Origin: an uncultured virus (IMG/VR IMGVR_UViG_3300032002_000001)
Lineage: Duplodnaviria > Heunggongvirae > Uroviricota > Caudoviricetes
DNA length: 64,000 nt
Reading direction: 5' to 3' (one strand)
Virus record (IMG/VR): IMGVR_UViG_3300032002_000001
Shown: one piece after another, positions 1 to 64,000 of the stretch
Layout of the letters: each line of letters starts with the position of its first letter
Numbering within the stretch: position 1 is the stretch's first letter
Translations under genes and position numbers: made by a program
Notes under the pieces: generated by a model
Told to the model about the DNA's origin: nothing
What the model saw: only the letters and a program-made list of their open reading frames with translations
Database searches by the model: none

Positions 1-519
1 TGACCAGTTGCCGTTCCGGTCCTCAGCCCACCCTGAGAAGAAGTACCGGTCTTCAGGCAGGTTGGTCTCCTGGTTGGGATTCCGGGTCCACTGCTTGTAC
101 TGGACCACCGAGGAGTCCGGGTGCGACTTCCCGTCCTTGAACCCGTTGTAGTGCCAGTCCGACCAGGGCTCATCTGGCCAGTCAGCATCTGCAGCTGAGG
201 TGTAGGTACCGCCGTACTGAGTGGTCGGAGCAGCGTTGTTGTAGGTGGTGAGGATCCTGATCCGCTTCAGGTTGTTGTCATGGCTGGCTCCCGCCGCCCG
301 CACTCCGAGCTTGATGTACCGACCACCAGCAGTTGTCTCAATGAGCTGCAGAGAGATCACCGGTGGGTCAGGTGGGGTGGAATCGTACTCGTGGGACTGA
401 GTCCAGACCCCAGAACGCTTTACGTAGGTCTTGGAGGCTTGAACCCAGACACCCTGTTGCTTGATCCAGACCTGATCAGCAGGTGTCCATACGCCAGCGA
501 CCTTCAGATAGTTGGTCAC
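1..519 (-). CDS. Tail-fibre-associated virion protein (runs off window start)
   Basis: Hand-translated, not in the ORF track: GTG at 519, MTNYLKVAGVWTPADQVWIKQQGVWVQASKTYVKRSGVW..., three K-x-x-G-V-W repeats, open to position 1. Confidence 0.65.
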   Translation of the reverse strand, partial: MTNYLKVAGVWTPADQVWIKQQGVWVQASKTYVKRSGVWTQSHEYDSTPPDPPVISLQLIETTAGGRYIKLGVRAAGASHDNNLKRIRILTTYNNAAPTTQYGGTYTSAADADWPDEPWSDWHYNGFKDGKSHPDSSVVQYKQWTRNPNQETNLPEDRYFFSGWAEDRNGNWS

Positions 520-521
520 AT

Positions 522-842
522 CTAGACCTTGAAGAAGACATCACCGTCGTTGCCGGTGGCGTTGGAGGGCACCGAGGTCCCCGAGGTGAATGAGGGCGGA
601 GCAGGGTAGGCGCTCACCCACGCAGCACCGTCGTAGACGTGGAAGGTGTTGGTGTCCTTCAGAAAGCAGAACATCCCTTCCACCGGCGCGGTCACCCGCG
701 TACTCCGGTCAGTGGTGTTGTTGAACACCATGACCAGCTTCTTCTCCAGCGCAGTCGCCAACGCCAGCATGTCACCCGGGACATCGGGGTCATCGCTACC
801 AGTTGGGACTGGAAGATCTTGAATCGGAGTGGTGGTGGCCAT
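522..842 (-). CDS. Minor tail / fibre-associated protein
   Basis: N-terminal TTPIQDLPVP..D motif, EGMFCFLKDTNTFHVYDGAAW, C-terminal GNDGDVFFK; AGGAGG RBS. Confidence 0.65.
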   Translation of the reverse strand: MATTTPIQDLPVPTGSDDPDVPGDMLALATALEKKLVMVFNNTTDRSTRVTAPVEGMFCFLKDTNTFHVYDGAAWVSAYPAPPSFTSGTSVPSNATGNDGDVFFKV

Positions 843-871
843 CTAGTCCTCCTTCAGCCTCATCATCTCAG

Positions 872-2752
872 CTATGTCGAGACCACCACAGTCAAGGGTT
901 GTAGCTGAGCGCCATCCCATTCCGCAGGGGATAGCCTCTCTAGAGTAGTTCCGTTCCACACCGCAAAGTAGGCACCACCACCTGGGCTGTTGCCAATCTC
1001 GATGATCGAGGCAAGATCTTCACCCGCAACCTGAACCGCGAGAGCAGATAGATCGTCTGTACTGATTGAGTCGGTGGCTTCGAAGAAGGCCTGGAGATCA
1101 CCAGTATCAACTGCCACAGCAGCATCAGAGGCATCCAGGATGACCTCGACCGTAGCGCTTTCGACTGCCGTAGCTGTCTCAGCACCAGCTGATCCAACAG
1201 CGAGCGAGCTTTCCTCGGTCCCGGTTAGGGATTCAGTAACGGTGTTCGACCGGAGCAGCGAGGCTGCGTTGTTGGCAGCACTAGCAGTGTCGTTGGCGCT
1301 GGAGGTCCGCTGCACCGTAGCGGCCTCAGAGGACACCGCCTGGTCATCATCGACCTTGTCGTTACCTTGCGAGACCGTTGATTCGTCTACCGCTGTCGCA
1401 GAGTCAGATCCGGTACGAGTAGCTGAGGTGGCTGCATCCTGAGCAGTAGCGGTGTCTTGGACCGTGTTCTGCCGGGTGAGAACCAGAGCTACGTCTACCC
1501 CGGTGGCTACATCACCAGTAGTCTGGGTTCTTGATAGGTCGCCCTGGTCCACCGCAGCACCGGTGTCGGAGCCCGTACTTACTACCGATAGTGAGCTGGC
1601 ATCGGCACCGGTTGCTGTATCCGCTCGAACGTAGCCAGTAGTTGGACCAGCCCATCGAGCATCAGTGCCAGTAGCAGAGTCTGTTCCCGCTGCAGTCGCA
1701 GCTACCGAACCAGCTTCAGTAGCTGTCGCGCTATCCGAACCAGAGCTGGCTCGGGCGATGGCAGTAGCACCATCCGCTCCAGTAGCGGTGTCGCTACCGC
1801 TCACTGTGGTCAGTTGCGTCAGCGAGGTAGAGGCATCTGTCCCAGTAGCCGTGTCTCCACCGGTGATCTGGGTGACCAGAGCGCTGGCCTCTGCACCCGC
1901 CGCAGTGTCGGTACCGGCACTAGTAGCAGCGAGAGCACTGGCGTCAGCACCAGTGGAGGGCTCGTTAGCTGAACTAGCTCGTGCGCTATCGCTAACTGCA
2001 TCAGCACCAGCACCGGTATCCGAGCCAGATACTGGGGTGCTGGAAGAGACCTCCCGTACCCGGACCAGAGTGGCCGTGCCGCGTGAGGAGAACGACGCGG
2101 TGTACCGGGTGGAGGGAACGTCGGTAGCCGTGCCCCCACTGACCGCACCCCAGCACTGGCTGGCAGCTACGTCGTTACCGACCTGCGTGGTTAGGTCGAC
2201 GCTCTGGCCAGTACCAGCCACGTCAGTGACGCTGGTGATTCCAGTGGCGCTGAACGGAGGGTTCAGCCAGTTGCCCACATCCACGTCGTCCTCGAACGAG
2301 TAGCCGCCGAGGAACCAGTCACCGGACTGGATGCCGGGGTTGGACCCGAGGACACAGGTGGCGGCTGTGGTGGGTGTGGCTACACCCCAGGTGCCGGTCG
2401 CGGCGGCCGTGCTCCACGTAGTGCCTGCCGCCTTGGACAGGGCGATGGCCTTGGCCACCGTTGAGTTGCCGCTGGTGACTGAGATCGCGGGCATCGTGGA
2501 CCAGGTGGCGTCCTTCTCCCGGAAGAACCACACGTGACGAGTGGGACCGGTGCCGTTACCGCTGGAACCGCCTCCACCGGAAACAGTCGATACCAGCGTC
2601 CAGCTCGCCGGGGTGTTGATCGTGGCCGTGTCCGGTTTCGTGACGACCTGGATGAATACGCCGTCGCCGGTCTGCATCCCGGAAGGAAGGCCCGGAGTAA
2701 CCGAGGTCGAGCCTGTCCCGACGAGGCCGGTGGCCCGTACCGCGATGGTCAT
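872..2752 (-). CDS. Ala/Thr/Ser-rich repetitive virion fibre-like protein
   Basis: N-terminal globular domain followed by about 18 D-x-A-x-[GA]-x-[DE] repeats; structural-gene context. Confidence 0.65.
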   Translation of the reverse strand: MTIAVRATGLVGTGSTSVTPGLPSGMQTGDGVFIQVVTKPDTATINTPASWTLVSTVSGGGGSSGNGTGPTRHVWFFREKDATWSTMPAISVTSGNSTVAKAIALSKAAGTTWSTAAATGTWGVATPTTAATCVLGSNPGIQSGDWFLGGYSFEDDVDVGNWLNPPFSATGITSVTDVAGTGQSVDLTTQVGNDVAASQCWGAVSGGTATDVPSTRYTASFSSRGTATLVRVREVSSSTPVSGSDTGAGADAVSDSARASSANEPSTGADASALAATSAGTDTAAGAEASALVTQITGGDTATGTDASTSLTQLTTVSGSDTATGADGATAIARASSGSDSATATEAGSVAATAAGTDSATGTDARWAGPTTGYVRADTATGADASSLSVVSTGSDTGAAVDQGDLSRTQTTGDVATGVDVALVLTRQNTVQDTATAQDAATSATRTGSDSATAVDESTVSQGNDKVDDDQAVSSEAATVQRTSSANDTASAANNAASLLRSNTVTESLTGTEESSLAVGSAGAETATAVESATVEVILDASDAAVAVDTGDLQAFFEATDSISTDDLSALAVQVAGEDLASIIEIGNSPGGGAYFAVWNGTTLERLSPAEWDGAQLQPLTVVVST

Positions 2753-3021
2753 GAGGAGGACTCGTCTCGCATCACCAGTGATGCCTTACCCGCCGTACGA
2801 GTCCCGGTGGCCCAGTTCGGTGTCAGAGCGTTATAGAGAGTGATCGCTGTCGATCCCTGTACCGTCAGGGGCTCGATGATGATGTAGACCCGGTTGGTCT
2901 CCCGCACCGCCTGTTCTGTTCGACCATTCGCGGTGAGGGTGGCGTTGATCGCAGTCAGCGCGGTGGTAGCACTCGCCGTGGTGGAGTAGGTCCAATCCAC
3001 GCGCAGCCGATACCACGCCAT
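2749..3021 (-). CDS. Hypothetical virion-module protein
   Basis: Translationally coupled to neighbours (ATGA overlap). Confidence 0.6.
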   Translation of the reverse strand: MAWYRLRVDWTYSTTASATTALTAINATLTANGRTEQAVRETNRVYIIIEPLTVQGSTAITLYNALTPNWATGTRTAGKASLVMRDESSS

Positions 3022-3025
3022 GACA

Positions 3026-3643
3026 TCACGTGATCGTGACGGTCACCGTGAGCGCCCAGGAACCAGACGCCTTGGTACCCAGCGACTCAACCTTCCGGTT
3101 CAACAGCAGGGCGTTCACCGTAGTGCCATCAGCAACCGTAGGAGCACCGATGTCCAGGCCCCACTCCTGCCAGGCGAAGTTTGCCTCACCGGTAGCGAAG
3201 GTGCTCTTCGCGGTGAGCACACCGTTGGACTGAGAGGGGAAGGTAGCGTCCATCACCTTGAACTGCCGGTTGGCAGCACCAGCGGCAGCCTGCAGGTCAG
3301 TCTGACCGACAGCGAAAGCAGTGTTGGAGTTACCCACACCGAGCCGGGTAGCGGTGTTAGTCGCTGCCTGTCCACCAGCTCCGTTGAGCAGCGAGGTGAG
3401 TCGGTTCAGTCCAGCGGTGGTGAGCCCGTTCCCGTAGCTGTAGACCACGTCGTAGGGCCTCACCTCGCGCCGGAGTGCGAACCCGTTGGGGTTCTTGATC
3501 CCTAGACGCTTCTCAGCCCAGGCCACCTGGTCGTCATCCCACTTCTCCACCATGGCGACCGGGTTCCACTGGATGAAGTCCCGCGCGTCCATGCCTGCGC
3601 TGAGCAGAGAGGTCTCCCTACCCTTAGCACCGTCTGGCTGCAT
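3026..3643 (-). CDS. Minor tail / virion structural protein
   Basis: LTTAGLN...LGVGNSNTA...ANFAWQEWGL...LNRKVESLGTK pattern typical of phage tail-tip proteins. Confidence 0.65.
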   Translation of the reverse strand: MQPDGAKGRETSLLSAGMDARDFIQWNPVAMVEKWDDDQVAWAEKRLGIKNPNGFALRREVRPYDVVYSYGNGLTTAGLNRLTSLLNGAGGQAATNTATRLGVGNSNTAFAVGQTDLQAAAGAANRQFKVMDATFPSQSNGVLTAKSTFATGEANFAWQEWGLDIGAPTVADGTTVNALLLNRKVESLGTKASGSWALTVTVTIT

Positions 3644-3651
3644 CTCTACTC

Positions 3652-3906
3652 CTACGCTTGTCTCACGAAGAAGACCGTGCCCTCTGGTGTTCCAGGTGGG
3701 GGATCTTCACCTGCATCTAGAATCGCATAGCCCGCGCCCTGAGGTCCCTCCACGAGCACCTCAACCGAGGACAGATCACTTTCCCATGTCTCTACTAGGT
3801 TCCCACTGGTGTCTACGTCTACGACCACATCGGGATCTGAGGCGACTAGGTTCTCGGTGAGAACGTTGCCGTCCTCGGTGTCGATCTCAACGATGAAGTC
3901 ATACAC
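3652..3906 (-). CDS. Small tail-associated protein
   Basis: Acidic, with EGPQG and PPGTPEGTVFF motifs; follows an adaptor-like gene. Confidence 0.55.
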   Translation of the reverse strand: MYDFIVEIDTEDGNVLTENLVASDPDVVVDVDTSGNLVETWESDLSSVEVLVEGPQGAGYAILDAGEDPPPGTPEGTVFFVRQA

Positions 3907-4267
3907 GAGTGACCTCCTTGGTCACCGTCACGCTTCCCGCGAGATAGGTCTTCACCGAACCGTCTGGCCAGGTGAGCTGAACGTCCCACTTCCCGCCGAC
4001 GAACCCAGCGCCCTCAGTTTGTGTTGAAGTGAGAGTGAGGTTCACCCGCCCCAGATCGTTCCCGGACTGAGTGGGGATCTCGGTACCGAACTCCGCCATC
4101 ACCGTGGAGTTGTCCTCCGTCTGCCTGACCTGCGCCTTAGCTGTGCATCCGGAGAGATCCACATAGTCACCTGGAGTGCCATCAGGGTTCCGGCCACGCA
4201 GGCGGAAGGAGAAGGAGTAGGAGTCGCCCTTGTAGATCGAGAGGTTCCTGCCTACTGGGAGCGCCAT
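3899..4267 (-). CDS. Baseplate/fibre adaptor (BppU-N-like)
   Basis: NLSIYKGDSY...VDLSGCTAKAQVR...WDVQLT...TYLAGSVTVTKEVTR; paralogous pattern to 8972-9346. Confidence 0.65.
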   Translation of the reverse strand: MALPVGRNLSIYKGDSYSFSFRLRGRNPDGTPGDYVDLSGCTAKAQVRQTEDNSTVMAEFGTEIPTQSGNDLGRVNLTLTSTQTEGAGFVGGKWDVQLTWPDGSVKTYLAGSVTVTKEVTRV

Positions 4268-4280
4268 ATCTACATCATCC

Positions 4281-4559
4281 CTATGCCTGCTGCTCAGTAC
4301 GCAGCGCCTGCACCGCTCCCAGGATCATGTTGTCGTTGATCACGTCGTCCCGCATCCCGGTGTCCGGGTTGACGTTCACGTTGGCGTTGTCCCGCGCGTA
4401 GGCCCAGGCGTCATCCCAGTCCGGGGTAGCGCAGAGCGCCCACATATTGGCCTGAGCCCAGGCGAGGGGTTCATCCTGACCCTCGCTCGCGGCACACGCA
4501 GAGATCCGAGACAGGAGCGACTGGCTGCCTGCCATCTCCACTACCGACAGATAAGACAT
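4281..4559 (-). CDS. Conserved actinophage protein downstream of tail fibre
   Basis: RISACAASEG...W..AW..A...DVINDNMILGAVQAL pattern; GGAG RBS. Confidence 0.6.
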   Translation of the reverse strand: MSYLSVVEMAGSQSLLSRISACAASEGQDEPLAWAQANMWALCATPDWDDAWAYARDNANVNVNPDTGMRDDVINDNMILGAVQALRTEQQA

Positions 4560-4567
4560 GTCATCTC

Positions 4568-7531
4568 CTAGAGCTTGATGATGAAGTTGATCGCTACGTA
4601 CGGGGGAAGCACCGGATCATTATCCAGACCTCCACCGGTACCAGTATCACCGGTGATGCCGTGTGTGTGACCGCTGCCCGTCGTCTCTGAGGGCATGTTG
4701 GCGGCAGCAGTGGTGTTACCTTGCGCTGCTCGTCCGGTCGAGCCACCTGTAGAGGTACCACGCTGAACCTCGTGAGTGTGAGCCGAACCAGTGCTGTTGA
4801 TGGTTAATGTGCCAGCGCCGTGCGTGTGGTTCGGCAGCATGGCAGCAGTTAGTTCATCTGCACCACCTGAAGTACCCAGCGCACGAGAGGTAGCCGAGGG
4901 CTGAGTGGTACCCGCACCCAGCGGGAACTTCCCCTGCAGGTTAGGCAGGTTGAACGTGGTCGACCCATCACCTACACCGAAGGCCGTACCGATGTTGTCG
5001 AAGAGCTGCTTATCAGTCGTACGACTCTTCGTCGCTCCGTTGCACAGTGCCCAGCCAGGAGGAGCCGTACTGCCCGCGTACATGGTGATCGTGCCCGGTG
5101 GGATCAGCCCATCCAGGTTCACCGCACCTACAGCCGGGATAGTGGTGACCGGAGTGATCTGATCCGAGCGCTTAGAGGTGCTGACGATCTTCGCTGCGGC
5201 TGCTTCTGGGAAGTTGTTGGTGTCAGGAGGGATGTTCCCCGAGGTAGCGAGGGTGGCGTAGGACGCGGTAGTCACCCCGACCGCAGGCGTGGTCTGACGG
5301 TACATCGCGGTTCGACCAGGATCAGTCGCGTTTTTCCCGATGTAGATCTGCACCTGGTTCGGGTCATTGGTACCCGGAGACGCAGGAAGTGGAGCAGTAG
5401 TGACGACGATCTTGGACCGCTTCTTCGGGATGATCGACGCTCGGTTGGACTGCGGGGTCTCCCAGTCCGTGGTCTGGTCTCGGAAGTTGGTAGAGGAGAC
5501 CCAACGGGTGTTCGCGGTGTCCCCCATGGTCGCGTAGTAGTCGAGCTGGGTGTAGATCCGCATCAGCCCGGTCTGATCCATGGAGACGAACTTGTTCGCG
5601 TAGGTGCCCGAGGTCGGATACTCGAAGCCCACCTTGTTGGGCATCCCGGACTCCCAGCTCCGAGTAGGTGACTCGTCCCCAGTATTCGAGGCAATCGCTC
5701 GATAGGTACCAGTCCCCCAGGAAGAAGTGACCCAAGCCTGGATTCCTCCACCGAACCCAAAGTCAAAAGAGCCGAAGAGCAGACCACCGAGGTTGTAGTT
5801 GTACTCCAGTGTGGTGTCAGTAGTTCCCGTGGCAGTGAGTCCTCCACCGCTACCCGAGGGCACGGAGTACCAGCGCATCCGTAGCTTGTCGTCGTTTCCA
5901 TCCCGGTGCTGAGCGATCACGATCTCACCAGTGGCGTGGTCTACCCCGATGGCTGGGTTCTTGGTCCCGACCGAGTTGGACCAGGCATAAGTACCGTCAT
6001 TGGTGAAGGTAGAGGTGGCATGCCGGAGGACGAAGTATTGATCCGCCATCCGGTTGTCGTTGGCGTCCAATGCCTGGATGAGCTGGTAGATCTTCCCGCT
6101 GTGGTAGGCCAACCCACAGGTGACATAACTCTGTTGACTCCAGCCATAGCCAGCGTGGTTACCGGAGTAGTCGAACCTCTCCATCTCGGTGAAGTTCGCT
6201 CCATTGGTAGCGGTGTACCAATAGGTACCGTCCGTGACGAACCCCTGCCGCCACTCCCAGCCGCTACCTTCATCAAACTGCAGCGTGTCGTAGGTGGTGT
6301 CCACCTTGGGGGCAGAACCAGGAGGCTGCACACCAGCTGCCATCTGGATGGATGATCCCACCGGCAGCGTGGTGGTACCGCCCAGCTCAGTGCTGTTCTT
6401 GGTGTTCAGGCTCTCGAAGGTGCCCTCGCCCGCGACGATCACCATGCCCGCAGCAGGGTCGACATCGAAGAACGCTGTCCCGCCCTCAGGTGGATACGCC
6501 TTCAGAGTGCCGTCCTGGAGCTTGATCCCTTGGTTCGGAGCATCGACGGTCTGGATGGTGGCACCGGTGATGACCGCGTCATCCATGTTCCCGCCGAGGT
6601 CGGTAGGCAGTGTCTCTGGGGTAGTTCCCCCGAGGTTGCCTGCAGTGACCGTGGTGGTGTCCAACCCGTCGATCCCTGTGGGGAGATCTGACCACACCAC
6701 AGGTCCTACTGCGGTGCAGTAGTTGACCTTATTCCCGTTGTTGGTGTCGTACCAGAGATCACCGATCTCTGCACTGGTCGGAGCAGTATCTGCGTAGTAC
6801 GCGGTGATCTTGCCATCCGCTGTGGTCTGAGCGTCCTGAGCAGCCGACAGCGCAGCAGCAATCGAGTTGTCCTCGATCACCTGCCAGGTGAGAGTGGAGT
6901 CATTCCACCGGTAGGCCTGCCCATCATCGGTGTCGAACCACATGTCCCCGGCGTCATCTGCGTGACCACCGGTGCCGTTCGCCCATGGGGGTGTGGACTG
7001 GTAGTAGGTCCGGATCGCTCCGTCAGCTGTGGCCTGAGCTGCCTCAGCAGCGGTCATCGCGTCAGTAGCTGTGCTCTGAGCAGTAGCAGCAGCAGAGGCA
7101 GCAGCCATGGCGGTTGTGTTCGCCTCAGCCGACTGCGCTAGCGCATCAGCAGCATCGCTAGCCGCACCATCTGCTGTGGCCTGAGCAAAGGCAATCGAAC
7201 CATCACGCAGTGAGGTCCATGAGCCTGTCCCTGTAGCCGCAGCGCGGTAGGGATGGTTGCCATCGTTGGAGTCGAACCACAGATCACCAATGGACTGCGC
7301 TACAGGGGGCTCAGGACCAACGAAGGTGAGCAGCCCAGCGACACCACCGACTACGTCCTCCCAGGCCTCACCGTTGTAGACCTGCAGACCCTGAGTGTCG
7401 GTGCGGTAGATGATCTGTCCAGTGACGGAGACCTCGGGGAGATCTACCCCCGAGAACATCATCACCGTGGTGCCCTCGTAGGGCACTCGCTGCCCTAGCC
7501 GAGGTGACTGGGCATGGTCGAATCCCGTCAT
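4568..7531 (-). CDS. Tail fibre / receptor-binding protein with C-terminal tail-collar domain
   Basis: Three GD[LM]W[FY]D repeats with Ala-rich coils; collar motif IPPGTITMYAGSTAPPGWALCNG...FNLPNLQGKFPLG; HTH/HSH knob repeats; PPYVAINFIIK end. Confidence 0.85.
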   Translation of the reverse strand: MTGFDHAQSPRLGQRVPYEGTTVMMFSGVDLPEVSVTGQIIYRTDTQGLQVYNGEAWEDVVGGVAGLLTFVGPEPPVAQSIGDLWFDSNDGNHPYRAAATGTGSWTSLRDGSIAFAQATADGAASDAADALAQSAEANTTAMAAASAAATAQSTATDAMTAAEAAQATADGAIRTYYQSTPPWANGTGGHADDAGDMWFDTDDGQAYRWNDSTLTWQVIEDNSIAAALSAAQDAQTTADGKITAYYADTAPTSAEIGDLWYDTNNGNKVNYCTAVGPVVWSDLPTGIDGLDTTTVTAGNLGGTTPETLPTDLGGNMDDAVITGATIQTVDAPNQGIKLQDGTLKAYPPEGGTAFFDVDPAAGMVIVAGEGTFESLNTKNSTELGGTTTLPVGSSIQMAAGVQPPGSAPKVDTTYDTLQFDEGSGWEWRQGFVTDGTYWYTATNGANFTEMERFDYSGNHAGYGWSQQSYVTCGLAYHSGKIYQLIQALDANDNRMADQYFVLRHATSTFTNDGTYAWSNSVGTKNPAIGVDHATGEIVIAQHRDGNDDKLRMRWYSVPSGSGGGLTATGTTDTTLEYNYNLGGLLFGSFDFGFGGGIQAWVTSSWGTGTYRAIASNTGDESPTRSWESGMPNKVGFEYPTSGTYANKFVSMDQTGLMRIYTQLDYYATMGDTANTRWVSSTNFRDQTTDWETPQSNRASIIPKKRSKIVVTTAPLPASPGTNDPNQVQIYIGKNATDPGRTAMYRQTTPAVGVTTASYATLATSGNIPPDTNNFPEAAAAKIVSTSKRSDQITPVTTIPAVGAVNLDGLIPPGTITMYAGSTAPPGWALCNGATKSRTTDKQLFDNIGTAFGVGDGSTTFNLPNLQGKFPLGAGTTQPSATSRALGTSGGADELTAAMLPNHTHGAGTLTINSTGSAHTHEVQRGTSTGGSTGRAAQGNTTAAANMPSETTGSGHTHGITGDTGTGGGLDNDPVLPPYVAINFIIKL

Positions 7532-8235
7532 TAGCCAGCGTCGAGCGCCGCGTAGGTCGCGTAGCCAGCACCAGAGGAACCGGGAATACCCTGGATACCC
7601 TGGATGCCCTGAGAACCAGTTTCACCCTGCGGACCCTGCGGACCTTCAGGCCCTTGCGGACCAGAGCCGGTACGAGTGATGGCGAGCGCACCAGCAGTGA
7701 TATTCAGCGTGGCGTCGTCCCCACTACGCGCGTAGAGCCGGATCACCTCGTTCGCCACTGTGCTCCGATGAGGGAAGGACACTGCGACATAGGTCTCTCG
7801 GCCAACCGTGGCAGGCACACTGACCCGGATGATCTCTCCGTTGGTGACCGAGTTCAGGGCCAGCTCGCGGAAGTCATCAGCCGCGTTTGCAGGCAGCCCG
7901 AACTTCACCCAGGCGTTGAGCTGATAGTCCCCGAGATCAGGGAGCTGAAAGGTCGTGGTCGAGGTAGCCGCAGCCATGTCGTCGTAGGCCGTGGTCTGGA
8001 AGGCCACCAGCACATCAGTGTCTGGGGCAACCGAGGTGTTCCCCGAGATGACGAACTTCGACTGGCGCTGCAGGATCTGCCCTACTGGACCAGGCTCCCC
8101 CTGAGGACCAGCAGGACCATCAGGACCTGGAGGACCTACCTGCCCGCGCGGACCTACCGGCCCCACACCCTGGAGGACGCCCGTTCGGACCTGGATACTG
8201 CCGCCGTTGACCAGGCGGATGATGTTCCCTGCCAT
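7531..8235 (-). CDS. Collagen-like tail protein
   Basis: Two G-X-Y runs (GPVGPRGQVGPPGPDGPAGPQGEPGP; GPQGPEGPQGPQGETGSQGIQGIQG) around a C1q-like beta domain. Confidence 0.8.
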   Translation of the reverse strand: MAGNIIRLVNGGSIQVRTGVLQGVGPVGPRGQVGPPGPDGPAGPQGEPGPVGQILQRQSKFVISGNTSVAPDTDVLVAFQTTAYDDMAAATSTTTFQLPDLGDYQLNAWVKFGLPANAADDFRELALNSVTNGEIIRVSVPATVGRETYVAVSFPHRSTVANEVIRLYARSGDDATLNITAGALAITRTGSGPQGPEGPQGPQGETGSQGIQGIQGIPGSSGAGYATYAALDAG

Positions 8236-8975
8236 TACGACTTCTTCCTGTCCTTGACCCGGCGAGCACCCACGTCATAGATGCTCTTACCACCGAGACC
8301 AGCGATCCCAGCTGCGGCTAGTGTGCCAGCTCCCTTGACCCCGGCTACCCGGCCAGAGACCTTGCGGTTGTTCTTGAAGTTCGCCAGGGTGCGTGGTCCG
8401 ACCTTGTACTTACCTGACTCGTGCTCCTTGATCGCCCTGTGCGACCAGTAGGCGTTGGGAGCGTGTGCCTTCACCGCAGGTGCGAGAGATCGACCCATCG
8501 CACCCGCCCCTGCAATCGAGGCACCGCTCACTCCAACCGTGCCTGCATCCAGAGCAGCGTCCCTGGCCTTGCGCTTAGTCTCGGGCTTCAGCGCCTTGCT
8601 CAGCTTCTTCTGCCGCTCCTTCTTCTGGGCGTACTTGTAGCCACCAGCCAGCGCCAGGCTGCCTGCGGTGAGTCCAGCAGCGACCTTGGCCTGGGTGTGG
8701 TGAGCTGCAGCATTCCCTGCCAGCACGCGGGCGCGGACCTCAGGACGGATCTTCTTGGCGTTCGGGCTCTCCCTGATGGAGACGAATCCCATCGGATCCT
8801 TGCCCTTGTCCTCCATCCGACCCACGATCTTCGAGCCAGTACCGAGCCCAGCAGTGGTGGCACCTAGTCCCGCGAGGGTGTTGGCCTGCCTGCCGTAGCT
8901 CTTCTCCTTGTCCTTCTTGGAGACGAGCTCGCTGGTCTCCCAGTGCTCTACTCCGAACCCGCTGGTGTACATCAC
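8235..8975 (-). CDS. Basic Ala/Gly-rich protein with SGFGVEH N-terminal tag
   Basis: Lys/Arg-rich with four Gly/Ala hydrophobic segments; coupled to both neighbours. Confidence 0.6.
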   Translation of the reverse strand: MMYTSGFGVEHWETSELVSKKDKEKSYGRQANTLAGLGATTAGLGTGSKIVGRMEDKGKDPMGFVSIRESPNAKKIRPEVRARVLAGNAAAHHTQAKVAAGLTAGSLALAGGYKYAQKKERQKKLSKALKPETKRKARDAALDAGTVGVSGASIAGAGAMGRSLAPAVKAHAPNAYWSHRAIKEHESGKYKVGPRTLANFKNNRKVSGRVAGVKGAGTLAAAGIAGLGGKSIYDVGARRVKDRKKS

Positions 8976-9346
8976 ATCACCGTGATCCGCTTAGCGATCT
9001 GGACCTTGCCGTACAGCGGGCGGAGACGCTGATCAGTAGCAGTGCCATCACCGATGGTGATGAACATGTCGTAGAGATGCTCACCGGGCGGGAAGAGGGC
9101 GGTCACCGTGTCCTCGATGTGCAGCTGGAGGAGACCAATCTCTGTGGAGAGGTTGATCGTGGGGATCTCCCCGTCCGGTAAGTCTGGGTCAGTTTCCAGG
9201 GTGTAGACCAGAGTGCCATCAGCAGCCTTGATGTCCATCCGGCAGGGATGGACCACAGGCAAGGGCTCGTTGTAGTGATCAGTGAAGACCAGGTCTGTAG
9301 TCCAGTCCTCACCCTGGTCGATCACGATGTCGAGGTTCTCTGCCAT
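8972..9346 (-). CDS. Baseplate/fibre adaptor (BppU-N-like)
   Basis: DIVIDQGEDW...LYDMFIT...LYGKVQIAKRIT. Confidence 0.6.
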   Translation of the reverse strand: MAENLDIVIDQGEDWTTDLVFTDHYNEPLPVVHPCRMDIKAADGTLVYTLETDPDLPDGEIPTINLSTEIGLLQLHIEDTVTALFPPGEHLYDMFITIGDGTATDQRLRPLYGKVQIAKRITVM

Positions 9347-9348
9347 GG

Positions 9349-10281
9349 CTATCCGTTCGTCAGATCAGAGTCATCTATAGCGTAAGGCAAGGGGTAGACC
9401 GACCCGTCGCGGTAATCGCTGAAGTCGACGTTCCCACCAGTGACGAAGCCCTTCTTCGGGGTGGGATCATTCTTCCCGCCTCCTGTGTTGCTCCCGCCTA
9501 CCCCAGCCTGACGCGTTTGCTGGATCTCATACCAGGCAGCAATCGGTCGGTGATCACTCGCGTGCTTTGGGTAGACCTTCCACCGCTTCGCCTTCACCCG
9601 CTTGTCTGGGTTGAACGAGCCGAGGATGTCGATGGTCGGCCCCTTGCTCAGCCCGTGCGTGGGTGGGGTCACCTCCATCTCGTCCCAGATCGTCAGCAGC
9701 CCGTTGTCCCGGAAGGTCTTGTCCATCTGGGAGCGGACCCCCATCTTCCGGTTGTCTGCCTCCTCATCTACGTTCTGGTCACCACCGAAGAAGGCCAGAT
9801 CCATCCCCTTACCGTGCCGCTTCACCAGATCGCACATCACCTTGGTGGACTTCTCGTGCAGGGCGTCTCTGGCGTCGTTCTTCCAGTACTTGGTCAGCCA
9901 GTGGGTGGTGTGGTGGTAGATGTCCTCGCCATGCCACTTCACCCGCACCCAGTTCACGTACCGAGGTGCGTAGCCACCCTGAGAGGCAGGACCAGGGTTG
10001 CCAGGGAGGACGAAAACTGCGCCTGAGTCCTTGACGTGGCACTCATCCCCGGTCTTCACCATGAACCCGCCTTCCTTGCCCCGCGAGGACAGGACTGGGC
10101 GGTAGCGCGTGCCCTGGCAGACCTGACGCAGCTCCTTGTGGAACCTGGTCATCTCAGTGAAGCTGACGATGTCAGGCTCCAGGCTGTGCATCCAGCGGAT
10201 CGCGTCCTTAAACTCCTCAGGTGGACGGTCGAACCGCATAGAGCAGTGCATGAGGTGCAGAGTTCGGGTGATCTTAGCCAT
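9349..10281 (-). CDS. Endonuclease/exonuclease/phosphatase (EEP) family protein
   Basis: DIVSFTE, THW, GGDQN, TID and SDHRPI motifs in the correct order. Confidence 0.8.
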   Translation of the reverse strand: MAKITRTLHLMHCSMRFDRPPEEFKDAIRWMHSLEPDIVSFTEMTRFHKELRQVCQGTRYRPVLSSRGKEGGFMVKTGDECHVKDSGAVFVLPGNPGPASQGGYAPRYVNWVRVKWHGEDIYHHTTHWLTKYWKNDARDALHEKSTKVMCDLVKRHGKGMDLAFFGGDQNVDEEADNRKMGVRSQMDKTFRDNGLLTIWDEMEVTPPTHGLSKGPTIDILGSFNPDKRVKAKRWKVYPKHASDHRPIAAWYEIQQTRQAGVGGSNTGGGKNDPTPKKGFVTGGNVDFSDYRDGSVYPLPYAIDDSDLTNG

Positions 10282-10735
10282 CGGCCATTCCCTTCAGTTT
10301 GTCGAGGTAGGCCTGCTCGTCTCCTCCGACCACCAACACTGTGTGCTGACCAGACCCCATGTCCGGAACGTCTGCGCCTGACCACTTCATGTATCGATCT
10401 GCGATCTGCAGTAGGGCGAGGTTAGCCCTGATATCTCCGTACATCGCGCTCTGCCACAGCGCCTTCCGCTGGCGATCCAGACGGGCGAGCTCTAGGGAGC
10501 GGACAGTGCGCTGCTCGTTCTCCTCTACGAACTGGGCCTCGAAGTTCAGCCTCTCCCGGATCAGGTTGGCGACTGCCTCTCCTGAGGAGTAGCCCATCTC
10601 AGCGGCGATCTCAGCGAGCGACTCACCCTCCAGCTTCCGCTCGTAGGCCTCCTGAGCCCTGCTCTTGACTACTTCCCCGTCGATCACTTCGTCGGCTAGA
10701 CGCAAGGTTGTGGACTTCTTCCCCTCGTCGCTCAC
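10274..10735 (-). CDS. terS: Terminase small subunit-like HTH protein
   Basis: GTG at 10735 with GGAGG RBS; HTH (LAEIAAEMGYSSGEAV) then LELARLD...ALW..AM.GD..A. Confidence 0.65.
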   Translation of the reverse strand: MSDEGKKSTTLRLADEVIDGEVVKSRAQEAYERKLEGESLAEIAAEMGYSSGEAVANLIRERLNFEAQFVEENEQRTVRSLELARLDRQRKALWQSAMYGDIRANLALLQIADRYMKWSGADVPDMGSGQHTVLVVGGDEQAYLDKLKGMADG

Positions 10736-11054
10736 TGCACACCTCCTCCACAAGATTATCCACAGACTCGCCCTGATCGATCCTGGTGAAGAGCTTCCTA
10801 CGGCCTCTACGTGAGGTACCAGCCCAGACCCCATACTCTTCGCGCACTGTGAGCGCGTGGGTCAGACATTCCCGGAACACTGGGCAGACATCACAGAGTT
10901 TGCTCGCTCTGCGGATCTGGGCGATGAACTTAGGGGGGAGCTCGTCTTCCTCCCCGAAGTAGTAGTCATGACCCACTCCCCTGCAGTGGGCCTGGTCCTG
11001 CCACTCTGGATAGAGGTCGGGCATGGAAAAGGAGACGTACCGCTCACTGTCCAC
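10623..11054 (-). CDS. whiB: WhiB-family Fe-S transcription factor (start uncertain, 11054 or 11024)
   Basis: W...A.C, C-x2-C-PV-x3-C and YGVWAG motifs followed by basic RRGRRK. Confidence 0.85.
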   Translation of the reverse strand: MDSERYVSFSMPDLYPEWQDQAHCRGVGHDYYFGEEDELPPKFIAQIRRASKLCDVCPVFRECLTHALTVREEYGVWAGTSRRGRRKLFTRIDQGESVDNLVEEVCSERRGEEVHNLASSRRSDRRGSSQEQGSGGLRAEAGG

Positions 11055-11088
11055 TATGGGCAGGTCGTGGCCCGTCTCCTGAATCCAG

Positions 11089-11595
11089 CTATCGAGCGTC
11101 TGCCAGTCGGTTGGCTCGTTCAGAGAGGATGACTCCGTAGTAGCCGATGCAAGCTGCGTCGAAGCGGTCCTGGTCTGATCCACAGAGCTCAGCATATGCA
11201 CTGTCACGCTCTAGTAGATAGTTACGGATGTCTTCCTTGCCCGCGTGTCCGTTCCCGATGACCTCTTTCTTCCACTTCCCGACGTTCACTGGGATGGTCT
11301 CGCCGTACCATCCATACTCAGTCAGACGGCCTAACCCTGCGAGAACAGCGCCCATAGTTTGGGCCAACTTAATGGAGTACTTCCGGTTGTTCCCGATCAA
11401 CACATCCTCGATCACCACGTGATCGGGTCTGAAGTGCAACACCTGTGCTGCGATGTAGTCCATGAGCGTGGTGAGCTGCAAGGCACGCTTACCCATCATC
11501 TCCACTGAAACAGAGTTGGTCTCTACCAACCTGTCGTTCTCCCACAGCGAGTAGGCGATCTTGGCGATGCCTAGGTCGATGCCCATCACTCTCAC
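11089..11595 (-). CDS. ruvC: RuvC-like Holliday junction resolvase
   Basis: VMGIDLG, VVIE, WKKEVIGNGHAGKEDI, D..DA motifs. Confidence 0.85.
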   Translation of the reverse strand: MRVMGIDLGIAKIAYSLWENDRLVETNSVSVEMMGKRALQLTTLMDYIAAQVLHFRPDHVVIEDVLIGNNRKYSIKLAQTMGAVLAGLGRLTEYGWYGETIPVNVGKWKKEVIGNGHAGKEDIRNYLLERDSAYAELCGSDQDRFDAACIGYYGVILSERANRLADAR

Positions 11596-11690
11596 TAGGC
11601 CTCCTCGTAGTAGACGAAGTAGTCACAACTAGAACACCGATCATGACGAACAGTGACGATCAGCTCGCCGCCACACTCAGGACACTTCAC
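11595..11690 (-). CDS. 31-aa zinc-ribbon microprotein
   Basis: Hand-translated MKCPECGGELIVTVRHDRCSSCDYFVYYEEA; GGAG RBS, coupled stop/start. Confidence 0.55.
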   Translation of the reverse strand: MKCPECGGELIVTVRHDRCSSCDYFVYYEEA

Positions 11691-11790
11691 TTCTGCTCCT
11701 CCAGGGCTACTGCGATCCGCTCTAGCAGCTCGTTGGTGCGATCCAGGCGCTCCAACAGGAGATTGGCTAACTCTGCCATCCAGCCGAGGT

Positions 11791-11895
11791 TCACTTCCGC
11801 TTCTCTCTGTAGTGCAGGATCACCCAGATGATGATCATCACGGTGACCATGCCGCCGATGATCCCGAGAGCGATGGCCTCCCAGACATCATCCAT
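11791..11895 (-). CDS. Small single-pass membrane protein
   Basis: MDDVWEAIALGIIGGMVTVMIIIWVILHYREKRK. Confidence 0.5.
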   Translation of the reverse strand: MDDVWEAIALGIIGGMVTVMIIIWVILHYREKRK

Positions 11896-12034
11896 GAGCC
11901 ACCGTTCCTCTCTCCGCGCACCTCTGGGTGCAGTAGAACCTCTGTCTCCCATTCCACCATCTCGTCCACACGCTGTCCCAGGGAACACTCTCCCCGCAAC
12001 TAGGACACACAGGTGGTGTGCGTGGCCGCTTCAT
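11888..12034 (-). CDS. 48-aa Cys-rich microprotein
   Basis: Hand-translated MKRPRTPPVCPSCGE...FYCTQRC...; GGAGG RBS. Confidence 0.5.
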   Translation of the reverse strand: MKRPRTPPVCPSCGESVPWDSVWTRWWNGRQRFYCTQRCAERGTVAHG

Positions 12035-12037
12035 GGT

Positions 12038-12190
12038 CTACCTCCATGAGTACGCCTCCTCCCAGACCTCAATGGCTCTCCGCTCTAGCCGCTTGCACTC
12101 CCAGGCTATGTACCCCAAGGCTAGGCCGAGTAGCCCTAGCCCGACGAGTACACCTCCCACGGCCACGTAGAGATCATCTCGTCGGGTCAC
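12038..12190 (-). CDS. Small membrane protein
   Basis: Hand-translated MTRRDDLYVAVGGVLVGLGLLGLALGYIAW...; AGGAGGAG RBS. Confidence 0.5.
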   Translation of the reverse strand: MTRRDDLYVAVGGVLVGLGLLGLALGYIAWECKRLERRAIEVWEEAYSWR

Positions 12191-12198
12191 GGCTCCTC

Positions 12199-12393
12199 CT
12201 AGTCCAACATCTCCAGCTCTCGTAGCTGGTCGTCTGTTAGACCTTCTGCCCGCATTCCTTGCCGGATAAGCCTGGTAGTCAGCTCAGCCATGCTCAGGCC
12301 AGTGGCCTCCTTGCGGTCCTTCAGCCACTGGTGAGCGGGGTGACTCACCCGGATACTGATCCCCGCTCCGTACCTGTTCTTCGGGTGATTCAT
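12199..12393 (-). CDS. Possible ribbon-helix-helix DNA-binding protein
   Basis: SIRVS beta strand followed by two helices (GLSMAELTTRLI). Confidence 0.5.
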   Translation of the reverse strand: MNHPKNRYGAGISIRVSHPAHQWLKDRKEATGLSMAELTTRLIRQGMRAEGLTDDQLRELEMLD

Positions 12394-12608
12394 CAGAGCA
12401 TCATCTCCTTGATCTCCTCTGGGCTCAGTCCCTCGTGGTGCTCTAGGCCGATGGCGATCATCCTGCGCACGAACCTCTCGATAGGCATGTCGTAGGCATC
12501 AGCCCTGCCCTTCAGGTAGGCGTAGGCCTGCTGTGGCTCGCGGATGGTGATCTGCTTCATGTCCTTGCTGAGTGGGCGTGAGTGGTCTCGAATTCCACTT
12601 GGCAACAA
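12393..12608 (-). CDS. Possible ribbon-helix-helix protein (start may be the ATG at 12560)
   Basis: KQITIR...YAYLK.RA....MPIERFVRRMI. Confidence 0.45.
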   Translation of the reverse strand: MLPSGIRDHSRPLSKDMKQITIREPQQAYAYLKGRADAYDMPIERFVRRMIAIGLEHHEGLSPEEIKEMML

Positions 12609-12637
12609 ATTTTCCTTTCTCAGTGGGTGGGTGACCC

Positions 12638-12934
12638 TCAGTCAGGGATCTCCACGCCGTAAGTTTTCCTGTCTGTTCCCCAGAAGTCTGGGGCACCAAT
12701 GGTCCACGGCATCCGGCAGAACATGTCCTGACACCGGAAGCAGTAGATCTTCACGAGGAAACTCTCAGCACTAGCACTGAACAAGGTCCTCGCAGCCTCT
12801 AGCTTCAGCCTGTGCTTGTGTACTGGAGCCTGGGGATGGCTCTCCACTAGGTAGGGATGTCCTCCCTGGCACATCACTCTCACCCGCTCCATGTCTGGGG
12901 TACCGATGCGATCATGTCCAAGCGGGATCTCCAT
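12638..12934 (-). CDS. Hypothetical Cys-containing protein
   Basis: GAGG RBS; CQGGH and CFRC. Confidence 0.5.
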   Translation of the reverse strand: MEIPLGHDRIGTPDMERVRVMCQGGHPYLVESHPQAPVHKHRLKLEAARTLFSASAESFLVKIYCFRCQDMFCRMPWTIGAPDFWGTDRKTYGVEIPD

Positions 12935-13013
12935 ACCTCTCTAACTGCGCTTGTCACACTTCGTTACACCTTACTTCCTATATCACTCACTCTATGTACT
13001 GTCATAGTTGGTG

Positions 13014-13208
13014 TTAGAGACTGTGTCGCTTCTTATACATCCGGATCGCAGTCTCACTGATCCCCAGATCCCGGGACAGTCGGGTAGAGGTGATCCCTTG
13101 CTCGAAGCACATGGTCAGGGTCTCCTGGTAGTGCTTCTTGGCTTCCTCCATCCATCTCCGCGCGGCTACTGCTTGCTTCACCAGCTCTTGCTGTAGATCC
13201 TCAGTCAT
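13014..13208 (-). CDS. HTH DNA-binding protein
   Basis: GITSTRLSRDLGISETAIR. Confidence 0.6.
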   Translation of the reverse strand: MTEDLQQELVKQAVAARRWMEEAKKHYQETLTMCFEQGITSTRLSRDLGISETAIRMYKKRHSL

Positions 13209-13530
13209 TGGCCCTCCGGTACACCTCTACCTTTCGCGCGTGACCACGGGGGATCCTGCTCTTCACGGCTCTCTTCCCGGTGTGCTCTATTACTCCTTCC
13301 CGCAACAGTTGAGTCACCAGCGGACCCATGGCCCGAGGTTCATGAGGAGGATCTACCTCCCACTCATCTAGCTGCTCCCACACGTCATCAGTGGTGAACT
13401 CGTCCTTGCCGTAACTCACCTTGATGAAGGCTCGCACCGCCATGTGCTTCCACCCCGGCTCTACATGGGCATCAGCCCGCGCCATACCCTCATCCCGGAG
13501 CTCTTCTCCCGAGCGTCTGATCTTGATCAA
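13201..13530 (-). CDS. Conserved phage protein (winged-helix-like)
   Basis: FTTDDVW...EPRAMGP...GVIE.TG. Confidence 0.6.
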   Translation of the reverse strand: MIKIRRSGEELRDEGMARADAHVEPGWKHMAVRAFIKVSYGKDEFTTDDVWEQLDEWEVDPPHEPRAMGPLVTQLLREGVIEHTGKRAVKSRIPRGHARKVEVYRRAND

Positions 13531-13934
13531 TATGCCTCTCCCTCGTCGTATCTCTGGTCACTCAGCAGGCGCTCCTGGCTGAGTCTCCTGCTCCCGAGAT
13601 CTGTCATCTTCTTGCTCAGCTCGATGAAACTCCTGAGCTGACCGGTGCGGAACTTGTTGTACGGGCTTCCCCGCACCACCTTGTGGTCCTGCTCCAGTGA
13701 GTGGATCCTCATCTCGATCTCCAGTGCCCGCGCGTAGTAGGCAGTGGCAATCTCCATCAGGGAGAGGTAGGGGCTCTCCACTGGTGGCTCTACTCTCCCG
13801 AGCAACACGTCGGCATACCCCAGCAACTCATCCCGCAGGTCATCTACCTCAGGGAGATCTGCACCCACTGGGACATCAGTGAGCTTCTGCCCGAACTGGA
13901 CGTGGCTAGGAGCCTTTACTCTGTCGATCTTCAC
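13527..13934 (-). CDS. Hypothetical helical protein
   Basis: Coupled operon member. Confidence 0.6.
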   Translation of the reverse strand: MKIDRVKAPSHVQFGQKLTDVPVGADLPEVDDLRDELLGYADVLLGRVEPPVESPYLSLMEIATAYYARALEIEMRIHSLEQDHKVVRGSPYNKFRTGQLRSFIELSKKMTDLGSRRLSQERLLSDQRYDEGEAY

Positions 13935-14091
13935 GCTTCTTCTTCAGCTCCTCCTCGGTGAGCAGCTCCCACCGCTTGGTCTTCCCCCACACGAACTCGC
14001 CGTAGGTGATGATCAGCTGATCCTTCTCGATGTGCCACTCCGCACCCGCAGGGATCGGCATGTGAGTGGTCAGGTACTTCTTGGTGGTCAT
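13906..14091 (-). CDS. Hypothetical protein
   Basis: GGAGG RBS, ATGA overlap. Confidence 0.5.
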   Translation of the reverse strand: MTTKKYLTTHMPIPAGAEWHIEKDQLIITYGEFVWGKTKRWELLTEEELKKKREDRQSKGS

Positions 14092-14312
14092 GCACCCTCC
14101 TCAGCGATAATCTCTTCCCGCAGACGCTTGAACGCCGCCTTCCAGCTGATGCTGTCGTTTCTCGCCAGCTCGATGCTCTTCTTCCTCAACCGCTGGGCCA
14201 TCTCGCGCCGTGCCTGACGCCTGATCGCCTCGTGGTCACAGCTACCCTTGGGCACCAACCCGTAGGTGCGCTGGGCGTACTCGCTCTCACTCTCTACTCC
14301 CGCATAACTCAT
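14088..14312 (-). CDS. Hypothetical protein
   Basis: GGAG RBS, ATGA overlap. Confidence 0.5.
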   Translation of the reverse strand: MSYAGVESESEYAQRTYGLVPKGSCDHEAIRRQARREMAQRLRKKSIELARNDSISWKAAFKRLREEIIAEEGA

Positions 14313-15076
14313 GCGCTCTCCTTCACTTCATCCCAGTGGTGGATCTTCAGACACCTGTCCCGGAACGGACAGTTGTTGTAGCGGTAGCCCTCCTTCTCGA
14401 TACATGAGGACAACGGCTCATAGAGCTGCTCAGCCAGGGTGTGTGCCCACAGCTCTTCTGCCCGCTCGGTGATCTCCTCGATGGGTAGCTCTTCAGCGGG
14501 GACTACGAACTCCTTGTACTCCTGGGTGTTCTTGTCCTCGTAGATCACCACGGCTTTCTCCGCGCCACTCGCGGCCACGTAGGTGCCCACCTGATCTAGG
14601 TGATCCTCCTTGGGGCCGAAACTGTTCACCTGAGAGAAGCCGTTGGTGTGGATGCTCTTAAACTCCACCACCGAGCCATCGTGGGCGATCCCGTCTCTAG
14701 TCCCGTTCAGTCTCATGCTGTTCTGGGGCAGGGGGACCTCTGCCTCCCGCAGCCATCCCTCAGTCAGCCCAGCCATCTGCCACCTGATGTGCATGAAGGT
14801 GCCGTTCTGGAAGATCGCTGCTGTTCTCGCGGTAGGTGGTAGCTCAGGCATCCCGAGGAAGGTGAACTGTTGCCTTCTGCGGCAGCTGTTCAAGGAGGAA
14901 GCCGAGTACGTCCCACTGCGGTCCCGGGGGACAGCCTGGGCACGTAGTTGTGCGGTGCCGAACTTGATCGCTTCGCTGCTGTAGTTGGGGTTCCCGTTGT
15001 TCTTCATCCATAGATCGTGGTGAGGGGAGACCACCAGGCCTGGTCTGTGAGCCTTGATCATCTCTCCGAACTTCAT
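14309..15076 (-). CDS. Cas4-like PD-(D/E)XK exonuclease
   Basis: SASSLNSC.R, GTFMH, GTRDG, EFKS, Q...Y, C-terminal C...CPFRDRC. Confidence 0.8.
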   Translation of the reverse strand: MKFGEMIKAHRPGLVVSPHHDLWMKNNGNPNYSSEAIKFGTAQLRAQAVPRDRSGTYSASSLNSCRRRQQFTFLGMPELPPTARTAAIFQNGTFMHIRWQMAGLTEGWLREAEVPLPQNSMRLNGTRDGIAHDGSVVEFKSIHTNGFSQVNSFGPKEDHLDQVGTYVAASGAEKAVVIYEDKNTQEYKEFVVPAEELPIEEITERAEELWAHTLAEQLYEPLSSCIEKEGYRYNNCPFRDRCLKIHHWDEVKESA

Positions 15077-15082
15077 AGGTCA

Positions 15083-15111
15083 AACCTAGTCACTCCACAC
15101 TCAACGCACAA
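15083..15111 (-). promoter_or_regulatory. Sigma-A-like promoter, probably giving a leaderless mRNA
   Basis: TTGTGC-17-TAGGTT, 6 nt before ATG 15076, no SD. Confidence 0.5.
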
Positions 15112-15120
15112 GATGTTACG

Positions 15121-15270
15121 TCACCTTTCTTCTGTGGGCCAGCTCACAACGCTGGCGAGGGTGGCATGGACCTGAGCTCTGGCGAGCAGGATCTTCCCGA
15201 ACTCCTCGTTGTAGTTCTGGGACTCGCTGAGCAGATACTCAGCGTTCTTGTAGTGCTCGTGGGGTGTCAT
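15121..15270 (-). CDS. Small actinophage AQVHATLA-family protein
   Basis: Hand-translated MTPHEHYKNAEYLL...LARAQVHATLASVVSWPTEER. Confidence 0.6.
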   Translation of the reverse strand: MTPHEHYKNAEYLLSESQNYNEEFGKILLARAQVHATLASVVSWPTEER

Positions 15271-15482
15271 AGCTGTCCTCTCTGCCCGAATCCATGGGCT
15301 ACTGCGTAGGGGGTATGGCCGAAGTGGAAGTAGTCAGACGCAGGGCAGCGGTACACCGACATCCGGTCGTGGGGGAACTTCTTGATCATGTACTTCTTCG
15401 CCGCCTTACGAGAGGTGAAGCACATCTTCCCGTCGTAGTCGCAGCGACCGATCCAGACATCGTCATTGTGTCCCTTGGTCAT
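15267..15482 (-). CDS. Small zinc-binding phage protein
   Basis: C...GK.CF.SRK.A...YRC....FHFGH; GAGG RBS. Confidence 0.6.
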   Translation of the reverse strand: MTKGHNDDVWIGRCDYDGKMCFTSRKAAKKYMIKKFPHDRMSVYRCPASDYFHFGHTPYAVAHGFGQRGQL

Positions 15483-15844
15483 GTTTCTCCTCGCAACACC
15501 TCGCCAGGGTCGCCACCACGTAGGTCTTCCCGCAGACATTGCAGGTGTTCCTGTCCTGCCCCATATCTCCCGGTGAGGTAGACATCGTTGCCCTCGTAAC
15601 TCGGCTTCCCACACCCATCACAGGTGGTGATGTAGCCATCTAGTAGTAATCCAGTCTCCAGTGCGGGCTGGTCGTGCGCCACGTTGTGGTGTCGCCTGCA
15701 CAGGTTCATCAGGTGGTACTTCTCCCCGTAGATGTCGAGGATCAGTCCCCCGCGTGCTCGGGTGAGCCGGTGGTGCACCTCGGTAGGTGTTCTCCCACAC
15801 CTAGTCCAGGTCCTGCCCACCATGACCATCGCCTCACAGGCCAC
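15479..15844 (-). CDS. HNH-like endonuclease
   Basis: CEA...C...TEVHHRLTRARGG...LCRRHH. Confidence 0.65.
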   Translation of the reverse strand: MACEAMVMVGRTWTRCGRTPTEVHHRLTRARGGLILDIYGEKYHLMNLCRRHHNVAHDQPALETGLLLDGYITTCDGCGKPSYEGNDVYLTGRYGAGQEHLQCLREDLRGGDPGEVLRGET

Positions 15845-18518
15845 TCAGGGCTCCTCCGTCTCTGAGCTTTCCGAGGACTCCGGTGAGGGACTCGGTGGTT
15901 CCGTCGTAGTCCTTCCCTCCGGAGATGGGTCGGGCGGGAGATCGTTCGACCAGGTCATCCAGGTCTCGATAGGGGGCGTTCGCCACCAGTACTTCTGCTG
16001 AGACTGCGCCGACCCCGTCCACTGATCGCAACCCCTTGCGTATGACGCCTTTATCCCGGTCCACTGTGTACGTAGCGCCTGAGATGTTGACGTGTGGCGT
16101 GGTGATCCTGATCCCTCGTCTGCGGGTGGTTCTGAGGTACTGGGGCTCTTTGTCTTCTCCAGCTGCAACTGAAAGAAGAGCTGCGTGGAACTCCAGTGGA
16201 TGTCGAGCTGCAAGGTATGCACACCGATATGCAGTGATCCCGTAGACGGTGGCGTGGGCTCGGTTGAACGTGTACTCAGCAAAACCTGCAATAGCTTCAT
16301 GGAGATACTCCTTGTCCTCCGTGGTCATCCCTACGTCGTCGCACTTCTCCTCGATCCACTCGTTGTAACCCTTCATCACTTCCTTGGCAGCCGCTACCTC
16401 CTTGTTGGAGGCCTTCACCGCCTTCAGGTACTTGGTGAGGTTCTCAGGATCCATGCCCAGCGCCCGCAGGATGTCGATCACCTGCTCCTGGTACACCAGG
16501 ACGCCGTAGGTAGGCCCCATCACCTTCTGTAGGAGCTCATGGCGCTCGGGGACCTCTTCCCGCTTGAACTTGCGCCTGATGTAGGCCTTGGTGCCACCGC
16601 TCATCATCACCCCGGTGCGGAACAGGGCCATCGCCACGATCACCTCATGGATGTTCTTGGGCTTCAGGTCCTTACACCCACGTGAGGTGGTGTGCCCCTC
16701 CATCTGGAACACACCATCGGTGTTGCCCGAGGAGATCAGTTGGAAGGTGGGCCGGTCTCGGTACTCGATGGCCTCCAACATGTGGTTAGGCAGGCCGAGG
16801 TTCATCATGCACTGGTCCACCACGGTCAGGGTCTTAGAGCCCAGCACGTCCAACTTCACTAGACCCAACGCCTCGATCTGATCCTTCCCGTACTGGGTGA
16901 CGAACCCCTTGCGCGAGGCGATGTAGTGCAGGGGTACCAGCTTGTTGAACTCCTCAGGGGTACTGGTGAGCACCACACCCGCAGCGTTGGTACCCATCCC
17001 CTTCAACAGATCCCTGCTGGAGAGATCCATCAGCATCTGCTTGTGGTCATCAGGCACATCAGCCCAGGTGGGCTTCTCCTCGCCCTCCTCCAGTGTCTTG
17101 TTCACCTGAGAGAAGTACTTCACCCGCAGCGAGCCCTTCTGCGAACCGTCCTCACTCTCCTCCTTGTCGAGGGAGTAGGTGGCCCAGGTACCAATCTGGT
17201 GATCCGTGAAGCGAGTGTCTAGCCACTCCATCAGCTCAGCACGCCTGTTGTGAGCGATGTCCAGATCGATGTCAGGTGGCTTGGTGCGGTCCTTGGACAG
17301 GAACCGTTCAAACCTCAGATCCCACTTGATCGGATCAACGTTGGAGATCCCCAACAGCCAGCACACCAATGACCCAGCAGCACTGCCACGGGTCTGGAAC
17401 AAGATGTTCTGCTCACGCATGTAGTCGGTGATCATGGCGACCAGCATCATGTAGCCCGCCATCCCCGAGTCCTTGATCACCTCGAACTCTTCTTCGAGCT
17501 TCTGGTAGTACCTAGCCACCTTCTTGGTGGGGATGTCTTCGACCTTCAACTCCATCTGATCCCAACACCGCTTCACCATGGCGTCGTACGGGTCAGGGAC
17601 TACCTGAGGGACCGCGTAAGAGTAAGAGTCAAGAACCGGGATGTGGAGTCGATGTCTATCGAGGAGATCTCCCAGTCCCTCCAGTCCTCGCGCAAGGCGA
17701 TATTCGCTGTGATGCGCTGATATCCACTCGTCGTCTGCGAGGTGGAAGCCGTCTCCTGGAAAGACTGCGTCATCGGGGTCTGGTCCGAAGGCAACGAGTC
17801 GTTTGAGGGCTTCGTGGGCGGGTCGGTCTTGTGGTACCAGGTAATGCGAATCCTGAGTGATGACCACCGGGAGACCCATCTGGTCAGCAATACCCACCAA
17901 GGCGTCAGCAAGACTGTCGTCACCCCACTCCGTGTCATGGTCAATACCGTGGTTCTGGATCTCCACGTAGACGGAGCGGGGGAACCAGGCCTCTAGGGTA
18001 GCCAGATACTGCTTGGCTGCGCCTTCACCACGCTTAATCAGGCTTTGAGCTGCGTACCCAAAGAAGCAACCGGTAGTCACCGCGAGACCACCAAGCCGAC
18101 CATCCTCGGCCAGTTGCGCCAGGATGTTGTAGTCGATGGTGGGCTTGTGGAAGAAGTTCTGGTGAGAGGCCGTGGACAGGTTCACCAGGTTCTCGTAGCC
18201 CTCACCGGTGTAGGCCACCACACCGAGGTGGAACCGCTCAGCCTTCTTGTGCTTGTCCCGGTAGTCCTTCTTGTAGGCCGACAGGTCAGGGACGAAGTAC
18301 ATCTCTGAGCCGGGGAAGGGCTTGATCCCCGCCTTCATGCACTCCTGGTAGAGCTCGACTGAGCCAGCCATGTTGCCGTGGTCAGTGAGCCCCAGACCAC
18401 GCTGACCTAGCTCGCTGACCCGCTTGACGATGTCCTGCACCGAAGGGAGGGCATCATCCACGCTGTACCGAGAGTGGGTGTGCACGCTCCAGAACTTCGG
18501 AGTGCGACGAATTCTCAC
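15834..18518 (-). CDS. dnaE: DNA polymerase III alpha subunit (C-terminally short)
   Basis: PHP motifs HTHSRYS, TDHG; RGSAAGSLV, PDIDLD, KLDVLG, GVFQ, FNRAHA, HhH GVG; GTG 18518 with AGGAG. Confidence 0.92.
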   Translation of the reverse strand: MRIRRTPKFWSVHTHSRYSVDDALPSVQDIVKRVSELGQRGLGLTDHGNMAGSVELYQECMKAGIKPFPGSEMYFVPDLSAYKKDYRDKHKKAERFHLGVVAYTGEGYENLVNLSTASHQNFFHKPTIDYNILAQLAEDGRLGGLAVTTGCFFGYAAQSLIKRGEGAAKQYLATLEAWFPRSVYVEIQNHGIDHDTEWGDDSLADALVGIADQMGLPVVITQDSHYLVPQDRPAHEALKRLVAFGPDPDDAVFPGDGFHLADDEWISAHHSEYRLARGLEGLGDLLDRHRLHIPVLDSYSYAVPQVVPDPYDAMVKRCWDQMELKVEDIPTKKVARYYQKLEEEFEVIKDSGMAGYMMLVAMITDYMREQNILFQTRGSAAGSLVCWLLGISNVDPIKWDLRFERFLSKDRTKPPDIDLDIAHNRRAELMEWLDTRFTDHQIGTWATYSLDKEESEDGSQKGSLRVKYFSQVNKTLEEGEEKPTWADVPDDHKQMLMDLSSRDLLKGMGTNAAGVVLTSTPEEFNKLVPLHYIASRKGFVTQYGKDQIEALGLVKLDVLGSKTLTVVDQCMMNLGLPNHMLEAIEYRDRPTFQLISSGNTDGVFQMEGHTTSRGCKDLKPKNIHEVIVAMALFRTGVMMSGGTKAYIRRKFKREEVPERHELLQKVMGPTYGVLVYQEQVIDILRALGMDPENLTKYLKAVKASNKEVAAAKEVMKGYNEWIEEKCDDVGMTTEDKEYLHEAIAGFAEYTFNRAHATVYGITAYRCAYLAARHPLEFHAALLSVAAGEDKEPQYLRTTRRRGIRITTPHVNISGATYTVDRDKGVIRKGLRSVDGVGAVSAEVLVANAPYRDLDDLVERSPARPISGGKDYDGTTESLTGVLGKLRDGGALSGL

Positions 18519-18594
18519 GCAGACTCCTGTGGTGGGCCGGTGGGAGCCAGACTGACGGGGACGGATTGGGTGCCCAACCCCCACCGGCGATTGA

Positions 18595-19359
18595 TTAGGC
18601 TGGCTGCTGGTCCAGCATCCAGTCCACGATCTGGTCAGAGGTCTCCATGTCCTTTGGGATCTCCCCGATACCTTCACGCTTACACAGCGCAGCGAGGTCC
18701 CACACGTCCATGTTCCTCAGGTCAGCCTCAGAGTAGACCTTCTCCTCCTTGGGCTGCGAGCGCTGGATCTTCGCGCGCAACTTGTTGGAGTCCTCGGTCT
18801 CCTTGGCTTGTGCCTTGCTCTCCCGCACCTTGGCGTCATCACCCCAGGCCTCTTCGTAGGCCTGAGCGAGCATGGTCTCGGGGTCACGGGTGTACTGCTC
18901 GACCTCCTCGAAGTCGAACGGCTCCTTGTCCAGACCCTCTACGTCGTAGTCGTAGTTGGTCTTGTTCCCGACCTTCTCCCGCAACTGGCGGATGATGTAG
19001 TCCCGGTCTCGGATAGTGCCGATCCGCTCCCACCGCGCCTTCAGCTTGTCGGCCACGGTCTTGGGCACCTTCCACACGTTGGTGTACTGCCCATCGAAGG
19101 CATTGAAGGCGATCTTGCGGGAAGCCCGAGCCATCTTCTCCACGTCGCTGGTGCACCCCGGGCAGGACTCCCGGTTGTTGGTGCACGGGAACGGGTAGCC
19201 ACCAGGGTTGTAGTGCTCCCAGTAGTAGACCCACTTGTCGGGCTCGTCCAGGATCCTCAGGACGTTGTCACCCTCCTTGGGGTACTTCATGAACTCCTGG
19301 CCACCGCCACCCCTCGACGGCTCTGCCTTGGCTTCCTCTTCGCTCTTCCCGAACCTCAC
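18595..19359 (-). CDS. gp32-like ssDNA-binding protein
   Basis: LRIL...H...C....CPGC, RDYII, DYDV; located between primase and polymerase. Confidence 0.65.
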   Translation of the reverse strand: MRFGKSEEEAKAEPSRGGGGQEFMKYPKEGDNVLRILDEPDKWVYYWEHYNPGGYPFPCTNNRESCPGCTSDVEKMARASRKIAFNAFDGQYTNVWKVPKTVADKLKARWERIGTIRDRDYIIRQLREKVGNKTNYDYDVEGLDKEPFDFEEVEQYTRDPETMLAQAYEEAWGDDAKVRESKAQAKETEDSNKLRAKIQRSQPKEEKVYSEADLRNMDVWDLAALCKREGIGEIPKDMETSDQIVDWMLDQQPA

Positions 19360-19562
19360 TTGTAGCACTCCTCCACAGTCTTCACAGTCGCTCTCACTTC
19401 ACTCATAACCGCACCTTGGACATATTCGGAGACTCGCTCCCTCACGTCCTCTGGGTTCTCTCCATCACCAACACTCGCTGTCACACGAGCGGCCACCCAT
19501 GTCTTGTCGCCGTGGATCTTGATCTCGTGGGTGACACCGAGCTCGATCTCCTTCACCTTCAC
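19356..19562 (-). CDS. Hypothetical protein
   Basis: GTGA coupling on both sides. Confidence 0.55.
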   Translation of the reverse strand: MKVKEIELGVTHEIKIHGDKTWVAARVTASVGDGENPEDVRERVSEYVQGAVMSEVRATVKTVEECYK

Positions 19563-19876
19563 TGTGTGTTGATCACATATCCCTTCTTTGTGAAGTACTC
19601 CTCGATCTCCTCTACGTCCTCAGGGGTGAAGAGGTAGATCGTCATGTCCCCGGTCTGCACTGCCTTCGAGGGTGCCTTGACCTTGGGGTTGCCATCGTTG
19701 TCCTTGGCCTTGCACAGCCGTCGCATGGTCTCGGTATGGACACCGATCCGCTCAGCCATCTGGCGCATGGTGACGTACTCACCCTCCAGACTCTCCAGGA
19801 TGATCGTCGCTGGGGACTTCCGGGTGTTGGTCCCCGGCACGTCCTTGGAGTCGATCACCTTCACCTTCTTGGTCAC
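19559..19876 (-). CDS. MerR/excisionase-like HTH protein
   Basis: TMRQMAERIGVHTETMRR...YLFTPEDVE. Confidence 0.7.
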   Translation of the reverse strand: MTKKVKVIDSKDVPGTNTRKSPATIILESLEGEYVTMRQMAERIGVHTETMRRLCKAKDNDGNPKVKAPSKAVQTGDMTIYLFTPEDVEEIEEYFTKKGYVINTQ

Positions 19877-20292
19877 AGTTCTTCCTCGCTGTGCTCGGTG
19901 AACCGGAGGTAGGCCTTGCCAGGGGCTGTAGTCACGTGCTGGGCGACCACCATCGGGTCTACTACCCCTTCGTTCATAGCCTCTTCGAGCTTCCTCCGGT
20001 TCAGCTTCTTCTCGGTGTACTTGTCGAACACCTTGGCTGTCAGGGCCTTACGCAGGCCCTTCTCATCGATCACCGAGCGCTCACTCTTCACGTAGGTCAC
20101 CTGACGAGTGCGGCCCTCCCTACTCCACTTGTAGGACTTCTGATGCTTCTCCTCCATCTGAGCGAGGAGGGCAGCTTGGGCCTTGTCGTAGCGGGCGGTG
20201 ACGCGCGCCAGCTCAGCCTTGGCGTCTAGGTACTCTTCGAGGACAGGATCCGCAGCCTCGACTGGGTCCTGGTGGATTCGGGTGATCTGCAT
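19873..20292 (-). CDS. Conserved phage protein (coiled coil plus beta region)
   Basis: ATG 20292 lies 7 nt after a TGnTAGAGT element. Confidence 0.6.
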   Translation of the reverse strand: MQITRIHQDPVEAADPVLEEYLDAKAELARVTARYDKAQAALLAQMEEKHQKSYKWSREGRTRQVTYVKSERSVIDEKGLRKALTAKVFDKYTEKKLNRRKLEEAMNEGVVDPMVVAQHVTTAPGKAYLRFTEHSEEEL

Positions 20293-21131
20293 GACTGAGA
20301 CTCTACACACGACAGGTCACCAGACACAACATCACGGAGCACAAACTTCCGGCGAACGTGAGAAAGTTCGTCCACGTCCTTGCCCCACGACCTCGGCCAG
20401 GTCAGTCGCACCACCCTGCGGTGCTTGAATGCCCGCTTGGTCTCCAGGTAGGCCTTCCAGCCAGCGTCGTCGTTGTCGTAGGCGGTGTAGATCACCCCAG
20501 GATCCACCCGGTCAATGAGGCGTGCTTGCTCGGTACTGAGATGACTTCCGTAGATAGCGAAGGCATCCACGCCCACGTTCCAGCATGCGATGGCGTCAAC
20601 TGCGCCCTCCACGAGCACGGCGACGGAGCGGGCTTCGGGGGTGTAGTTGAAGAGGAGTCGTCCGACATCGACTCCAGCCGGGTAGAGGTACTTGGGACCG
20701 GATCGATCCTCTCGTAGTGAACGTCGCACCACACCCAACACCTGTCCGGATGGGTCTCGCAGGGGATAGGTTGCAGCGTCTTGTTCAGGGTCGTACCCCA
20801 GTCGGAAATGAGTCGCCGCAGTTCTTCCCACACGGGTCTCCCAATAACTATGTACCGGTCCCGCATCGAAACGGCTGAGCCATGACTCGGGGTAGACACG
20901 TCCTTGCTCCATCTTCTGCTCGAACCAGATCCTCATCTCCTCGTAGTCGGGTTCGATCAGGGCATCCTCCCCGGTCACCCCACCACGAGCACCACAGGTG
21001 TAGCAGTACCAGACGCGCTTCACCATGTTCACCGAGGCCGAGGGACGAGAGTCCCCGTGCACCGGGCAGAGGAAGGATCGCTCCGTCCCATGCCCATAGA
21101 CGATGGCCTCGTGCAGGGTCATCGCCCTCAC
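20226..21131 (-). CDS. dnaG: DNA primase (zinc finger plus TOPRIM)
   Basis: CPVH..D..PS...CYTC; PKY; LVEGAVD; YDNDDAG; KD. Confidence 0.85.
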   Translation of the reverse strand: MRAMTLHEAIVYGHGTERSFLCPVHGDSRPSASVNMVKRVWYCYTCGARGGVTGEDALIEPDYEEMRIWFEQKMEQGRVYPESWLSRFDAGPVHSYWETRVGRTAATHFRLGYDPEQDAATYPLRDPSGQVLGVVRRSLREDRSGPKYLYPAGVDVGRLLFNYTPEARSVAVLVEGAVDAIACWNVGVDAFAIYGSHLSTEQARLIDRVDPGVIYTAYDNDDAGWKAYLETKRAFKHRRVVRLTWPRSWGKDVDELSHVRRKFVLRDVVSGDLSCVESQSCRSPESTRTQSRLRILSSKST

Positions 21132-21277
21132 AAGGGTGATCCCTCACAACAGCTGTTCTTGTGCTTGCACTCCGGGCACAGCCAGCGGTATTTGATCGGA
21201 TCGAACCAGCTGTAGCAGTTGACGCACTCCATCTTGTGCTCCAGGGGAAGTGGTTGGTCCTCCAGCGCGTACTTCAT
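21128..21277 (-). CDS. 49-aa zinc-ribbon microprotein
   Basis: Hand-translated ...MECVNC...WLCPECKHKNSCCEG. Confidence 0.55.
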   Translation of the reverse strand: MKYALEDQPLPLEHKMECVNCYSWFDPIKYRWLCPECKHKNSCCEGSPL

Positions 21278-21432
21278 CGCCATCTCCAGGGTGAGACCTG
21301 GTAGTAGTGGTGCACACCGTCACAGTCCTCCAGGGTGCACTCCCACAGCCTCTTCTTGTCGTTGGAGAACTCGGTCCCGCAGGGTCCTACGTTCAGGTAG
21401 TGCCTCTTGTACTCGATCTTGGGCAGTCTCAT
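21274..21432 (-). CDS. 52-aa Cys/His microprotein
   Basis: Hand-translated MRLPKIEYKRHYLNVGPCG...WECTLEDCDGVHH; coupled to both neighbours. Confidence 0.5.
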   Translation of the reverse strand: MRLPKIEYKRHYLNVGPCGTEFSNDKKRLWECTLEDCDGVHHYYQVSPWRWR

Positions 21433-22685
21433 AGTGGCTCCGCAGCGTTGACCAGGTCCTCGACCTCGTCGCGGCTGATCTCATCGAAGACCCCGAGGTC
21501 GGGGTCGAACTTGGTGTAGAACTTCCCACTCGGTCCGTGCCGGTTCCCTTCCACCGATATAGCCGTCGCCACGTTGTGGGGTTTCGCGCGCATCGTGCAG
21601 ATCACATCTCCGTCCTGTCCGAGGGCGTCCGAGCCAGCCAGGTTGGCCAGCCTCGGGGGCTCTGATCCGGTCTCGCCGTCCCGGTTGATCTGGGAGGCCA
21701 CCAGCATCGCGGTCTTCTGTTGAGCGGCGGTGAGCTTCAGGTCGTTGGAGATCGAGGCCAGCACCCGCCAGTCGTCTACGGCCCGAGAGCCTCCGTCAGC
21801 CCGCATCAGGCCGATGTAGTCCACGACGTTCAGGTCGTACTCCCCAGCGCTCGCTGCGATCACTCCTGGGGTCACCAGGCCCTCCGCAGGGGTGTGGATG
21901 TCGATGTGTCCACCCCGGTCGTCCAGCAGGTCCTGGAGCACGCCCATGAACCCCTTGTAGGTGTGCCGGTCCACCTTCTTCTCCCTGATGTTGGTCAGGG
22001 TGATCTCCTTGAACTCCTTCCTGCCCTTGCTCACCAGGTAGGTGGCGTACGCCGCGTGGAACCGAGCCCGGACCTCGGCCTCGCTCATCTCCAGGGAGTA
22101 GAACTTCACCCGGCAGCCGTCCATCACCGCCCGCTTCACGAAGTTGACCAGGTGGGCTGACTTCCCGTTCTTCGGTCTCGCAGCCAGGTACCAGATCTGT
22201 CCCGGCCGGATCCCTCCGGTGAGCCGCTGCAGAGAGCGGTAGGGCACCTCGATACACGAAGACCCCGACTCCCAGTCATCTAGGAAGTCGAGGTCAGTGA
22301 GCACTCGCCGGGGCTTCGGGTTGGTCCGGAGCGGTTCGGCCTGCGCCAGTGTGGACCAGGCCTCGTGGATCTCTCCCACCTGCAACAGGTCGTAGGCGTT
22401 GGAGATCGCCTCGGTGATGTCCCGCTTCGCGTAGGCCTTGAACACCATGTCCACCGCGCTCCGCACGTCCTCGTGCTCGGAGAAGGTGAAGTGCGGGAAC
22501 GCCTCCTTGAAGGCGTCCTTGGAGGGGTCGGTGCCGTACCGCTCGTAGTAGTTGAGCAGCCAGTTGTACTCAGCCTGGTACCCGATGAAGTGCTCGGGCC
22601 TCAGACCGTAGGACCGGCCTGCAGTCACGTCGTGGTTGTTCAGGAGGGCAGAGATGGCAAGGGCTTCGCCAGACAGGATGGGCAC
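21429..22685 (-). CDS. dnaB: DnaB-like replicative helicase
   Basis: Walker A AARPKNGKS, SLEM, VVDYIGL, SQINR, LAGSDALGQDGD, NRHG. Confidence 0.92.
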   Translation of the reverse strand: MPILSGEALAISALLNNHDVTAGRSYGLRPEHFIGYQAEYNWLLNYYERYGTDPSKDAFKEAFPHFTFSEHEDVRSAVDMVFKAYAKRDITEAISNAYDLLQVGEIHEAWSTLAQAEPLRTNPKPRRVLTDLDFLDDWESGSSCIEVPYRSLQRLTGGIRPGQIWYLAARPKNGKSAHLVNFVKRAVMDGCRVKFYSLEMSEAEVRARFHAAYATYLVSKGRKEFKEITLTNIREKKVDRHTYKGFMGVLQDLLDDRGGHIDIHTPAEGLVTPGVIAASAGEYDLNVVDYIGLMRADGGSRAVDDWRVLASISNDLKLTAAQQKTAMLVASQINRDGETGSEPPRLANLAGSDALGQDGDVICTMRAKPHNVATAISVEGNRHGPSGKFYTKFDPDLGVFDEISRDEVEDLVNAAEPL

Positions 22686-22742
22686 TTGGGGAATCCTTCA
22701 GTTGTACGGACGGACACACCATACACGGTGTGTGTAGTTTGT

Positions 22743-23126
22743 CTAGACTGAGATGTAGTGACGGACTCGATCCGGCCAGACGTACCTCTCCCGCATGACA
22801 ACGTCACCGGGCTCGTGGTAGAGCGTCTCCTTCCGGAAGACGTACTCCGTGAGCACCCGGATCCCCCCGTTGTGGGGGCAGGGACGGGGGTGGGACTTGT
22901 TGCAGTCGGGGCAGTAGCGCTTGATGAACTTCCCGCGCGGGGCGTCGGGGTAACACCTCAGGCAGGGACGCTGGTCTCGGATCTCATCCAGATCCACCTC
23001 ACGGGGAACCCCACGTTCCCCTCGGGGTGGCTTCTTGGTGATGTGGTAGCAGTCAGCCTCGCGGTGGAACACCTGATGTGATCCTTCTCCCACGAGGTAG
23101 ACCATTGGCATGGGAGGACGGTACAC
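22743..23126 (-). CDS. Cys/His-rich zinc-binding protein
   Basis: FH...DC, PCLRC, CPDC...CPH. Confidence 0.55.
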   Translation of the reverse strand: MYRPPMPMVYLVGEGSHQVFHREADCYHITKKPPRGERGVPREVDLDEIRDQRPCLRCYPDAPRGKFIKRYCPDCNKSHPRPCPHNGGIRVLTEYVFRKETLYHEPGDVVMRERYVWPDRVRHYISV

Positions 23127-23241
23127 CCGCTCCGGACGTGAAGGAACCCCCGGAGCTTCAGCTCGACGGGGGTCCTCCTCAGGCTGTTAGAGCCCACCTC
23201 TTCCCCAAGACCTCTTCCTGTCCAGAGAGGTAACACTCAGA

Positions 23242-23270
23242 AAGTTACAGGACAGCCTAGACACACGCAA
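23242..23270 (-). promoter_or_regulatory. Leftward promoter for the replication operon
   Basis: TTGCGT-17-TAACTT on the minus strand. Confidence 0.5.
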
Positions 23271-23459
23271 CCACCGGGTGTACCTTGCCCGTATTCCCCA
23301 AGTGCCCTCACCTGGACCAGAGAGAAGTTGATGCAATTGTCCTAGACCAGTGAGTACCTCACCCAGGTGAGCGGGTACGGCCCTGGGTCACCAACTAACC
23401 GTAGTACAGGACAACCGAGGCGCGACGACTTCACGGAGTCACCACCCACTGCCTCTAAG

Positions 23460-23473
23460 CGAACATGTGTTCG
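23460..23473. promoter_or_regulatory. LexA (SOS) box
   Basis: CGAAC-ATGT-GTTCG matches the Gram-positive/actinobacterial CGAAC-N4-GTTCG consensus. Confidence 0.65.
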
Positions 23474-23585
23474 TTAGTGACCTGCAGGCTCGCCAAAGGG
23501 TCGGTCTATGTCTTAGACCAGGATGATCTCTCTACTCTCACCAGGTTTTCTTCGATACCCAGTGCCATTGCTGTAGAGAGTAGAG

Positions 23586-23596
23586 TGTGGTACAGT
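23586..23596 (+). promoter_or_regulatory. Extended -10 promoter P0
   Basis: TGTGGTACAGT. Confidence 0.55.
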
Positions 23597-23601
23597 AGTT
23601 C

Positions 23602-23752
23602 CGTAGTCCCCACCCAGAGGCAAAAGTTCCTCACAGTGGTGTAGTGGTACTACCGTCCCAGTAGGGAGCGAAACTACCCCCAGGTAGTTCCCTAGCTGGT
23701 TACCCCCGAAGGATGAGACATATGAGCTCTAGGCCTTCGGGGTTGTTTATTT
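23602..23752 (+). ncRNA. Candidate ~150-nt three-hairpin sRNA
   Basis: Lies between P0 and the hairpin CCCCGAAGG/CCTTCGGGG plus T-rich tail; no credible ORF. Confidence 0.45.
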
Positions 23753-23760
23753 GTGGTGTG

Positions 23761-23771
23761 TATGGTATGCT
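23761..23771 (+). promoter_or_regulatory. Extended -10 promoter P1
   Basis: TATGGTATGCT preceded by a GTGGTGTG tract. Confidence 0.6.
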
Positions 23772-23889
23772 TAATCCATCTCCTTGGGACCCCTATGTAC
23801 TGAGAAGTTAGGCAAGGGGTCAGGAGATAGCCCTCGTGGTGATCACTCACCCGGGGGTTTTTTCATGCCCAAGAAAAGAGGAACAGCTG

Positions 23890-24195
23890 ATGTACACCTT
23901 GCAAGACGCCCTTCAGGGCAAACCAATGCCGGAGGAGTTCCTCCGGACCTGCAGTACCGAAGTGATCCAGATCTGTTACCAGTCCATGGAAACGACTCTG
24001 GAGATCGTCCAGGAAAAGATCAAGGCCACCGAGGCCCTCCTGGAAGTCTGTTCTCCTCTCGGTGAAGGGAAACCAGACCGGGAAGAGACTCTCCGGGAAC
24101 TCCGAGCAGCTCTTGATGAGCTGATCCTCTACACCCGGGATCTCCACGAACAGCAACTCCGGATGGAGAAGATCCTCCAGGAGAGATCCTCATGA
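23890..24195 (+). CDS. Early coiled-coil protein
   Basis: AAAAGAGGAACAGC leader before ATG 23890. Confidence 0.65.
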   Translation: MYTLQDALQGKPMPEEFLRTCSTEVIQICYQSMETTLEIVQEKIKATEALLEVCSPLGEGKPDREETLRELRAALDELILYTRDLHEQQLRMEKILQERSS

Positions 24196-24446
24196 AGCCC
24201 TTCGAGGAGATCGAGGTAGAACGGTTGGCTATCCGTTCTGAGTTCGACCGGTTGAAGAAACTCGACCCGGTCTTCATGACTCGGAAAGAACTCCGCCAGA
24301 TGGATAGGGACTTCGACAAGCTCCTTCGGCGGATCAACCTTTGGAATCACGCAGTTCTGGAGTACGCCATGGAACAAGAGGTGGAACTCCTGGAGGCTAG
24401 TGCTCAACTGAAAGAGGTTCGGGCACGACTCGGTTACATCGACTAG
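24192..24446 (+). CDS. Coiled-coil hypothetical protein
   Basis: ATGA overlap, GGAG RBS. Confidence 0.6.
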   Translation: MKPFEEIEVERLAIRSEFDRLKKLDPVFMTRKELRQMDRDFDKLLRRINLWNHAVLEYAMEQEVELLEASAQLKEVRARLGYID

Positions 24447-24591
24447 ATCTCCTCTGGAGATCCTCAGACCTATCTGGGTCTTTGCATGCTTGACATGGAA
24501 CTACACGAAAGGACAACCCCGATCTGCGGGGGTAGGGAGTTAGCTGTTCCTCCTTACCCCCGCTTTGTCATGAACAGCTAAGGAGAACATC

Positions 24592-24906
24592 GTGATTGCA
24601 CATTGGGTGAAAGTGATCTACCTGGCTCTGTTCCTGGTGGATCTCTGGGTGATGACCAACCTCTGGAATGTCCTCGGAGGTGGGGTCTACGGGATCTTGA
24701 TCGTTGCCTTCGGGATCCTGAACCTCACCATCGGGATGGGGGTCATCCAGATGGCCTACCTCTACTCCTTCCGCAAGGAGATGGAGGAGGAAGAGGACCA
24801 GGAGATCGAGGTCCACACCTTCCACTACACCGTGGAGAAGGATCCCGACTCCAAGGTGATTCAGCTGATCGACTCTCGGGAACCGGATCTACCTCCCGTG
24901 TCATGA
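24592..24906 (+). CDS. Two-TM membrane protein
   Basis: Two hydrophobic helices, acidic tail, AAGGAG RBS. Confidence 0.65.
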   Translation: MIAHWVKVIYLALFLVDLWVMTNLWNVLGGGVYGILIVAFGILNLTIGMGVIQMAYLYSFRKEMEEEEDQEIEVHTFHYTVEKDPDSKVIQLIDSREPDLPPVS

Positions 24907-25139
24907 CGATTCGGGAACAGATCATCACCGTCAAGGTGACCTGGGACGACCTGGAGGAAGACGGCTGTCTTCCTCAGGACGTTGAAGGATGCTGTGGGGA
25001 GGCGTGTGAAAACACGGTTCCCTCTGCCGCGACGAAAGTCGTGGAAACCATGGAGTGCTGCGGTGGATGCCGAAAGGTGGAAGTCCTGCAGTCCACGGAA
25101 CCTCGTGAGGTGCTCAGCCAGAGCACCTTCAACAGTTAA
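24903..25139 (+). CDS. Cys-rich hypothetical protein
   Basis: MTIREQIITVKVTW...CC...C...CCGGC. Confidence 0.5.
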   Translation: MTIREQIITVKVTWDDLEEDGCLPQDVEGCCGEACENTVPSAATKVVETMECCGGCRKVEVLQSTEPREVLSQSTFNS

Positions 25140-25149
25140 GGAGAACTGG

Positions 25150-25494
25150 TTGAAAAGTGTTGCCGATTACCTCGCGGACACCCGCGAGTACATCGATCAG
25201 AAGGGCTGGACCCAGGGTCGTTACCGGGACCTCAACACGGGTGCAGTCTGTTCCCTCGGGGGCATTCAGCAGGTGCTGGTCCAGGATGGTGTGGATCTGA
25301 GCACTGGTCAGGGACTGCGCCTTTTCCACACAGTTGCTGAAGCCTTTGCCAAGGTGGTCAGGACGAGGATCTCATCCACAGCCACCATTGCGGTGTGGAA
25401 CGACACCCCCACTCGTACCAAGCAGGAAGTGCTGGACGCCTTTGCCAAGGCCGAGAAGATCGAGAGGGCGGGTTTCGACCCTGATGCCCAATGA
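25150..25494 (+). CDS. DUF6197-like protein, paralogue 1
   Basis: TTG with AAGGAG; GWTQG...CSLG...WND.P.RT..EVL. Confidence 0.65.
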   Translation: MKSVADYLADTREYIDQKGWTQGRYRDLNTGAVCSLGGIQQVLVQDGVDLSTGQGLRLFHTVAEAFAKVVRTRISSTATIAVWNDTPTRTKQEVLDAFAKAEKIERAGFDPDAQ

Positions 25495-25865
25495 AGCCAG
25501 TCGCGGACATCCTCGCGGACGCTCGGGAGTACATCGAAAAGCACGGGTGGACTCAGTTCACGCTGAGATCACCTGGGCGCAACGTGTGCTCCATCGGTGC
25601 CATCTGCTACAGCCAGAAGTGGTACGGCGACAACGTGCTGGCAGAACGTCAAGAGGAGCTTCAGGCTGTTTCTCGGGCTCTGGTCAAGATCGTGGGCAAA
25701 AGGTCCGAGTATCCCGGTATGACGCCAGTCGACCGGGTGATGGACTGGAACGACGACCTGGAAACCTCCACCCGGGAAAAGAAGAAGAAGGCCAAGCAGG
25801 AGGTCCTGGACACCTTCGCCAAGGCCGAGAAAATCGAACGCGCGGGTTTCGACCCGGACGCGTAA
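25491..25865 (+). CDS. DUF6197-like protein, paralogue 2
   Basis: GWTQ...CSIGAI...WND; C-terminus nearly identical to paralogue 1. Confidence 0.7.
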   Translation: MKPVADILADAREYIEKHGWTQFTLRSPGRNVCSIGAICYSQKWYGDNVLAERQEELQAVSRALVKIVGKRSEYPGMTPVDRVMDWNDDLETSTREKKKKAKQEVLDTFAKAEKIERAGFDPDA

Positions 25866-25947
25866 CAGACCCGGTGGGGTGGGTGACCCGAGACACCTGC
25901 CCCACCGGCTTCATGGAGAATCTCGGACCGATGAAAGGAAAGAGAAG

Positions 25948-26181
25948 TTGGCAGAACAGCGCACCATGAAGGTCTTGGACCGGTCCGGTCACAAGACACT
26001 CACCTGGGATCCCACCGACGTGGGCACCCAGGATGAGGTTCGGGCAAAGTTCGAGGAGATGGTCCAGGGGCAGCACTTCCTGGCCTACACCTTGGACGCC
26101 AACAAGGAGAAGGGCGAGGTGATCCGTGAGTTCGATCCGGAGGCGGATATCGTCCTTGCTCCGCAGAACCAGGGCGGCTAA
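25948..26181 (+). CDS. Small protein ending in Gly-Gly (ubiquitin-like candidate)
   Basis: TTG 25948 or ATG 25966; ...FDPEADIVLAPQNQGG-stop. Confidence 0.7.
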   Translation: MAEQRTMKVLDRSGHKTLTWDPTDVGTQDEVRAKFEEMVQGQHFLAYTLDANKEKGEVIREFDPEADIVLAPQNQGG

Positions 26182-26578
26182 GCAGCCTCCCCCCGAACCA
26201 AAGCCGAGAGGGTGGGTTCTTTCTAAAGACCTGCCCTCCTACGTGACCCCTGAACACCGGGCGAAGTCGCTCCTGAAGGATGTGCTCTCCGAGAGTGAGT
26301 ACAAGGAGTACCAACGGACCGGAAAGATCCTCATCACCGCCTCCGATGGGACGCGGTGGGAGATCGGGACGGACTCGTATTCGGGCAACCTGAAGGACAT
26401 CAAGAATCGTAGACAGATCTGCGCTCACCCGCAGATGACCATCTACGAACGCGATGCCTACGGGTACGTCATCAGTACGGGCCGTCTTCCCTATGCCGAT
26501 GCCTGGGTAGCTCAGATCCTGGAGCTGAAGACTGACGCCGACCGCGTCAGAGAAGTTGGCTACGGCTACGCCTACTAG
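26126..26578 (+). CDS. Cys-containing partner of the GG protein (start uncertain)
   Basis: RAKSLL...ICAHP...LPYADAWVAQILELKTD. Confidence 0.65.
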   Translation: MSSIRRRISSLLRRTRAAKQPPPEPKPRGWVLSKDLPSYVTPEHRAKSLLKDVLSESEYKEYQRTGKILITASDGTRWEIGTDSYSGNLKDIKNRRQICAHPQMTIYERDAYGYVISTGRLPYADAWVAQILELKTDADRVREVGYGYAY

Positions 26579-26642
26579 ATCTACAACTGAATAGCAGGGG
26601 CGGGGTTCTGTCGAGTAACCCCCATTGCCCCGTCCCTGCCTG

Positions 26643-26716
26643 GGGTTTATAGCTCAACTGGATAGAGCGCCGGTCTACGGAACCGGAGGTTGCGGGTTCG
26701 AATCCTGCTAAGCCCA
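26643..26716 (+). tRNA. tRNA-Arg(ACG)
   Basis: Acceptor GGGTTTA/TAAGCCC, D arm GCTC/GAGC, anticodon arm CCGGT-CTACGGA-ACCGG, T loop TTCGAAT; CCA not encoded. Confidence 0.95.
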
Positions 26717-26750
26717 CGCAGTACCCAACACACCAACAAGGAGAACAGCT

Positions 26751-27143
26751 ATGAACAGCTCACAGCAGCCTCCGGAGTTCATCAAGGACCCGGAGGAGAC
26801 CGACAGCCCCACCTGGGCGTCCCTCTTCGGATCGGACCCCGACTACCCGACCGGGGAGCCCACCCTCTTCGAGGCCATCGCGGACGCCTGGAAGAAGTCC
26901 TACGACCAGATGTCCCCGGAGCGGAAGCAGGTGCACGAGAACTTCAAGAAGAACATCACCGATCCGATCACCTACGTGGAGCTCTCGGTGATGATCGTCT
27001 CCCTGGCCCTGCTGAAGCGCAAGCGGGGCTGGAGCCGCAAGAGGACCGTGCTCTGGTTCCTGCTGGCCAACGAGGCCTACTCCGCCGTCCGTAGGCCGGA
27101 GGAAGCCAAGCTGGCCTACAAGGTCATGATCGGGAGGAAGTGA
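26751..27143 (+). CDS. Hypothetical membrane-associated protein
   Basis: AAGGAGAACAGC leader. Confidence 0.65.
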   Translation: MNSSQQPPEFIKDPEETDSPTWASLFGSDPDYPTGEPTLFEAIADAWKKSYDQMSPERKQVHENFKKNITDPITYVELSVMIVSLALLKRKRGWSRKRTVLWFLLANEAYSAVRRPEEAKLAYKVMIGRK

Positions 27144-27146
27144 GCC

Positions 27147-27509
27147 ATGCCACTTCGTCTCATCTTTCTGGCGATCTGCACCTACCCGGTGATCGCCATT
27201 CCGCTGGCGGTGATCTCCATGATCACCGGGATCATGATCGGCTGGGAGAACCTCGCCTGGGCAGCTCTGGTGCTGCTCATGAGCGGGGGGATCTCGGCTG
27301 TCATCGGTGGGTTCTGGTACTTCGACTACAAGACCCCGATCCCGCCGACCCGAAAGGACATCAAACGGGCTCGGGAACGGGCACACGAGGACCACGACGA
27401 GCTGATGATCCAGTTCAAGGAGTTCATGGGTGGGATCCGCGAGGAGCCTCCCAAGGAGCTGGAGGCTCGGCTGATCGAGTACGCCAACGAGAAGAGGAGG
27501 AAGTCATGA
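27147..27509 (+). CDS. Two-TM membrane protein
   Basis: Two N-terminal hydrophobic helices. Confidence 0.65.
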   Translation: MPLRLIFLAICTYPVIAIPLAVISMITGIMIGWENLAWAALVLLMSGGISAVIGGFWYFDYKTPIPPTRKDIKRARERAHEDHDELMIQFKEFMGGIREEPPKELEARLIEYANEKRRKS

Positions 27510-27784
27510 GCCCCGCGTTCTGGATCGTCCTGGGCCTGATCTTCTACGTCACCATGATCTGGATCACTCGGGTAGTTCTTGATCTACTCCCAGCAACCAC
27601 CCGCCGTGACCGCTATGGAGGCCCCGTTGTCTCCAAGGACCTGAAGGTGATCCTGTCCATTTTCTGGTGGGTCACCCCGTTCCTCCTGCTCGGTTGGGGG
27701 GCCAGTTACTCCGTCACTCACTTCATGAAGTCAGCGGAGGCAGTGGCGAGGCGGGTCCGAGAGAACCGGGAGCTGGTTCGATGA
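27506..27784 (+). CDS. Two-TM protein, paralogue A
   Basis: MSPAFW...FWW.P...RRVRENR. Confidence 0.65.
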   Translation: MSPAFWIVLGLIFYVTMIWITRVVLDLLPATTRRDRYGGPVVSKDLKVILSIFWWVTPFLLLGWGASYSVTHFMKSAEAVARRVRENRELVR

Positions 27785-28011
27785 GCGATCTGTTCTGGGT
27801 CATCCTGATGGCTCTGGGCTATCTCGCCTGTTCCTGGGTGGCGATCCTGTGCGCAGTCGCTTCCCGGGACTGGAAAGGCGACAGCGATGGCGGTCAATAC
27901 GCGGTCGGTCTCTTCTGGCCAATAGTGCTGGTCTTCGTGATCGTCTCGGGCTTCGGCAAGTCCGCCAACGCCCTTGGCAACCGAGTCAAGGAGAACAGGA
28001 GGTACGGCTGA
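27781..28011 (+). CDS. Two-TM protein, paralogue B
   Basis: MSDLFW...FWP...NRVKENR. Confidence 0.65.
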   Translation: MSDLFWVILMALGYLACSWVAILCAVASRDWKGDSDGGQYAVGLFWPIVLVFVIVSGFGKSANALGNRVKENRRYG

Positions 28012-28283
28012 TGGATCCGGCATTCTGGATCACCTTCGGAGTGATCGGGCATCTCGTCATCACCTGGATCACCGTCATGGTGTTCATCGCTCTCGATGGC
28101 CCCGGTGGGAACGACGATCCGATCATGTATCTCATGGCCTTCTGTTGGCCCCTGGTGCTCGTAGTCGCCCTCCCAGTCCTGTTCTGCAAGACCGCGTTCT
28201 GGGCCGGGAAACGAATCCACGAGAACCGAAACCCTCCTCAGATCGAATCCGAGACAAGTGAGGGCGGGGTGTACATGGGGTGA
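28011..28283 (+). CDS. Two-TM protein, paralogue C
   Basis: MDPAFW...CWP...KRIHENR. Confidence 0.65.
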   Translation: MDPAFWITFGVIGHLVITWITVMVFIALDGPGGNDDPIMYLMAFCWPLVLVVALPVLFCKTAFWAGKRIHENRNPPQIESETSEGGVYMG

Positions 28284-28732
28284 CCGAGATCCCGCTGGGC
28301 TACATAGCGGGGATCCTCGACGCGAACGCGATCTTTCGGGTTCGCACTACCCCTGGGGGCACTGAGCTACCAGCTGTACATGTGCACGGGCTCCCTATGC
28401 CGATCATGACCGTCCTGGCGAAGTACACCGGGACTAAGGTCACCACGGTGACTCGGGACTACTCCCGGTCTCCGTGTGCCGAACACTGTGATGAGAGACA
28501 TCAGCATGTCGTCTCCATCTCAGGTCGGTGGTCGGTCACGGGAGCCCGTGCCACGGTGCTCATCCACGCGATCCTTCCCCATCTGCAAGCCCAGCGGTAC
28601 GCCGCCACTGAAGTGCTGGCGGTAGGTCTCTCCGCTCCAAAGAAGTCCACGACGTACAACAAGATGGCTCAGCTCGGCTGGCCCATCCCAGCACCACCGG
28701 AAGAAACAACAACGAAGGAGAACAGCACATGA
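28280..28732 (+). CDS. Single-motif LAGLIDADG-like protein with degenerate motif
   Basis: LGYIAGILDANAIF, RWSVTG..A..LI.AILPHL; Cys/His insert CAEHCDERHQH. Confidence 0.65.
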   Translation: MTEIPLGYIAGILDANAIFRVRTTPGGTELPAVHVHGLPMPIMTVLAKYTGTKVTTVTRDYSRSPCAEHCDERHQHVVSISGRWSVTGARATVLIHAILPHLQAQRYAATEVLAVGLSAPKKSTTYNKMAQLGWPIPAPPEETTTKENST

Positions 28733-28833
28733 GCGAGATCAAGACGACCCACCCGGTCCGGAACACGGTCCTGGGGCTCTTGGCCACTGTCCTGCTCACG
28801 GTCCTGGTCATCTGGTACCAGGAGAACCACTAG
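28729..28833 (+). CDS. 34-aa membrane peptide
   Basis: AAGGAGAACAGC leader; MSEIKTTHPVRNTVLGLLATVLLTVLVIWYQENH. Confidence 0.55.
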   Translation: MSEIKTTHPVRNTVLGLLATVLLTVLVIWYQENH

Positions 28834-29149
28834 CAGCGGCAAGACCCATGACGCGCGGGCTCTGCCCTAACGCGTCCTCCGAGGGATGTAGAACCTCTCC
28901 AATTCTGTGATGGCTTCGGCCATCCTGCGTGGGGGGTCCTTCGGGACCCCCCAGAAAGGCAGTCATGCGTCACCTGCTGAACTATCAGTCCCTTTCTTCC
29001 CCACCCGCCCACAACGCTCATCTCGGTTCTCTTTCTTCACCAAACGTTGTTGACCAGTTCTCCATGTCCCCCGAGAGGGGGAGAGGTGAGGTGCGCCTCC
29101 ATGGGGAAGTGGTGGGGGTTCTACACGCCGCTACGACGCGGCGTTTTTT
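28834..29149 (+). ncRNA. Candidate ~320-nt structured RNA
   Basis: Two UUCG hairpins, one GAGA tetraloop hairpin, long-range helices, ends in hairpin plus T6. Confidence 0.6.
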
Positions 29150-29167
29150 CATGTCCGGAGGTAACTG

Positions 29168-29458
29168 ATGTACAACAACGTCTTCGTCTTCCTCTGGAAG
29201 TTTCTCCGCTTCCTCGTGGTCACCTGGATCCCCAACAAGCTTTTGGAGTGGGAGTGCACCCAGACCGGCGAGATCGAGCGAGAGCAGTGGAAGCGATCCG
29301 CTCTGTGGAAGATCCGTCCTCGGTACGTGGGACACATCAAGTACCTGGACTGCGGCTGTGGTCGTCGGTTCGGACGGATCGTGCTCATCAACGGAGCCTG
29401 CACCAAGCACGGATTCTCCTGGCTCGCTGATGAGGAGCTCGATGTCGACCAAGACTGA
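29168..29458 (+). CDS. Hypothetical Cys-containing protein
   Basis: GGAGG RBS; CGC...CTKHG. Confidence 0.6.
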   Translation: MYNNVFVFLWKFLRFLVVTWIPNKLLEWECTQTGEIEREQWKRSALWKIRPRYVGHIKYLDCGCGRRFGRIVLINGACTKHGFSWLADEELDVDQD

Positions 29459-29591
29459 ATGCCAGGAGACCATGCCTTCGAAGTTCGTCCCCGACCACAC
29501 TCACACCTGCACCGGTAGTCACGCCGAAGAGGCAGACCACTACTGCGGGGAGTGCAAGCGATTCTGGAAGCCGAGGAGCGTCTACAAGTGA
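29442..29591 (+). CDS. Cys/His microprotein
   Basis: GAGGAG RBS; H.C...H.....H.C..C. Confidence 0.5.
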   Translation: MSTKTECQETMPSKFVPDHTHTCTGSHAEEADHYCGECKRFWKPRSVYK

Positions 29592-29824
29592 ACGAGATCA
29601 TCCCGCCCTCGATCCTGCATATGGGGGCTCAGGAAAACGTCTGTTCGGACACCACCAATGGCTGGCTTTGGTACTGCGATGTCCACGACACCCACGGCAA
29701 CGCGGACAGCCAAGATGAAGCTGATCTTCTCGCTGATACCCACGCCATGTTCATGGATGACGAAGAGGGCTGCGATCTAGTGATCTGGCAGCGAACTCCA
29801 CACGAACGGAGCAAGAGTGAATGA
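29588..29824 (+). CDS. Hypothetical protein
   Basis: GTGA coupling; WYCDVH. Confidence 0.55.
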   Translation: MNEIIPPSILHMGAQENVCSDTTNGWLWYCDVHDTHGNADSQDEADLLADTHAMFMDDEEGCDLVIWQRTPHERSKSE

Positions 29825-30077
29825 ACACAGCATCCGGAGTCGGGCACGGCGCACAGCCGATGTGGTGATCTCCGGCTACGCCGCGTCCTATGCTCACTTC
29901 CTTCCCCGAGGTGAGCAGGATCAGTGGGGGTTCGGAGGAAAGACCCTCTGTGGCGCTCGACACCGCACTGGTCGCTGGCAAGGCACCGCCAACGACGAAG
30001 AGCGAGCCCAGGCCAACAAGGCTGAGCTCTGCCCCCGCTGCATCAAGACCGCGCTGATCGAGGGTTATCTCGACTAG
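29817..30077 (+). CDS. Zinc-binding hypothetical protein
   Basis: AH...TLCG...LCPRC. Confidence 0.6.
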   Translation: MNEHSIRSRARRTADVVISGYAASYAHFLPRGEQDQWGFGGKTLCGARHRTGRWQGTANDEERAQANKAELCPRCIKTALIEGYLD

Positions 30078-30358
30078 TGCCGATCATCATCAAGCCAGGG
30101 GAATTCAAGATCATCGGAGTCACCTTCACCTCGGCTAACACCACCACCTTTACCTGGGCCGAAGAGTCCAGGACTGCTACGACAAAGGACGTAGAAATGA
30201 GCAGATCTGAACACCAGGTCCACGTCACTACCGATGACAACGAAGAGGTCATTCTGGAGTGCTGGACCTGCACCGGCTTTCCACAGCTGGCGAAGTTGGG
30301 GAAGAACCCCAACGTCACTGATGTCTACAGTGCCGCTGCCCAGCACTGGAACTCCTGA
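30077..30358 (+). CDS. Hypothetical protein
   Basis: Coupled; CWTC. Confidence 0.55.
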   Translation: MPIIIKPGEFKIIGVTFTSANTTTFTWAEESRTATTKDVEMSRSEHQVHVTTDDNEEVILECWTCTGFPQLAKLGKNPNVTDVYSAAAQHWNS

Positions 30359-30690
30359 TGAGCGGCATCTACCCCAAGGCCTATGCGCCGACTACCGAGA
30401 TGACCGAAGAGATGGCCAACCAGCGGGCTAAGCGCTGGGAGGCCCGATACGACGAAGCCCTCGACATGGCGGCTCGCTGGCAGCAGCAGTACGTCGACAT
30501 GCGGAAGGAACGGGACGCCGCTCTGAATCTCCTGGAGGAGGTCCGGGAGGAGATGCGCCAGGAGTTCGATTCTCGGCTGGTCTACGTCCCCAAGCACCGC
30601 GCAGACGGACCCGCCCTCACGGGTCACCCCGACACCATGATCGGTGGTGGGGGAGCCCGCAGACGACCAAAGGAGAAGAACGATGAGTGA
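30358..30690 (+). CDS. Coiled-coil hypothetical protein
   Basis: Coupled TGATG. Confidence 0.6.
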   Translation: MSGIYPKAYAPTTEMTEEMANQRAKRWEARYDEALDMAARWQQQYVDMRKERDAALNLLEEVREEMRQEFDSRLVYVPKHRADGPALTGHPDTMIGGGGARRRPKEKNDE

Positions 30691-30877
30691 CACGTCCCGT
30701 GCCCTTGTTCAGGGCGGCATGATGGGCGCGGCTCTGGCATTCCGGTCTCATGGAATCTTAGTCAAGAGCCTTGAACAAGATCGAGATGGTGAGGGCAATT
30801 ACCTCCCCTTCTTTGTGTTGATCATGGACTCCGGTGTCCGGATCCGCGTGACCTTCGAGGAGGAGCCCGATGGCTAG
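30683..30877 (+). CDS. Hypothetical protein
   Basis: AAGGAG RBS. Confidence 0.55.
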   Translation: MSDTSRALVQGGMMGAALAFRSHGILVKSLEQDRDGEGNYLPFFVLIMDSGVRIRVTFEEEPDG

Positions 30878-31100
30878 CGTGATCGTCACCCTCCGGGTGG
30901 ACTTCACTCCCCGGAAGGGCACCTCACATCCCGTGAACTGGCAGTGGGAACGGGTCTTCCGGACCAATCTGCCAGATGAGGAGATCACTCTCCTCAACGT
31001 CGGAGCGATCCAATTCGAGCCGGGGGAGGAAGAGCTGATGAACCCCCACTTCATGAAGAACTTCCAGAACTGGCAACAAGAGAGGATCGAAGATGGCTAA
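30870..31100 (+). CDS. Tandem-array paralogue 1
   Basis: VIVTLRVDF...WQW...LLNVGAIQFE. Confidence 0.65.
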   Translation: MASVIVTLRVDFTPRKGTSHPVNWQWERVFRTNLPDEEITLLNVGAIQFEPGEEELMNPHFMKNFQNWQQERIEDG

Positions 31101-31344
31101 CGCGGAGTTCATCGTCACGCTGCGGGTGACCTTGCCCCTTGTGGAGGGAGACTCCTGGCTGGATCCACACTCCTGGGCCTGGCAGTCCGCAGTCACGAGC
31201 TCGATCACCGGGCGGAGCGGTACTCAGGTGGAGATCCTCAACCTCTCCCCAACCAAGTTCGAGGACGAGGAAGACAAAGAGCGCTTCTCCATACACAGCC
31301 GGGAGGCCCGGGAGCGATGGGAGGAGGAGCGACGTGGGAACTAA
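31093..31344 (+). CDS. Tandem-array paralogue 2
   Basis: EFIVTLRVTL...WAW...VEILNLSPTKFE. Confidence 0.65.
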   Translation: MANAEFIVTLRVTLPLVEGDSWLDPHSWAWQSAVTSSITGRSGTQVEILNLSPTKFEDEEDKERFSIHSREARERWEEERRGN

Positions 31345-31579
31345 CCCGACCGAGTTCATCATCACCCTGAAGGTCAAGGTCAACCCGGAAAGGGGCTACG
31401 CCTACGTCCACCCAGTTCTCTGGAAATGGACCCGTGCCATCCAGCGACAGGTCCCGCACACCACCGAGGTGGAGGTACTCAACTGCTCTCCGCTACAGAT
31501 GGAGAGCGAGGAGAAGGAGGGCTGGGTCGAGAACCTGGATCAGCAGCAAAAGGACTGGGAGGAGGGCCGATATGGCTAA
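31334..31579 (+). CDS. Tandem-array paralogue 3
   Basis: EFIITLKVKV...WKW...VEVLNCSPLQME. Confidence 0.65.
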   Translation: MGTNPTEFIITLKVKVNPERGYAYVHPVLWKWTRAIQRQVPHTTEVEVLNCSPLQMESEEKEGWVENLDQQQKDWEEGRYG

Positions 31580-31805
31580 GCAGATCATCACCCTGGAGAT
31601 CTCCTTCGACATGGAGAGGCTGAAGTCATCTGGCGGCTATCCCCTTCCAGCCTGGCTCCCAGCGCAGATCGCAAAGGTCTGTTCGTGGATCTCCGGGGTG
31701 ACCGTGCTGAACATCTCTCCGGTCCACTGGGAAGCTGACGAAGACCCAGAGGAATATCGGCAGTTCATGGTCGATAAGGGGGACACCAAGTGGCTGAGTT
31801 CATAG
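31572..31805 (+). CDS. Tandem-array paralogue 4
   Basis: QIITLEISF...PAW...VTVLNISPVHWE. Confidence 0.65.
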   Translation: MAKQIITLEISFDMERLKSSGGYPLPAWLPAQIAKVCSWISGVTVLNISPVHWEADEDPEEYRQFMVDKGDTKWLSS

Positions 31806-32005
31806 TCACCCTGAGGGTGGAGTTTGATCCAACCGGTGCAGAACAACTGAAGGCACCCCGTGACTGGGTGTTCTTCCAAAAGAGGGGCGAGTGGAATCGC
31901 TTCGTTTCCAATGTCGAGATCATCTCGATCACCGATCCGGTCCTGACTTCTGAACAAGAGTCCTACATGACCGAAGACTGGAAGCTCAAAAATCACGGCC
32001 TATAG
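31790..32005 (+). CDS. Tandem-array paralogue 5
   Basis: EFIVTLRVEF...PRDW...VEIISI. Confidence 0.6.
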   Translation: MAEFIVTLRVEFDPTGAEQLKAPRDWVFFQKRGEWNRFVSNVEIISITDPVLTSEQESYMTEDWKLKNHGL

Positions 32006-32055
32006 GAGGGATGCAGACAACATCACACCGCGAGAGAGTGCAAGGGAAGGCAGTA

Positions 32056-32120
32056 CACCCCGTAGGCGTCCGCTGGACGAGGCTGGTCTCCTTGTCAGTC
32101 AGAAAGACGCCTACGGGGTG
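32056..32120. repeat. 15-bp perfect inverted repeat
   Basis: CACCCCGTAGGCGTC ... GACGCCTACGGGGTG. Confidence 0.85.
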
Positions 32121-32136
32121 GTCAAATAGTGGTGTA

Positions 32137-32147
32137 TGTGGTATAGT
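32137..32147 (+). promoter_or_regulatory. Extended -10 promoter P2
   Basis: TGTGGTATAGT. Confidence 0.65.
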
Positions 32148-32235
32148 TATCCCATTGGCACCCGTTAGGCTGCCCAAATAGCCCCCACAGGGACTTCCTG
32201 TGGGGGTTTCCGCGTTCATAGAAAAGAGGATTCTC

Positions 32236-32535
32236 ATGAACCACTCCATCACCAACCCCCTCGGACTGGACGAGACTGACCGGAAGATTCTCCAATCTTC
32301 GTGGTTCGTCGCCACGATCACCACCGAGTCGGGCTCGCACTACACCTTGATCAAGCGCGACAACCTCGCCGTCATGACCAAGGACAACCCCGACGACCCC
32401 TGGGTCGGCAGGGGAACCGAGTTCTGGATCTCCAGCACCGGACGGGTCACCCTGTTCAATGCGCACGGCAGGCCGGGACACCGGATGGTGGGCTGTACCA
32501 CCAGGATCCGCTCCTGCTACATCCTGGAGAACTAG
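32236..32535 (+). CDS. Hypothetical beta-rich protein
   Basis: AAAAGAGGA RBS; TTESGSHYTL. Confidence 0.65.
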   Translation: MNHSITNPLGLDETDRKILQSSWFVATITTESGSHYTLIKRDNLAVMTKDNPDDPWVGRGTEFWISSTGRVTLFNAHGRPGHRMVGCTTRIRSCYILEN

Positions 32536-32545
32536 TTCTCCACCA

Positions 32546-32573
32546 GGCCCCCAGCATCCAGCTGGGGGCCTTT
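32546..32573 (+). terminator. Hairpin plus TTT(GCATG)
   Basis: GGCCCCCAGC-ATCCA-GCTGGGGGCC-TTT. Confidence 0.55.
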
Positions 32574-32610
32574 GCATGTCCGCACCATAACCAACGAAAA
32601 GAGGAACAAC

Positions 32611-32994
32611 ATGAAGCGCATCTGGAACACCATGAGCACCCGCAAGAAGGTGCTCTTCCTGACCTACACCTACGTGGTCGACGCCTACATCGTCGGGATG
32701 ATGCTCGCCGGTCCGAAGTGGCCCGCCGTTCTGGTCCGCGCGCTCCGCGAGCACAAGTCCGAGACCGTGACTTTCGAGCGCTGGGCGAAAGTCACCGACC
32801 GGCTGGAGAAGGAGGGGATCGACTGGTCCGAGTTCGAGGAGGAGTCGCTGGACGAGCTGTGCAAGCAGCCCGACCAGGTCATCGACTTCTTCATCCAGGC
32901 CTGGAAGAACAGAGATGCTTCCGACCCGGAGATCCCCAAAGAGATCCGGGAGGCCTGGGGTCAGATCGTCAGCGACCCCCGCGCCTCTCACTGA
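32611..32994 (+). CDS. Hypothetical protein
   Basis: GAAAAGAGGAACAAC leader. Confidence 0.65.
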   Translation: MKRIWNTMSTRKKVLFLTYTYVVDAYIVGMMLAGPKWPAVLVRALREHKSETVTFERWAKVTDRLEKEGIDWSEFEEESLDELCKQPDQVIDFFIQAWKNRDASDPEIPKEIREAWGQIVSDPRASH

Positions 32995-33033
32995 TTCACC
33001 CCGCAACACAACCAACCAAAGGAGAACAGCACC

Positions 33034-33216
33034 ATGAAGGTCGAGCGCAGTAGAAGCAAGACCCCCACCGCTACCGGATACCGGAAGGAGCGGGCCTTCA
33101 AGATCAGCAGCAGCCGGGTCAACATCGACCGCTCCACCACGAAGGTGCGGAACGAGACCGGGAAGAAGGTCACCAAGGTCCACAACCGGTCCTACGGCAA
33201 GACGAAGAAGTCCTGA
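33034..33216 (+). CDS. Very basic 60-aa protein
   Basis: AAAGGAGAACAGC leader; Lys/Arg-rich. Confidence 0.55.
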   Translation: MKVERSRSKTPTATGYRKERAFKISSSRVNIDRSTTKVRNETGKKVTKVHNRSYGKTKKS

Positions 33217-33318
33217 AGACCCGCACCCGCTAGCTCACAGCGGATCACCAAGGTGCGTGGCCCCGGCACCTGCGAACACGGGGCACCTGCTAAATAACCA
33301 ACGAAAAGAGGAACAGCA

Positions 33319-33642
33319 ATGAAGCGTCACACCGAGGACCTGGTTATCCACGTCCGCCGCTACGACAAGCCCGATGTTCGAGTCGGGATCCACCACTACG
33401 AGCGGGAGCCCCGCCACCGCCTCGGCTGGAGCCCCATCACCGCACCCCGCCTGGTCTCCGAGACCCAGGCAAAGGCAGCGATGGCTGCGCTGATCACCCA
33501 GGACTACGAGAAGGTGGCCCTGGACATGGACGACCAGGAGCTGGTCAAGGTGGTCCAGTTCAGCCTGCCCATCGAGTTCCACCGGCAGTTCCACGCACAG
33601 GACCCCGCCGTCATCGACCGGATCGAGGTGTACGCGCGATGA
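33319..33642 (+). CDS. Hypothetical protein
   Basis: GAAAAGAGGAACAGC leader. Confidence 0.65.
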   Translation: MKRHTEDLVIHVRRYDKPDVRVGIHHYEREPRHRLGWSPITAPRLVSETQAKAAMAALITQDYEKVALDMDDQELVKVVQFSLPIEFHRQFHAQDPAVIDRIEVYAR

Positions 33643-33824
33643 GAAGGAAGGTCGAGATCGATATGGACCCCGAGTACATCAACCCGGAAGACATCGAGGA
33701 AGAGGAGGAGTGGGAAGACGACACCACCTCTGACGTGGTGATGGCCCTCCGGGTCATCCAGATCCAGTTGCTCGTCGTGGTCGCTCTCCTGGGCTGCATC
33801 CTGGGGGCGGTGCTCTCGCCATGA
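33639..33824 (+). CDS. Acidic protein with C-terminal TM helix
   Basis: ATGA coupling. Confidence 0.55.
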   Translation: MRRKVEIDMDPEYINPEDIEEEEEWEDDTTSDVVMALRVIQIQLLVVVALLGCILGAVLSP

Positions 33825-33931
33825 TCGAGCAGAAGAGGAACTTCTACCGCATGGTCATCCCCCGGATGATCATCATGGTGATCGTCTTCATCGTGATCCA
33901 CCTGCTGAAGATCTGGATCGGGTCATGGTGA
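33821..33931 (+). CDS. 36-aa membrane peptide
   Basis: Hand-translated MIEQKRNFYRMVIPRMIIMVIVFIVIHLLKIWIGSW. Confidence 0.45.
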   Translation: MIEQKRNFYRMVIPRMIIMVIVFIVIHLLKIWIGSW

Positions 33932-34098
33932 TGTTCGGGCTCTGGGTCATGCACGGAGCAAAGACCGGGTTCTGGTTCTGGACCTGTGTGGTCGGAGCCG
34001 CGCTCGCCGTCCGGAAGCCGAGGTCGTCATGAGCCTCTGGCTGGAACACCAGATCCGCTCTCGGGAGCGGTGGCTGGCGGAGTACCGGGAGGAGGAAC

Positions 34099-34332
34099 AT
34101 GACCGCGTTGCAGCACGTGGCCACGCTGGACGAGAAGACGGTCCAACGGATCGCCACCGGTGATCTCCCTCCCAACCCCTACAAACCGCTTCGCACCTTT
34201 CAGAAGCGGTTTCCTGTTGCCTACTCCTACGTCCATCCCGACGTGATGGCAGCAGTCAAGAAGATCGTGGACTCCGGTCACGGTTACACCAAGATCTTCA
34301 TCGTTGATTCACGGACGGTCATCGTCCGCTAG
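34099..34332 (+). CDS. Hypothetical protein
   Basis: GGAGGAGG RBS. Confidence 0.6.
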   Translation: MTALQHVATLDEKTVQRIATGDLPPNPYKPLRTFQKRFPVAYSYVHPDVMAAVKKIVDSGHGYTKIFIVDSRTVIVR

Positions 34333-34379
34333 GCCCCCGGGAAGGACCCGGGGGCTTTGCCCTTTCAGAAAGGAGAGCC

Positions 34380-34862
34380 ATGGCTGAGACCCTGGCTGAC
34401 CAGGAGCGGTACGACGACCCTGGGAAACCCCACTTCTGCTTTGAAGATGAAGAGGAGACCTACTACTTCATCTGGAACGGGGTCTACGGGGATCCGATCC
34501 AGGTGATCCAAACCGGGGAGGTGACGGACCTGATCCCGACCACCATGTCCGGAGATGCCCCCAAGGAGACGGCGCAGGTCCACCTGCAGTTCTTCGAGTT
34601 GCTCTGCCTGACCTACCTGAAGCGCAAGAAGAACGGTGGGGAGGTGTCGATCACCCTCCACGCCGAGGGTGTGGAGGACGTGTCCTTCGTGATGGACGAG
34701 AAGAACAACATCGTCTACGCGGAATCCGGTGAGTCCGTCGCCCGCAAGGAAGCGGAGAACGCGGGTACCACCTTCGAGGAGGTGGTGGCGACCGAGCAGT
34801 CGCAGCAGCAGTCCGTTCCCGACCTCTCTCGGTTCTTCCCCGACGAGGAGTCTCCCCGGTGA
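34380..34862 (+). CDS. Acidic hypothetical protein
   Basis: AAAGGAG RBS after a hairpin. Confidence 0.65.
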   Translation: MAETLADQERYDDPGKPHFCFEDEEETYYFIWNGVYGDPIQVIQTGEVTDLIPTTMSGDAPKETAQVHLQFFELLCLTYLKRKKNGGEVSITLHAEGVEDVSFVMDEKNNIVYAESGESVARKEAENAGTTFEEVVATEQSQQQSVPDLSRFFPDEESPR

Positions 34863-35185
34863 GCTTCTACCTGATGTTCACCAACTGCAAGAAGGAGCGG
34901 GGCAGCGTCAAGATCAAGGCCGACGTTGACCCGTTCGAACGGTTCGCCCTCTACGCGGACCTACTGCTCACCGGCCAGGAGATTCCTGCGGATCTCCCTG
35001 GCGCTTCCCCTGGTGCTCACATAGATCAGGTGTCTCTCCACTGGGTCGATGACCTCGGTGATGAGGAACAACTGATCTCCACCGTCTTCCTCGTATGTGG
35101 ATGCCACGTCCCCATCGAGGAGAAGAAGCGGGCGATGAGTCCTCTTCTGACGCCGAAGCAGAAGCTCTATCTGCCGAAGCGCTAG
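34859..35185 (+). CDS. Putative metal-binding protein, triplet member 1
   Basis: FTNC...H..V...CGCH. Confidence 0.6.
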   Translation: MSFYLMFTNCKKERGSVKIKADVDPFERFALYADLLLTGQEIPADLPGASPGAHIDQVSLHWVDDLGDEEQLISTVFLVCGCHVPIEEKKRAMSPLLTPKQKLYLPKR

Positions 35186-35223
35186 CTGGTTCGAACCCAA
35201 ACACAAAGAGAGAGAGATCCACT

Positions 35224-35457
35224 GTGAGCTACCAGCTCAGTTTCAAGACCTGCAAGAACAACGACGACTCCTGGCCCCCGGTGGATGACAACCACCTCAA
35301 CGAGATGTCGGCCACCTTCCGGAAGATGACCAAGAAGATGGAGGACTCCGCCGACCAGTACCTGGACGAGCACCTCGTGGAGGTGACCATGGTCGACCTC
35401 GACTCGGGCAAGCCGGTCGACAAGCAGGTGGTGCAGTGCCGCCACCAGAAGCCCTGA
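35224..35457 (+). CDS. Putative metal-binding protein, triplet member 2
   Basis: FKTC...HLVEV...CRH. Confidence 0.6.
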   Translation: MSYQLSFKTCKNNDDSWPPVDDNHLNEMSATFRKMTKKMEDSADQYLDEHLVEVTMVDLDSGKPVDKQVVQCRHQKP

Positions 35458-35480
35458 CCCAACACCCCTGAGGAGGGAAC

Positions 35481-35756
35481 GTGCAGAGAACAGCTGAAAA
35501 CGTGGTGACCGCCACTTTCTGTGACGAGACCATGACCGAGGAGCGGTTCGACTCGGACCGCTACGGAAACATCTCCGCCATCGGGTCGTTCCGGAAATTC
35601 GTGAAGATGGGCGAGGAGAACGACAAGATCTGGGCGCAGATGCCGCACGTGATCAAGGTGCACATCTTCATGCCGGAGGACCCCTCCGGTGTGCTCGACT
35701 GCACCGAGCAGTTCCCCTGCCCGTGCAGCAGGAAGAAGGTCCTGGCCGGGACCTGA
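35481..35756 (+). CDS. Putative metal-binding protein, triplet member 3
   Basis: ATFC...HVIKV...CPC. Confidence 0.6.
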   Translation: MQRTAENVVTATFCDETMTEERFDSDRYGNISAIGSFRKFVKMGEENDKIWAQMPHVIKVHIFMPEDPSGVLDCTEQFPCPCSRKKVLAGT

Positions 35757-35823
35757 GGAACCGGGAGGGGGTCGTGCACTGGATCACACGGCCTCCTCCC
35801 TTTCTTTCAGAAAGGAGAGATCC

Positions 35824-35967
35824 ATGGGTTTCATCGGAGACGACCCGGACGAGATTGAGTTCGAGCCGCTACCGCTCACTGAACCAGTGAGGGAGCCATC
35901 CCCGGCTCCAGCCGAGCCAGCACCTGCTGAGCCTGCCACTCCGGAACCGGAGAAGGTTCCTGGATGA
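35824..35967 (+). CDS. Pro/Glu-rich 47-aa peptide
   Basis: AAAGGAG RBS; EPAPAEP repeats. Confidence 0.6.
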   Translation: MGFIGDDPDEIEFEPLPLTEPVREPSPAPAEPAPAEPATPEPEKVPG

Positions 35968-36872
35968 GCGACTTCTCAGGGCAGCAGACGATCCCGTTCG
36001 CCATGGGATCCCTGACTGGCATTCGCTGCTGGCGAGTCAGTGGAGACGGCACCCTGCAGGCGGTCAACCACACCTACCGATACACCAACGCGGAGAACAA
36101 AGCGCACTGCGCGATGGGACTTCCGTCCAGGCACATCGAGGTGGAGATGGGTCGGGGCATGGGCGTTCGCACCATAGACCACCACCCAGGGGTGTACTGG
36201 TGCTCGTGTGGGTTCTACGGGTATTACTCCGGGGAGGCCTACACCACCAACCAGTACGCCGGATACGAGACCATCACTGGTCTGGTGCAGGCGTACGGGA
36301 GGTGTTCCTACGGAAAGAACGGGTTCCGGGCTGAGAAGCTGAAGATCCTGGCCATCGTCAACCCGTTCCTCACCGAACGAGAGGTGCAGGAACAGGCTAG
36401 GGCGGATCGGACACAGGCTCTTCGGAAGAAGATGCCTCCCAAGGTCCCGTGGCGTCGTCGGATCAAGGCCTGGTACTTCCGGAAGTGGCACCCCTTTGTC
36501 CTCCCGGCTCTGCTGGCCATCGGTTTCATCTTCTGTTCATCCACTTCAGGATCCCGAGAATCTGATCAGGGCAAGGTGCTCCAGGTCCTTCTCGGGGTCT
36601 CGTTGTTCGCTTTGGCTATGGCAATGTTCCACGTCGCCGTCAAGCACAAGACCGCAACAGGGCTTCGGAACATCCTGGGCCAGTCTGAACGGATCGAGCA
36701 GACTCCGGAGTGTCTCTTGCCAGGGAACACTTCGCTGACCAAGCGGGATTACGAACGGGTCAAGACCCGGTATCCCGATGTGCCTCACTACCGCTCGGTT
36801 GAAGAGGCTCTACAGATCTTCCCCCTGACGGACTACTACCAAGACACGCCAGGTGGGAGGAAGCGCAGGTAA
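35964..36872 (+). CDS. Conserved actinophage protein with two-TM insert
   Basis: G.R.WR...A.C...H.P...CSCGFY...G....G..GFRAE. Confidence 0.7.
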   Translation: MSDFSGQQTIPFAMGSLTGIRCWRVSGDGTLQAVNHTYRYTNAENKAHCAMGLPSRHIEVEMGRGMGVRTIDHHPGVYWCSCGFYGYYSGEAYTTNQYAGYETITGLVQAYGRCSYGKNGFRAEKLKILAIVNPFLTEREVQEQARADRTQALRKKMPPKVPWRRRIKAWYFRKWHPFVLPALLAIGFIFCSSTSGSRESDQGKVLQVLLGVSLFALAMAMFHVAVKHKTATGLRNILGQSERIEQTPECLLPGNTSLTKRDYERVKTRYPDVPHYRSVEEALQIFPLTDYYQDTPGGRKRR

Positions 36873-36930
36873 ATACCTGCGTGAACCAACCAGAAACCCA
36901 ACCACTGCAACACCCAAGGAGAACAGCAAT

Positions 36931-37578
36931 ATGAACATCCCACCGTTGGACAAGATCACTACGGCCATCGACGTGCCGTGTGTTCGGAGCGGGTGCAAGG
37001 CGAACCCCAAGGCGCGATGCATGTCCCCCGAAGGCGTTCCGTCGCCTCGGGCGCACTCGTGCCGTCAGTACCTGTACGCCTACATCACCCTCGGGGAGAT
37101 GCCCGACAAGCCGAACTCGGTCACCGCCGAGGAGAAGCGCAAGGTGGACGAGGCAGCCCGGAAGTACCTGGGCGAGATCACCGTCCACCCCAACCAGCAG
37201 AACGACGACGACGCCACTGGTGACGACGTGGTGGCCACCGGCCCCGCCGAGACCACCGACTCCGCCGTGACCAGCGACCTGCAGGACTTCGTCAACGCCA
37301 TCCAGGGTGACCAGGTCAGCGACATCATGCAGGTGGCCGACCCGGCGCAGATGTTGGTCGCGCTGCTCCAGGTCCAGGGCAAGGAGGCTCCGCAGGAGGT
37401 CCTCGACTTCCTCGGGGAGAACCGGCTGGCCGTCATCGAGATCATGAACGACCTCAACGAGCTGGAGATCCTGGACCTCCAGCTGGACAGCCTGCGTCGG
37501 CTCCACGCCGACAAGATCGACCAGCTCAGGAGCAAGACCCTGTTGCTGATCAAGGCCGACGAAGCCACCGTCGGCTGA
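36931..37578 (+). CDS. Zinc-finger plus coiled-coil protein
   Basis: C...C.A.P...C....G......H..R; AAGGAGAACAGC leader. Confidence 0.65.
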   Translation: MNIPPLDKITTAIDVPCVRSGCKANPKARCMSPEGVPSPRAHSCRQYLYAYITLGEMPDKPNSVTAEEKRKVDEAARKYLGEITVHPNQQNDDDATGDDVVATGPAETTDSAVTSDLQDFVNAIQGDQVSDIMQVADPAQMLVALLQVQGKEAPQEVLDFLGENRLAVIEIMNDLNELEILDLQLDSLRRLHADKIDQLRSKTLLLIKADEATVG

Positions 37579-37641
37579 ACCCATGTCCCCGGGGTAGAGA
37601 TCCTGCCCCGGGGACTCCCATCTCCAAAAGGAGAAGAAAGA

Positions 37642-37968
37642 ATGAGCACAAAGCGCAATGGGGAGGGAGCCCCACTGTTCGTCCAGCCCGGAGTACCTGT
37701 CCGAGTCGAAGACGAGCACGAAGTGGGAAAGACCGAGGGCAAGAAGAAGAAGGAACTGCCTCGGTTCGCCGTAGTGCCTCACCGGGGGAAGGGGCGCGTG
37801 CTCGGGTACGAAGGCGAAGGTTACTTCCTGGTCAAGATCCCAGGAGGCCCACAGATTCTCGCCCATCGGCGGGATCTGACATTCACAAACACGGCTGACA
37901 AGCCACCAAAGAAGCAGTCGAAGAGAGGGAAGAAGCATCTCCCTCCGGCTGCTCCTGCTGCCTCATAG
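37642..37968 (+). CDS. Basic SH3/KOW-like hypothetical protein
   Basis: AAGGAG RBS; GVPVRV...GRVLG. Confidence 0.55.
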   Translation: MSTKRNGEGAPLFVQPGVPVRVEDEHEVGKTEGKKKKELPRFAVVPHRGKGRVLGYEGEGYFLVKIPGGPQILAHRRDLTFTNTADKPPKKQSKRGKKHLPPAAPAAS

Positions 37969-37981
37969 GAGGAACAACCAA

Positions 37982-38716
37982 GTGGAAGAACCGCAGGTCA
38001 ATCCTTTGATGGTGATGGCACTGTCGAAGATCAACCTGACCAAGCAGATCGAGGAGACGGATCAGGTCAAGCCGTCACCCGAGCAGTACGCGCTGAAGCC
38101 AGGTGACAAATGTGTGGTGGCCGGTACCAAGGCTGCCATCGACCTGGAGTTCGAGGTCTGCGAGATTCTCGACTCCTCTGAATACGCCCAGGAATTCCCC
38201 GACTGGGCGGATCGTCTGCAGCGGTCTTACCTGCTGTGCCGGTACTACACGACCTCAGAGCCGCTGGGTGAAACCGGCTGGTTCGCCAGGGTGAAGCTCA
38301 TCCAGCTCAACGAGGAGGAGTACACCGAGGTCAAGGAGTGGATCCAGGAGAACAAGCTCCCACCGGATCCGCCCGACTGGATGAAGGAGAAGTACCGGAG
38401 GTTCGACAAGACCATCGCCCAAGCTGATCCCGAGCAGATGGCGTTGCAGGTCTCCTGTGAGTCTTGTGGGCATGAGCCGGTCGGCCTGATCATCATGCAC
38501 CACACCCATGGCGCTGCTACTGCCGGAACCGTTGAGATCAACGGCAAGCGCGTCTATGTACCCCTGGATGACCAGGGAGCAGAGTGCCACATGTCCGCGC
38601 GGATCTACTGCCCGGAGTGCGAGCACCACAAGGACCTGAAGGAAGATGAGGTCCGCATCAACACCACGCACGAGTTCACCCAGTTGCTCGCCGGTCACAT
38701 CGGAGACGCGGACTAG
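37982..38716 (+). CDS. Hypothetical protein with zinc ribbon
   Basis: CESC and CPEC pairs. Confidence 0.65.
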   Translation: MEEPQVNPLMVMALSKINLTKQIEETDQVKPSPEQYALKPGDKCVVAGTKAAIDLEFEVCEILDSSEYAQEFPDWADRLQRSYLLCRYYTTSEPLGETGWFARVKLIQLNEEEYTEVKEWIQENKLPPDPPDWMKEKYRRFDKTIAQADPEQMALQVSCESCGHEPVGLIIMHHTHGAATAGTVEINGKRVYVPLDDQGAECHMSARIYCPECEHHKDLKEDEVRINTTHEFTQLLAGHIGDAD

Positions 38717-38724
38717 GATTTGTG

Positions 38725-38735
38725 TGTGGTATAAT
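38725..38735 (+). promoter_or_regulatory. Consensus extended -10 promoter P3
   Basis: TGTGGTATAAT. Confidence 0.75.
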
Positions 38736-38863
38736 GTGAGCGTCCTTGGGTAACCATGTTCAACCCACCCAGGGCGAGGCCCCCACCGTGATATGGATCC
38801 CTCTGTGGTCACGGTGGGGGCTTTTGCATGTCCAACCAACACAACAACGAAAGTGAGTGCACC

Positions 38864-40039
38864 ATGACTGCGATCCCCGCAGATGGTGCTGCTGACGTTC
38901 CTGCCGAGCCGGGTCGCTTCAGGCGATTCCTGCGTCGGGTGAGGATCCGTGCAGCAGCCGCGCGCACCAAGATCTGGGCGCGTACCAAGAAGGCCAGTCT
39001 CTGGACTGGTCGCACCGTCAAGGACGCCACTCTGGCCACTGGCAGAGGGGCGGTTCGAACACTCGGAGCTATCGGAGCCACCGTGTTCTGGGTAGCAAAG
39101 ACCGTCGTCTTCATCGGCGGCTTCACCATCCTCGGCCTCGGTGCCGTGATTGGTGCTGTGTTCGCGGGACTGGTCACCCTGGTGACCTACGTTCTGGCGA
39201 AGCTCCACGATGGGATCAACCGATTCCTGTTCCGTCCGTTCCTCTGGCTGATGAGGGGTCGCAAGATCCCCTACTCCGCTTTCAACACCTTGGAGTCCAA
39301 GGACGAGAAGGAGGAGCGCAGCAAGGTTTGGGCGTCTGTCTCTGACCGGCTGAAGGCGGCTGGTCTGCCCGAAGACTTCCTGGAGCGTCACGACGCCGAA
39401 GGAGAAGTCGATGAGGAGGGGGTCCTTGTGATCCGACCCCGAATCAAGCGCTCGCCTCTGACTGATCCGGCCACCATCGATGACCCGGCTGTTCAGGAGG
39501 CGCTGGCTGCGTTTACCCGCAAGACCGCTGCCTACGTGCAGGAGGCGATGAAGTCACCTACTCGGGCGATCCCGGGCACTCTGCCCCAGATCCCGGTCGA
39601 GGTGCCGATGGACCCGGAGTCCAGACTGGAGAACCCGGACGACCCGTTCTCCAACGAGGGCGCTGGGTTCCAGCCCAACTTCACCGCCATCCGGGACTAC
39701 TTCCGTTCCGGCAAAACTGCTGTGGACTTCGACTTCGCGCCATACCTGGCGGAGCCGGAGACCCTGCTGATGTCCTTCGAGTACCTCCGCGACTCCTCCG
39801 GCAACATCATCGAGGAGCGCTCGTACTGGATGGGCAGACACGAGATGCTGCGCCGCTGGCTCGCCATGAGCAGCCCGAAGCGCCGCGATGACCTCCTGGA
39901 CGAGCACGGTCGGGTGTGGGCTCTGATCCATGCCGAACTGTTCAACCAGCAGGAGATCTATTCCTTGAAGCACGTCTTCACCGGGCTGAAGGATCAGGTC
40001 GCTGAGCTCAACACCATCCGAAAGACTGCCCAGCGGTAG
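38864..40039 (+). CDS. Membrane-anchored hypothetical protein
   Basis: Basic N-terminus, long hydrophobic segment, soluble C-terminal domain. Confidence 0.7.
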   Translation: MTAIPADGAADVPAEPGRFRRFLRRVRIRAAAARTKIWARTKKASLWTGRTVKDATLATGRGAVRTLGAIGATVFWVAKTVVFIGGFTILGLGAVIGAVFAGLVTLVTYVLAKLHDGINRFLFRPFLWLMRGRKIPYSAFNTLESKDEKEERSKVWASVSDRLKAAGLPEDFLERHDAEGEVDEEGVLVIRPRIKRSPLTDPATIDDPAVQEALAAFTRKTAAYVQEAMKSPTRAIPGTLPQIPVEVPMDPESRLENPDDPFSNEGAGFQPNFTAIRDYFRSGKTAVDFDFAPYLAEPETLLMSFEYLRDSSGNIIEERSYWMGRHEMLRRWLAMSSPKRRDDLLDEHGRVWALIHAELFNQQEIYSLKHVFTGLKDQVAELNTIRKTAQR

Positions 40040-40060
40040 TCCCAAACCCAGGAGGAAAAA

Positions 40061-40336
40061 GTGGGAAGTGGTCCTGGACCGCCGAAGCCAATCACCATCC
40101 AGGCCACGATCCTGATCGAAGCGGGCTCTGAGTCCCCAGATCGAACACGTGGCTATGTCGTATCAGCACTGAAGAATGCCTGCCGGAACATCCGTGACGG
40201 CACGGTAGTGATCGTGCTGCATGACGACGACGACAACCTCATCGGAATGGATGTGTCCGGAACACCATCCGTGACCCTCCAAAAGGACTTCGATGATCTG
40301 GTGGATCGCTATGCACCAGACGGAGCCCAGCCGTGA
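40061..40336 (+). CDS. Hypothetical protein
   Basis: AGGAGG RBS. Confidence 0.55.
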   Translation: MGSGPGPPKPITIQATILIEAGSESPDRTRGYVVSALKNACRNIRDGTVVIVLHDDDDNLIGMDVSGTPSVTLQKDFDDLVDRYAPDGAQP

Positions 40337-40701
40337 GGTTGTCACCCCGCACCTCAGAACACGCCCAGCGACTCCGCGCGCTGGGCTACACGCACGGTAG
40401 TAGAGGAGAGGAAGCCGTTCATCTGATCGGTTTCGACTGGAGGGTGGTGGTCTCTGTGATGGGACCACTGGGATCACCATCCGTCCAGTCACTTGCTTTG
40501 GGCAGCCAGTCCGACAAGTGCTTCCGTGCGTTGCTTTACGTAGCACCCCAGGATGATCGTGGACGGACCAAAGTGACCATCCTGGAAGTCGGTGGTGGAG
40601 AAACCTACGCCATGTACTACTACCGACACACTCTGCGTCTGCACTGGTGCCTCCCCGAGGAGATCGTCATTACCCAGCTTCGTCAACTGGGTCGGCGGTA
40701 G
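40333..40701 (+). CDS. Hypothetical protein
   Basis: GTGA coupling. Confidence 0.55.
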   Translation: MRLSPRTSEHAQRLRALGYTHGSRGEEAVHLIGFDWRVVVSVMGPLGSPSVQSLALGSQSDKCFRALLYVAPQDDRGRTKVTILEVGGGETYAMYYYRHTLRLHWCLPEEIVITQLRQLGRR

Positions 40702-40754
40702 GAGCACCGGGCAGACGCTGCCCTGAAAACCCACAACACAGGAACAGGAAGACA

Positions 40755-41006
40755 ATGTCATTTCTGCAGCGCTTCGTGATCGATCTGGTCACCGAAGACG
40801 AGATGTCTCAGCGACGACGCGACACCATCGCTGAAGATCTCTCTGAGCACGCACATCTGCTCAGCACCGAGCCCGAGGACGGCGTAGTCAACGTCCTCGA
40901 CAAGCTCGCCCAGGGCCACGAGCACGACGCCACCGTGAACCGGTGCGCCGACTGTCAGTACCACGCCCGGGATGCCCGCAACGGAGACGTAGTCGTCAAC
41001 GGCTAG
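40755..41006 (+). CDS. His/Cys-containing hypothetical protein
   Basis: HEHD...CADC. Confidence 0.55.
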   Translation: MSFLQRFVIDLVTEDEMSQRRRDTIAEDLSEHAHLLSTEPEDGVVNVLDKLAQGHEHDATVNRCADCQYHARDARNGDVVVNG

Positions 41007-41076
41007 CGGGTTCTCTTCTTCCCCAGCAACACCTCATGTAGTCCCAAACACAAGAGAGAAAGAAGAGCCACAACAC

Positions 41077-42588
41077 ATGGCACCAGCACGTGAAGACGCA
41101 CGCTTCTCCGACCGGGTGAGCAAGAAGGTCACCCAGGAGACGCTCGAAAAGCTCCGGATCCTGGGCGGCGGCAAGCTGACCGAGGAGACGGGGATCGCCT
41201 ACCACGACGGGAATCAGATCCTTCTCCCGCGTGGCATGTCCTACAAGCAGGCCGCGAAGCTCACCCAGGCCATGGCCATCTCCATGGAGGAGGTGCACAA
41301 CTTCCGGAAGGTCTTCAAGTTCCGTCCCTGGGACGGCGCGTTCGCTCTGCAGGAGACCCTGAAGGAGCTGTTCGGCCTCTCCGGCTACGGCAAGGCGATC
41401 CACACCTTCTTCGGGACTCAGCCCCCGGAGTACAAGAACGTGGAGGTCGGCCCGGGTGTCGAGGTCAAGGTCCCCTGGGGCCACATCGAGTTCCCCCCGA
41501 TGGAGGGCACGTTCATCACCGGCGTGTCCCACGACCCGACCTACGGCCCGCTCTTCGAGATCCAGCTCCACGCTCCCAAGAAGTACGAGCCGGAGATCGA
41601 GGGCCTGTGGATCGCGCTGGAGGACACCCTCCGGAAGAAGTCGATCTACAAGGGCAAGGCCATCGTCGGGGTCGGTCGCCAGACCAGGGACGGGTACGAC
41701 AACCCGACCTTCCTCGACCCCTACACCGTGGACCCCCGCAAGGTGGCCTACAAGCAGGAGGTCTTCGACAACCTCAACAGCTCTGTCTGGGGGCCGATCA
41801 AGACGGCCGACCTCCAGCGCAAGGCTGGCAACAACATCGGGCTGAAGACGCTGCTCGCAGGCCCGTACGGCACCGGCAAGTCTCTCGCCGGTGCGCTGAC
41901 GGCTCAGGTGGCGGTCGAGAACGACTGGACCTTCATCCAGACGAAGACCGGCGAGGAGGACCTGTCCAAGGTGCTGAAGACGGCCGAGCTCTACGCTCCG
42001 GCTGTCGTCTTCATCGAGGACATCGACAACCTCATCACCGAGAGCACCGAGGAGATGAGCAAGCTCCTGGAGATGTTCGACGGCGTCAGCTCGAAGAACA
42101 AGGAGGTCATGGTTCTCATGACCAGCAACCACCTCGACATCCTCTCCAAGGGGATGACGCGGGTCGGCCGCATCGACTCGGTGATCGAGATCGGTGACCT
42201 CGACCGGGACGGCATCGAGCGGCTCATCACGGGCCTGTTCGCGCCGGAGCTCCTGGCCGACGACATCGACTTCGATGAGATCTGCGAGGCGATGACGGGG
42301 TTCGCACCGGCGTTCATCATGGGCACCTTCCGGCGCACCAAGAGCAACGCCATCATCCGTTCGTCTTCGCTGGACTTCCAGCTGACCACGCAGGACTTCG
42401 TCCTCGCGGCTCAGAGCCTGCGGAACCAGCACGACACTCACCTCAACGCCGCAGACCGGCCGGAATCGGTGGAGTTCACCGAGTCCTTCCAGAAGGTCGT
42501 CGGCAACGAGGTGGACAAGCGGCTGCAGCGGCACCAGGTCGACGTGCACGACTCCGGCGACATCCTGCTGGTCACCGACCGCTCGTAG
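41077..42588 (+). CDS. AAA+ ATPase
   Basis: Walker A GPYGTGKS, Walker B VFIEDID, TSN sensor, R.GRID. Confidence 0.9.
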   Translation: MAPAREDARFSDRVSKKVTQETLEKLRILGGGKLTEETGIAYHDGNQILLPRGMSYKQAAKLTQAMAISMEEVHNFRKVFKFRPWDGAFALQETLKELFGLSGYGKAIHTFFGTQPPEYKNVEVGPGVEVKVPWGHIEFPPMEGTFITGVSHDPTYGPLFEIQLHAPKKYEPEIEGLWIALEDTLRKKSIYKGKAIVGVGRQTRDGYDNPTFLDPYTVDPRKVAYKQEVFDNLNSSVWGPIKTADLQRKAGNNIGLKTLLAGPYGTGKSLAGALTAQVAVENDWTFIQTKTGEEDLSKVLKTAELYAPAVVFIEDIDNLITESTEEMSKLLEMFDGVSSKNKEVMVLMTSNHLDILSKGMTRVGRIDSVIEIGDLDRDGIERLITGLFAPELLADDIDFDEICEAMTGFAPAFIMGTFRRTKSNAIIRSSSLDFQLTTQDFVLAAQSLRNQHDTHLNAADRPESVEFTESFQKVVGNEVDKRLQRHQVDVHDSGDILLVTDRS

Positions 42589-42683
42589 GTCGTCGCCCTT
42601 CCCCATCAGCATCACCATCTCACTGGGGGTGGGGCCTTTGTGCCCTGCCCCCAGTGGGTCCTTACACGTGTTTTAGGAGAGAT

Positions 42684-43004
42684 GTGAACGTCCAGGAATC
42701 CTTTAGCAGGGTTCGGATCCAGGAGGCCAATGTCGACCTGGATGAACATGAAGAACAGGACCTGAAGCGGGTCCTGCGCGCGTCCTTGGAGCAGAGCGTG
42801 AAGATCCTGGACGAGCAGAACATGAACGATGAGGACTTCCTCCGTTCTGTGGTTGACACCGCCGTTGGTTTGGCTGTGGAGACCTACGTGGCTGGTCGGT
42901 GCTACGAGGAGCAGTTCAATTCCTCGGAGACCTTCCCCATCGACCTGCCGAAGGAGGTATTGGGCGACTTCATCCAGTTCCTCTACACCAGGAGGGTTGC
43001 CTGA
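42684..43004 (+). CDS. Hypothetical protein
   Basis: AGGAG RBS, GTG start. Confidence 0.55.
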   Translation: MNVQESFSRVRIQEANVDLDEHEEQDLKRVLRASLEQSVKILDEQNMNDEDFLRSVVDTAVGLAVETYVAGRCYEEQFNSSETFPIDLPKEVLGDFIQFLYTRRVA

Positions 43005-43156
43005 TGGTGGCTCGCCTGAAGAGGTACGGGCAGATGCTCGCCCGAGTCGTCAAAAGGTTCCTGGCCGATCAGCCAGCGAACCCGTACGAAACCATCGTGT
43101 TCAACGCAGTCAAAATGGCGGCTGCCCAATTCGGAGGAAGGATCAAGCTGGTATGA
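43004..43156 (+). CDS. Small hypothetical protein
   Basis: TGATG coupling, GGAGG RBS. Confidence 0.45.
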   Translation: MVARLKRYGQMLARVVKRFLADQPANPYETIVFNAVKMAAAQFGGRIKLV

Positions 43157-43851
43157 GTGAGTTCTCGGACGAACTCCACGAGGCGATCATGGAACGGGTC
43201 GGGTCCAGCGATGCGGACCGGGCCGAGTTCATCAAGGTGGGTGATGAGATCGGAGAGGGCGACCTGAAGGGCGTCCACATGATCAAGGAAACCGTCGACC
43301 ACCACAACGACCTGATCACCAAGTGCATTCGAAGGACCTACCGGAAGTTCGCCGGTGGTGCGCCTTTCGAATCTCCCACCGATGCGCGTGATCGCACAGA
43401 GGTGTTCCTTCTGCCCGACCTCACCGGAACTGCGTTGAACGCGCTGGCCGATGGGATCCAGTTGGGTCGGAAGGATTCGAAGGTCTACAAGAAGTACAAG
43501 ACGCTGAAGCGGCTGCACATGCTGTTGGAAGCGCCTGGGTTCCGAGAAGCCTCCGACGTGCTGGTGATGGGGTACCACACGGATCCGGACTGCGTTGAGG
43601 TTGTCAAGAACTACATCGAGTCCACCTTTTTTCATCTCGGCGTCGCCACTGGCTACGGTGCCACCGGCGTCTCGCCACACAACGTGAACAAGGTCTGGGA
43701 TCTCTGGTCCCTGTCCATGCGTTCGGTGGTGATCGGTCTGTACCTGACCGGCTATCACCTGGGAGAGCAGCAGAAGAAGGCTGAAGAGCGGGCTAAGGAC
43801 GAGGAGATCTTCAAGGGGATCATCTCGGCCACTGGCACCGACGATGGCTAG
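43153..43851 (+). CDS. Hypothetical protein
   Basis: ATGA coupling; 232 codons. Confidence 0.6.
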   Translation: MSEFSDELHEAIMERVGSSDADRAEFIKVGDEIGEGDLKGVHMIKETVDHHNDLITKCIRRTYRKFAGGAPFESPTDARDRTEVFLLPDLTGTALNALADGIQLGRKDSKVYKKYKTLKRLHMLLEAPGFREASDVLVMGYHTDPDCVEVVKNYIESTFFHLGVATGYGATGVSPHNVNKVWDLWSLSMRSVVIGLYLTGYHLGEQQKKAEERAKDEEIFKGIISATGTDDG

Positions 43852-44080
43852 CGACGGGGTTGACTACACCCATCTCCCACGCATCACCCTCGAAGAAGTT
43901 CACGAGGCCTCGAAAACCGCTATCGAAGTCCTGTTGCGTCTACATGGACTAGATGAGGCTCCAGAAGACTGTGCGCACGCCTTCTACGACGAGCTAGACC
44001 GGATCATGAACATCCTCGGTCTGCGTGAGGCCATGGTGTCTCCCTGGGAGGCACCCGACGAAGCGGAGAAATCCGCCTGA
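43844..44080 (+). CDS. Hypothetical protein
   Basis: Overlapping start. Confidence 0.55.
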   Translation: MASDGVDYTHLPRITLEEVHEASKTAIEVLLRLHGLDEAPEDCAHAFYDELDRIMNILGLREAMVSPWEAPDEAEKSA

Positions 44081-44219
44081 ACTGCCACCAGTGACGCGGT
44101 GGTTAGAGCTGGGCAGCAGTCCGTTCACTGCCTAGAGCCCCCGGAGACAAGTCCTGACCCCTGCACCCGTACTGGTGTGGGGGTGCCTCGCGGGGGGCAC
44201 CCATCACTAAGGAGGACGA

Positions 44220-44555
44220 TTGCAAGAAGGACCAGAAGGGCGTCGGGAGTTCGACAGCATCGAGGAGTTCCTCGAAAAAGTTCGCGCCGATGACAGCCTA
44301 GACGCCGACCAGAAGTTCGAGATGGAAGTGCTAGCCCGGATCCATCAGAAGCTAGGTAAAGAAGGCGTACACCCGCCCACGGTCATCGACATGGACGGGA
44401 CGGTGCTCCAGCGCTACTTGCGGATGGCGTACCTCGCCTCGGAGAAAGAGATCATCGACTCCGAGCTCAACTTCAAGCCCGACGATCTGTTCCAGACCTC
44501 ACTGCTGATGGGTATCGCCATCGGGGTGCAGTTGGAGCGGGAGCGAAACGGGTAG
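44220..44555 (+). CDS. Hypothetical protein
   Basis: TAAGGAGG RBS, TTG start. Confidence 0.6.
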   Translation: MQEGPEGRREFDSIEEFLEKVRADDSLDADQKFEMEVLARIHQKLGKEGVHPPTVIDMDGTVLQRYLRMAYLASEKEIIDSELNFKPDDLFQTSLLMGIAIGVQLERERNG

Positions 44556-44629
44556 CCAGGGTCCTTTCCTGGCTCTCGCACATCTGTTAGGTTGTGCGTG
44601 CCGTGTGTTACTGACAAAGAGAGACTGTC

Positions 44630-44878
44630 ATGAGTTTTGCTGTAGCAGCACGAGATGTCCTTCGGGGCAACCGAATCAGTGAACAACGGGCTCTAGACCT
44701 CGGAGAAGAGCTCACCGAGAAGTTCGCTGACGTACTGAGCGACGACGCAGTTCGTCGGGAGGTATATGAAGAGATCCGTTGGGACTTGGACGAGATCTCC
44801 ATGGTCGAAGTGCACGCTGTGCTCGACGGCCTGATCCGCATCATCAAGGGCGAAGATCTGAGGAGCGCCAATGAGTGA
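44630..44878 (+). CDS. Hypothetical protein
   Basis: Helical and acidic. Confidence 0.55.
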   Translation: MSFAVAARDVLRGNRISEQRALDLGEELTEKFADVLSDDAVRREVYEEIRWDLDEISMVEVHAVLDGLIRIIKGEDLRSANE

Positions 44879-45764
44879 CCCCACACCCGAGTGGGAAGAA
44901 ATCACCCCGAAGATGGCCGAGGCCTACCTTCGGAAGAACATCGTCAACCGGCCGGTCCGGGAGATGAAGGTCAAGCAGTACATGCGCGACATGTTGAACG
45001 AACGCTGGAACGAAGAGACCGGCGAGACGATCATCTTTGACGTGGAGGGGAACCTGGTCGACGGCCAGCACCGGCTCACGGCGGTCCTGAAGTCGGGCAA
45101 GACCCTGAAGTGGCTGGTGGTCCGGGGTGTGAACTCCAGAGCCCAGCGCACCATCAACACCGGTGCCCCTCGCACGGTGGGTGACCAGTTGCACATCGAG
45201 ATGGGTCACTCCAACGCCAGCCTGTTGGCAGCCATCGCCCGGAACGTCTACCGGATCGAGAACGACATGATGGCCGGTGGTACCACGATCTCCACCGAGG
45301 AGATCCTGGACACCATCGAGCGGCACCCCGAGCTGGCTCACAGCACGGAGATCGCGGCAGGCTCTCGTGGCGGGAAGTCCCTCACCCCCATCGCCCCGAA
45401 CGTGCTCGGCGCGGGTCACTGGATGATCCGCGAGGTGAACGGGCAGGGCGAGGCCGACATGTTCATCTGGCGGGTGATCAACCTCCAGCGTGAGCGTGAG
45501 GGTTCTCCGGTACTGGCGCTGGCGCGACGGTGCAACGAGATCAAGCGGCAGCAGCAGCGGGTTCCCCACCGCTGGTTCCTGTCCATGCTGATCAAGGCGT
45601 GGAACTACGACGTGGAGGGGAAGAGCGTCATGAAGATCTCGACCTACTCCAAGTCCGGGGTCTACATCCTGCCCGAGGTGCTGAAGCGCAAGGTCGGGGC
45701 CAGTCAGTCCCTGGACGACGCCCTGGAGGATGAGGGCGATGTCACTGCGGGTAAGGCCTCTTAG
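44871..45764 (+). CDS. ParB-like DGQHR-domain protein
   Basis: ITP..A...L..N..NR; DGQHRL.A; I..G..RT..D. Confidence 0.75.
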   Translation: MSDPTPEWEEITPKMAEAYLRKNIVNRPVREMKVKQYMRDMLNERWNEETGETIIFDVEGNLVDGQHRLTAVLKSGKTLKWLVVRGVNSRAQRTINTGAPRTVGDQLHIEMGHSNASLLAAIARNVYRIENDMMAGGTTISTEEILDTIERHPELAHSTEIAAGSRGGKSLTPIAPNVLGAGHWMIREVNGQGEADMFIWRVINLQREREGSPVLALARRCNEIKRQQQRVPHRWFLSMLIKAWNYDVEGKSVMKISTYSKSGVYILPEVLKRKVGASQSLDDALEDEGDVTAGKAS

Positions 45765-46042
45765 TGGGTCAGCACCCTGACTACGACGCGAGGATCCCCA
45801 GAATCGGCTGGCGGGTGCACTATGTCTCCCGTGGCTCTCTAGACGGGGAGTACAAACCTGAATGTCGGCCGGGGACCATCTTCCGCGTGTACAACGTGCT
45901 GGATGGTCCCCCGTACGACCTTGGCATCCTGGTGATCAACGAGGAGGGGATGCACTGGGCTCGGAACATCCCCTTCGATCCTGAGATGTCACCCGGTACC
46001 TGGCACTGGCCAGTGGACTATGGAGGTGACTGTGACGCGTAA
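45764..46042 (+). CDS. VHY...GTWH family protein
   Basis: PRIGWRVHYV...CRPG.I...GTWHWP. Confidence 0.65.
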   Translation: MGQHPDYDARIPRIGWRVHYVSRGSLDGEYKPECRPGTIFRVYNVLDGPPYDLGILVINEEGMHWARNIPFDPEMSPGTWHWPVDYGGDCDA

Positions 46043-46280
46043 GCCGCATCACGCAAAGCAGGTCAAGAAGCAGCCCCACCCGGTGGTTACCGAACTCCGG
46101 AGGATCCGGAGGGAGAGGGGCATCTCCCAACTGAAGATCGCTTCCATGTTGGGTATCGACCGTCAGAGGATCTACAAGTTGGAATTGGGGTGGACACATC
46201 ACCCTTCGATCACCCTCATCGCCCGATACGCAGAGATCCTGGGAGTGGAGATCACCGTCTCCACCCCTGGTGACACCTAG
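46032..46280 (+). CDS. XRE-family HTH regulator
   Basis: LRRIRRERGISQLKIASMLGIDRQRIYKLELG...PS. Confidence 0.8.
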   Translation: MTRKPHHAKQVKKQPHPVVTELRRIRRERGISQLKIASMLGIDRQRIYKLELGWTHHPSITLIARYAEILGVEITVSTPGDT

Positions 46281-46360
46281 ACCGGGAGGGCTCCCTGGCT
46301 TCAGACCCCCGATGGGTCACGTGCCGAGGACGGGGAGCCCTCTCTCTTCCTGAGGACGCC

Positions 46361-46702
46361 ATGCCTGAAAGCTTTGTTCTGTTCCAAAACATCTTCACTC
46401 CACTCGCATGGTTCTGCATCATGTACCGCTGGCTTCCCCACCGCGTGAAGAGTGAGATCTGGTGGTTAGTCACCAGATTTTTCTATCCGGGGTTCATTAC
46501 CTCCATGGTGATGAGCGCCATCCTTGAAGAGGGATTTGATGCCTGGGTCCCTCGAATCTGCCTGCCGATCTGGATCCTGTTATGGATCCAGGATTACAAG
46601 GACGACGACCACGATGACCGCTGGAAGAAGCGGAGAAAGAAGCTCCTGGCCAAAGTGAAGGTCCAAGGCCGGAGATTGGTAATCCAACCTGTCAAACCAT
46701 AG
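46361..46702 (+). CDS. Membrane protein
   Basis: Hydrophobic helices then DDDHDDRWKKRRKK. Confidence 0.6.
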   Translation: MPESFVLFQNIFTPLAWFCIMYRWLPHRVKSEIWWLVTRFFYPGFITSMVMSAILEEGFDAWVPRICLPIWILLWIQDYKDDDHDDRWKKRRKKLLAKVKVQGRRLVIQPVKP

Positions 46703-46714
46703 AAATGAGGAGTA

Positions 46715-46978
46715 ATGGCTAGTCAAAGCAGCAAGCCCCGGAAGCCCCGCGTCTCCGACCCGGTGCACTACGTGGGCAAGGTCAAGAACCGCTGCCTCCC
46801 TGGTGTCATCTACCAGGTCAACAAGAACACCGAGGAGGTCCAACGAGACGTGGAGGCGCAGGGCAACGTGCAGATCACCTTGCTTAGCGAGCGGTACGAG
46901 ATCTCCACCAACGTCGACCGTGGCACCGGTCAGGTCGGCACCTGGCACCACCCCGACGACTGCCCCGAGGAGGCCTGA
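46715..46978 (+). CDS. VHY...GTWH family protein, second copy
   Basis: PRVSDPVHYV...CLPGVI...GTWHHP. Confidence 0.65.
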   Translation: MASQSSKPRKPRVSDPVHYVGKVKNRCLPGVIYQVNKNTEEVQRDVEAQGNVQITLLSERYEISTNVDRGTGQVGTWHHPDDCPEEA

Positions 46979-47367
46979 TGGAGTGGCTGCTGCTGATCCT
47001 GGTTCCCCTCCTCGCCTACTTCGGAGGGTGGACCGGGGTCTACCACGCGGAGAAGTTCTTCGCCCGCCAGAAGGACAACAAGCTCTACGACACGGTGTTC
47101 ACCGGTCCCCCAGAGCCCATCGGAGATGAAGATCTATCGAAGAAGGATCGGGAGGAGCTGGCTACCCAGTACATGGACGCCTCGGCCGCAACCGACTGCG
47201 GGACTCCTGAGACCCGGGCTACTCCCTTCCGGAACTCCGGGAGAGGGCGCAAGGTCGAGAACGTCGGCTGGCCCGATGACATGGAGGAGACCAAACAGGA
47301 CATCGCTCCACTGGCTCCTACCCAGGAGATCAAGCCGCTCCCCGGCAGCCTCGGGGATGGGAGATGA
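46978..47367 (+). CDS. N-terminally anchored protein
   Basis: N-terminal TM helix. Confidence 0.55.
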   Translation: MEWLLLILVPLLAYFGGWTGVYHAEKFFARQKDNKLYDTVFTGPPEPIGDEDLSKKDREELATQYMDASAATDCGTPETRATPFRNSGRGRKVENVGWPDDMEETKQDIAPLAPTQEIKPLPGSLGDGR

Positions 47368-47726
47368 AGTCCGCCTACGACAGCACCATGCGCTGGTTCG
47401 GGAAGTCCTTCCACTCTCCGATGTACGAGGGAGTTCCTGAGGTCCCGACACCAGTCGGAGACACCTGCGTTGGGTGCGAGGAGAAGATCGTGGATGGTGA
47501 CATCGGGGTCACCATCCCTTGGCTTGGGCATGGACCTGACGGTCGCGCTTCGTATCACATCGAATGCCAAATCAGGTCCGTGATCGGTGATCTCGATCAC
47601 CAGGAGGGCAAGTGTGTCTGTCACGGCTACTACGGCCCGCCTACTGATCGAGGCATGACATCCCGCGAAGAAGCCCAGGAGGTCATCCGACGCTTCTGGG
47701 GTGACGACTGGAAAGAAAGGCCCTGA
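47364..47726 (+). CDS. Cys/His zinc-binding hypothetical protein
   Basis: CVGC, HIEC, H..G.C.C. Confidence 0.65.
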   Translation: MKSAYDSTMRWFGKSFHSPMYEGVPEVPTPVGDTCVGCEEKIVDGDIGVTIPWLGHGPDGRASYHIECQIRSVIGDLDHQEGKCVCHGYYGPPTDRGMTSREEAQEVIRRFWGDDWKERP

Positions 47727-48079
47727 TGTATACACCCGTCCAGGTCAACAAGGACAAGCTGCTCAAAAAGCTGAAGAAAAACCGGAAGAAGCACGTCGAG
47801 ATCTTCGAGCAGGCTCAGGAGGCCTATCGGAAGCAGATGATCGAAGAGCTGGACCGGGCGTTGAAGGACGCCAAGGCTGGCAAGAAGATCAAGCGAGCCT
47901 TCACCCTTCCGGTTCCGGAGAACCACGTCGAGGACTTCGACACGGTGATCCAGATGCTGGAGTGGCACCAGGACGACGAGATCGAGTTGCACCCGAGCGA
48001 CTTCCAGCAGTACGTCGAGAACAAATGGGGCTGGCAGAAGTCCTTCACCGCCAACACCGAGTCCTACGTCGCGCGGTAA
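47726..48079 (+). CDS. Conserved phage helical protein
   Basis: L..NR.KH...P..H..D....I.MLE...F..YV...W.W. Confidence 0.7.
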   Translation: MYTPVQVNKDKLLKKLKKNRKKHVEIFEQAQEAYRKQMIEELDRALKDAKAGKKIKRAFTLPVPENHVEDFDTVIQMLEWHQDDEIELHPSDFQQYVENKWGWQKSFTANTESYVAR

Positions 48080-48165
48080 TCCACAGTCGTCTCCCCGGGG
48101 GTACTGGTCGCCACTCGGCCCCCGGGGAGACCCCACAACTTCCCCCTAACCAACAGAGGAACAGC

Positions 48166-48414
48166 ATGAAGGTAACTGACGCAGTGTGGAGCACCGGCAT
48201 CGATGACGGTGAGTTTTCCGCACAAGTGATCCAGGACGGGGACCACACCGGTGTCTTCACTGTGGTGGTCAACGACACCGACGAAGAGCTGATCAACGAG
48301 AAGGTCACGCTCTCCTACGGCGCGATCTTCGGTCCCGACGTGGACGACGTGGAGGAGTGGAAGGCCCGCGCCCTCGACGCCATCGATGAGTACAAGGAGG
48401 CGGAAGGCAAATGA
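48166..48414 (+). CDS. Acidic hypothetical protein
   Basis: AGAGGAACAGC leader; GAIFGPDVDDV..W. Confidence 0.65.
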   Translation: MKVTDAVWSTGIDDGEFSAQVIQDGDHTGVFTVVVNDTDEELINEKVTLSYGAIFGPDVDDVEEWKARALDAIDEYKEAEGK

Positions 48415-48866
48415 CCGAGATCAACGTGCCCCTACTCCGTAAGGCCGTGGAGTGGGTGGAAGAGCAGGCGAAGAAGCCGGAGATCGATCGGGAGTGGGGC
48501 CAGCAGGCGTGGTACCGCAAGCCCTTCGCCTACGCCCGCTACCTGATGCAGGAGTTGACCGATAACTCCCGCCAGGAATTTCAGGCCAGAATCAGGCACT
48601 ACTCTCACCTCGCAGATCACTGTGGGACTACCTACTGTGTCGCGGGGTACATCGGTCAGCTGCTGGACGAGGAATACCAGAAGGGCGAGTACCACCCGGA
48701 CACCGACGTGCACGTCGCTCTGTTCGCGGCTCGGGAGCTCGGGCTGGTCGGTCCGGACGAGCGACTCTCCCTGCGGGAACTGGCCAACATCCCGCTGTTC
48801 AAGCAGGAAAACACCGCTGAAGATGTGCGCCGGGAAGCAGAGAAGCTGGCAGGGGGTCCGCTGTAG
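48411..48866 (+). CDS. Actinophage CGT..C.AG family protein
   Basis: NVPLLRK..EW, W.Q..W, CGTTYCVAG. Confidence 0.7.
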   Translation: MTEINVPLLRKAVEWVEEQAKKPEIDREWGQQAWYRKPFAYARYLMQELTDNSRQEFQARIRHYSHLADHCGTTYCVAGYIGQLLDEEYQKGEYHPDTDVHVALFAARELGLVGPDERLSLRELANIPLFKQENTAEDVRREAEKLAGGPL

Positions 48867-49201
48867 TGGGTGAGGCCCGGATCATCAAGCAACCACCCTG
48901 GGTCTCTGCTCTGGTGGATCAGCGGATGGCAGCCCTGAAGTCAGGTGACGTGACCAGCTCTGGTCTCTTCAACGAGAAGACCAAGGTGATCGTGGTACCC
49001 CTTCGGGACATGCCCGATGGCGCTGACCCGGAATACTGGGAACGCGTCTGCGACAAGTGCGACAAGTACTGCCCGCCCGTTCGGGATGGTGATGACTGGG
49101 TCGAAGATGCTTTCTTCTCCGGAATGGTAGAGGAGCGCGCCAACGGTCTTCGGATCATCCTGTTCTACGGAAGCTGTCCCGACTGCCTGGAGGCAACATG
49201 A
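48866..49201 (+). CDS. Zinc-binding hypothetical protein
   Basis: CDKC...CPDC. Confidence 0.6.
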   Translation: MGEARIIKQPPWVSALVDQRMAALKSGDVTSSGLFNEKTKVIVVPLRDMPDGADPEYWERVCDKCDKYCPPVRDGDDWVEDAFFSGMVEERANGLRIILFYGSCPDCLEAT

Positions 49202-49443
49202 AGTTCATCCCTGAAGCAGGCTCCTACGGGGTCCCCACCCTGGAGCTCACCCGAAGGAACCTGGAGGTCCTGCTGGAGAAACTGGACATGGAGAACTCCA
49301 GGCGCACCATCATCGACCCCGACCACAAGATCGCGGTCAAGGCGGTGGAGAACGAGGAGCACTACGGGCACCGCCGCCCCGGGATGATGATCCTGTCGAC
49401 CGGGGCAGACTTTGGTGATCCACCTCAGTCGGATCTGAACTGA
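49198..49443 (+). CDS. Conserved actinophage protein
   Basis: LELTRRNLEVLLEKLD...VENEEHY..R.PG. Confidence 0.65.
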   Translation: MKFIPEAGSYGVPTLELTRRNLEVLLEKLDMENSRRTIIDPDHKIAVKAVENEEHYGHRRPGMMILSTGADFGDPPQSDLN

Positions 49444-49574
49444 TGAGCGAGAACGACTGGAAAGGAGGTCTCGGTTGCATCTTCGTGGTGATCGCCTTCC
49501 TTCTCCTGATCGCGGGCCTGAGCGTGATCGATCCGTTGATCGAGTTCATCACCCGATGGCTAGAGGCCCACTGA
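49443..49574 (+). CDS. 43-aa membrane peptide
   Basis: Hand-translated MSENDWKGGLGCIFVVIAFLLLIAGLSV... Confidence 0.45.
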   Translation: MSENDWKGGLGCIFVVIAFLLLIAGLSVIDPLIEFITRWLEAH

Positions 49575-49775
49575 CTTCCCGGTGAGCTCATGGGGGAGCT
49601 GACCGTGGAGATCACCGTGAATAAGGGTTCGTAGTAGCCCGTGCAAACCAGGAACCCTGCGGGGACCCGTCTTTCCTCTTTTCTGAGGTTCCCAAGACAA
49701 AGGTCTGGGTGAGTTTGCTAGTAAAAACCCGTTGGTGGGTTCTCACTTGGATGCTTTCTGTTAGGCACGGCGATG

Positions 49776-49816
49776 GCCCCCCTCCTTCGGGAGGGGGGCT
49801 GTCGGGATCTTTTTTT
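49776..49816. terminator. Terminator at the convergence of the accessory and tail operons
   Basis: 10-bp GC stem with TTCG loop, T7 run downstream. Confidence 0.7.
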
Positions 49817-49849
49817 ATGCCCAAAATGTGACAGGAGTGACTGGTGGGA

Positions 49850-50215
49850 TTAGCCGATGGAGATGGCCAGATCCCCCTCGTGGATCACGAATCCCTTGCC
49901 GTTCAGGATCACCTGTTTCTCCGGGAGACGTCCGTAGCAGGCGATCTCCCCGTTGATCTTCTTGTCCCACACCCCGAAGTGGGTGAGCTGGGTCTGCTTC
50001 AGCCCGGAGAACCTGATGTCGGCCAGCAGCCAGATTGCCCTGTTGTCGGGCTGGGAGAAGACACCCTTCTGCCGGTTGTAGCCGCCACCGTCCAGCTCGC
50101 AGTAGCCCACCCCACCTAGGGAAGGGATGTCGTAGTGCAAGGAGACCCAGCCGTCATCCGCGATCTCCTGTAGCCACTTATGGACCTTGCGGTCAGAGAA
50201 ACTGCCTTCCATCAC
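49850..50215 (-). CDS. Minor tail protein
   Basis: WVSLH..P...EL.GGGY.RQ...THFGVWD...G. Confidence 0.7.
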   Translation of the reverse strand: MMEGSFSDRKVHKWLQEIADDGWVSLHYDIPSLGGVGYCELDGGGYNRQKGVFSQPDNRAIWLLADIRFSGLKQTQLTHFGVWDKKINGEIACYGRLPEKQVILNGKGFVIHEGDLAISIG

Positions 50216-52416
50216 TGCGTCCCTGGCTCTTGTCGGAAGAACCGGCCCATGAAGTACACCGGCTCGTCACCCTGCTCGTCACAGTAGATCATCACGAAGA
50301 GCATCCCGGCGTACTCCTCGGTCGCGTTGTTCTTCGGGCTCTGCATGTCCAGACGGTCTTCCCCGAAACTCCAGGTCCAGGCGCTGTCGTCCTGCAGCAG
50401 ACCAGTCCGTTGAGCACCACGGGAGAACCGGCCTGGTGAGTAACCAGCGGGCTCGAAGTAGTTCCCCCAGCCCACCTTCAACCCCGAACCCTCAGCCACT
50501 ACCTGAGACTGGTTCTGGATGGTGGTGCCGTCCTCCCGGACACTCTCCCAGGCGTCCTTGAAGAAGGGGTTGCTCTGCCCTGACTCGTAGCTGACGGTGA
50601 TGTCCTTAGGCCGGAGGAACTTCACGTCGGCCAGTGGACCAGTGAAGTCGAACTTCGGCATGTTCAGGGCGCTGACCCCGTCCCCGTCGTACACCGAGAC
50701 GTGGAACCGGACCGGGAGGACGTTGCCATCCTTGTCGTACGCCGCGATCTGGGAGAGCCGGATCGTGCCACCCTGACCCATCCGGATCGGAATGGAGAGA
50801 GCGTTCTGCCCTGCCCTGGGCATCCCCGTCCAGTTCCTGGTGGAGTCTTCGGTGTTGGTCGGGTTCAGCCGGATGTAGTAGGGCCGGTAGGCAGGGTTCC
50901 TCGGTGGGAACTTCTGAGTCCATTCCTCATAGGGAAACTTCGCGGTTGAGGGCAGCTTCTCGTTGAAGAACTCCCGAGATCCCAGCGGCACGCAGCCCGA
51001 GCCTTCCTTGTAGGACCACGGCAGCACCAGATCCTGCACGGTGTTGGAGTACTTCCCCACCTGCAGTGCCCGTAGCGGAGTCAGCGCGTCCTTGGTCCGC
51101 GCCTTCACCTCGTCCACCGTCAGTTGATCCCGGTACTTAGAGTCGAAGTTCAGGGTGGTGCTCAGACTGGTGAAGTCAGCCGAGGTGTCGGTGACGTGGA
51201 CCAGCACTCCCTCTGGGATCCCGAACAGATTCCGGATCCGGAGCGTGACACCCGCTCGGATCAACATTCGTGGGCACAGCGACCCGTCGATGTACCGGGG
51301 GTCAGTAGTCAGGGTGATCGAACCGGTGATCCCCGGCTCTGCGAACCGCTGGAGTTGTGCCTGAGCGATCTTCTTGGCGCTGAGTTCATCCACCCCGTCC
51401 TGGAACCGGACCATGGTCTCTTTGGGCTTAATGAACTGGTCATAGCGCGGGTTCTGCTTCCGGGGGTAGACCTTGGGTGAGTAGGCGAACGGTTCGTAGG
51501 TAGTGGTGGCCCCGTCAGGGGAGACCGTCATACCCGAGTAGGAGACACCTGCGTCGTCTACTCCCTGCCCGTAGATCACACTCGCGCGCTGGGTGTAGTC
51601 CCGAGATCCAGAGAAGGACACACCAGGAGCACCCAGGGTCACCTCGATGATCTCCGTCGAGTCGCTGTCCGGGATCTGCCTGACGTATAGCTCGGGGCGT
51701 CGATGCCCCCGATTCCGGATGCTCCACTGGGCTCCTCCTTCAGCGAACATATCCGTAAGCAACGACTGAACATGCCCAGTCAGCAACACCTCCCAGGTAC
51801 CCGTGGAGCGGGAGGCGAAGCCAGTCCAGAGCTGGCCGGTGGTCACCCCCCAGGGCTTCAGAAAGGTCAGGTATCGCTTGTCGGAGTACTCCGGGACCCT
51901 GGTATCCCACCAAGCTGGGAACAGCACCCGGAACTGCCCCAACCTGGTGGGATGTTCCCGCTGGTCGAAAGCACGAGAGATGAGAATCTCGTACGGGATC
52001 GGCCGCTTGGGGAATGATGGGATAGCGAGGTAGTCATCCAGGCCGTACAGAGCGCCCTTCAGGTCTAGGTTGAAGCTGGAGTTGGAGCCTTCCAGTGCGA
52101 AGTTGTAGGAGGCGATGTAGCCCTCCCAACGCCAGTCGTAGAGCACCGAGCCGGTGTTCTCCCAGATGATGTCGATATCGCAGTCTGGGACTAGCCAGTC
52201 CAGGTCTCCATCGCCCGGGGTGTCGAACACGGTGATCTGGTTCACCGTGAGCTGAGCGGTCTGGTCTGTGAACGGGTCAGAGGTAGCCACCGTGTTGACC
52301 ACCACCGGTGCACCTCGGAACAGGGTGATCTCCCGGCGCTTCCCACCCGGAGGTTGGGCGAACAACCGGAAGTAGCCGAGCTGGGTCTCTTCGTCAGGGA
52401 TTGCTGTGAGAGTCAT
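50212..52416 (-). CDS. Minor tail protein (baseplate hub/Tal-like)
   Basis: Large gene downstream of TMP; WEGYI, VIYGQG motifs. Confidence 0.7.
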   Translation of the reverse strand: MTLTAIPDEETQLGYFRLFAQPPGGKRREITLFRGAPVVVNTVATSDPFTDQTAQLTVNQITVFDTPGDGDLDWLVPDCDIDIIWENTGSVLYDWRWEGYIASYNFALEGSNSSFNLDLKGALYGLDDYLAIPSFPKRPIPYEILISRAFDQREHPTRLGQFRVLFPAWWDTRVPEYSDKRYLTFLKPWGVTTGQLWTGFASRSTGTWEVLLTGHVQSLLTDMFAEGGAQWSIRNRGHRRPELYVRQIPDSDSTEIIEVTLGAPGVSFSGSRDYTQRASVIYGQGVDDAGVSYSGMTVSPDGATTTYEPFAYSPKVYPRKQNPRYDQFIKPKETMVRFQDGVDELSAKKIAQAQLQRFAEPGITGSITLTTDPRYIDGSLCPRMLIRAGVTLRIRNLFGIPEGVLVHVTDTSADFTSLSTTLNFDSKYRDQLTVDEVKARTKDALTPLRALQVGKYSNTVQDLVLPWSYKEGSGCVPLGSREFFNEKLPSTAKFPYEEWTQKFPPRNPAYRPYYIRLNPTNTEDSTRNWTGMPRAGQNALSIPIRMGQGGTIRLSQIAAYDKDGNVLPVRFHVSVYDGDGVSALNMPKFDFTGPLADVKFLRPKDITVSYESGQSNPFFKDAWESVREDGTTIQNQSQVVAEGSGLKVGWGNYFEPAGYSPGRFSRGAQRTGLLQDDSAWTWSFGEDRLDMQSPKNNATEEYAGMLFVMIYCDEQGDEPVYFMGRFFRQEPGTQ

Positions 52417-53393
52417 CAGTCACCACCGTATGCCTGTGAGAGCAGGATGAACTCAGTAGCCACCTCCGAGGCCGAGAGCCGGTCAGCGTAGATCCCGAGG
52501 TCCAACAGAGCCATGTCAGCAGTATGGGTGAAGTCAGGAGCAGCCCCCAGGACCACCTGAGGATCCAGTGGGACGGGTTCTGTGAGCCCGGTGGGGACAC
52601 TCTTCACCCGGACTGTCTCCGGCCCCTCAGCGGCGTAGAACGTGACGTTGGGGCGGTCTAGGACGATGGCGAGGTACAACGGACGGTTCCGATCCAGGGC
52701 GGGGGCAATCGAGATCCCTCGGATCCTCCCTTGGGTCTCAGTCTCCACCCACAGGTACCGCCCCTGCATAGTGATGTCGATCCAGTACTCGCTGGCTGAG
52801 CCGTGCGTCCACAGCCCGTTGTAGAGCACCTCGTCGTTGTTCCCGTAGACCGAGTTCGGGGACATCACCATGATCACTGTGTAGCCGCTGGCTCCCCCGA
52901 TGGTGTTGGTGAAGTCCGCAGTCAGGTACTCCCCCGCGTCCGAGTCGAAGTTCAGAGCGGGGAGGTAGAACCGCTCCTCCTTGTTCCGGTACTCATACTC
53001 AGTGATCAGATCTGGCATGAACGAGGGGTTCAGGGTCCAGGAGGTCCGGATCTGAGAGTTCTGTACTGGACGCCACTGCAGGGCGGTCTCGTCATAGAAA
53101 CTGGCGTCAGCCACCCACCGGACCAGAGCACCAGTAGCGATGTTTGTCGGCGGCTCCCGGTCGGTGAGCACCTGCCCGCTGCAGGAGACCATGGACTTCG
53201 CGTGGATGTCGTAATCCGGGATGGAGACAGGCCAGCCAGACATCAGCCGGTACTCGTCCATGGTGAAGGACCGAGCGATCATCGGGTAGAGACCACCAGG
53301 TGCCTGCTCTGCCTGGGGAGCCTTCTGACGGATCTGACTCTTCATCTCCATGGTCAGCTCTACACCGGTGGGCTTGACGGCCTTGACCGTCAT
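52416..53393 (-). CDS. Minor tail protein (beta-sandwich/LamG-like)
   Basis: Position; IYADRLSASEV-type C-terminus. Confidence 0.6.
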   Translation of the reverse strand: MTVKAVKPTGVELTMEMKSQIRQKAPQAEQAPGGLYPMIARSFTMDEYRLMSGWPVSIPDYDIHAKSMVSCSGQVLTDREPPTNIATGALVRWVADASFYDETALQWRPVQNSQIRTSWTLNPSFMPDLITEYEYRNKEERFYLPALNFDSDAGEYLTADFTNTIGGASGYTVIMVMSPNSVYGNNDEVLYNGLWTHGSASEYWIDITMQGRYLWVETETQGRIRGISIAPALDRNRPLYLAIVLDRPNVTFYAAEGPETVRVKSVPTGLTEPVPLDPQVVLGAAPDFTHTADMALLDLGIYADRLSASEVATEFILLSQAYGGD

Positions 53394-53833
53394 CAGAACT
53401 CCTCAGGACTGTAGAACGGCCCAAGACTGATGGTCAGGTCACCAGAGAACAGAGTGGCGATATCCCCTGTGGAGATGGTGAAGGGGTCCATGTCCCCGAT
53501 GGCGTAGACGTATCCGTCTGCCTCCGCTGAGCACAGCGCCCAGTACCGGAGTTCTCCCCAGTCTTCGGTGGCGGTACCCCAGACCACATCAGGGACGTTG
53601 GAGATCACGTTCATCTGCCCGTTGCTCTCCCAGCCCGCCAGCGAAGAGGAGATCGGGGCTCGGGTGTAACTCTCTACCTGAGGTTCATCCAGCTCTGCTC
53701 CCGAGACGTAGGGGGTGGGGGCGACCTGGCTGATCAAAGCCACGTGCATCTCCGGAGGGGCTGCCGTGGACTTGGCGAAGAAGGACATCAGGAACTCGTT
53801 CGCCCCGTACAGGGTGATCCTGCCTACGCTCAT
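53393..53833 (-). CDS. Minor tail protein
   Basis: HVAL...P...E....Y.R...ATEDWG...WAL; paralogous to 49850-50215. Confidence 0.7.
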   Translation of the reverse strand: MSVGRITLYGANEFLMSFFAKSTAAPPEMHVALISQVAPTPYVSGAELDEPQVESYTRAPISSSLAGWESNGQMNVISNVPDVVWGTATEDWGELRYWALCSAEADGYVYAIGDMDPFTISTGDIATLFSGDLTISLGPFYSPEEF

Positions 53834-54285
53834 ACCCGCTCCCGTGCCACGTCCGGGTAGCGAGGCACCTGAAAGCTGACCAGATGCATCTGGTTATGCG
53901 TCCAGACCTGTCCCCGCGAGGACGTGACATCGGCTAGCTGGCAGCGCCAGTACTCCCGGTACTCGTTGAAGGTCCACCGGATCCGGTAGTCGAACTGTTC
54001 AAACAATTCCAGCAGAGTCCAGTAGTTGTCGGCCAGATCTGTCTGATCCTGCCCGTAGACCCAGATCGAGACTTGCTCACCCACCATGTCCGGGACTGCG
54101 TGGATCAGGTAGTTCCCACCCAACACTGGTGACTCAGCCACCGTCTTCCGCCAGGACTTCGACGTGGAGTCCCGGGTCCCCTCAGCAGACAACTGGTAGG
54201 TGATCCCATCGTTCAGGTTGACCCACTGCGAACCCCAGGAGATCTCCGCTGTCATGTACTCCAACATGGAGTCAGACACGGGCAC
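53830..54285 (-). CDS. Distal-tail-like minor tail protein
   Basis: Immediately downstream of TMP. Confidence 0.6.
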   Translation of the reverse strand: MPVSDSMLEYMTAEISWGSQWVNLNDGITYQLSAEGTRDSTSKSWRKTVAESPVLGGNYLIHAVPDMVGEQVSIWVYGQDQTDLADNYWTLLELFEQFDYRIRWTFNEYREYWRCQLADVTSSRGQVWTHNQMHLVSFQVPRYPDVARERV

Positions 54286-57200
54286 CTCCTATCGCTGCCT
54301 GCGACAGAGCCGCTGTCCGCTGCCGAGCCCTCAGCTGGTGGATCAGCTCACCTGGGTTGTTCGCCTGCACCGTGATCGCACCGGTGAAGGTGGTCGACCT
54401 GTCGATCTGGTAGTTATGGATGGTATTCGCCAGAACCGGGGTAGAACCAGTGAGCCCTACAGCCTTTCCTTGTGCCCCGACCTTGGTCTTCTGCATGATG
54501 TCGTAGATGAAGTCTGCACCCCGCTCGTTCAGCGGGATGACCGCCTCAGGACCCTTCTCTCCGACTCCGATGGTCTGAGGACTATCGAACAGAGCGCCAT
54601 CGCCATACCAGTGCGGAGACCGGCTAGCCCACTGCCGATACGCGTTACGTGGGTCCCCGTAGTTTTCCTTGATGTAGCGCATCATGTAGACCGACTGCAG
54701 CCAGGGGTCTGAAGTCTTGTGCCCACCTACGGTGGCCCAGGTGGAGTCCAGGAACTGACCCATACCGTAGGCAGTAGAGGTGGGGTTCTGAGCGTGGTTG
54801 TCGAACCCGGCTTCACCCATTTCCAGCTTGTACAGGGCGTTCCACTGGTTCCAGCCGAACTGCTTCATGGCCTTGTGCATCAGTTCCTGGTTGGATCCAT
54901 CTGCTGGAGAAGGCGGGATTCCTTGGTGATCACTACCTGCTGCGCCCCTCGGGGCCATCTGGTTGTAGGCCTTCCTCGCCCAGCGGTTCATCCGCTTGCT
55001 CCACCAGCCCTCCGGGAAACCTCCACCCAGGGTGACCTTCGCGGCAGCCGCTTCCAGATCTGGGTAACGATCCTTCAGGATCGAGGAGAGCTGACGCCGT
55101 GGTGAGACACTCACTCCGCCGCCAGTCTGGATCGGGCCAGTCCCACCCATGATCTCGAAGTGCAGGTGCGGACCAGAGGTGCGACCGATGTCACCGACGT
55201 TACCGATCACCTCACCCCGCTTCACCTCATCACCCACGTCTACTCGTGCGCGTGACAGGTGGGCGTAGAGAGTCTGCTCGTTGCTGTCAGGGTGGTTGAT
55301 CTTGATGTAGCGGCCGTAGGACTGATCACCCATGTAGACCACTGCAGCCACGGTTCCCGGCTTGTAGGCCCGGACGGGGTTTCCGTAGTCCCCAGAGCCA
55401 GGGATGTTGATGTCACCAGCCCAGCGAGTCCAGTCATAGTCCGCGTGCGAGTGGGCACTCCACTCACCCAGAGCCGGGATACCACCGCTGGCGAAGGAGA
55501 CCGGTCCAGTCCGAGACCGGGCCTTGGTGTTCATCCGCGCTACTGCAGCAGGACCACCCACGGCCTGCACCCACTCCGGCACCATGATCGCCTCACCACC
55601 AGAGAGGTGGAGGTCACCGGCAGTTGCTGAGTGGAACTGATGTACATCCTTGCCAGGGGTGTAACCAGGGAGCACACCACCAGCAGCGACGCCACCCACG
55701 GCACCCTTGCCGGTGTCATTTTCCACTCCGTTCCCAGGCCGTATATCCCCAGGCTTGCGAGGTCCCTTGACCTTGACCGGCTTGAAGTCGAAGCCGAAGA
55801 TCTCGCTCATCACCTCCATGAGCGAGTTACCTTCCATACCCGCTTCACGGCGCAGGTCGCGCAGTGCTTCGAGCACAATGCCAGCCTGATCAGCGGCATT
55901 CCCGCCCAACTCGTTGGTGGCCTTGCGGAGCATCTTCGTCAGAGAGCCAGTGATCTCCTCAGCAGAACGCTCCAGATCCTCAGCAGCCCTTCTCTGCGAC
56001 TTGTGGAAGTCATCGGTCATCTGGTCCACGGCGATGCCGTAGTCCTCGGCACCGCGCTTCATGGACTTGGAGAAGTCCTGCTGTTGCCGCTTCTGAGCCT
56101 TCTCGTAGTCCTCAGCCTGCCGGTTCATCGACCGCTGAAAATCTTCCTCCATCCGATCCATCTGTCGCTGGAAGTCCTTGTGACCACGCTGCACAGAGCG
56201 TTCGAAGTCGTTGGCAGCCCTACGACGAGAGATCCGGTACTGACGCTGGAACTCTTCCCAGTCAGATGAGGACTCGTCTGTAACTAGCTCCCGAGCTGCC
56301 TTCAGACGTTGCCTGATCTGCTTGTTGAACTGCTTGACCAGGTTCGGGTTGTCCGCGAGCTCCGCGACGAACCTCTCCAGCTGTTGAGAGTTAGCAGTGT
56401 CGGTCAGCCCCATCTGCTGGATCACGTCGTCGCTGACGCCCATCTGGCGCAGTTCATCCAGGTTCTGGGACTGCTCCCGCATCTTCTGGAGCTGATCGCC
56501 TGCGTTGTAGAGCAGGTAGGTAGCGGAGTTGGTGCTCTCCACCTTCACTCGGTCGTAGATGCTGTACAACTGCTTCGCAGCCTGCTCAGCCATGAGCACG
56601 ACCTGATGGTTGTGATCCTGCTCCTGACGCCTCCGGTTCCGGTTGAAGTCAGCCTGTGACCTACGCACAGACCGGAAGTAGTCATCGCTGCCGCGCTCCC
56701 GCTGGAGGTTGTAGTCGAACTCAGCCCGCTCCCGACCCAGCTGGTAGTCCTGCTCCTGACGTACTCGGGAGAGGTGGAAGTCGTCCTGTTGACGCTGCCG
56801 ACCCAGGTGGTACTGCTCATCCATCCGGTCGCGCTGCAGGTTGAAGTCTTCTAGCCCCCGCGCCATGGAGATATCGAACTCTCGCTGCTGGTAGAGCAGT
56901 TGCTGGAAGTACTGGTATTGCTCGGTAACGCTCTGGACGAAGGTGTCCCTGGTCTGTTCGAACTGCTCAGCCTGCTCGTCCGTCCTCGGCTTCACGCCCA
57001 TGATCGCGCCCATAGCGCCGATCTGAGCCTTGAACCCAGCAGTCCTGGTCTGGTAGGGCTGGTTGAACTGGATCATGGCCTGCGCCCGACCCGAGAGAGC
57101 AGTCTGCAGCTCGTACTCCCGAGAGTTGGGGTCCCCGAGTATCTGCTGTGTCTTCTCAGAGGACTTGATGATCTCTTGGTACGACAGCCCCTTATCCCTC

Positions 57201-60145
57201 AGCTCTGCGAGCATGGTGTTGGTGGCGTCGTAGAAGGCTCCAACGTCCTCCTGGTACCGGATTGCCTTCTGGGCTTCGGAGGAGTTCATCATCACTCCAC
57301 CAGCGGCAGTCCTCCGGACTCGCTCCTCAACCCCAGGACGCTGACCGGGATCGACTACCCGCATCAGCAGCGACATGTACTCCGCGTCCTGCGGGCCACC
57401 CATCAAGTTGCGCTCTTTGACCAGGTCCTCGAAGTCGAGACTGGCTGCGGTGAGTTTGGCGGCACCTTCAGTTGCCATCCACTGCTCTAGCTGCGCATCC
57501 CGCTGCTCAGTGGTTCCCTTGAACTTAACTCCGGATTCCCGAGCAATGTCTCTGGCTACACCCCTAGCCAGCTTTGCGTTCACATCTTCGATGAGCCACT
57601 CACCCGTCAGTTCCTGTTCGCTGGGACCGATACCTACGGTGGCCCCGACAGAGGTGAGGAACTTACTGGGATCGGTAATCAGGTGGTGTGGCCTAGCAGT
57701 TTCTACATCCTCCTTGTACTCCTGAAGACGCTTCAGGTCAGCGTCTGCAGCCTTCTGGTACTCCATAAACCCAGTACCAGACTCCATGACCTGCTGGCCG
57801 ATTTCCCGGGTGGCCTCGATGCTTTCCGCGATATCCCCAGGAGCCTTCTTCATGTCCAGGAAGGCACCAATCCCAGCACCAGCCGCAGCGGCAGTAGGAC
57901 CGAACATCATGCCCATGGCACCGAGCTGAGCCATGTTGCTCTCTACGCCCGTGGCACCCATGACGGCCATACCCATGGCCCCGGTGGTCATCATCGCCAT
58001 ACGGCGGTTCTGCATGGCAGCAGCGGCCATATCTGGGGTAGCCCCAGCTCCAGCCCGGAGACCACCAAAGGTCGCTCCGGCCATCGCCCCCAAGGTCTGT
58101 CGGAATCCCTGTGTCAGCCCAGCCATACCCTTGCGAGCACCATCAGAGGCGGTAGCCAGTCGCTGGTGAGTATCGATGATCTTCGCAGCGGCCCGTTCCT
58201 GCTGTGTGGCAGCGGTGAGCTTCTGTTGGGTCTCTGCCCGAGTGGCACGGAGACCATCCAGCTTGGTCTGACGCTCTTGGGTAGTCATCCACGGGTCAGA
58301 GTGAACTGCTCGAATCTGAGCACGTGTGTCTTCCATCCGGGTGCTGTATTTGCCGACATCACCCATTGCCCGAGACAGGTTCGCTCGATCCTTAGCCCGC
58401 ATCCAGGGAGCAGTCTGCTGCATCCAGGTAGAGCGATCAGTAGGATCGGCGTACCGCATCTGGTCGTACTGAGGCACCAACAGTTGCCGCATACCCGCGC
58501 CCATTGCCCCAGCGGCATAAGACAAAGGAGCGAGCGGTAAACCGCCTCTAGCCTGCCAGTCCCGTACAAATCGGTTAGGCCGCCAGTTCGGATCACGATT
58601 CAGTCGTTCCTGGATGTAGCGATCCCTCAGATTGGAATACATCGACCCCGGAGCCGCACCAGCGTTGTAGAGACCTCGCTGGACCCAGGTACCACCCTGA
58701 GCGATCTGTTGTCCGTGCTTGCCTGCGCCCGTAGCCATGTAGGTGCCATCGGGTTGTCGGACGATTGGACCCCCAGCACCCCTCATGGCTTCACGGAACC
58801 CGTAGGCACCTGAGTTCCGGAACAGAGTGAAGGCACCAGCCATCTTCAGGAGCGCACCGGCGAACAACAGCATCGCTCCGGCACCACCAGCAAGCGGGGC
58901 GAGGATACCTGCGATCAGCTGGGCGAACTCTCCGAAGGGTCCCTGCACGATCTTGCGCATGGTCGAGGCCATCTTCTCCGCGCCAGACATGAAGCCTGTC
59001 GCGGCTGGACCCCACAGTGTGGCCATGGACTCCGCAGTCATCTTCATCTCTTCGCGGAGCTTCTCGAACTCGTCAGAGAGACCCTCCATCGCCTTTTCAG
59101 CGCCACGGTGGGCAGACCCCTTGGCCTGATCGCTCTCGGCCATCCCGAGGGCTTCCCGGATCCCTCCCGCCTGGTTGACCACAGCAGTGATCGAGCGCAT
59201 CGACCGGGTGCCGTCCAGACCCAGACGGTTCAGTTCAGTAGCCGCACGCGGTCCCATCGCCTGCAGGGCTTCGAGGATCTGGACGACCTTCTCGCCGCCC
59301 TCCATCTTCTTGAACTGGTTCTGCGTGACGCCCACCAGGTTGGCGAACTTAGCTACCTCTGGTGACCCCGACTGCATCGAGTAGGAGATGTCGTTGACGA
59401 CCTTGTTGAAGACGTTGGCAGCCTGGAAACCGTCCTCGCCCGCACGAGAGAAAGCGGTAGCGAAGCCAGCCAGTTCAGTCTGGGTGATTCCGATCTGGCG
59501 ACCAATCGGGGCCAGTTGTTTGGTGAACTCGATCAGCTGCTGAGCGGATCCGCCAGTCTGAGCTGAGAGATAGGTGAACTGATCTGCATACCTTCTGGTG
59601 TTCCGGGCGTTGACATCGGTGCCCATCACCTTCTGCAGACTGATCAGCGAGGTAGCCAGACCATCTGAGTTCTCGCCGGTGGCCTTAGACATCTCCACGA
59701 AGACCTTGGAGAGATCACCCAACTCCCGCGTCTGCCGCAGAGAGGTCATCTTTGCCAGGGTCTGAGTGAGCTTGGCAGCCTCAGTAGTGGTGGTACCGAA
59801 CTCCTGACGGACTCCAGCCACCGACTTCTCGTACTGCTTGAAGACCGTCTGCTGCTGAGTCTGAGACCGGGTGAGGATCGCAGCCTGAGCGTTTAGCTGA
59901 GACACCTGCTTTTCGTACGAAGCCCAGGCAGCAGTAGCCCCAGTGATCATGGCGATGTCTGCAGCCGCGATCCCGATCAGGCCCTTACCGGCCGTCTTGG
60001 TGAGCCCCTTAACCTTCTGAGTCAGGGTGTCGATTGACTTCCCGAGTTGGTCCGTGCTTCCGGCCGAGGCCATCATCGCCTGGTCGTACTGGCTGTTGTC
60101 TGCTGTCAGTACGACGTTCGGGTTGATGCTTTCTTCCGCTGCCAT
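54272..60145 (-). CDS. Tape measure protein with M23 peptidase and SLT-type transglycosylase domains
   Basis: 1957 aa, Ala/Gly helical core; YAHLS...TSGPHLHFE; GEAGFDNHAQNPTSTAYGMGQFL. Confidence 0.93.
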   Translation of the reverse strand: MAAEESINPNVVLTADNSQYDQAMMASAGSTDQLGKSIDTLTQKVKGLTKTAGKGLIGIAAADIAMITGATAAWASYEKQVSQLNAQAAILTRSQTQQQTVFKQYEKSVAGVRQEFGTTTTEAAKLTQTLAKMTSLRQTRELGDLSKVFVEMSKATGENSDGLATSLISLQKVMGTDVNARNTRRYADQFTYLSAQTGGSAQQLIEFTKQLAPIGRQIGITQTELAGFATAFSRAGEDGFQAANVFNKVVNDISYSMQSGSPEVAKFANLVGVTQNQFKKMEGGEKVVQILEALQAMGPRAATELNRLGLDGTRSMRSITAVVNQAGGIREALGMAESDQAKGSAHRGAEKAMEGLSDEFEKLREEMKMTAESMATLWGPAATGFMSGAEKMASTMRKIVQGPFGEFAQLIAGILAPLAGGAGAMLLFAGALLKMAGAFTLFRNSGAYGFREAMRGAGGPIVRQPDGTYMATGAGKHGQQIAQGGTWVQRGLYNAGAAPGSMYSNLRDRYIQERLNRDPNWRPNRFVRDWQARGGLPLAPLSYAAGAMGAGMRQLLVPQYDQMRYADPTDRSTWMQQTAPWMRAKDRANLSRAMGDVGKYSTRMEDTRAQIRAVHSDPWMTTQERQTKLDGLRATRAETQQKLTAATQQERAAAKIIDTHQRLATASDGARKGMAGLTQGFRQTLGAMAGATFGGLRAGAGATPDMAAAAMQNRRMAMMTTGAMGMAVMGATGVESNMAQLGAMGMMFGPTAAAAGAGIGAFLDMKKAPGDIAESIEATREIGQQVMESGTGFMEYQKAADADLKRLQEYKEDVETARPHHLITDPSKFLTSVGATVGIGPSEQELTGEWLIEDVNAKLARGVARDIARESGVKFKGTTEQRDAQLEQWMATEGAAKLTAASLDFEDLVKERNLMGGPQDAEYMSLLMRVVDPGQRPGVEERVRRTAAGGVMMNSSEAQKAIRYQEDVGAFYDATNTMLAELRDKGLSYQEIIKSSEKTQQILGDPNSREYELQTALSGRAQAMIQFNQPYQTRTAGFKAQIGAMGAIMGVKPRTDEQAEQFEQTRDTFVQSVTEQYQYFQQLLYQQREFDISMARGLEDFNLQRDRMDEQYHLGRQRQQDDFHLSRVRQEQDYQLGRERAEFDYNLQRERGSDDYFRSVRRSQADFNRNRRRQEQDHNHQVVLMAEQAAKQLYSIYDRVKVESTNSATYLLYNAGDQLQKMREQSQNLDELRQMGVSDDVIQQMGLTDTANSQQLERFVAELADNPNLVKQFNKQIRQRLKAARELVTDESSSDWEEFQRQYRISRRRAANDFERSVQRGHKDFQRQMDRMEEDFQRSMNRQAEDYEKAQKRQQQDFSKSMKRGAEDYGIAVDQMTDDFHKSQRRAAEDLERSAEEITGSLTKMLRKATNELGGNAADQAGIVLEALRDLRREAGMEGNSLMEVMSEIFGFDFKPVKVKGPRKPGDIRPGNGVENDTGKGAVGGVAAGGVLPGYTPGKDVHQFHSATAGDLHLSGGEAIMVPEWVQAVGGPAAVARMNTKARSRTGPVSFASGGIPALGEWSAHSHADYDWTRWAGDINIPGSGDYGNPVRAYKPGTVAAVVYMGDQSYGRYIKINHPDSNEQTLYAHLSRARVDVGDEVKRGEVIGNVGDIGRTSGPHLHFEIMGGTGPIQTGGGVSVSPRRQLSSILKDRYPDLEAAAAKVTLGGGFPEGWWSKRMNRWARKAYNQMAPRGAAGSDHQGIPPSPADGSNQELMHKAMKQFGWNQWNALYKLEMGEAGFDNHAQNPTSTAYGMGQFLDSTWATVGGHKTSDPWLQSVYMMRYIKENYGDPRNAYRQWASRSPHWYGDGALFDSPQTIGVGEKGPEAVIPLNERGADFIYDIMQKTKVGAQGKAVGLTGSTPVLANTIHNYQIDRSTTFTGAITVQANNPGELIHQLRARQRTAALSQAAIGGARV

Positions 60146-60527
60146 CGGTCTCCTTGGACCTCATCATCCGCTCACGCTTCCGAGCTGTCACGTACATCTT
60201 CGCTTTGAGCTGCGGTGTTGTCGGTGTGAGACGAATGTTAGTCCCTGGGAGACCTTTACTCTGAGTGTCCTGGTAGACGCTCTTCTGGTAGCACCCCTGA
60301 CAGAAGTCCTCGACAGCCGTATAGGCGAAGCGATTCGCTGCCCATTCCCAGCCAGCGGTACCGCACTGATCGCACCGTTCCGCCTTCTCTAGAGCGAAGG
60401 CAACTGTCTTCGCCCGGTCTTCTGCATCCCAGCTAAGGTACTCCGAGTGGGGAAGGCCCTTTTCGTAGCAGTAGGCCATCTCCAGGTTGAAGTTCGGGTC
60501 TACCCTTAGCCGTTCTCGCTGAAAGGG
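60009..60527 (-). CDS. Tail assembly chaperone, -1 frameshift extension
   Basis: The -1 frame from C CCT TTC reads FQRERLRVDPNFNLE directly into MAYCYEKG... Confidence 0.75.
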   Translation of the reverse strand, partial: PFQRERLRVDPNFNLEMAYCYEKGLPHSEYLSWDAEDRAKTVAFALEKAERCDQCGTAGWEWAANRFAYTAVEDFCQGCYQKSVYQDTQSKGLPGTNIRLTPTTPQLKAKMYVTARKRERMMRSKETDGSGRKHQPERRTDSRQQPVRPGDDGLGRKHGPTREVNRHPDSEG

Positions 60528-60940
60528 ATGTCGAGACCCCTGTTGTTCAGCTCTACTGCGTTCCGGAACAGCACCATGAGGTCACCCCGAGACCAGGCAG
60601 GTGATCCCCAGATGTCCTGTGCATCCTTCAGGGACATCTCAGGTTCCACACAGACCGCAGCGATCAGAGCCGGAGCGAAGGAGTCCATGTCGAACGACGC
60701 GCCTTCTGCTCGCTGGTCTGGCTTCGGGGGGTGCTTGGAGACGAGCTTGTCGTACTCCCGCATCCCGATTGCCTGGTACTTCAGGGTGACCTCATGCTTA
60801 CGACCTTCGTCGTCAGTGAGGTACAGCGAAAACTCCAAGGTTGAGCGACTCTTCGACTTCATCAGGTCGAGGAGGTCAGCCTTGGAGCTCTCGCTCTGCT
60901 TCTGGCGCGCAGTACGCACCTTGGCATCCGTGCCGGTCAT
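60506..60940 (-). CDS. Tail assembly chaperone
   Basis: Between major tail gene and TMP; HPP...F.PALIAA...W..G....LF. Confidence 0.85.
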   Translation of the reverse strand: MTGTDAKVRTARQKQSESSKADLLDLMKSKSRSTLEFSLYLTDDEGRKHEVTLKYQAIGMREYDKLVSKHPPKPDQRAEGASFDMDSFAPALIAAVCVEPEMSLKDAQDIWGSPAWSRGDLMVLFRNAVELNNRGLDIPFSENG

Positions 60941-60981
60941 GGGTCTCCTTGGGCGGTAGGAGGTTTGTATTGAGTTAGATA

Positions 60982-61464
60982 CTACGCGGCGACCGTGGCA
61001 GCCTCAGCAGGCTCCACGTTAACCGAGCAGCTCACCGTGAACGTCAGCACGGTGTTGGAGCTCATGTTCGCCATCGTGCGCGAGGTGATCATCACCGGCC
61101 AGACTTCCACCTTGTCAGTGGCTACCGGCAGGTTCTCAGCACCCGTTCCACCGAACCGACTGATGATGAAGAACCCACGGGTACCACGCGGGAGCGTCTC
61201 CCAGGCCTCGTCATCCTCGTCGTCACGGTAGAAGTCGGCGTCGAAGGTCGCAGCCGAGGTACCAGCGGTGCTGGTCTCGAACAGCGAGTCGAACGACGGG
61301 GTGGGCACGGTGTTACCGCGCGAGCTAGCGTTCAGGGAGATCACGTAGGGCGTAAGATCAACAGCGGCGGCAATCTGAGCCGCAGTAGGCGAGTTGATGT
61401 TGGTGATCGACCCGGACGCTGCGAAGCCCACCCAGGTGTTCTCGTTAGGGATGATCCGGGCCAT
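60982..61464 (-). CDS. Major tail protein
   Basis: PTAAQI..AVDLT, G.RGFFIISRFG, KVEVWPV; position. Confidence 0.85.
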   Translation of the reverse strand: MARIIPNENTWVGFAASGSITNINSPTAAQIAAAVDLTPYVISLNASSRGNTVPTPSFDSLFETSTAGTSAATFDADFYRDDEDDEAWETLPRGTRGFFIISRFGGTGAENLPVATDKVEVWPVMITSRTMANMSSNTVLTFTVSCSVNVEPAEAATVAA

Positions 61465-61467
61465 TGC

Positions 61468-61689
61468 TTACTCCTTGTCCGGGTTCTCAGCGGCAGTCTT
61501 GCGTGCCTTGGGCTGAGGATGAGCTGACGGCTGAACCTCAGGCTCGTTCTGACCGGGCTCTTCCTCGTTACTTCCATCATCTACAACCGTCCAGCCACGG
61601 CCCTCCCAGACCCCAACGCTCTCCGGGAGAACCTCGGTGTCGGCGTCCAGCTCATCGTTGTGGAGCTTCACGTACTTCTGCTTGGGCAT
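61468..61689 (-). CDS. Small conserved virion-operon protein
   Basis: H..L...EV..SV..W..RGW. Confidence 0.6.
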   Translation of the reverse strand: MPKQKYVKLHNDELDADTEVLPESVGVWEGRGWTVVDDGSNEEEPGQNEPEVQPSAHPQPKARKTAAENPDKE

Positions 61690-61690
61690 C

Positions 61691-62158
61691 TCATCTCTCC
61701 TTGCTTACCCAGACTTCGAATGTGTCGTTCTGCGTGAAGTAGTCCGGATACGCAGAACCGATCTTGTTAGTGCTACCGATCCCAGTGCAGGAGATCTTCT
61801 GGATCCTCCAGTTCCCAGTATCAGATGTCACGCTTTCTCTCTCGATGTTGCACAGACCATGCCGCACTCGGTCTGCCAGAGCCTCAGTTTGCCTCCGGGA
61901 CACTCCTGCGTAGAACACCCCGTACGGCAACCTCCACTCAGTTCCAGTATCCCCAAGCGCGCCTTCCACTCGCTGGGGCATTGCAGCTAGGGGAGAGATG
62001 GTCATCCAGGGGGTGAAGGTAGAAGCGGTGTCGTTCGGCTGCCCTGACCAGCCGTAGGGGACACTCGGAGTGGTGTTATCCCCGACCGGGAAGTTCTCCT
62101 CGTTCATCTCCGCGATCAGTCGGGTGGTGATCGGGCCACGAGAGACCGAGGACTTCAC
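61691..62158 (-). CDS. Tail terminator
   Basis: Position; G.SR.Q.E.LADRVR. Confidence 0.7.
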   Translation of the reverse strand: MKSSVSRGPITTRLIAEMNEENFPVGDNTTPSVPYGWSGQPNDTASTFTPWMTISPLAAMPQRVEGALGDTGTEWRLPYGVFYAGVSRRQTEALADRVRHGLCNIERESVTSDTGNWRIQKISCTGIGSTNKIGSAYPDYFTQNDTFEVWVSKER

Positions 62159-62601
62159 GAGGCCTCCTCGGTCAACACTTGGATGTTGGCCTCAGCTACA
62201 GCAGGACCCAGGCTCTCCTTCCAGGCCTCGAAGGCAGGACGGACGAAGGGACGGGCCTTGGTACCGGGGTGGTTCACCTTCTGCACAACCACCATGTTCC
62301 CGCCTACCTTGAACGCCAGTGCCTTCTTGTTCTTGGCTCGGATCTCGTGCGCCCTGGTCCCGAACTCCACGTAGGGCGCGTGCTTCGCAGTCGGCCCGAC
62401 GATCACCCGGTTGGGCTCCACCCGGACCCCGAGGGACTCCCTCAGCTCGCCGGTCTTCACCGGTACCCGGATCTCCATCTCGGTAAGCAGGAAGTTGGCA
62501 CTCTCCACCATCACCTGCTGGGTGGTCACCTCTGAGCGCTTAGCCGTCATCCGGAGAGCTTCGGCCAGCTTGGAGATGTCAGCGCTGGCTACCTGGGTCA
62601 T
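62155..62601 (-). CDS. HK97 gp10-family neck protein
   Basis: PVKTGELRES, APYVEFGT, HPGTKARPFVRPA. Confidence 0.88.
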   Translation of the reverse strand: MTQVASADISKLAEALRMTAKRSEVTTQQVMVESANFLLTEMEIRVPVKTGELRESLGVRVEPNRVIVGPTAKHAPYVEFGTRAHEIRAKNKKALAFKVGGNMVVVQKVNHPGTKARPFVRPAFEAWKESLGPAVAEANIQVLTEEAS

Positions 62602-62879
62602 CGCTCCAACTCCTTGGGGTTAACCGGGACCAGAGCGCTGCCAGTCTTCTTCTGCTTGCTGTGCTTGAACGCCCGGATCGCATTTGGGGTGTCGAACCTA
62701 GAGTCAGCCACCCGCGAGAGCTGGCCCACCCGCTTTTTGGCGTACGGGTTCTTCGCGCCGCCAGCAAAGATCTGCGCACCCTTCCCGGAATGGATGCCAG
62801 CTCTCATGATCTGTGCATCTCGCTGGGTGAGGTGGATGCCCTTGGAGATGGTGTGCTCAACACCGAACGCGCTTATCAT
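62598..62879 (-). CDS. Basic protein with SAFGVEH N-terminal tag
   Basis: MISAFGVEHTISKG...; ATGA coupling on both sides. Confidence 0.6.
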   Translation of the reverse strand: MISAFGVEHTISKGIHLTQRDAQIMRAGIHSGKGAQIFAGGAKNPYAKKRVGQLSRVADSRFDTPNAIRAFKHSKQKKTGSALVPVNPKELER

Positions 62880-63289
62880 CCGATCCCCGTTACCGAGTAA
62901 CGACGGGTGGCCCGGAGCTCACCAGCCTTGGCTGAGGACTGGACCTGGAACCGTTTCCCCACCATCTGCTCATCAGTGTCGGCTGCGGTGATCACGATCT
63001 CGTCGTTCTTCTTCAACAGCGGGGAGTCCCAGGGCAGGGAGATCTGGGTGGTAGAGATGTCCAGTTCAGCGTCAGTGTCCCCAAGTCCGACCACATTGGC
63101 TCCGGAGATCTCCCAGACCCGGCAGACGCCCTCGTAGAGCACCTCACGGGAGCCTGGGGTGTAGACCAGAGTGTCGTCGTCGTGCCCACCCTGAGTGATC
63201 CGTTCCGCCCTGCAGGTATAGCCCATCATCACCCCAGCAGCCCTGCTCCGGACGTACTGGAGAGCGTACGAGGTGATGTAGGTGGTCAC
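62876..63289 (-). CDS. Head-to-tail stopper (DUF6093-like)
   Basis: LYEG.CRV, QISLP, D..L/M.G..F.V, TRR. Confidence 0.75.
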   Translation of the reverse strand: MTTYITSYALQYVRSRAAGVMMGYTCRAERITQGGHDDDTLVYTPGSREVLYEGVCRVWEISGANVVGLGDTDAELDISTTQISLPWDSPLLKKNDEIVITAADTDEQMVGKRFQVQSSAKAGELRATRRYSVTGIG

Positions 63290-63498
63290 TAGGCGATGAT
63301 CCCGGCAGCCCGCAGCGAGGCCAGCAGCTCGTTCACCTTGGTCGCAGTAGTAGCCGCAGTAGCGCTACCAGGAGTAGGGATGTCAGCCACCGCAGCACCC
63401 TTACCCAGCGGAGCGCTGCTGTCACTCAGAGCCAGGGCGATCTTGTAGGGGACCTCCAGGCTGATCAACTTGTCGAACTTCGCCTTGTCGTATGCCAT
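63289..63498 (-). CDS. Small head fibre/decoration-like protein
   Basis: AAVAD...KVNELLASLRAAGII. Confidence 0.6.
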   Translation of the reverse strand: MAYDKAKFDKLISLEVPYKIALALSDSSAPLGKGAAVADIPTPGSATAATTATKVNELLASLRAAGIIA

Positions 63499-63971
63499 CA
63501 GGTACCAGGCTCCTCGTAGGGGTTGTAGGAATAGAAGTCTCTCGACCCGTACTCCTGGCGTCCAGCTGCTAGATCATCGTGCATCCCCGTACCGAAGTTG
63601 AACGGAGCGATGTTCGGGTCCTGCTCCTCGTAGGGGGTGATGCCGCCCACATCAGGAAATCCCCCTACGAGGAGACTCTTGTGCTGCTGACGCAGGCTGG
63701 CAGCTAGTTCGCGGAACTGCTGTGCGACTACACCCAGACCGATGTTCACTCCATCGGCAGAGATCGACGCTTCCCGTGCGTAACGCGCAGCAAGTACTTC
63801 TGCACAGGCAGCGGCGACATACTCCACACTGCCCAGGCGATCCTTCCACTTCGAGAGCATGAAGTTGATCTCCTCGTCCTGCATGAAGGGTTCTGAGGAG
63901 TTCGTGTCCTGCAGCAAGAACCTGACCTGGTCCTTGTCTGAGGTGGTGGGATCGGCGTAGTTGAAGCTCAC
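63498..63971 (-). CDS. Head-to-tail adaptor
   Basis: DQVRFLLQDT.....QDEEI.F.L...AA..CE.LAARYAR. Confidence 0.8.
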   Translation of the reverse strand: MSFNYADPTTSDKDQVRFLLQDTNSSEPFMQDEEINFMLSKWKDRLGSVEYVAAACAEVLAARYAREASISADGVNIGLGVVAQQFRELAASLRQQHKSLLVGGFPDVGGITPYEEQDPNIAPFNFGTGMHDDLAAGRQEYGSRDFYSYNPYEEPGT

Positions 63972-64000
63972 TTAGCTCCTCCGAAACTCGACCCTCCGAA

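Follow-up and report, generated by a model that had tools for sequence, protein, structure and literature searches.

A hairpin in an uncultured soil phage that carries the antisense of a start-associated leader motif in its loop

The operator of rpsO (S15) places a pseudoknot beside the ribosome site, and Citron and Schuster reportedly found in 1990 that the loops of c4, a small RNA of P1/P7, bind by base pairing to stretches that overlap the ribosome site of icd. The operon concerned (immI, c4-icd-ant) and the role of c4 in it are set out in a later account (PMC8198154). In IncI1 and IncB/O plasmids, translation of repZ needs both a pseudoknot adjacent to the ribosome-binding site (RBS) and a leader peptide (PMC8053102).

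Start-associated sequences (SAS) have been known in actinobacteriophages since 2011. The SAS of cluster K mycobacteriophages has the 13-bp consensus GGGATAGGAGCCC (Pope et al. 2011, PMC3203893) and that of cluster EF Microbacterium phages is GGGAAAGGACCCC (PMC7302621). The cluster K papers assign the SAS no known role and allow for an RNA partner, and papers of 2024 and 2025 still give that role as unknown.

The DNA analyzed here, referred to as the window, is a stretch of 64,000 nucleotides from an uncultured virus of the Caudoviricetes (IMG/VR IMGVR_UViG_3300032002_000001). The phage has a start-associated motif, (GAGG/GGAG)AACAGC, with a 10-nt core that lies 0-3 nt 5' of ten start codons, all belonging to rightward accessory genes; it is over-represented, asymmetric, of a single orientation and includes a Shine-Dalgarno core. 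The initial annotation had noted that GAACAGC recurs in leaders, and the counts agree, with 25 copies against 8.8 expected (sd 2.9) and not one of 100 shuffles reaching 25. The longer form (GAGG/GGAG)AACANC occurs 14 times against 1.9 expected from Markov simulations (maximum 6 in 40 runs), and 10 of the 11 motif copies on the + strand are placed 0-3 nt 5' of a start codon, all at 23.9-48.2 kb. These + strand copies include 23878-23887 (GAGGAACAGC, 2 nt 5' of ATG 23890), 26740-26749 (GGAGAACAGC, 1 nt 5' of ATG 26751), 28717-28726 (2 nt 5' of ATG 28729, which opens a 34-codon ORF), 33021-33030 (3 nt 5' of ATG 33034), 33308-33317 (1 nt 5' of ATG 33319), 36918-36927 (3 nt 5' of ATG 36931) and 48156-48165 (abutting ATG 48166), together with the variant GAGGAACAAC at 32601-32610 (abutting ATG 32611) and at 37969-37978 (3 nt 5' of GTG 37982). 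Genes 32611 and 33319 have a 22-nt leader in common, and GAACAGCT is part of a tandem repeat at 26743-26760. The sole exact inverted copy of the motif is found at 24543-24552, that is, in the loop of a hairpin and the first three bases of its 3' arm.

This hairpin is intergenic and lies on the same strand as its flanking genes, beginning 80 nt past the stop of the second rightward gene and ending 28 nt before the next start. Its + strand arms, GCGGGGGTAGGGAG (24526-24539) and CTCCTTACCCCCGC (24550-24563), were read from the sequence and recovered by an inverted-repeat search as two 14-nt arms, 93% complementary and spaced by 10 nt. The 14-bp stem around a 10-nt loop that had been described is present, although not all of its pairs are perfect: 13 are Watson-Crick and one is a G-U (G-T) wobble at 24535/24554, which is tolerated in the + strand RNA only and becomes an A-C mismatch on the opposite strand. 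Ten of the 14 pairs are G-C, and the hairpin alone folds with -27.5 kcal/mol and appears in both the MFE and the centroid structure. The loop (TTAGCTGTTC, 24540-24549, + strand) is predicted from folding to be unpaired with a probability of 0.98-1.0, apart from two positions at 0.51. Within the loop, GCTGTTC (24543-24549) is antisense to the motif's GAACAGC core, and the 3' arm starts with CTC, which finishes the inverted copy; CCTCCTTA is anti-Shine-Dalgarno-like.

Downstream on the same strand, a T-rich tail, TTTGTCAT (24564-24572), with 5 T in its first 8 bases and a longest run of 3 T, runs into CATG (24569-24572). From the last base of CATG runs GAACAGCTAA (24572-24581, + strand), which exactly matches the complement of the whole loop. 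It repeats part of the start motif as an additional copy and at the same time supplies codons 2-3 and the stop of a 3-codon mini-ORF, ATG AAC AGC TAA (24570-24581). The translation start region (24580-24594, + strand) comprises AAGGAG, the motif copy GGAGAACATC (24582-24591) and GTG 24592, with which a gene of 104 aa (24592-24906) begins. Upstream of the hairpin, two small + strand hairpins (24446-24462 and 24466-24481) come directly after the stop of gene 24192-24446. The second runs on into TTTGCATGC and in this way weakly repeats the pattern hairpin/T-run/CATG. A promoter scan called no sigma-70-like promoter at 24447-24525. A candidate sigma-70 promoter with TTGACA at 24490 was rejected, as it has no -10 element 16-18 nt away and is absent from that scan.

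The pattern of hairpin, T-run and CATG is not confined to this site. Five + strand hairpins in the window are each followed by a T-run and (C)ATGYCC: one at 23830-23870, in the leader of the first rightward gene, with T6 (23858-23863) and CATGCCC; one at 29125-29157 (hairpin 29125-29144, then TTTTTTCATGTCC); one at 32545-32582 (hairpin 32545-32571, then TTTGCATGTCC); one at 38779-38834 (hairpin 38779-38821, then TTTTGCATGTCC); and one at 49771-49823 (hairpin 49771-49804, then T7 and ATGCCC), which closes the rightward block. Among the relatives, 14 of 15 loci contain such sites, 19 in all, and 18 of the 19 share the strand of the rightward genes; ten sequences from clade sites, taken as orthologous by alignment only and without a downstream-gene check, have compensatory changes in 10 of 22 predicted pairs. 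The hairpin at 24526-24563 fits this class in being a GC hairpin with CCCCCGC-TTTGT-CATG on the rightward-gene strand, and it has the class trait of an RBS and start codon some 10-45 nt further on, with AAGGAG 8 nt past CATG and then GTG 24592. It misses the strict class pattern, having three bases between TTT and ATG where at most two are allowed, and CATG is followed by AAC here vs YCC in the class. That CATG could be a leaderless start codon was considered and dropped, as its frame relative to the downstream gene is inconsistent across elements when compared by eye.

We consider the hairpin at 24526-24563 to be probably a terminator-type RNA hairpin. Its layout, as read from the sequence, is that of a putative Rho-independent terminator or attenuator. 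It resembles Rho-independent terminators in its GC-rich stem-loop, its T-rich tract and its intergenic position on the coding strand after a stop codon; it differs from them in its loop, which is 10 nt long where 3-8 nt is usual, and in its short, interrupted T-run (TTTGTCAT). A terminator consensus scan did not list it, because the loop exceeds the usual 3-8 nt; 5 T in the first 8 bases past the stem, as present here, is what that scan requires of the T-rich tract. Since the next start region lies 8 nt past the stem, substantial read-through would be needed for its expression unless a promoter overlaps the element.

What sets this hairpin apart is the complementarity of its loop. As the initial annotation claimed, loop 24540-24549 is perfectly complementary to 24572-24581, 8 nt downstream of the hairpin, and this target does overlap the RBS, its last two bases opening the AAGGAG (24580-24585) that precedes GTG 24592. 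It is likewise correct that AGCTGTTCCTC (24542-24552) is exactly complementary to GAGGAACAGCT at 23878-23888, 1 nt 5' of ATG 23890; the motif copy at 23878 is complementary to 24543-24552, and its complementarity to the hairpin reaches 11 nt when T 23888 is counted. At the motif copy of 26740-26749, GAACAGCTA is complementary to the loop over 9 nt. For comparison, hairpins were collected from both strands of 418 kb, made up of the window and the loci of 17 relatives; those kept, 327 in number, have stems of 10 pairs or more and loops of 6-12 nt. Only one of the 327, the hairpin at 24526-24563 itself, has a 10-nt loop complement within 60 nt downstream, and the next-best loop complement is 7 nt long (4 cases). 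As no other hairpin of the set goes above 7 nt, the match is not due to chance; shuffles of the hairpin's own 60-nt downstream stretch reached 10 nt in 23 of 200,000 cases. The match runs 3 nt past the shared 7-nt core. It is important to note that the 10-nt match stems in part from the shared motif, because the two partners go back to one repeated leader module; ATGAACAGCT is found at 24570 and again at the start of gene 26751. The loop-target complementarity is real, non-random and tied to a recurrent leader motif.

Based on these features, our main reading is a terminator-type hairpin that doubles as an anti-start-site riboregulator, to which we give a probability of roughly 40%. The hairpin would mark where the first early transcription unit ends, and an RNA ending at it or passing through it would expose, in a 10-nt loop left open, a sequence antisense to those start regions. 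Where transcription reads through, 7-9 of the loop nucleotides could pair with GAACAGCUAA beside the RBS of the next gene, giving a compact pseudoknot by which translation of gene 24592 would be damped or tuned. A 3' fragment left by termination or processing and shielded by the hairpin could pair likewise with other GAACAGC leaders; the match would span 9 nt for gene 26751, 8-11 nt for gene 23890 and 7 nt for the remaining leaders. The anti-Shine-Dalgarno half of the inverted copy is buried in the 14-bp stem, so only 7-10 nt would be exposed. Judged from the sequence, a role of the hairpin as an anti-start-site RNA is plausible; that the loop actually pairs with start regions is a tentative proposition, to which we assign somewhat less than an even chance.

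For the pairing in cis, the initial annotation had proposed an H-type pseudoknot, which may be feasible in a shortened form. In classical H-type pseudoknot geometry, pairing of a whole loop without linker nucleotides cannot form. The full pairing here would use up loops 1 and 2 completely (0 nt each), with 8 nt left to span the 14-bp stem, and, with no linker bases, the full 10 bp is sterically unlikely. A helix of 7-9 bp may be feasible. A 7-bp loop-target helix would leave a 3-nt loop 1, and when the hairpin arms are blocked, the best fold has a 9-bp loop-target helix with a gain of -8.3 kcal/mol. The position of the target also agrees with such a structure, as the complement beside the Shine-Dalgarno sequence covers 10 of 10 nt and overlaps AAGGAG by 2 nt.

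The strongest rival, which we regard as possible and a serious contender, is that the element is a plain terminator or mRNA-stabilizing hairpin whose complementarity to leaders is a by-product, with the pairing unused. Leader modules (Shine-Dalgarno plus AACAGC) would have been copied and recombined, one becoming inverted in the hairpin and a partial copy landing in the next leader. The hairpin does match the clade-wide class of hairpin, T-run and CATG, and leader modules are visibly repeated (genes 32611/33319, GAACAGCT, ATGAACAGCT). The energy gain of the pseudoknot is also ordinary: at -8.3 it falls between the 5th (-9.1) and 25th (-4.8) percentile of 807 clade hairpins and is no outlier. 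Against a by-product stands the chance, about 1 in 300 by a back-of-envelope estimate, that the antisense of the 7-nt core would occur in one of some 12 intergenic hairpin loops. The inverted copy falls precisely in the loop of a near-perfect 14-bp stem, and we know of no mechanism that puts an inverted copy exactly into the loop of such a hairpin. The extension of the match 3 nt past the shared core speaks against it too, as does the Anayavirus loop of the same property discussed below, which is invariant on a variable stem.

The comparison with relatives favors the plain hairpin, as neither the loop nor the target is conserved in those compared. Relatives were collected by DnaB alignment, from which 80 metagenome-contig loci and 63 viral-contig loci were kept; closer DnaB relatives, at 66-77% identity, exist on contigs beyond this set, some of them 65.8, 48.0 and 45.6 kb long. 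Genome contigs gave 80 DnaB loci, all cellular and at most 32% identical, the best DnaB match among GenBank phages has 30.7% identity, and a single DnaB query against viral contigs gave no pattern match. When 13 window proteins were searched by tblastn against loci L001-L025 and L081-L118, the last leftward gene, the DnaB neighbors, the primase and the DUF6197 genes were recovered in relatives, and genes 23890, 24192 and 24592 had no counterpart in these loci. A blastn search of 24440-24600 against the relatives' loci returned nothing, the GAACAGC leader motif is absent from relatives at 52-62% DnaB identity, and a search of 20 relatives' loci for an anti-motif hairpin gave only coding-region matches without a loop context.

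Wider searches gave a similar picture. Near and distant searches of DNA 23700-25700 against GenBank phages yielded no match, the proteins of genes 24592 and 24192 had no relatives among viral contigs, and viral contigs scanned for an exact 19-nt hairpin stretch and an 18-nt leader stretch contained 0 matches to each. Pfam and PHROGs held no family for the genes flanking the hairpin. Rfam returned only tRNA at the gathering score and, at E<=1 over 23100-24700 (4227 families), only a eukaryotic scaRNA below threshold. The sequencing runs listed as containing this DNA comprise 20 DNA runs and not one RNA run. Of four runs compared, three soil runs from other studies gave low-coverage contigs identical to the window across the hairpin, the fourth being without cover; the identical stretch in these three studies shows only that the same strain is present.

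Next, and quite improbable in our estimation, is a DNA site: the inverted repeat TTAGCTGTTC-N22-GAACAGCTAA would be bound by a phage protein that also reads the GAACAGC boxes, in the manner of stoperators or ESAS. The repeat is a perfect 10-bp inverted repeat with centers 32 bp apart, about three helical turns, and the authors of the cluster K paper favor DNA-binding proteins for ESAS repeats. Yet the motif copies keep one orientation and lie 0-3 nt from start codons, and this single orientation and fixed distance point to RNA or translation rather than to DNA binding. One arm of the 14-bp palindrome moreover separates the half-sites, and the G-U pair suits a + strand RNA.

Very improbable is a pseudoknot coupled to a leader peptide, of the type of ColIb-P9 repZ and pMU720 repA, in which the loop-target helix would be an activator and translation of ORF 24486-24581 or of the mini-ORF 24570-24581 would open the structure, so that termination there becomes coupled to initiation at the GTG of 24592. 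There is precedent for repZ in IncI1 and IncB/O plasmids, as cited above (PMC8053102), and the 31-codon ORF 24486-24581 does cross the hairpin, its stop (24579-24581) lying at the end of the loop complement, 10 nt before GTG. However, the ATGs at 24486, 24495 and 24570 are all without a Shine-Dalgarno sequence, ATG 24486 belongs to the recurrent flank motif TTTGCATG and does not by itself point to a gene, and the ORF occurs in none of the relatives compared. A ribosome crossing the hairpin would also melt the loop needed for pairing.

The two-state switch that had also been suggested, in which the hairpin and the loop-target helix would be alternatives deciding termination or translation, is scarcely credible, because, although loop and target alone form a 10-bp helix of -10.4 kcal/mol, the hairpin at -27.5 exceeds it in stability by 17 kcal/mol and has already formed when transcription reaches the target, and there is neither a meaningful Rfam family at gathering score or E<=1 nor a conserved aptamer-like region.

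The proposed anti-start-site riboregulator has a parallel among SAS phages. In Adephagia, for which genetics and both lytic and lysogenic RNA-seq exist (PMC11373665), a long hairpin (record ~58661-58713) carries the sole inverted SAS in its 10-nt loop, CCUCCUAUCC. This anti-SAS loop is unchanged in 9 of 13 sampled cluster K genomes, and the stem varies by G-U and compensatory changes. The Anayavirus (cluster K1/K5) hairpin is like the one in the window in that it is intergenic, GC-rich and on the early-gene strand, with a 10-nt loop antisense to the phage's own SAS; it differs in that its loop holds the anti-Shine-Dalgarno part (CCUCCUAUCC) and in having no T-run and no nearby cis target. It is one of several hairpins in a conserved noncoding stretch of ~180 nt. 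No description of it was found in the papers searched, which did not cover Dedrick 2019 (ZoeJ).

The parallel does not extend to all SAS phages. The anti-SAS hairpin is missing at the homologous site of Ekdilam, Shandong1, TClif and ShedlockHolmes. The first two have retained the SAS of cluster K, and the loop of their homologous hairpin has diverged and is not anti-SAS. Covariation of SAS and anti-SAS was not seen across cluster K subclusters. In cluster EF, the prediction of a lone inverted copy failed in AnnaSerena, whose SAS occurs 10 times but never inverted at <=2 mismatches; of its five inverted matches at 3 mismatches, none is a loop copy. By analogy, the Anayavirus parallel lends indirect support to trans action of the window loop, and the SAS-type phages without such a loop weaken the case for it.

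A wider proposal, which we think unlikely to hold, is that actinobacterial phages which tag a set of early or accessory genes with a start-associated motif may also possess a corresponding 'anti-start' RNA, a hairpin that throttles the motif-bearing genes, the hairpins of the window phage and of Anayavirus being convergent. Such an RNA would arise from the 3' end of an early transcript, and its open loop would pair at ribosome sites; in the window phage it would meet its nearest target in cis, forming a pseudoknot. If this were true, the long-unexplained SAS would gain a testable partner, and one RNA would give the phage a handle over a whole class of genes. If the inverted copy is an antisense regulator, it would also explain why the motif is conserved beyond its Shine-Dalgarno core. 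If the pairing is unused, what is left is a terminator-type hairpin of the ordinary kind, set in an orphan region of this uncultured phage.

Compared with the SAS of clusters K and EF, the motif of the window phage is alike in being asymmetric, with a Shine-Dalgarno core and conserved bases unable to pair with 16S rRNA, in standing a few nt before starts in one orientation, at non-structural genes after intergenic gaps, and in having one stray inverted copy. It differs in sequence and is shorter, with the 10-nt core (GAGG/GGAG)AACAGC, and it fits neither consensus, GGGATAGGAGCCC or GGGAAAGGACCCC. The phages that carry those SAS are unrelated to the window phage, whose motif is not shared even with its relatives at 52-62% DnaB identity.

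Among RNAs known to act by pairing, c4 of P1/P7 is similar as a small structured RNA, upstream in its target's operon, that represses downstream genes by base pairing. It arises by processing, is ~77 nt long and has several helices and two loops for pairing, vs a single hairpin with one loop here. The locus gave no sequence or structure match to c4 and no meaningful Rfam family at E<=1 among 4227 families, which may or may not include a c4 model. The pseudoknot operators of repZ (ColIb-P9), repA (pMU720) and rpsO share with this hairpin a loop that pairs, or here could pair, immediately next to the Shine-Dalgarno sequence. In those operators the loop-target helices are short, linkers are present and the partner is known (antisense RNA, leader peptide or S15), whereas in the hairpin described here the whole loop is complementary to its target, with no linkers and with a 14-bp stem 1.

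Genes 24192-24446 and 24592-24906, the second and third of the rightward block, are separated by a gap of 145 nt. The hairpin in this gap, at 24526-24563 (the focal hairpin), is exactly complementary through its loop to a target just downstream and to an upstream leader. The 14-bp stem described in the initial annotation does have 14 pairs (24526-24539/24550-24563), of which 13 are Watson-Crick and one is G-U (24535/24554). The isolated hairpin is predicted at -27.5 kcal/mol and is present in both the MFE and the centroid folds, with the loop (24540-24549) predicted to be open. As that annotation had read from the sequence, the loop TTAGCTGTTC has its exact reverse complement at 24572-24581, which overlaps by two bases the AAGGAG ahead of the GTG start at 24592, and the leader at 23878-23888 is the exact complement of AGCTGTTCCTC. 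The loop-target match is statistically rare. Among 327 hairpins (stem of at least 10 pairs, loop of 6-12 nt) taken as a null set from both strands of 418 kb, comprising the window and 17 relatives' loci, a 10-nt complement between loop and downstream sequence occurs in the focal hairpin only, and 7 nt is reached by four; when its downstream 60 nt were shuffled, 10 nt was reached in 23 of 200,000 cases.

The leader motif does recur before accessory genes, as first claimed: GAACAGC is found 25 times against 8.8 expected, and ten start codons are motif-led (23890, 24592, 26751, 28729, 32611, 33034, 33319, 36931, 37982 and 48166). The fuller form (GAGG/GGAG)AACANC occurs 14 times; first-order Markov simulations predict 1.9, and none of 40 runs exceeded 6. 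Of its 11 copies on the + strand, 10 stand 0-3 nt before a start codon. All ten of these starts are within the rightward accessory block, typically with a CA-rich leader after an intergenic gap. On the other strand there are three copies, two of them AACACC variants within genes; the third, the exact GAGGAACAGC, consists of the focal loop and the first three bases of the 3' arm, and in this lone exact inverted copy the RNA of the hairpin thus presents an antisense version of the phage's start-associated motif. At 24572, the cis target repeats part of the motif once more, directly 5' of the real copy GGAGAACATC (24582-24591); it doubles as a 3-codon mini-ORF, from which ATGAACAGCT reappears as the start of gene 26751. 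The leader of this gene has the start motif and then the tandem repeat GAACAGCT-AT-GAACAGCT (26743-26760), and a tRNA-Arg (anticodon ACG; 26643-26717, +) lies 33 nt upstream of the gene. A 22-nt leader, ATAACCAACGAAAAGAGGAACA, is present twice on the + strand (32589-32610 before gene 32611; 33296-33317 before gene 33319), which indicates that whole leader modules have been duplicated.

The window, with a G+C content of ~60%, comes from an uncultured tailed phage. Up to position 23126 the genes run leftward, among them those for DnaB helicase, primase, the Pol III alpha subunit and RuvC; the rightward block from 23890 to ~49574 is composed mostly of small orphan genes, with leftward tail genes beyond. 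The DnaB cluster was found on an 83,610-bp contig, and the window stretch is present in 20 DNA runs from soil and rhizosphere; the list of runs contains no RNA run, which says nothing either way about expression. The closest GenBank phage DnaB is that of Gordonia phage GMA6 (30.7% identity). The nearest cellular DnaB proteins (<=32% identity; genome contigs L144-L223) belong for the most part to MAGs of Solirubrobacterales and other Actinomycetota, a taxonomy that weakly hints at Actinomycetota as the host phylum. Genes 24192-24446 and 24592-24906 have no Pfam or PHROG family match, and the product of the latter is a small protein with hydrophobic stretches. The tandem paralogous genes 25150-25494 and 25491-25865 (+) have duplicated homologues in several relatives too; the second matches DUF6197 (E 6.6e-15) and, weakly and below threshold, the Thoeris inhibitor family Tad6. 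In the divergent noncoding region 23127-23889 (764 nt), the patch 23359-23460 is conserved in relatives (81 nt at 80% identity in locus L084; shorter matches in L082, L094, L081 and L001) and is covered by a diverged contig in sequencing run X20. Further downstream stands a terminator-like hairpin (~23704-23742) with TTGTTTATTT behind it, and the region of the patch is possibly a noncoding RNA or a regulatory/origin region.

Its flank places the focal hairpin in a class of terminator-like hairpins that extends through the clade. In the window, a T-run and (C)ATG(T/C)CC come after five other hairpins of the + strand (23858-23870, 29144-29157, 32571-32582, 38822-38834 and 49810-49823), with a leader and then a start codon behind them. 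Relatives show this arrangement too, at 19 sites in 14 of the 15 loci examined (L082-L118, L003, L007), each with a predicted hairpin before it and 18 on the rightward-gene strand, and this flank persists even where the phages share only 52-62% DnaB identity. In ten element sequences from relatives that align well, treated as orthologous on alignment alone and not on the downstream gene, double-sided changes affect 10 of 22 predicted stem pairs, and no change is seen in CCC/GGG, the T-run or CATG. The focal flank, TTTGTCATG, has the T-run and CATG as in the class, but AAC in place of YCC; a consensus terminator scan skipped the hairpin because its loop is 10 nt. We read the class hairpins as terminators or attenuators, or possibly as processing or stability hairpins, and we put the probability that the focal hairpin serves as terminator or attenuator of the first two-gene unit at roughly three in four. 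The CATGYCC flank gives no consistent reading frame and does not correspond to a sigma-70 hexamer. One class element in a relative (L084 ~5050-5084, - strand of the locus; CATGTCC flank) has a 7-nt loop, GTCCCCC, fully complementary to GGGGGAC, which comes immediately behind that flank and ahead of the next ribosome site, a match within chance expectation for 7 nt among the 327 hairpins.

Beyond termination, we tentatively propose, at somewhat under even odds, that the loop pairs with GAACAGC start regions: in cis it would do so as a pseudoknot of 7-9 bp, and in trans a stable 3' fragment could possibly do the same. The H-type pseudoknot proposed at the outset looks feasible in a shortened form only. 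Full 10-bp pairing would leave helix 2 with no linker nucleotides at either end and allow only 8 nt for crossing the 14-bp helix 1, and by the classical geometry of Pleij and co-workers a linkerless arrangement with 8 nt over 14 bp reportedly cannot close; a 7-bp helix (GCUGUUC/GAACAGC; duplex -9.0 kcal/mol, first loop of 3 nt) could. Once the stem arms are barred from pairing, a 9-bp loop-target helix appears in the best fold, at a gain of 8.3 kcal/mol; across 807 clade hairpins the 5th percentile of this gain is -9.1 and the 25th -4.8, so energy alone does not single the focal hairpin out. The main rival, also a plausible minority reading, is that the hairpin is simply a terminator and its loop match a leftover from leader-module copying and recombination, which are visible elsewhere in this phage genome. 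The flanking genes and the hairpin were found in no relative by searches of GenBank phages, viral and metagenome contigs and the relatives' loci; relatives at 52-62% DnaB identity are without GAACAGC leaders and without any anti-motif hairpin, and contigs from three other studies show no difference from the window over the hairpin. The switch suggested in the initial annotation is disfavoured, since the loop-target helix alone reaches -10.4 kcal/mol against -27.5 for the hairpin and can arise only once the hairpin exists.

The proposed pairing between an inverted motif copy and start regions can be set beside known systems. The window motif behaves like the start-associated sequences (SAS) known from mycobacteriophages of cluster K and Microbacterium phages of cluster EF but differs from them in sequence, and is therefore an SAS analogue, not a member. 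In the passages cited, SAS are asymmetric, combine a Shine-Dalgarno core with bases unable to pair with 16S rRNA, and stand in one orientation a few nt before the starts of non-structural genes behind gaps (PMC3203893, PMC7302621); their role is there described as unknown (PMC11373665, PMC12699233). The phage Adephagia (JF704105) has 16 rightward SAS copies and one leftward copy, the latter located exactly in CCUCCUAUCC, the loop of 10 nt that closes a long, GC-rich hairpin (+ strand fold) between genes 92 and 93, in a multi-hairpin noncoding stretch of ~180 nt near the right genome end (~58599-58779; L224:38600-38780). This stretch is matched in 142 Mycobacterium phage records. The loop is unchanged in 9 of 13 sampled genomes, all nine Anayavirus, and the stem varies via G-U and compensatory changes; the Anayavirus hairpin with its lone inverted SAS is a candidate anti-SAS RNA. 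The portions searched of the SAS literature, a set outside which the 2019 ZoeJ paper falls, yielded no mention of it: the available text of PMC12699233 nowhere uses "hairpin", "antisense" or "reverse", and that of the 2011 cluster K paper uses "hairpin" for ESAS only (PMC3203893). The loop differs at the homologous site of Ekdilam, Shandong1/TClif and ShedlockHolmes, even though Ekdilam and Shandong1 retain many copies of the same SAS, and AnnaSerena, a phage of cluster EF, carries ten SAS copies but lacks an inverted one. An anti-motif hairpin is thus at most an optional modulator, and the idea is not general. Two working models come closest to the focal hairpin, and Rfam searches assign it to neither: the c4 antisense RNA of P1/P7, in the text cited co-transcribed with its target operon (PMC8198154), and the ribosome-site pseudoknots of the IncI1/IncB replicons, as outlined in PMC8053102.

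What the first reader, a model, noticed from the sequence alone, without database searches (positions are those of the whole stretch)
28834..29149. ~320-nt highly structured non-coding RNA candidate
Seen: no credible ORF in an otherwise tightly packed operon. It has two cUUCGg hairpins (GATGGC-TTCG-GCCATC 28909-24; TGGGGGGTCC-TTCG-GGACCCCCCA 28930-53) and a GNRA hairpin (TCCCCC-GAGA-GGGGGA ~29067-82). Long-range helices are TGTAGAACC/GGTTCTACA (28887-95/29117-25), CTTCCCCA/TGGGGAAG (28996-29003/29102-09) and CATGAC/GTCATG. It ends in a hairpin plus T6. The tetraloop identities point to a plus-strand RNA. I cannot match it to tmRNA, RNase P, SRP or intron consensus. Its pyrimidine tracts (GTTCTCC, GTTCTCTTTCTT) are complementary to GGAGAAC-type leaders.
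Basis: partly seen in the sequence, partly recalled or inferred. Interest (0 to 1): 0.78.

Follow-up and report, generated by a model that had tools for sequence, protein, structure and literature searches.

The report
Conserved structured leader RNA in soil phage
The flagged gap in this uncultured soil phage holds a real non-coding RNA element of about 330 bases, with hairpins and a terminator preserved by matching mutations in one distant relative; it matches no known RNA family and probably gates expression of the next block of early genes.

Summary

The decisive evidence is one diverged homologue, metagenome contig L007. Its flanking genes are only 47-54% identical at third codon positions. 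Against that background:
- The 5' 149 nt are 81.6% identical, including a 30-nt invariant block. The 71-nt linker is at a neutral 44.6%.
- The UUCG hairpin, the GAGA hairpin and the terminator stem keep pairing through 11 double substitutions with none broken.
- Several changes give G-U pairs, which only work on the plus strand.
- The 67-aa ORF that one pipeline called is not conserved in frame or residues.
- There is no Rfam match. No further homologue turned up in any collection searched.

Best reading (about 0.45): a cis-acting structured leader. It runs from the stop codon of a 34-aa gene to the ribosome-binding site of the next gene, and ends in the only canonical plus-strand terminator inside a 26-kb early operon. 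It probably gates read-through or translation.

The global fold is unresolved: competing long-range helices each keep complementarity in L007. The anti-"GGAGAAC" idea is not supported. This is a new RNA family with two members and an untested function.

The parts
28834..29167 (+). Whole non-coding element, from the base after the stop codon of the 34-aa gene to the base before the ATG of the next gene
   Evidence: Homologous to L007:907-1243(-). blastn gives 72.8% over 460 columns including flanks. Alignments A2 and A3.
28834..28982 (+). Highly conserved 5' domain (149 nt)
   Evidence: 81.6% identical to L007, against 47-54% at third codon positions of the flanking genes. CM R1 scores 179.8 bits here and 181.9 bits in L007.
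28850..28876 (+). Hairpin Ha: GACGCG/CGCGTC outer stem with GGGC/GCCC inner stem
   Evidence: Folds alone in both phages. 9 of 10 pairs are invariant and 1 changes G-C to G-U.
28887..28898 (+).
   Evidence: Scored in L007 over 11 pairs: 7 invariant, 1 compensatory (A-U to C-G), 3 broken. L007 can re-pair as 5 bp + internal loop + 5 bp; this re-pairing was worked out by hand from the print.
29114..29125 (+). 3' strand of P1, abutting the terminator
28909..28924 (+). Hairpin H1 (GATGGC-TTCG-GCCATC)
   Evidence: The stem is invariant in L007 and the loop changes from TTCG to TCA.
28930..28953 (+). Hairpin H2: 10 bp with a UUCG loop
   Evidence: In L007, 5 of 10 pairs carry double compensatory changes, none is broken, and the UUCG loop is kept.
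28953..28982 (+). 30-nt block identical in both phages. It contains hairpin H3 (28958-62/28974-78), the GAAAGG..ATG of the spurious ORF, and GTCATG/GCGTCA, which are complementary to the 5' block 28846-28862.
28983..29053 (+). Variable, C/U-rich, G-poor linker
   Evidence: 44.6% identity, which is neutral level. Largely unpaired in the predicted folds.
28996..29003 (+). Mutually exclusive with P3.
   Evidence: In L007: 3 pairs invariant, 3 double compensatory, 1 one-sided change that keeps the pair, 1 broken.
29054..29112 (+). Three-way-junction domain: P3 (29054-66/29100-12), GAGA hairpin H4 (29067-82), UNCG hairpin H5 (29088-99; loop UGCG here, UACG in L007)
   Evidence: z -4.96 alone. P3: 8 invariant, 2 one-sided changes that keep the pair, 1 double compensatory, 1 gain, 1 broken. 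H4: 4 invariant, 2 double. H5: stem invariant.
29125..29149 (+). Intrinsic terminator: 7-bp stem (6 G-C), 6-nt loop, T6
   Evidence: L007 has a different 7-bp stem plus T6 at the same place. 4 of 7 positions changed on both sides and all pairs are kept.
29150..29170 (+). Conserved CATGTC(C/T)GGAGGT with Shine-Dalgarno GGAGG at 29157-29161, and the ATG of the next gene at 29168
   Evidence: RNAalifold pairs 29149-29159 with the element's 5' end (28834-28844), with one G-C to A-U double change.
28965..29168 (+). 67-aa ORF, rejected as a gene
28729..28833 (+). Upstream 34-aa membrane-peptide gene. It is syntenic in L007.
29168..29458 (+). Downstream 96-aa ORFan. It is absent in L007, where the element is followed directly by the homologue of 29442-29591.

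Best explanation
The gap encodes a conserved, plus-strand, non-coding structured RNA element of about 330 nt. It is co-transcribed with the upstream early genes.

Its layout, 5' to 3':
- A strongly constrained 149-nt 5' domain (hairpins Ha, H1, H2, H3 plus invariant single-stranded segments).
- A freely evolving C/U-rich linker.
- A three-way-junction domain (P3 with a GNRA hairpin and a UNCG hairpin).
- An intrinsic terminator, followed 7 nt later by the Shine-Dalgarno sequence of the next gene.

Most likely it acts in cis as a regulatory leader. It would decide how much transcription, and perhaps translation, passes from the first about 5 kb of early genes into the remaining about 20 kb of the operon. 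Two routes are possible:
- Attenuation, through competing long-range pairings.
- Making RNA polymerase read through the attached terminator.

Shown: non-coding status, plus-strand RNA-level selection on the local hairpins and the terminator, and the position of the element.

Inferred: cis action, any switch between alternative folds, and the signal.
For: 1. Homologue. L007 (DnaB 90% aa identity) is syntenic from window 21128 to 30690. It holds the element at the same place, after the 34-aa gene.

2. Selection. Identity by segment is 81.6% (5' domain), 44.6% (linker), 70.3% (3' domain) and 53.6% (terminator). Third codon positions of the four nearest genes are 47-54% identical. There are 30-, 17- and 12-nt invariant blocks.

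3. Covariation. The chance expectation is 0.39 per pair, so p is about 3e-5. Over all seven reader helices that I scored, 16 of 20 changed pairs still pair (p about 2e-4).

4. Strand.
- UUCG and GAGA loops are kept while their stems change.
- The third tetraloop stays UNCG (UGCG to UACG).
- T6 is kept.
- At least 5 substitutions create or resolve G-U pairs, which would be A-C mismatches on the minus strand.

5. Not coding. Indels of -1, +3, -4, +3 and +3 follow the shared ATG. Residues are unlike after MRHLLN. Two of three frames are open in both sequences anyway. Codon score is 0.003.

6. Cis-regulatory position.
- The terminator ends 7 nt before GGAGG and 18 nt before the ATG, which leaves no room for a promoter.
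- No sigma-70-like promoter was found in or just upstream of the element.
- It is the only canonical hairpin-plus-T-run on the plus strand between 23 and 49.7 kb. The one other site with a comparably G+C-rich stem is the operon-end hairpin at 49771-49804, whose T run is interrupted.
- The conserved unit extends through the SD. It is then followed by different genes in the two phages.

7. Competing pairings.
- P3 and S1:S3 share a 3' strand, and both keep complementarity in L007.
- P0 (5' end with the invariant block) and P1 folds lie within about 1 kcal/mol of each other in the window.
Against: - There are only two sequences, so no R-scape-type statistics are possible and the global fold is undecided.
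- P1 loses 3 of the 11 pairs scored in L007. The thermodynamically preferred global fold differs between the two phages.
- I found no conserved antiterminator that competes with the terminator stem (inspection).
- The anti-SD pairing CCUCC:GGAGG predicted for the window is weakened in L007 (hand pairing from the print).
- No promoter places the element in a 5' UTR.
- Terminator-like sites downstream are not above shuffle expectation: 10 against 7.4 and 11 against 10.2, both strands. A need for processive antitermination is therefore not evident.
- A terminator-ended RNA is equally the hallmark of a stand-alone or 3'-derived sRNA.
Confidence: 0.45

Rival explanations
1. A stable trans-acting small RNA. 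The about 300-nt structured RNA is released from the early transcript, by processing or from an unrecognised promoter, and ends at its own terminator. It would act on phage or host mRNAs or proteins, for example through its C/U-rich unpaired linker or its invariant loops.
For: - A terminator-ended, stably folded RNA.
- Invariant single-stranded segments and an 11-nt invariant hairpin loop could be seed or protein-binding sites.
- GGAGAAC-type ribosome-binding sites are over-represented in the phage: 35 found against 13.2 expected, with 0 of 100 shuffles reaching 35.
Against: - No promoter was found.
- The pyrimidine tracts proposed as seeds are not conserved. The linker is at 44.6% identity and GTTCTCC lies inside helix P3.
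- The conserved unit includes the downstream SD, which a free sRNA would not need.
Confidence: 0.2
2. Not one RNA but a mosaic: several independent terminator-like or stabilising hairpins, together with conserved protein-binding sites, in the spacer between two transcription units.
For: - The best-supported features are local hairpins. The long-range helices are ambiguous.
- The phage uses a strong UUCG hairpin as its operon-end terminator at 49771-49804.
- The half-site TGACGC/GACGCG occurs three times in the invariant blocks and could be an operator.
Against: - The three-way junction P3/H4/H5 and P1 each carry a compensatory change.
- The 5' domain is conserved across its single-stranded parts as well, at the level of first and second codon positions.
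- G-U-creating substitutions point to RNA rather than DNA.
Confidence: 0.15
3. A translated leader ORF. The conserved GAAAGG-N5-ATG starts translation of an ORF of 67 codons here and 69 in L007. Its peptide is irrelevant, but the ribosome unwinds P3, P1 and the terminator and hands over to the next gene, whose start codon the ORF's stop overlaps in both phages.
For: - The SD-like sequence, the ATG and five codons lie in the invariant block.
- The frame from that ATG is open to the next gene's start in both phages: TGATG here and ATGA in L007.
- One pipeline called the ORF as a gene.
Against: - Two of three frames are open over this stretch in both sequences, so an open frame here is cheap. Shuffles keep the frame open in 1217 of 5000 and 863 of 5000 trials.
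- The codon score is 0.003.
- The ATG lies in the loop of H3 or is paired in the P0 fold.
- There are no protein homologues.
Confidence: 0.07
4. A DNA-level element, such as a homing-endonuclease target, an operator cluster, an origin or a recombination site. The inverted repeats would matter as DNA.
For: - It lies 101 nt downstream of a LAGLIDADG-like gene.
- The minus strand folds as well as the plus strand.
- A gene-content breakpoint lies just after it.
Against: - The UNCG and GNRA loop identities, the T-run and the G-U pairs are all strand-specific.
- There are no iterons or tandem repeats in the element.
- Base composition is unremarkable.
Confidence: 0.08

Closest known systems
conAn2 RNA of the bipartite processive antitermination system of plasmid pLS20 (PMC8191782; passages read)
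   Same: A non-coding region of about 280-315 bp near the start of a very long operon of a mobile element. It lies directly downstream of a small protein gene, has a long-range inverted repeat joining its two ends, and contains GC-rich stem-loops. It acts as RNA in cis on terminators.
   Different: - No sequence relation was tested or seen.
- conAn2's end repeat is 20 bp; P1 here is 12 bp and only partly conserved.
- conAn2's first terminator lies 1.5 kb away. Here the terminator is fused to the element.
- The hosts are Firmicutes plasmids, not an actinophage-like virus.
- Downstream terminators are not enriched here.
HK022 put RNA and lambda nut-tR1 (put: PMC9378689, search listing and start of abstract only; lambda layout recalled)
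   Same: A structured nascent RNA in a phage early operon, placed just upstream of the first intrinsic terminator that separates immediate-early from later genes.
   Different: - As recalled, put is about 70 nt with two stem-loops, and nut is boxA plus one hairpin. This element is about 330 nt with at least 8 helices.
- No N- or Q-like protein was recognised: 0 of the 54 early proteins searched matched a PHROG family annotated as an antiterminator.
- The boxA-like resemblance of the linker is recalled only, and that stretch is not conserved in L007.
Terminator-type riboswitches and attenuator leaders (general knowledge)
   Same: A highly conserved 5' domain, then a poorly conserved spacer or 'expression platform', then an intrinsic terminator and the SD of the regulated gene. 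There are mutually exclusive pairings.
   Different: - No match to any Rfam riboswitch.
- No conserved antiterminator against the terminator stem was found.
- It is intercistronic, with no recognised promoter.
- The regulated genes are ORFans, so there is no hint of a ligand.
Type III toxin-antitoxin loci (ToxI-ToxN; recalled)
   Same: RNA, then terminator, then an ORF immediately downstream. The terminator sets the ratio of RNA to mRNA.
   Different: - Antitoxin RNAs are tandem repeats. There are none here.
- The downstream ORF differs between the two phages.

Membership tests
Any Rfam 15 family (4227 models) | Score at or above the family's gathering threshold | tested here: not met
   Window at gathering thresholds: only the tRNA at 26643-26716. 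Region at E<=10: RAGATH-32 at 11.5 bits against 41.8, and GHRLOS at 10.5 bits against 48. L007 copy: Gl_U2 at 15.5 bits against 100, on the other strand.
tRNA / tmRNA | ARAGORN detection | tested here: not met
   Only tRNA-Arg at 26643-26717 in the window.
Intrinsic (Rho-independent) terminator | G+C-rich stem, short loop, and a T-run directly after it on the transcribed strand | tested here: met
   29125-29144 has 7 bp (6 G-C) and a 6-nt loop, followed by T6. Free energy is -13.2 kcal/mol, z -3.63.
Intrinsic (Rho-independent) terminator | Kept under divergence | tested here: met
   L007 has a different 7-bp stem plus T6 at the same place. 4 of 7 positions changed on both sides and none is unpaired.
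Intrinsic (Rho-independent) terminator | Stops RNA polymerase | not testable with these tools
   No RNA run is listed that holds the sequence.
Riboswitch / attenuator leader | Conserved sensor domain upstream of a variable expression platform | tested here: met
   5' domain 81.6%, linker 44.6%, and a neutral level of 47-54%.
Riboswitch / attenuator leader | Antiterminator pairing that competes with the terminator stem | tested here: inconclusive
   No conserved competitor of the terminator stem was found. Competing pairings do exist elsewhere: P3 against S1:S3, and P0 against P1 and Ha.
Riboswitch / attenuator leader | Ligand or other signal | not testable with these tools
   The downstream genes are ORFans.
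Processive antitermination RNA (put, conAn2) | Several terminators downstream in the operon that must be read through | tested here: not met
   Terminator-like sites: 10 against 7.4 expected (23-35 kb) and 11 against 10.2 expected (35-50.5 kb), both strands. On the plus strand, only 29125 and 49771 have six or more G-C pairs in the stem. The scan covers T-run terminators only.
Processive antitermination RNA (put, conAn2) | Long-range repeat closing the element (conAn2) | tested here: inconclusive
   P1 is 12 bp in the window. Of the 11 pairs scored in L007, 7 are invariant, 1 is compensatory and 3 are broken; a slipped 5+5 bp version is worked out by hand from the print.
Protein-coding gene (ORF 28965-29168) | Reading frame and residues conserved in homologues; codon usage of the genome | tested here: not met
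   Frame-shifting indels, and residues unlike after 6 codons. Codon score 0.003 and GC3 0.60. Only itself among 5.8 billion proteins.
Group I intron carrying a LAGLIDADG ORF | Intron core recognisable; flanking exons form one gene | tested here: not met
   No intron model matches at E<=10. The downstream 'exon' differs between the window and L007. A terminator lies inside.
Type III antitoxin RNA | Tandem direct repeats | tested here: not met
   TRF finds none in 28834-29167.

The most novel reading that the evidence does not exclude
A new class of large phage regulatory RNA in actinophage-like viruses. Its invariant 149-nt 5' domain would either bind a ligand or protein, or bind RNA polymerase itself in the manner of put or conAn2. 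That binding would set whether the early transcript stops at the attached terminator or runs on into the remaining about 20 kb of early genes. It would be an RNA-based early-to-delayed-early switch. The adjacent LAGLIDADG-like protein lacks the usual second acidic residue and might be its maturase-like partner.
Probability: 0.2. Interest if true: 0.75.

Novelty: new member of a known kind. Interest (0 to 1): 0.5.

Why it matters
Timing control in actinophages is largely unknown, and almost every gene around this element is an ORFan. A conserved, terminator-coupled RNA domain at the one internal terminator of a 26-kb early operon gives a concrete, testable handle on how such phages stage their gene expression.

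It would also add a structured RNA family that current libraries do not hold.

The case is practical too. A single diverged metagenomic relative was enough to separate RNA-level selection from a gene call that sits in public protein collections.

Tried and rejected
**Homologue hunts that found nothing**
- blastn and megablast against 50,697 phage records.
- tblastn of both flanking proteins against those records.
- IMG/VR scans with P0002, P0001, a 27-mer, the invariant 22-mer, and the alignment of the gene at 29817-30077.
- The invariant 22-mer in one genome per GTDB species.
- A two-block gapped pattern in IMG/VR: 11 hits, and 0 of 11 passed CM R1.
- blastn and nhmmer against 30 related loci: best E-values 0.13 and 0.44.
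- CM R1 over 35 sources (525,783 bases): only the two training sequences scored, and the next best E-value was 0.48.
- The IMG/VR relative G001 (DnaE 50%) shares the replication and structural modules but none of the small genes around the element, and has no match to it.
- L016 has the CxxC gene but a small ORF in place of the RNA.

**Sequencing runs**
- No RNA holder is listed among the 20 runs.
- In the four runs laid, the pieces over the element carry no differences, so they give no covariation data.
- The 'RNA?' run X20 holds only a 151-nt piece at 29469-29619 and is probably DNA.

**Own genome**: none is held.

**Ideas dropped**
- Group I intron, tmRNA, type III antitoxin and protein-coding: see Membership tests.
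- Anti-SD CCUCC:GGAGG closure. It is predicted in the window but weakened in L007 (hand pairing from the print).
- The 9-bp complement ACGTTGTTG/CAACAACGT to the start of P0002. It falls in the variable linker.
- A boxA-like and a rut-like reading of the linker. Both rest on recall and no test was run.

**Earlier notes of this scan**: nothing for this genome or sequence.

Full report
**Context**

The window is part of an uncultured phage with 60% G+C.
- It carries a DnaE-type polymerase, a primase, a DnaB-like helicase, a tail-collar protein and a 1957-aa ORF in a minus-strand block I take to be structural (the ORF itself was not searched).
- Its DnaE is at most 37% identical to those of Gordonia and Brevibacterium phages.
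- No part of a 24-kb stretch, or of the flagged region, matches the 50,697 phage records.
- Genes from about 23.9 to 49.6 kb all read on the plus strand and are small. Of 54 searched, most have no PHROG match (11 of 54 do) and only two matches carry a functional label: a membrane protein and an HTH regulator.
- The flagged stretch is a 334-nt gap between a 34-aa membrane-peptide gene (28729-28833, GC3 0.97) and a 96-aa ORFan (29168-29458). It is the largest gap between co-directional genes in my crude gene map.

**Observation**

All features are at the stated coordinates.
- The plus strand folds at z -3.26 (0 of 100 shuffles as good). The minus strand folds at z -3.53, so energy does not pick the strand.
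- Rfam gives nothing at gathering thresholds and only two far-sub-threshold matches at E<=10. ARAGORN finds no tRNA or tmRNA in the gap.
- A 67-aa ORF (28965-29168) exists and sits in a public protein collection. Its codon score is 0.003 against 0.18-0.88 for neighbours, and it has no homologue.

**Finding a homologue**

The flanking ORFans have no relatives. The phage is near-clonal in the runs that hold it:
- 20 runs are listed and 19 hold at least half of the sampled words, from 17 studies.
- In the four runs laid, pieces over the element show no differences.

I therefore anchored on the DnaB-like gene 6 kb away. An alignment-based scan of metagenome contigs returned L007 (8.4 kb, DnaB 90% aa identity).
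- L007 is syntenic with window 21128-30690, with protein identities of 33-90%.
- It aligns to 28720-29162 at 72.8%.
- Third codon positions of the four nearest genes are only 47-54% identical, so silent sites are close to saturated and conservation in the gap is informative.

**What the comparison shows**

1. *Segmental constraint*. The 5' 149 nt are 81.6% identical, which is the level of first and second codon positions. The 71-nt linker is at 44.6%, the 3' domain at 70.3% and the terminator at 53.6%. One block of 30 nt (28953-28982) is identical, as are blocks of 17 and 12 nt.

2. *Not coding.*
   - After the shared ATG there are indels of -1, +3, -4, +3 and +3.
   - The two 'proteins' share only MRHLLN.
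   - Their C-terminal parts are read in different frames across the conserved T-run.
   - The frame is open in both, but so is a second frame. Shuffles keep it open in 24% and 17% of trials.
   - An antisense 52-aa ORF is likewise open in both but out of register over much of its length.

3. *Covariation* (pairs listed base by base).

| Helix | Result in L007 |
|---|---|
| H2 | 5 invariant, 5 double compensatory, UUCG loop kept |
| H4 | 4 invariant, 2 double, GAGA loop kept |
| Terminator | 3 same, 4 double, T6 kept |
| H1, H3, H5, Ha outer | stems invariant; H1 loop UUCG to UCA; H5 loop UGCG to UACG (still UNCG) |
| Ha inner | one G-C to G-U |

   - Each sub-domain also folds on its own in both phages.
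   - RNAalifold on the raw MAFFT alignment finds 78 pairs, 9 with both sides changed. That alignment misregisters H2, H4 and the terminator, so my counts use loop-anchored registers.

4. *Strand.* The tetraloop identities, the T-run and at least five substitutions that make or resolve G-U pairs work only on the plus strand.

**Long-range pairing is unresolved**
- P1 (28887-98/29114-25) has one A-U to C-G compensation but three broken pairs in L007. By hand from the print, L007 can re-pair in a slipped register as 5+5 bp.
- P3 (29054-66/29100-12) closes a three-way junction. It has 1 compensatory change, 2 one-sided changes that keep the pair, 1 gained pair and 1 broken pair.
It has 3 compensatory changes, 1 one-sided change that keeps the pair, and 1 broken pair. 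I estimate about 0.02-0.03 for such a match arising by chance at the aligned place in the variable linker; this is my own estimate, not a tool result.
- The element's 5' end can pair in two ways. One partner is CUGCUG in the invariant block (G-U becomes A-U in L007). The other is the stretch between the T-run and the SD (G-C becomes A-U).
- The invariant 5' block can pair either with CGCGUC (forming Ha) or with GUCAUG/GCGUCA in the 30-nt block.
- With helices enforced, the window's alternative folds lie within about 1 kcal/mol of each other. L007 prefers the P0 + S1:S3 combination by 6-11 kcal/mol.
- Several mutually exclusive helices that all retain complementarity is what a conformational switch would look like. 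With n=2 this remains an inference.

**Position**
- The terminator is the only canonical hairpin-plus-T-run on the plus strand between 23 and 49.7 kb. The one other plus-strand site with a comparably G+C-rich stem is the 15-bp UUCG hairpin at the operon's end, whose T run is interrupted.
- It ends 7 nt before GGAGG and 18 nt before the next ATG.
- No sigma-70-like promoter was found in or before the element. Downstream genes can therefore only be reached by read-through.
- The conserved unit runs through the SD. The gene behind it then differs: the 96-aa ORFan here, and the homologue of 29442-29591 in L007.

**Interpretation**

I consider 'conserved, plus-strand, non-coding structured RNA with a functional terminator' well supported, at about 0.85.

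How it works is inferred. The arrangement is a constrained 5' domain, a free spacer, a terminator and an SD, with competing pairings. That is most simply read as a cis-acting leader that gates passage from the first 5 kb of early genes into the rest (0.45). The rivals are:
- a stable trans-acting sRNA (0.2);
- a mosaic of separate hairpins and binding sites (0.15);
- a DNA-level element (0.08);
- a translated leader ORF (0.07).

**Comparison with known systems**
- The nearest analogue by architecture and setting is the conAn2 RNA of pLS20. It is a region of about 300 nt closed by a long inverted repeat, sits behind a small protein gene near the start of a long mobile-element operon, and acts in cis on terminators (PMC8191782, passages read).
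- HK022 put (PMC9378689, listing and start of abstract only) and lambda nut-tR1 (recalled) share the 'structured RNA just before the first early terminator' logic but are far smaller.
- Terminator-type riboswitches share the order of the parts.
- Membership in any of these is not shown. There is no Rfam match, no conserved antiterminator and no excess of downstream terminators.

**Extent of the family**

Two members are known. These searches found no third member:
- the invariant 22-mer is absent from IMG/VR and from one genome per GTDB species;
- CM R1 finds only the two members in 526 kb of related phage DNA;
- a gapped pattern gave 11 hits, and none of the 11 passed CM R1.

Supplements of the 2023 survey of structured RNAs in viruses (PMC10690425, listing only) were not examined. 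They might list this motif.

Noticed in passing
window 28280-28732 (+); L007 1489-1956 (-): The 150-aa protein 101 nt upstream of the element starts with a LAGLIDADG-like motif (GYIAGILDANA). Asn sits where, from memory, the second catalytic acidic residue should be, and it does so in both phages. Pfam gives no hit and PHROG gives only a weak HNH match at E 0.007. The nearest ESM Atlas clusters carry LAGLIDADG_1 or LAGLIDADG_3 in 15-47% of members. It is 81% identical to its L007 homologue. It could be a degenerate, maturase-like protein that partners the RNA.
   Followed up: partly
window 29168-29458 vs L007 ~906: The 96-aa ORFan directly behind the element is missing in L007. The breakpoint lies just after the shared SD, and CAACAAC is retained at both gene starts. 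This looks like a gene gained or lost at a module boundary.
   Followed up: partly
window 49771-49804: A 15-bp G+C-rich hairpin with a UUCG loop lies at the convergent end of the plus-strand operon. It is probably the operon-end terminator.
   Followed up: no
window 26643-26717; L007 3976-4050: The syntenic phage tRNA differs between the two phages. It is tRNA-Arg(ACG) in the window and tRNA-Asp(GTC) in L007, although the DNA around it aligns at 76%.
   Followed up: no
window, whole: GGAGAAC occurs 35 times against 13.2 expected. Start regions share longer boxes such as CAACAACGAAGGAGAACAGCA and AACGAAAAGAGGAACAGCA (families D5, D7, D15). This is an extended, phage-specific translation-initiation context.
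   Followed up: partly
window 25150-25494 and 25491-25865: Two adjacent paralogous genes, both matching phrog_762, share a 70-nt repeat at 86% identity.
   Followed up: no
window 28300-29700: The same sequence is held by 19 soil and rhizosphere runs from 17 studies dated 2019-2025. The pieces laid show no differences. That is unusually clonal for an environmental phage. Diverged relatives (about 81-84% nt) of single genes (27147-27497, 28281-28467, 29862-30096) sit in unlike flanks in the same runs.
   Followed up: partly
window 28808-28966 (-); L007 1111-1269 (+): An antisense 52-aa ORF starts in the invariant block (MTAFLG...) and is open in both phages. Its codon score is poor (-0.23) and its register is broken by indels. 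It is probably spurious.
   Followed up: partly
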